Source of the DNA: Paramicrosporidium saccamoebae KSL3
Lineage: Eukaryota; Fungi; Cryptomycota
Assembly (NCBI GenBank): GCA_002794465.1
Contig: MTSL01000219.1
Coordinates: forward strand, 1-11,280
DNA length: 11,280 bases
Direction: 5' to 3'
Shown here: positions 1 through 11,280 of the stretch, one piece after another
How positions within the stretch are numbered: position 1 is the first letter of the stretch
How the letters are laid out: every line of letters starts with the position of its first letter
Translations under genes and position numbers: made by a program
The notes under the pieces: generated by a model
Seen by the model: only the letters and a program-made list of their open reading frames with translations
Database searches by the model: none
Told to the model about the DNA's origin: nothing

Positions 1-2213
1 AAGGAGAATGGCATTGTGCACTCGGTTGGAAACTATTCGCGCTGGGACCGACCAGTGGAAAGGACTAGCATCCTGGCGATCATCATTCTGACAATTGCCG
101 CCTTTGCCACTCGCTATTACCGCATCGAAAAGGGCGACTTTGTCGTGTACTGTCCCTCCAGTGTGTCTTATGACGTAGATGGGACGAGGCGCATTTCGGC
201 AAATTTGCCACCAAATATTTGAATCAGACGTTTTACTTTGATGTGCACCCGCCCCTTGGCAAAATGATGGTGGCACTGGCAGGCAAGATTGCCGGCTACG
301 ATGGCACATTTGACTTTACATCGGGAGGAGATTATGGCAACAAGGTGCCCTACGTGCCGATGAGGATGATGGTGGCCAGTTTTGGAACAATGGTTGTACC
401 TTTGACGTACATGGCGGCAATCCAGCTGCGTCTCACCCAAACCACGGCTCTTTTGATGGCATTCATGACCTTATTTGGTGAGAAGCGGGAACACAATATC
501 TGACAATGTAGAGAATGGACTGATTGGAATCACTCGTTTAATGTTATTGGACTCTATGCTAATTGGATTCACGGCAGCCACCTTTGCAGCCTATGCTTGG
601 TTCCGAAACCAAAGTGACCGTCCATTTGGCTTTAAATGGAAATTGAGTTTGATCCTAACGGGAGCGTCGATTGGATGTGTGTCTAGTGTCAAATGGGTTG
701 GCCTCTTCATTACCGCTCAGGTTGGATTACTGACGATTGAGGAATTGTGGCAAATGTTTGGCGATGCTAAACTTCCCAAAAAGATCTTTGCCCGACATTT
801 CGTGTCGCGGGTCTTTGGACTCATTGTAGTGCCGTTGGCCATCTACATGATCTCCTTTAAGGCGCATTTTACAGTGTTGAGCAAGAGCGGTTCTGGCGAC
901 GCCAACATGAGTTCATTATTCCAAGCTGGCCTCCTTGGAAATGATCTGTCCAGCTCTCCAGTCCAACTTGCGTATGGATCCTATGTCACTTTAAAGAGCA
1001 ACACGTATGGTGGTGGGTTATTGCATTCGCATGTGCAGACCTATCCGGCGGGAAGCAAACAGCAACAAGTGACCACTTATCACCATAAGGATCTGAACAA
1101 TGTGTGGATGATCATCCACACTTACAAGGTGCCTGCCCAAAACTACGATGAGATTGATCCCTTGCCCGTCAACAATGGCGACATTATTCGGCTGATGCAC
1201 AATGCCACTGGCCATTTCTTGCACAGTCACCAGGTCAAAGCGCACGTCAACGCAAATGACTTTGAAGTTTCGGGATATGGCGAGCTAAATCTTGAAGATC
1301 CCAACGATCTTTGGCAGGTGGAGATTGTAAAAGACACCCGGTCGGGCGAGCCCATCCTCCGTGCTCTTACCACCAAATTCCGTCTGAAGCATGTGCAAAC
1401 TGGCTGCTATCTCAAATCGCGGAACAACAAGCTGCCGGATTGGGGTTTCAACCAAGGAGAAGTGTCTTGTGATTATACGCCCGAGCTGAACGCAAAGTAT
1501 TTGCTGTGGAATGTGGAAACGCATGTCAATGACAAATGTACAGTCTTCATAAGATCGACTAATCATTAATAGTGCCCAAGGGCGATGTGACGCAATATCG
1601 CTCCAATTTCTGGGAGGACTTTAAGGACTGCAATGTGGGAATGTATATTACAAACAATGCGCTCGTGCCTGACTCCGAGCTGGAGCCGGGTACGCTGACC
1701 TCCAGTGCCTCGGAGTGGTTCTTTATGACTCGTGGCATCCGGCTGTGCTCCTGGGCCAACGATCGCATCAAGTTTTACATGTTAGGAAATCCTGCGGTCT
1801 GGTGGACCGGATCAGTTGCCATCATTGCCACCGGAGTGCTCCTGGGAGTCTATGCACTAATCCAGCAACGCAAGGCACATAACCTATTGCCTTCCAATTT
1901 GGATGCATTCCGATTCCGCGTGAAACTTGTCACTGGAAGTTGGGCGCTCACCTACTTTCCCTTCTTTATTATGGGCCGTGTATTGTACGTGCACCACTAC
2001 TATCCGGCGCTGATCTTTTCCACATTGAATGTGGGGCTGGTGCTGGATCATCTTATAGGAAAACGTCCTCAATGGCAGCAGCGAGCGGTCAAGTTGAGCA
2101 TGGCAATGATTGTTCTGGCAGTATTTGTGTATTTCTCGCCAATGTGCTATGGTATTGAGGGACCTGGAAAGGACTTCCGAGGACGTCGCTGGCTCAAGTC
2201 GTGGAATCTCTAA
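1..2213 (+). CDS. PMT2: Dolichyl-phosphate-mannose:protein O-mannosyltransferase, PMT2 subfamily (5' end upstream of window)
   Basis: Exons <1-146, 179-477, 512-1537, 1573-2213 join ORFs 16..222, 219..503, 475..1569 and 1572..2213 in frame (703 aa visible). Splicing restores VVWDEAHFGKF...DVHPPLGKM (DE motif, PMT2-type WDEAH), LFENGLI...LLDS, MIR-domain LHSHVQTYPAGSKQQQVT, HHYYPAL and C-terminal RWLKSW. Confidence 0.95.
147..178 (+). other. Spliceosomal intron, 32 nt (PMT2)
   Basis: GTACTG...CTTATGACGTAG; removal gives V-V-W-D-E-A-H. Confidence 0.93.
478..511 (+). other. Spliceosomal intron, 34 nt (PMT2)
   Basis: GTGAGA...CTGACAATGTAG; removal gives L-F-E-N-G. Confidence 0.92.
1538..1572 (+). 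other. Spliceosomal intron, 35 nt (PMT2)
   Basis: GTACAG...CTAATCATTAATAG; removal gives HVNDK-L-PKG in frame. Confidence 0.92.
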
Positions 2214-2245
2214 GTGTTATTAACAAATTGCGATGATAATGCAGA

Positions 2246-2251
2246 AATAAA
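2246..2251 (+). terminator. Putative polyadenylation signal AATAAA of PMT2
   Basis: Canonical hexamer about 33 nt after the stop at 2213, followed by GT-rich sequence. Confidence 0.5.
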
Positions 2252-2383
2252 GTAATCAGTGTATAACCATAATGTGAGGAGAGGGGCATAATAAGGCAAT
2301 GTGATATTGTAATCTCGACACTATGAGAGAGTGTCTAACGGATTAAAAGGTTATCTTTACTATTACGATACCGGATCAAAATG

Positions 2384-2450
2384 TGACGTAGAGGTAGAGA
2401 ATTGATTAGTTGGGTATTTGACGTAGAGAGTTGATTAGTTGCTGGGTATT
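2384..2450. repeat. Imperfect intergenic tandem duplication (about 33-nt unit, two copies)
   Basis: TGACGTAGAG-GTAGAGAA-TTGATTAGTT-GGGTATT followed by TGACGTAGAG-AG-TTGATTAGTT-GCT-GGGTATT. Confidence 0.8.
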
Positions 2451-2736
2451 TGGGGACAGTGAGATGTGTATCCATACTATTATAGGATTAGCAGTGAATA
2501 AACCCCTCTTCCCCGCTTGACAGTCCATACTATTTATCCCCACTACGCGACAAAAAGTTGGTCTTTACTATTCATCTCACAATAATATCGTATTTAATAC
2601 AACCGCTTATTGAGACTCGTTCTTATCAATTCTTAGTCGTCACGTGGATGTACGTGCAAAATTGTTATCCCAGGTCTACAACAGGGCGTAGTAGCGTGAT
2701 AAACAGTTTGTTAATATAGTCTCGTTAAGGGTTGCT

Positions 2737-2742
2737 TTTATT
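2737..2742 (-). terminator. Putative polyadenylation signal AATAAA of the HECT gene
   Basis: TTTATT on + strand, about 39 nt downstream of the minus-strand stop at 2781. Confidence 0.45.
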
Positions 2743-2780
2743 CGTCTTGGTCTCTATACCTCTCGATTTTCATTGTCAGA

Positions 2781-5700
2781 TTAAGAAGAGTTGCTTTCTC
2801 GGGAAGCTTCAGCTTCAGAGGGATCGCCTTCACGTAGAGGGACGGCGTTTTCAACTGCAAGGGAAACACCCTCAAGTGGAAAAGAGACATCGTCTTCAAG
2901 TGGTGGAGGACCATCGTCTTCAAGTGATGGAGGACCATCATCTTCAAGTGGTGGAGGAACGTCTTGAGTATTGCTCGGATCGTCGTTCAGTAGCTCAATG
3001 AGTGCTTCAACAGTCTCTCTAGCACCCTGCTCTGGCAATCTCAGTGTTGCAAAGCAGGTAGCACTCCCCACACTCGGATAGAAATCGACGCACTTTTTGC
3101 CGTGGCTAAGCGGATCGACCAGATCATCAGTACTTCCCGTTACATCACGCAGTCTTGCCGAAAACTGTCTCAAGAATGCCTCGTGTTCTTCGCCATCACG
3201 GATGACCACGGAGCTGGACTTTGCACACATCTGTTTGTTGGCATCACAACTGTCAAACGGGATGTGGTCGTTTGATGGTGCGTAAAACGATACTTTTGGT
3301 TTCACGAAATCCAAATCCGTCGAGGCAGCTCCTGTCCAGACAGCCACAAATTTGGACAGTTGCTTTGGAGTCAGACACTCCAAAAATGTCTTGAGGAATA
3401 ACTTGCGATCTACTGGGCCATACTCCGAATCGATATCCACTCCCTCTTCCACGTTAATCTTGGGAAACACTTCTTCGGCCGTCAGCAGAGTGCCGTTAAT
3501 CTTGGATGCAAGCATTTCAGAGAAGGGCTGCTTGTTTATCACAGGTGAATCTGGCATTTTGAGAAAATGATCCAACCCAAGTCGGAAGGATTCGACAAAG
3601 GTTTTAAATTCTTGTAAACACCTTTCACTGAACTGGTCAAAGAATTCTTCCATATTCTCATATTCAAATCCCGAGTATACTGCCTCACATTTTGCGTACC
3701 ACTCCTCAAGATCGAGCCCTTCGCGTGGGATTTCGTAAAGGTTGTAGTTAGTTTGACTCTCAAATCCATTGAATGTCAATTTGTCCAATGGAGCCCAACG
3801 AGCATCCTCTTTGTTACGGTTGAACCATGCCTTATTACGCGCTCTCTCCATTTCTTTGGGAGACTTGGCTTGGTTTTGCTCAAATTGTCCCATTTCCTCA
3901 GGTGTGGGCTCAAAATCATCGCCCATCACACGCTGATAGAGATTTTGATCCCTAAATATCGCCAATTCATGGGCATACGTCTCTTTGAAATAAGTTTCAA
4001 TTTCGTCCTCGCTTGCATTGAGGACGATTCCATAGAACTCGGGATCTATAGGAAAGGGAAGCTTCACATTTTGTTGCATTGCCTTTCCAGCTAGGAACCC
4101 AGCAGGAAATCCATCGTTTCCCTTGATCGGGAATTTGAATTTTACAACGGATGCATCCACGTCGCTCATGCTTGAAATCATGGTCGTCTTCATCATGTCC
4201 AGCAATTCTCCAAGCCAGGAACGGAGGGGGCCATCTCCATAAGTATCATCATGCGCAACGCTCGACTTTGGGTGTGCCAATATCCTGGGAACTGCTTTTA
4301 TCATTTGAAGGGACTGTGCCAGATCATATCTTTGTCCATTATGCGCCGTGATGAAATCCTCCGCCAGGTCGAATGAGGACCTGGTAATTTCTTTAAGCAA
4401 GACGCTCTTATTAGGTAACTCGTACAACAATGGTAAAATGTCGGCACCATCGAACAGAACATATAATGAAGTTATTCCAGAGTTATCTGAGGTTCGAGTA
4501 ATAATCCGAGCAAGCACATTAATACATTCAGTGTACTCAAAGCCAAGAGTTTCTCTGTTTCTAAAGCCGCAACACGTATTGAATGAGCGTTTTAAATTGC
4601 CTTGCCATGAATTTTTTATCAATTGCCCAGCTCGTCTTCGGAATGCAATCCACTCATTATGTTCCGGCGCCTTTTGCATTTCATCCATCTGGGAATCTGT
4701 AAGAACACCAAAGGTATCATCACTACAGTCCAAAATGTCGGCCGTCTTAATCTTGGTGAATGCACTAAGCTCCTTTGGGACCCTTTTAGACAAATGATGT
4801 ACTTGTTCAGAGCAAAGATCGGCCAGTCTGAGTTTAAAGTCACCAGCCGTGAATAATTGGAAAGCTTGTGGCCCGAGCTTCCTGGCAACATTGTTTGTGA
4901 TGTGTGAGCTTAATGCAAGGGCACATTCAGCGCCAATGGCTCCAAGAACGGAACTATTCAAATGTTCCAAGTGATCTAATGTCCCCTCAGTAATCTTCTC
5001 CGCCATCAGCTCACAAAATTTCTTGCGCAATTTGATCAACCAAAGGGTATTTTGTAGATCAAGGTAATTTTCGAGACTATCAGACTTCAGGTTGTTGATC
5101 CGTGTAATATGCGATTCCCAAACCGTTTTATCGTTCGATAGTTCTGGGACGTCATCTTTGTTATAACCGTCTGGGACTGAGATAAAAGAACGACACTTGT
5201 CACTGCAGCTATCGCGCAACCATAATTGGGTTTTGTAAGTCTCAATGCTCACGCTTTTACAATAATGGTCGGCATCCTCTACATCACGGCTAATGTGCTC
5301 GATAATCTCTGGTTTGTTCAAGGCAGCACTACTTTTGAGCATTGGTTCGAAAATTTTCATTTCATTTCCTCCACAACTGGCAAAAATATCGTCAGGTAAC
5401 TCGGATTCAGGTGACTCTAAAAGCATCTCGGCTACATCGGGACGTTCTCTTGCAATCTCTGCAAATCGTGCCTGTCCAATATCGGACAATGAGACACGAC
5501 GCATACGTTTTTTGTTTAGGTGGCTACAATCGGGCAAGAAAGTCAACAGTTTAGACAACTCTAATATTTTCTGATACACGCTGACCGGAAAAACCAAATA
5601 GTTCCTGGAAGGGACTTTTGGGAGATCCTCCTCAAGGTGGTTAGTCCATTCTTCAATTATCTCTGGACAGATTTTAGACCAGGTGTCCAATGACAAGTCT

Positions 5701-6287
5701 GATCTGACAAGACCACGAAAGCATTCCAGACTGATAGAATCAAGAAGGTTGGAATTGATCGAATAACTCTCCAGGTTTTCGCATAGAATCTTCTTGTCAA
5801 GCTTACTTCCAAATAATTTAAATTGCTTTGGGGTCATCCAGGAGGTATTTTTCATCGGGCCGTCGTAATATTCCAACAGATTTTCTGACAAGCCTGCACG
5901 ACTTTCTGAAGAGTCGCTGAAATTTTCAATATCTGCCACTTCTGCAAAGAATCTGGAAGATATGGTGGCACCGTTGGTAATCAAGATTTCGAGTTGTTCG
6001 ACGTTGATTCTACTGGCAAACTTGTCTGTGTCAGTTATGTCATAGACAATCTGATAGATAGCGACGACAGAGCAGTTCTTCAAGTTTTGGAAGAGCATCT
6101 CTATACCTTCGGGCGACGCATCTTCCAGGAACGCCGGACCACAACTGTCCCAGTTATCTTCAATCGTGCTCAATGCATCATTCTCTTTAGCGTTAAGCCT
6201 CTTAACCCAGTCCTTACAGTCGATGCCACCTGCCATACAGTACCGAAGCACCTGCAGGAGAATGTACAGTGACAGTATGGACAACAT
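2781..6287 (-). CDS. Putative secreted protein with C-terminal divergent HECT E3 ubiquitin ligase domain (1168 aa, intronless)
   Basis: The ORF-track start at 6314 is GTG; the first ATG is 6287, giving MLSILSLYILLQVLRYCMA|GG (signal-peptide-like). HECT landmarks occur in order: GDGPLRSWLGEL, GFLAGKAM...PFPIDPEFYGIVL, SFRLGLDHFL...SKING, FLECLTPKQLSKFVAVWTG, SATCFATLRLP (Cys codon at 3054-3056). ORF confidence is high; HECT call is from motif recall. Confidence 0.82.
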   Translation of the reverse strand: MLSILSLYILLQVLRYCMAGGIDCKDWVKRLNAKENDALSTIEDNWDSCGPAFLEDASPEGIEMLFQNLKNCSVVAIYQIVYDITDTDKFASRINVEQLEILITNGATISSRFFAEVADIENFSDSSESRAGLSENLLEYYDGPMKNTSWMTPKQFKLFGSKLDKKILCENLESYSINSNLLDSISLECFRGLVRSDLSLDTWSKICPEIIEEWTNHLEEDLPKVPSRNYLVFPVSVYQKILELSKLLTFLPDCSHLNKKRMRRVSLSDIGQARFAEIARERPDVAEMLLESPESELPDDIFASCGGNEMKIFEPMLKSSAALNKPEIIEHISRDVEDADHYCKSVSIETYKTQLWLRDSCSDKCRSFISVPDGYNKDDVPELSNDKTVWESHITRINNLKSDSLENYLDLQNTLWLIKLRKKFCELMAEKITEGTLDHLEHLNSSVLGAIGAECALALSSHITNNVARKLGPQAFQLFTAGDFKLRLADLCSEQVHHLSKRVPKELSAFTKIKTADILDCSDDTFGVLTDSQMDEMQKAPEHNEWIAFRRRAGQLIKNSWQGNLKRSFNTCCGFRNRETLGFEYTECINVLARIITRTSDNSGITSLYVLFDGADILPLLYELPNKSVLLKEITRSSFDLAEDFITAHNGQRYDLAQSLQMIKAVPRILAHPKSSVAHDDTYGDGPLRSWLGELLDMMKTTMISSMSDVDASVVKFKFPIKGNDGFPAGFLAGKAMQQNVKLPFPIDPEFYGIVLNASEDEIETYFKETYAHELAIFRDQNLYQRVMGDDFEPTPEEMGQFEQNQAKSPKEMERARNKAWFNRNKEDARWAPLDKLTFNGFESQTNYNLYEIPREGLDLEEWYAKCEAVYSGFEYENMEEFFDQFSERCLQEFKTFVESFRLGLDHFLKMPDSPVINKQPFSEMLASKINGTLLTAEEVFPKINVEEGVDIDSEYGPVDRKLFLKTFLECLTPKQLSKFVAVWTGAASTDLDFVKPKVSFYAPSNDHIPFDSCDANKQMCAKSSSVVIRDGEEHEAFLRQFSARLRDVTGSTDDLVDPLSHGKKCVDFYPSVGSATCFATLRLPEQGARETVEALIELLNDDPSNTQDVPPPLEDDGPPSLEDDGPPPLEDDVSFPLEGVSLAVENAVPLREGDPSEAEASRESNSS
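2888..2959 (-). repeat. 24-nt coding tandem repeat, three copies plus degenerate flanks, encoding PP(P/S)LEDD(G/V)
   Basis: CATCGTCTTCAAGTGGTGGAGGAC / CATCGTCTTCAAGTGATGGAGGAC / CATCATCTTCAAGTGGTGGAGGAA on + strand. Confidence 0.95.
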
Positions 6288-6733
6288 GATGTTGCTGATC
6301 CCTGGTCCCGACACTTTTATTAATGTCTTTAATTGGCTGAAGACATATAACCATCCAAGATGTAGTGTTTATCTTGTGACCGAGTGAGCAGACGCCTTTA
6401 GGTTGGGCAGGACTCTTTTGTTCGGACCAGACCTCTCATGGCCTGTAATTCCAGCGTAAGTGTGAGATGGTCTGTATATACACATCAGCGATCGAGGGTT
6501 CATACCAGTAGATCCGCAAAACTGGGCCCCTATTACCATGAGAGAGTATATAGCGAACCACTTGGTATTTGCTGCTATGATAATGGATCAAATGTCCCAC
6601 TATCTACTGCTGGCATCACAGAAATTAGTTTATTACGTAGTGATCACGCTTTAAACGGACAGGGGATTTATGGCCGTTCGGACCGACCGGGGATTGCGGT
6701 CCCCGCATTTTTCTTACCGCATCCCTTAGGAGC

Positions 6734-6746
6734 ACCCCCCCCCCTT
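6734..6746 (+). promoter_or_regulatory. A-C10-TT tract upstream of eIF4A start
   Basis: ACCCCCCCCCCTT ending 16 nt before ATG 6763; an identical 13-mer precedes the next gene. Confidence 0.5.
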
Positions 6747-6762
6747 TCCTCATCTATCCACC

Positions 6763-8068
6763 ATGGCGTACATATTGCAAGGAGAAGAAGGTCTAATGTG
6801 ATATAGTGCTCCTGAAGCTGCTGCGTTCCAAGATTTGCAGACCGAAGAGATTGTGGTACGTTATTTGGAAGCGAGGGATGTGACGTGTTTAGTCCAACTA
6901 TGACCAAGTTTTCGAGTCGTTTGACGACATGGGTTTGAAGCAGGAGCTCCTGCGCGGTATTTACGGCTACGGGTAAGCGAGAGGAATGGACTAAAGGTGT
7001 AGTTTCGAGCGTCCATCGGCCATCCAACAACGCGGCATTGTGCCCATCATTGGCGAACGCGACGTTATTGCGCAAGCCCAATCGGGAACCGGAAAGACGG
7101 CAACCTTTGCTATTGGTATTCTGCAAAAGATTGACCTGAGCAAGTTGGAAACACAGGCCCTGATCCTGGCCCCCACCCGCGAATTGGCTACGCAAATCCA
7201 GGGTGTGTTTTTGGCTATTGGAGAGCGCATGAACGTGCAGGTGCATGCATGTGTAGGTGGCACAGCCATTGCACAGGACATGCGTCGTCTGCAGGAAGGA
7301 GTACACGTGATTGTGGGTACCCCGGGACGAGTGTTTGACATGATCGACCGCAAAGTGCTGTCAACCGCATCAATTAAGATGTTCGCGCTGGACGAGGCGG
7401 ACGAAATGTTGAGCCGTGGCTTCAGCGAGCAGATCTACGAAGTGTTCCAGCGTCTGCCCCCGAATGTGCAGGTCATTCTGATTTCTGCGACCATGCCGAA
7501 GGAGGTTCTGGCGGTGACAAGCAACTTTATGCGCGATCCCATCCGCATCATGGTGAAGCGTGACGAGTTGACTTTGGAAGGTATTAAGCAGTTCTATATT
7601 GACGTTGGCGAGGAGACGCACAAGTTTGAAACGCTGTGTGATCTGTATGCGTCACTTAGCATTACGCAAGCCGTCATTTTCTGCAATACGCGTCGCAAGG
7701 TTGAGCAGCTCACCGAGTTCCTCATCCGCAAGGACTTTACCGTCTCTGCCCTCCACGGAGATATGCCCCAGGATGAGCGCAACCGCATCATGAAGGATTT
7801 CCGTGAGGGCAAATCCCGTGTCCTCATCACCACCGATCTCCTCGCCCGTGGAATTGACGTTCAGCAAGTGTCTGTTGTCATCAACTACGACTTCCCTCAG
7901 GAGAAGGAGAACTATCTCCATCGTATTGGACGTTCCGGTCGTTTTGGACGCAAAGGTGTTGCCATCAACTTTATCGTCGTCAATGACGTTCCCATGATGA
8001 AGGAGATTGAGCGTCACTACAGCACGCAAATCGAAGAGATGCCTGCCGACATTGCCAACCACATGTAA
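6763..8068 (+). CDS. TIF1: Translation initiation factor eIF4A (DEAD-box RNA helicase), 399 aa
   Basis: Exons 6763-6767, 6807-6855, 6893-6972, 7003-8068 (1200 nt). Q motif [65 protein letters not shown] matches eIF4A1/Tif1 rather than eIF4A3. Confidence 0.97.
6768..6806 (+). other. Spliceosomal intron, 39 nt, inside codon 2 of eIF4A
   Basis: ATG GC|GTACAT...CTAATGTGATATAG|T; in frame with downstream exons. Confidence 0.8.
6856..6892 (+). other. Spliceosomal intron, 37 nt (eIF4A)
   Basis: GTACGT...GTGACGTGTTTAG; joins EEIV to [13 protein letters not shown]. Confidence 0.88.
6973..7002 (+). other. Spliceosomal intron, 30 nt (eIF4A)
   Basis: GTAAGC...CTAAAGGTGTAG; restores GIYGYGFERPS. Confidence 0.95.
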
Positions 8069-8313
8069 GCGGCATAGTTACTGTCAGTTCGTTTCATAAA
8101 CTAAACCTATATCATTTATGTGTGTGTGTAATGTGAGTGGTGTGAAGAATGGGGAGAATGTGATAAAGGCGGAGAATGGAGAGGATGGGGAGGACAGTCT
8201 CAACGTGCCAAAGTATCAGAGCATATCATCGCATCTACAGACTAGATATATTGAGAGTCTTTACTTCTAATCTAACTCCATATTCATATAATCCAATTTA
8301 ACAAATATTCTCT

Positions 8314-8326
8314 ACCCCCCCCCCTT
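8314..8326 (+). promoter_or_regulatory. A-C10-TT tract immediately upstream of the J-protein start
   Basis: ACCCCCCCCCCTT directly abutting ATG 8327. Confidence 0.5.
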
Positions 8327-8692
8327 ATGGCCAGCTATTATGAAATACTGGGATTGACAGAGCAGGCGACTGTATTCAGAGATCCTTCTGACTGGTTGTA
8401 GGTTGAGGAGATAGTCAAAGCGTATCGGCGCAAGTGTCTAGAACACCATCCCGACCGCACACCCCTCCATCCTGAGCTCTTCCCCGTCATCCAGTCAGCC
8501 TACGGCGTGCTCGTCGATCCCCAGAGTAGGGCGAGCTATGACCGGTGGCTTCATTCTGGACTGGATGTTCCCTACGATGTGTGGCGCACAAGAGACGCCG
8601 TAGCGCATTGGACTACGGAAAGGCCCGCAATGAAGAACATGGACATGGACCCTGAAGAAGAACGACGCAAATTTCGTGACTATCAAGTGTGA
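8327..8692 (+). CDS. DNAJC12: Small class C J-domain co-chaperone, DNAJC12/JDP1-like, 111 aa
   Basis: Exons 8327-8371 and 8402-8692: MASYYEILGLTEQATVEEIVKAYRRKCLEHHPDR (HPD intact)...ASYDRWLHSGLDVPYDVW...HW...RRKFRDYQV*. The post-J and terminal motifs resemble DNAJC12 as recalled (YDHWRRSQMSMPFQQW...HW...RKFRNYEI*). J-domain is certain; orthology is moderately supported. Confidence 0.8.
8372..8401 (+). other. Spliceosomal intron, 30 nt (J-protein)
   Basis: GTATTC...CTGACTGGTTGTAG, phase 0; removal restores the J-domain helix I-II junction. Confidence 0.9.
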
Positions 8693-8795
8693 TCGTTCTG
8701 TGCAGTGTAATAGAGTCGGTGGCCATTTAGTATATCGTTGCATGTCATTTGTAGCGCTACACAGGATTGTCTAATTAATCAGAGATCCCTCTCGT

Positions 8796-10546
8796 CTATG
8801 ATTTATATGCAAAGAAGAGTGTTTTGTAAGTAGCATAAGGTGAAGAGCCTGCTTCGTCCTCCGTTGTAGATAATGTCCTTTCTTGCCCCTGTATAGTGGA
8901 TAATGATCCCTCTCGGCCTTGTATAGTGGATAACGATCCTTCTTGGCCTTGTATAGTAGTGGATGATGCTCCCCCTTGACTTTGTATAGTCGATACTGAT
9001 CCCTCCTGAACTCGCATAGTGGACAATGACTCTAATTGCCTTAGATCCAGTAGGGTGGAGAGACAGCGCCAACGATGTTCCATGCGACAATCTTCGTAGA
9101 CCGGAATTACAGTGCGACTGGCCTGGACACGAGTGATTGTCAGCTGGTGTGTTGCAAATTCGTGTAGCTCTGCGTGCCAATCGCGACAGAGACGAGCAAT
9201 TATAAAGTGTGCCTCCGGCTCCTCATAGGACTCGTACAGTTCCAGATGGAATCCAATGATCACGAACCAAACGGCAAATAAATTCATAATCCTCTTCAGA
9301 CGATTGCTGTTACCGCTCTAATCAATTAGAAAGAGACTCTTGCAGTACCTGGTGCATTGCAGCAAGCAATTTGGGAATCAGTCGACGCTGGCGTGGGATG
9401 GAATTGCATGCCACTTGAAGACAATCAAAGAGTAGTTGGCCCGCAGTAAAATCTTCTTCTGCGATCGTCTGTAACGCAAACTTGGACACGGGAATTGATC
9501 CATAGATGGTTTCTCCACTCAGCAGGATTGCAAAGGTAAAGGATCGTTTGATGGCCGGTAGACCTCCCTCCAAAGTCGATGACACGAGCAGTTTGGAGAG
9601 GATCGTGGAAAATGATGGCTTCATGGCGAGTGCTGCGAATATGTCATACATCTCGCCGACAAACAGTGTCCACCGCTCATTGCATTCGTTAGGATTTTGG
9701 AGGGGAATACTTCGACGGACACACCCTGATGCAAACATGTTGGAGAGTAGCGGATTAATAAACATTTCCTCCTCAGTCAATGGTTCCACAGTAGAAAAGG
9801 GTAACGAGTCCAACTCGGCAAATAGTTCCATCATCTGTGGGTAGTCCAAATCGGCCGACCTCACCAGTCGCAGAAATTTGAGCCAATTCGACACTCGCTT
9901 ACATTCAACCCACACTCCGAATCCATAGCGGTTCCTTACGTCGTTTTGATGCATGGAAAACCATTGTAGCGACACTTCCCCCAATGGGTCACGTCGTCCG
10001 TCCACCAACGAATATAACGACGGGAGAAACTCGTCATTCCGCGCCACATGCACTTGGGCCATCACATCAGCAAGTAAGAGACAGCACCGGAGACTTGTTG
10101 ACACCAACCAGCCAAGTACTGGCGACCGGAGTGCATCAATGCGCTGGATAGCCAGGCAGGTTAGCAGTGTATCGGCCGCTGAGGCGCCAGTCATCCAGGT
10201 TGTCATGAGCATGCGTAGACGACACACAAAGCCAAGTATTGTGGTCGGTGAGAGGGTGGCAGCTGCCACTGTGGATGTTGGGAGTACATTTTCCAGAATA
10301 TACTGACGATATGCTGCCAATGTCATGCCATTAACCCGCACCAGGCCGCGATCCATTTTGGGATGCATAAGCTATGCGCATTAGTCACATCGGGACAGGT
10401 ACGTCAATGCTGGAGACGGCCTCCACCAGATCATAATTTGGCGCCAGCTGCACTACGTCGCTGGGAACGGTGGTGGGAAAGACGGCGGAAAGGAACTCGT
10501 CGGTAATGTCAAAAAATGTGGGGTGCTGGTAGTCGTATTCGCTCAT
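8796..10546 (-). CDS. MAK10: NatC N-terminal acetyltransferase auxiliary subunit NAA35/Mak10, 562 aa, with repetitive C-terminus
   Basis: Exons 10546-10403, 10371-9349, 9317-8796 join ORFs 9322..10368 and 8796..9287. Motifs DITDEF...LVEAVSSIDLMHPKMDRG, TWMTGASAADTLLTCL, PRQRR, GFHLELY and MEHRW match recalled Mak10/NAA35 motifs in order. Confidence 0.88.
8851..9033 (-). repeat. 30-nt coding minisatellite, about six units (one of 33 nt), consensus EGSLSTIQGQ
   Basis: + strand units start at 8851, 8881, 8911, 8941 (33 nt), 8974 and 9004; core TGTATAGTGGATAA(T/C)GATCC. Confidence 0.93.
9318..9348 (-). other. Spliceosomal intron, 31 nt (NAA35)
   Basis: GTACTG...CTAATTGATTAG on minus strand, phase 0. 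Confidence 0.88.
10372..10402 (-). other. Spliceosomal intron, 31 nt (NAA35)
   Basis: GTACCT...CTAATGCGCATAG on minus strand; restores SSID-LMHPKMD. Confidence 0.92.
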
Positions 10547-10728
10547 GACATGGGATGGCAACATGACGGTTCGACTTTATCAACATTAGACGCTCTATTT
10601 CAAAGATTATATTCTATAGAACAATACAGCATGAATTCTGTAGGCAGACATAAGGACCCAATAGTCAAAGCCTATATTGACGGAAGGGGACGGGGGTGAC
10701 GCCCAATAGACACTCTACGCCGCACACC

Positions 10729-11280
10729 ATGACGAGGTGGGGAAAGGAAAGCACTACAACCACAGCACGGCGTCATCCAGACCTGGAGGAACTGCCGCCC
10801 ATGCCTCGCGAATTCGAGACTGTATTTATGGATGCGGCCCAGCGTATCAAGGAACTCGCAAACAGCATCAAAGGTAGTTTTGCCTGTCCCACTCACCTCT
10901 GTAGACCAACGTAGTAAGAGCAGTATGCAGCATTTTGGAGGCGAGGATGAGGGTGGCCGCCGTGTTACTGCCGAACTCATCATCCCCGCCCACCGTGCCG
11001 GTCTCGTCATCGGTCACCACGGAGAGTCCCTCAAACGTATCGAGAAAATGTCACAGTGCAAAATCCAATTCGACCAACAATACACCAGCGATAATGAACG
11101 TCGAGTCATTATTGTGGGCGCTCCCGAGGATATTGAAGAGGCAAAGAAACTGGTGCTGGAAAAGGTGGATGATCCAATGAGCCGCTTCCCGTCAGTACAG
11201 GTTATGGTTCCACAGGGTCGAGTGGGTCTGATCATTGGAAAGGGTGGTGAGACTATTCGAGAGTTGCAAGAGAAGAGTGG
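10729..11280 (+). CDS. Multi-KH-domain nucleic-acid-binding protein, FUBP/KSRP/PSI-like (3' end beyond window)
   Basis: Exons 10729-10873 and 10905->11280, absent from the ORF track. N-terminal FMDAAQRIKELANSIK resembles the FUBP N-terminal helix; KH1 IPAHRAGLVIGHHGESLKRI; KH2 VPQGRVGLIIGKGGETIRELQEKSG. Confidence 0.85.
10874..10904 (+). other. Spliceosomal intron, 31 nt (KH gene)
   Basis: GTAGTT...CTCACCTCTGTAG; removal opens the frame into the KH domains. Confidence 0.87.

Follow-up and report, generated by a model that had tools for sequence, protein, structure and literature searches.

Which described systems most closely resemble a HECT-type ubiquitin ligase that carries a signal peptide? 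The eukaryotic HECT ligases are, to our knowledge, cytosolic or nuclear, and in many of them a big helical-repeat part precedes the C-terminal HECT domain. SopA of Salmonella and NleL of EHEC are Cys-dependent HECT-like effectors that reach the host by type III injection and use host E2~ubiquitin, and the pathogen-delivered HECT examples we know of have so far been such bacterial look-alikes. As for the molecular basis by which Rozellomycota and early microsporidia-like parasites control their amoebae, we are aware of essentially nothing. Microsporidia, a clade related to the organism studied here, equip enzymes that are otherwise cytosolic with signal peptides, and they possess expanded host-exposed, signal-bearing LRR and RING families (PMC5423893, PMC6460350); host exposure of the Nematocida family proteins has been demonstrated experimentally, while for the proteins described below it is a prediction. 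Finally, Trichinella spiralis provides a secreted RING-type E3 ligase of a eukaryotic parasite, Ts-RNF (PMC10877949). Our literature search returned no paper describing a secreted HECT-like protein of Paramicrosporidium saccamoebae, no relevant paper combining Paramicrosporidium and HECT, and none containing phrases such as "secreted HECT" or "HECT effector". The mentions of HECT that we found in papers on oomycetes, chytrids and apicomplexans concern ordinary or merely expanded HECT genes, with no signal-peptide fusions, and the P. saccamoebae genome paper makes no mention of ubiquitin, secretion or effectors.

The window analysed here is the stretch of contig MTSL01000219.1 of P. saccamoebae from position 1 to position 11,280, and its numbering is used throughout (Table 1). 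Translation shows that the open reading frame 2781..6314 on the reverse strand is free of interruptions. The ATG at 6287 is the earliest in frame beyond the stop codon at 6369-6371 and gives a product of 1168 aa, and the public gene model on the contig is identical to this reading, with one exon. A divergent DEAD-box helicase gene starts at 6438 on the forward strand. An upstream exon replacing the N-terminus, named with the original prediction as something to look for, was examined on the gene map and is unlikely because the helicase gene begins 150 bp away, leaving little space for one, and because the paralogues share the N-terminus. The observation from which we set out, an intact gene with a signal-like N-terminus and HECT motifs, is confirmed as a whole. 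It had been assigned to a eukaryotic parasite, and P. saccamoebae is an intranuclear parasite of Saccamoeba. A host or contaminant source of the gene was rejected, as the contig is part of the assembly of P. saccamoebae and as, beside one environmental family member, a housekeeping gene is closest to P. saccamoebae, with 56% identity versus 37% to Rozella.

Table 1. Features of the HECT-like locus in window coordinates.
Feature	Residues	Window position	Strand	Basis
Complete single-exon coding sequence of a signal-peptide-bearing HECT-like protein	1-1168	2781..6287	-	1168 codons + stop
Predicted signal peptide	1-19	6231..6287	-	Hydrophobicity and conservation in paralogues
Cys-paired all-alpha solenoid, presumed target-binding module	~22-560	4608..6224	-	AF2 model
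Solenoid/catalytic junction with Cys572/Cys588	~561-599	4491..4607	-	pLDDT dip
HECT-like catalytic module, N-lobe then C-lobe	~600-1109	2961..4490	-	AF2, Foldseek
Codon of predicted catalytic (thioester) Cys	1078	3054..3056	-	Family alignment, AREL1 alignment
Pro/Asp/Glu-rich tail of 59 residues, paralogue-specific	1110-1168	2784..2960	-	Translation
Divergent intergenic (promoter) region, 150 bp		6288..6437	.	Contig gene map and sequence

The C-terminal half of the protein is predicted to adopt a HECT fold that sequence models barely register. A phmmer search with the whole protein found no match among PDB sequences. The Pfam HECT profile (PF00632) aligns residues 729-988 to its positions 43-242 and scores 17.2 bits on the whole protein and 20.5 bits (E 4e-4) on the isolated domain, and weak Pfam matches occur in 7 of 34 family members, with a best score of 22.6 bits; the HMMER comparison proposed with the original prediction thus picks out the HECT region, but below the curated gathering cut-off of 23.9 bits. 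A profile of the family, searched against PDB sequences, matches the HECT domain of AREL1 (E 0.0046) through four collinear motif matches that include the catalytic Cys, and also matches the TOM1 HECT domain. The AlphaFold and Foldseek comparison, likewise suggested at the outset, recovers the fold itself. The AF2 model of residues 565-1112 has a pLDDT of 88.1 and a pTM of 0.89, and Foldseek finds 51 PDB matches at E 1e-3 or better, the best 50 of which are all eukaryotic HECT ligases at a probability of 1.00, including UBR5, HUWE1, Smurf1/2, E6AP, NEDD4 and AREL1, with target-normalised TM values of up to 0.57 and an identity to solved HECTs of ~11%. We consider this structural comparison of the predicted model decisive for HECT identity, and the predicted fold, although very divergent, well supported. 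Together with the collinear AREL1 matches it bears out the earlier reading of N- and C-lobe motifs in order, and it provides an example of a catalytic domain missed by sequence models and recovered through structure prediction. The N-lobe contains an insertion of ~95 residues at ~785-880.

The predicted catalytic Cys is retained, as had been proposed from the motif SATCFATLRLP (residues 1075-1085, window 3033-3065). Of the 31 family members aligned, with only ~20% pairwise identity, 28 have Cys at position 1078, and the family profile matches this residue to the Cys in the C-lobe motif of AREL1. It is the sole widely conserved Cys of the catalytic module, lies 31 residues ahead of the conserved domain end, and has a Ser/Thr neighbour that is also conserved family-wide. 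These observations bear on whether the exported protein could be a catalytically inactive pseudo-enzyme of HECT fold that sequesters host E2 enzymes, ubiquitin or other proteins. The extreme divergence from canonical HECTs and the unusual acidic and proline-rich tail after the C-lobe of this paralogue would suit such a role; nevertheless, the conservation of Cys1078 and its neighbour across the family, and the lack of the tail in other paralogues and relatives, which end ~6-12 residues past the conserved C-lobe end, make it improbable. The tail encodes a 24-nt tandem repeat in three copies at 2888-2958 (Tandem Repeats Finder score 128, 93% matches). In known HECT ligases the active site is near the very end of the chain, and the tail could therefore alter the activity of the 1168-aa paralogue. 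Between paralogues, the catalytic module is 60-66% identical versus 48-50% for the solenoid, a pattern consistent with a constant enzyme to which a diversifying binding region is attached; residues 561-680, which include the junction, are the least conserved stretch, at 42-43% identity.

How does such a module come to stand behind a signal peptide? Residues 1-19 are the sole strongly hydrophobic segment of the protein: Kyte-Doolittle windows of 19 residues reach 1.6 or more at positions 1 and 4 only, and the next best window scores 1.25. Both the signal-peptide-like segment after the first ATG and the lack of any other obvious transmembrane segment, as originally described, therefore stand. 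The hydrophobic core of ~13-14 residues is followed by Cys-x-Ala at -3/-1, and core and site are kept in the paralogues P0002, P0003 and P0004. Across the family, an N-terminal hydrophobic segment is found in 35 of 48 full-length members versus 4.9% of internal control windows, and in most members failing this test an internal Met is followed by a signal-like segment. None of the family members ends in an ER retention motif of the KDEL/HDEL type, and we rejected an ER-resident protein on this ground. Judged from sequence, entry into the secretory pathway by a Sec-type signal peptide is well supported, with the caveat that the n-region of this protein lacks a basic residue. The positive-inside rule, which bears on membrane orientation, suggests another arrangement: the n-region has no Lys or Arg ahead of the core and an Arg directly behind it, which could favour a cytosolic C-terminus. 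The segment would then be an uncleaved anchor that holds the HECT module in the parasite cytosol, and the protein a housekeeping E3 tethered to the ER or an organelle and not exported; this would also remove the problem that ubiquitin is absent from the ER lumen. However, the core is short for a membrane span, the small-residue cleavage-type site behind it is conserved, and in distant relatives the signal peptides are of the textbook type, with a basic n-region. The domain that adjoins the segment, described next, argues against such an anchor as well, and overall we find it very improbable.

The original prediction described ~620 aa of unrecognisable sequence ahead of the HECT module. This holds in that we find no specific known relative, but the region is not featureless; it contains a conserved and confidently modelled helical domain. 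The AF2 model of the solenoid has a pLDDT of 91.4 and consists of short helices throughout, with no strands. The Pfam scan of the whole protein yields nothing for the N-terminal 680 residues at E values up to 1. Foldseek returns ARM/HEAT/importin, designed armadillo and condensin matches, and we rejected an ARM/HEAT assignment given that these are generic, with E 5e-3 or worse and TM 0.23 or less. Similarly, a weak match of the relative P0033 to BspA-type LRRs (LRR_5) was rejected as the identity of the domain because the model shows helices without strands. As modelled, the solenoid is a new, confidently folded helical domain without a specific structural relative.

Its Cys residues come in pairs. 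Across the family, Cys24/Cys49 covary (7 members with both, 16 with neither, 0 with a single one), and so do Cys169/Cys189 (26, 1 and 1, respectively) and Cys343/Cys365 (29, 1 and 1), while Cys425/Cys455 mostly co-occur (18, 3 and 6). Cys572 and Cys588 also co-occur (9, 10 and 2); they lie in the junction, where pLDDT is lower in both models, over the last part of the N-terminal one and the first part of the C-terminal one. From this covariation we infer that the solenoid contains disulfide bonds. The family comprises 69 representative matches among 1.84 billion proteins, and those with a traced source all come from Paramicrosporidium or its uncultured relatives. The genome-wide paralogue count recommended earlier shows that the gene is not unique: P. 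saccamoebae, with 3750 genes, has at least six that combine a signal peptide with a HECT-like module, and tandem duplicates occur at this locus and in related uncultured genomes. Other relatives, of ~800 aa, are solenoid-only and consist of a signal peptide, the domain and, at the C-terminus, either a single transmembrane segment followed by a basic tail or a GPI-like sequence. Because these relatives hold the solenoid between signal peptide and C-terminal anchor, the domain is placed on the exoplasmic side of the membrane. The covarying Cys pairs and this ectodomain homology are the further points against a cytosolic, anchored protein, and together with the nearly family-wide signal peptides and the missing ER retention signal they make the case for passage through the secretory pathway stronger.

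The same domain raises the question of where an exported protein would act. Candidate sites are the surface of the parasite, the spore wall and an extracellular or phagosomal milieu, where the HECT-like module would have a non-ubiquitin role. Such places have no E1, E2, ATP or ubiquitin, and the module would serve there as a binding scaffold or in other Cys-dependent chemistry. The Cys pairs suggest oxidising surroundings, the solenoid is a surface ectodomain in the TM- and GPI-anchored relatives, and further P. saccamoebae proteins fuse it to alpha/beta hydrolases, annotated "Proteinase (Secreted protein)", that would be able to act extracellularly; the very low HECT identity noted above points the same way. 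Yet the complete bilobed HECT architecture is retained, which is more than a fragment, the HECT-bearing members have no membrane anchor, and without thioester chemistry one could hardly account for the lone free Cys that so divergent a family keeps in the catalytic position along with the remaining HECT motifs. We consider a surface or extracellular role unlikely.

In comparison with the eukaryotic HECT E3s (UBR5, HUWE1/Tom1, E6AP, NEDD4/Smurf, AREL1 and HECTD3), the protein has the same bilobed fold, as predicted here, with collinear lobe motifs, and like many of them it carries a large helical region upstream of a C-terminal HECT module. It differs in its low identity and sub-threshold Pfam score, in the N-lobe insertion and the C-terminal tail, and in having an exoplasmic domain of disulfide type and a signal peptide fused to the module. 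The parallel with SopA and NleL, drawn in the original prediction, survives as a functional analogy, a pathogen-made Cys-dependent E3 delivered to the host for use with host E2~ubiquitin, but not as kinship: neither is among the best 50 Foldseek PDB matches, nor was either found in the phmmer and profile searches of the PDB. Their N-terminal domain is beta-helical, in contrast to the all-alpha solenoid, and the delivery proposed here would use a Sec-type signal peptide of the eukaryotic kind, followed by exocytosis, instead of type III injection. The Microsporidia, with the LRR- and RING-containing NemLGF families and a secreted hexokinase, likewise offer a signal peptide on a normally intracellular type of enzyme, and their families are similarly lineage-specific, paralogous, often tandem and fast-diverging. 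We found no sequence kinship to them, as the family-search matches with a named source are all from the Paramicrosporidium clade, and a HECT enzyme is not reported among them (PMC5423893, PMC6460350). Ts-RNF resembles the present protein in being an E3 that a eukaryotic parasite secretes to act on host proteins, host action being a proposal in our case; it differs in being of the RING adaptor type, with no thioester-forming HECT, and its sequence and architecture are unrelated.

We propose, with somewhat more confidence than doubt, that the gene product is a soluble secreted HECT-type ubiquitin ligase that acts in the host as follows. First, the N-terminal signal peptide would direct the protein into the parasite ER, where, second, the solenoid would fold with several disulfide bonds. 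Third, having neither an anchor nor an ER retention signal, the protein would leave the naked intranuclear parasite cell for the host compartment around it, presumably the nucleoplasm of Saccamoeba. Fourth, the solenoid would bind one or more host proteins. Fifth, a host E2 would load ubiquitin onto Cys1078, from which it would pass to the bound target and change how stable that target is or how it works, to the benefit of the parasite. Both the HECT fold and secretion are well supported; release into the host, the use of host E1 and E2, ligase action in the host nucleus and the nature of the targets we infer. Disulfide-rich domains are commoner in oxidising extracellular settings than in a reducing nucleoplasm, and a domain of this type counts against work in the host nucleus. 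Rozellomycota grow inside the host as naked protoplasts (PMC5701793), and intracellular meronts are unwalled (PMC6282948). A special delivery step may therefore be unneeded, and ordinary exocytosis could suffice to reach the host nucleoplasm. Our literature search found no statement on a host membrane around the intranuclear stages.

Finally, the architectures of the family allow a broader, if rather doubtful, reading, in which the Cys-paired solenoid would be a lineage-specific, reusable extracellular module with interchangeable ends, and its HECT-bearing form the first eukaryotic HECT to be exported into the nucleus of another eukaryote. The interchangeable ends in this modular scheme are a HECT ligase, an alpha/beta-hydrolase or PGAP1-like lipase, and a membrane or GPI anchor. 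What makes the locus of interest is that a true eukaryotic HECT fold, as predicted, follows a signal peptide and an ectodomain of disulfide type, and that it has been multiplied in the tiny genome of a parasite. If our proposal is correct, a eukaryotic parasite would be exporting its own ubiquitin-ligase machinery into the nucleus of its host, and the family would provide concrete candidates for how amoebae come under the control of Rozellomycota and early microsporidia-like parasites. If the modular reading also holds, early-diverging fungi would possess a modular host-interaction system with a logic like that of the bacterial polymorphic effectors.

What does the window gene encode, and is it intact? 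Accession MTSL denotes the genome of Paramicrosporidium saccamoebae, a parasite living within the nucleus of Saccamoeba amoebae (Quandt et al. 2017, PMC5701793), and the gene lies among ordinary housekeeping genes (see the table). Its open reading frame is uninterrupted, with no stops or frameshifts seen in window 2781-6314 (-). The ATG is the first Met codon downstream of an in-frame stop and opens a protein of 1168 residues; the public model, found by exact sequence match on contig MTSL01000219.1 of assembly GCA_002794465.1, is a single exon. The original prediction had named an upstream exon replacing the N-terminus as a danger to it; such an exon is unlikely, because merely 150 bp separate the ATG from the divergent helicase gene. 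In the neighboring O-mannosyltransferase gene, a change of reading frame and a public model of 667 residues over 2213 nt point to one or more short introns; introns thus exist in this genome, and the HECT gene has none.

Features of the window gene and its surroundings, in window coordinates
Feature	Position	Strand	Remarks
Protein O-mannosyltransferase gene	1-2213	+	PMT, MIR and PMT_4TMC domains
Change of reading frame in this gene	~1569/1572	+	
Convergent intergenic region	2214-2780		strong G-over-C skew (+0.32 in 2001-2500)
Imperfect direct repeat, ~35 nt	near 2385-2455		suggests no function
Window gene, open reading frame	2781-6314	-	1177 codons
Segment encoding the C-terminal tail	2784-2960	-	59 residues, Pro/Asp/Glu-rich
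Tandem repeat within the tail	2888-2958	-	24 nt x 3, 93% matches; encodes 8-residue repeats
ATG of window gene	6287	-	
In-frame stop	6369-6371	-	
eIF4A-like DEAD-box helicase gene	start 6438	+	divergent to window gene; reading frame ends 8068
Public model	6438-8692	+	Pfam DEAD, Helicase_C and DnaJ; probably two genes merged
Separate J-domain-like ORF	8507-8692		
ORF	8796-9287	-	
Imperfect 30-nt tandem repeat in this ORF	8869-9029	-	~5 copies; repeated Ser/Thr/Gln/Gly-rich decapeptide
Weakly Mak10-like gene			neighbor; upstream part weakly matches Mak10 (NatC subunit), C-terminal part contains the decapeptide repeat

A hydropathy scan with 19-residue windows identified residues 1-19 as the sole strongly hydrophobic segment, no other window exceeding 1.25, which agrees with the predicted signal-like start and lack of other transmembrane segments. 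A hydrophobic core of about 13 residues is followed by Cys-x-Ala, and core and small-residue site are kept in three close P. saccamoebae paralogues, PSACC_03196, PSACC_03195 and PSACC_02888 (53-55% identical over whole proteins and 56-62% over the C-terminal part). The wider family served as a test of the signal peptide: a strongly hydrophobic 11-residue window occurs within the first 35 residues of 35 of the 48 members that start with Met and are at least 700 residues long, versus 4.9% of 1357 internal control windows. Most of the remaining 13 begin with a less pronounced signal-like segment or carry a textbook signal right after an internal Met, the latter suggesting over-extended gene calls; two of the 48 members lack any signal-like segment.

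Three independent observations argue that the N-terminal domain is exoplasmic, and with it the entire protein, which has no anchor. First, its cysteines are paired and are gained or lost jointly across sequences only about 20% identical. For the pair 24/49, both are present in 7 sequences, neither in 16 and a single one in none; the corresponding counts are 26, 1 and 1 for 169/189, 29, 1 and 1 for 343/365, and 9, 10 and 2 for 572/588. Disulfide bonds would be expected to leave such a pattern; in contrast, the HECT module has just one Cys that is widely conserved. Second, about 14 relatives of roughly 750-850 residues consist of a signal peptide, the same domain and an end piece that is either one C-terminal transmembrane helix, with a short basic stretch after it, or a hydrophobic end like that of GPI-anchored proteins; with a signal peptide and a C-terminal anchor, the domain must be an ectodomain there. 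Third, retention signals of the KDEL/HDEL type are absent from the C-termini of all family members. In the HECT-bearing members the signal is the sole membrane segment. It could instead be an N-terminal anchor that leaves the protein facing the cytosol, but this arrangement is contradicted by the topology evidence and we consider it very improbable.

The roughly 620 residues described in the original prediction as unrecognizable instead yield, over residues 20-570, a confident all-helical model of many short helices (pLDDT 91.4). We call this domain a solenoid. Its Foldseek matches are all generic helical-repeat proteins, with E values of 5e-3 or worse and TM scores of at most 0.23, and single out no specific known relative. 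The solenoid is a mobile module. It is joined to HECT in four closely related paralogues as well as in environmental proteins about 1300 residues long, a sub-unit of it (about residues 105-250) is present in triplicate in HECT proteins of about 980 residues, and it also occurs with a membrane anchor and no enzyme domain. In P. saccamoebae further fusions, annotated as "Proteinase (Secreted protein)", join it to alpha/beta-hydrolase or PGAP1-like domains, and they suggest a modular family of exported enzymes. Between paralogues the solenoid is 48-50% identical, versus 60-66% for the HECT module. Three such P. saccamoebae proteins, very long (1374-1964 residues) and signal-bearing, are PJF19829.1, PJF18592.1 and PSACC_03163 (P0028, P0031 and P0040); they carry the Cys-paired solenoid, sometimes in two copies, next to alpha/beta-hydrolase or PGAP1-like lipase domains.

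Is the C-terminal module a HECT domain? Sequence alone supports the assignment weakly: the Pfam HECT score is 17.2 bits for the whole protein and 20.5 bits for the domain alone, below the cut-off of 23.9, and phmmer finds no match for the protein among PDB sequences. A profile of 34 family members, however, matches AREL1 (E 0.0046) and TOM1 in the PDB at their HECT domains, and the four motif matches to AREL1 are collinear, the last falling on the catalytic Cys motif. Residues 565-1112, modeled in AlphaFold2 from the family alignment, yield a confident structure (pLDDT 88.1, pTM 0.89), and this model gave 51 Foldseek matches in the PDB at E ≤1e-3, and all 50 of those listed are eukaryotic HECT ligases, among them UBR5, HUWE1, Tom1, Smurf1/2, HECTD3, E6AP, the NEDD4 family, AREL1, WWP1 and HACE1. 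Their probability is 1.00 throughout, and TM scores normalized to the target reach 0.57; such moderate values agree with a domain whose two lobes are joined by a flexible hinge and whose N-lobe has an insertion of about 95 residues. The modeling thus bears out the HECT fold first proposed from motifs, and the putative catalytic residue in that reading, Cys1078, is indeed conserved in 28 of the 31 relatives that were aligned. The main rival explanation has the protein act outside the cell or at its surface, with chemistry other than ubiquitin transfer. The paired, disulfide-like cysteines speak for it, but the catalytic Cys and the whole HECT architecture are conserved family-wide, and we regard this role as unlikely. 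An inactive pseudo-ligase is improbable, though the window paralogue in particular invites the idea: its C-lobe is followed by the repeat-derived tail, which may be a recent expansion, and other members end at the C-lobe.

A profile run against 1.84 billion representative proteins brought up at least 69 relatives, and counts are lower bounds because the representatives are clustered at 50% identity. P. saccamoebae has at least six genes for a signal peptide plus a HECT-like domain: the window gene, PSACC_03195/03196 on one contig, PSACC_02888, and PSACC_02458/02459 on another. Tandem pairs also occur on two environmental contigs of gene-dense eukaryotic DNA, L002 (2-8156) and L005 (5916-13105, from JGI metagenomes 3300036987 and 3300037657). 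Beside the L005 pair lies an oxysterol-binding protein closest to that of P. saccamoebae (56% identity; Rozella, the next named organism, 37%), and the family accordingly looks confined to Paramicrosporidium and uncultured relatives. To judge by the matching length alone, the P. saccamoebae orthologue of this gene apparently shares a 33,909-bp contig with the solenoid-hydrolase gene PJF18592.1, a hint of conserved synteny with L005.

We regard as shown the intact gene, the signal-type N-terminus, the exoplasmic topology of the domain family, the predicted HECT fold and the conserved Cys. Taken as a whole, the explanation towards which we lean is a secreted ligase acting in the host, and we infer the steps that follow secretion. 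HECT ligases need E1 and E2~ubiquitin, which are absent from the ER lumen. Rozellomycota grow in their hosts as naked protoplasts (PMC5701793) and meronts are unwalled (PMC6282948), so a soluble protein that an intranuclear parasite exports by plain exocytosis could arrive in the host nucleoplasm, which would supply E1, E2 and ubiquitin. The paradox raised in the original prediction would then vanish, and a dedicated translocation step would not be needed. In our proposal the solenoid would select targets, to which the HECT module would then transfer ubiquitin from host E2~ubiquitin. Precedents exist in Microsporidia, the sister group, which place signal peptides on otherwise cytosolic enzymes such as hexokinase and also have expanded families that bear signals, are exposed to the host and include LRR and RING domains (PMC5423893, PMC6460350).

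Finally, predicted fold and catalytic Cys, features common to the eukaryotic HECT superfamily, make the protein a very divergent branch of it that falls below the Pfam threshold. The comparison with SopA and NleL holds in concept but not as relatedness, there being no bacterial HECT-like effector among the structural matches listed (50 of 51). Close paralogues carry the UniRef label "HECT domain-containing", so automated annotation had already seen the domain. The P. saccamoebae genome paper (PMC5701793) does not mention ubiquitin, secretion or effectors, and full-text literature searches turned up no account of HECT ligases of eukaryotic parasites that are secreted or bear a signal peptide. 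Given this and its superfamily membership, we rate the protein as a secretory-pathway variant of HECT ligase; what appears to be new is that such a ligase has been recruited to this pathway by way of a new ectodomain.
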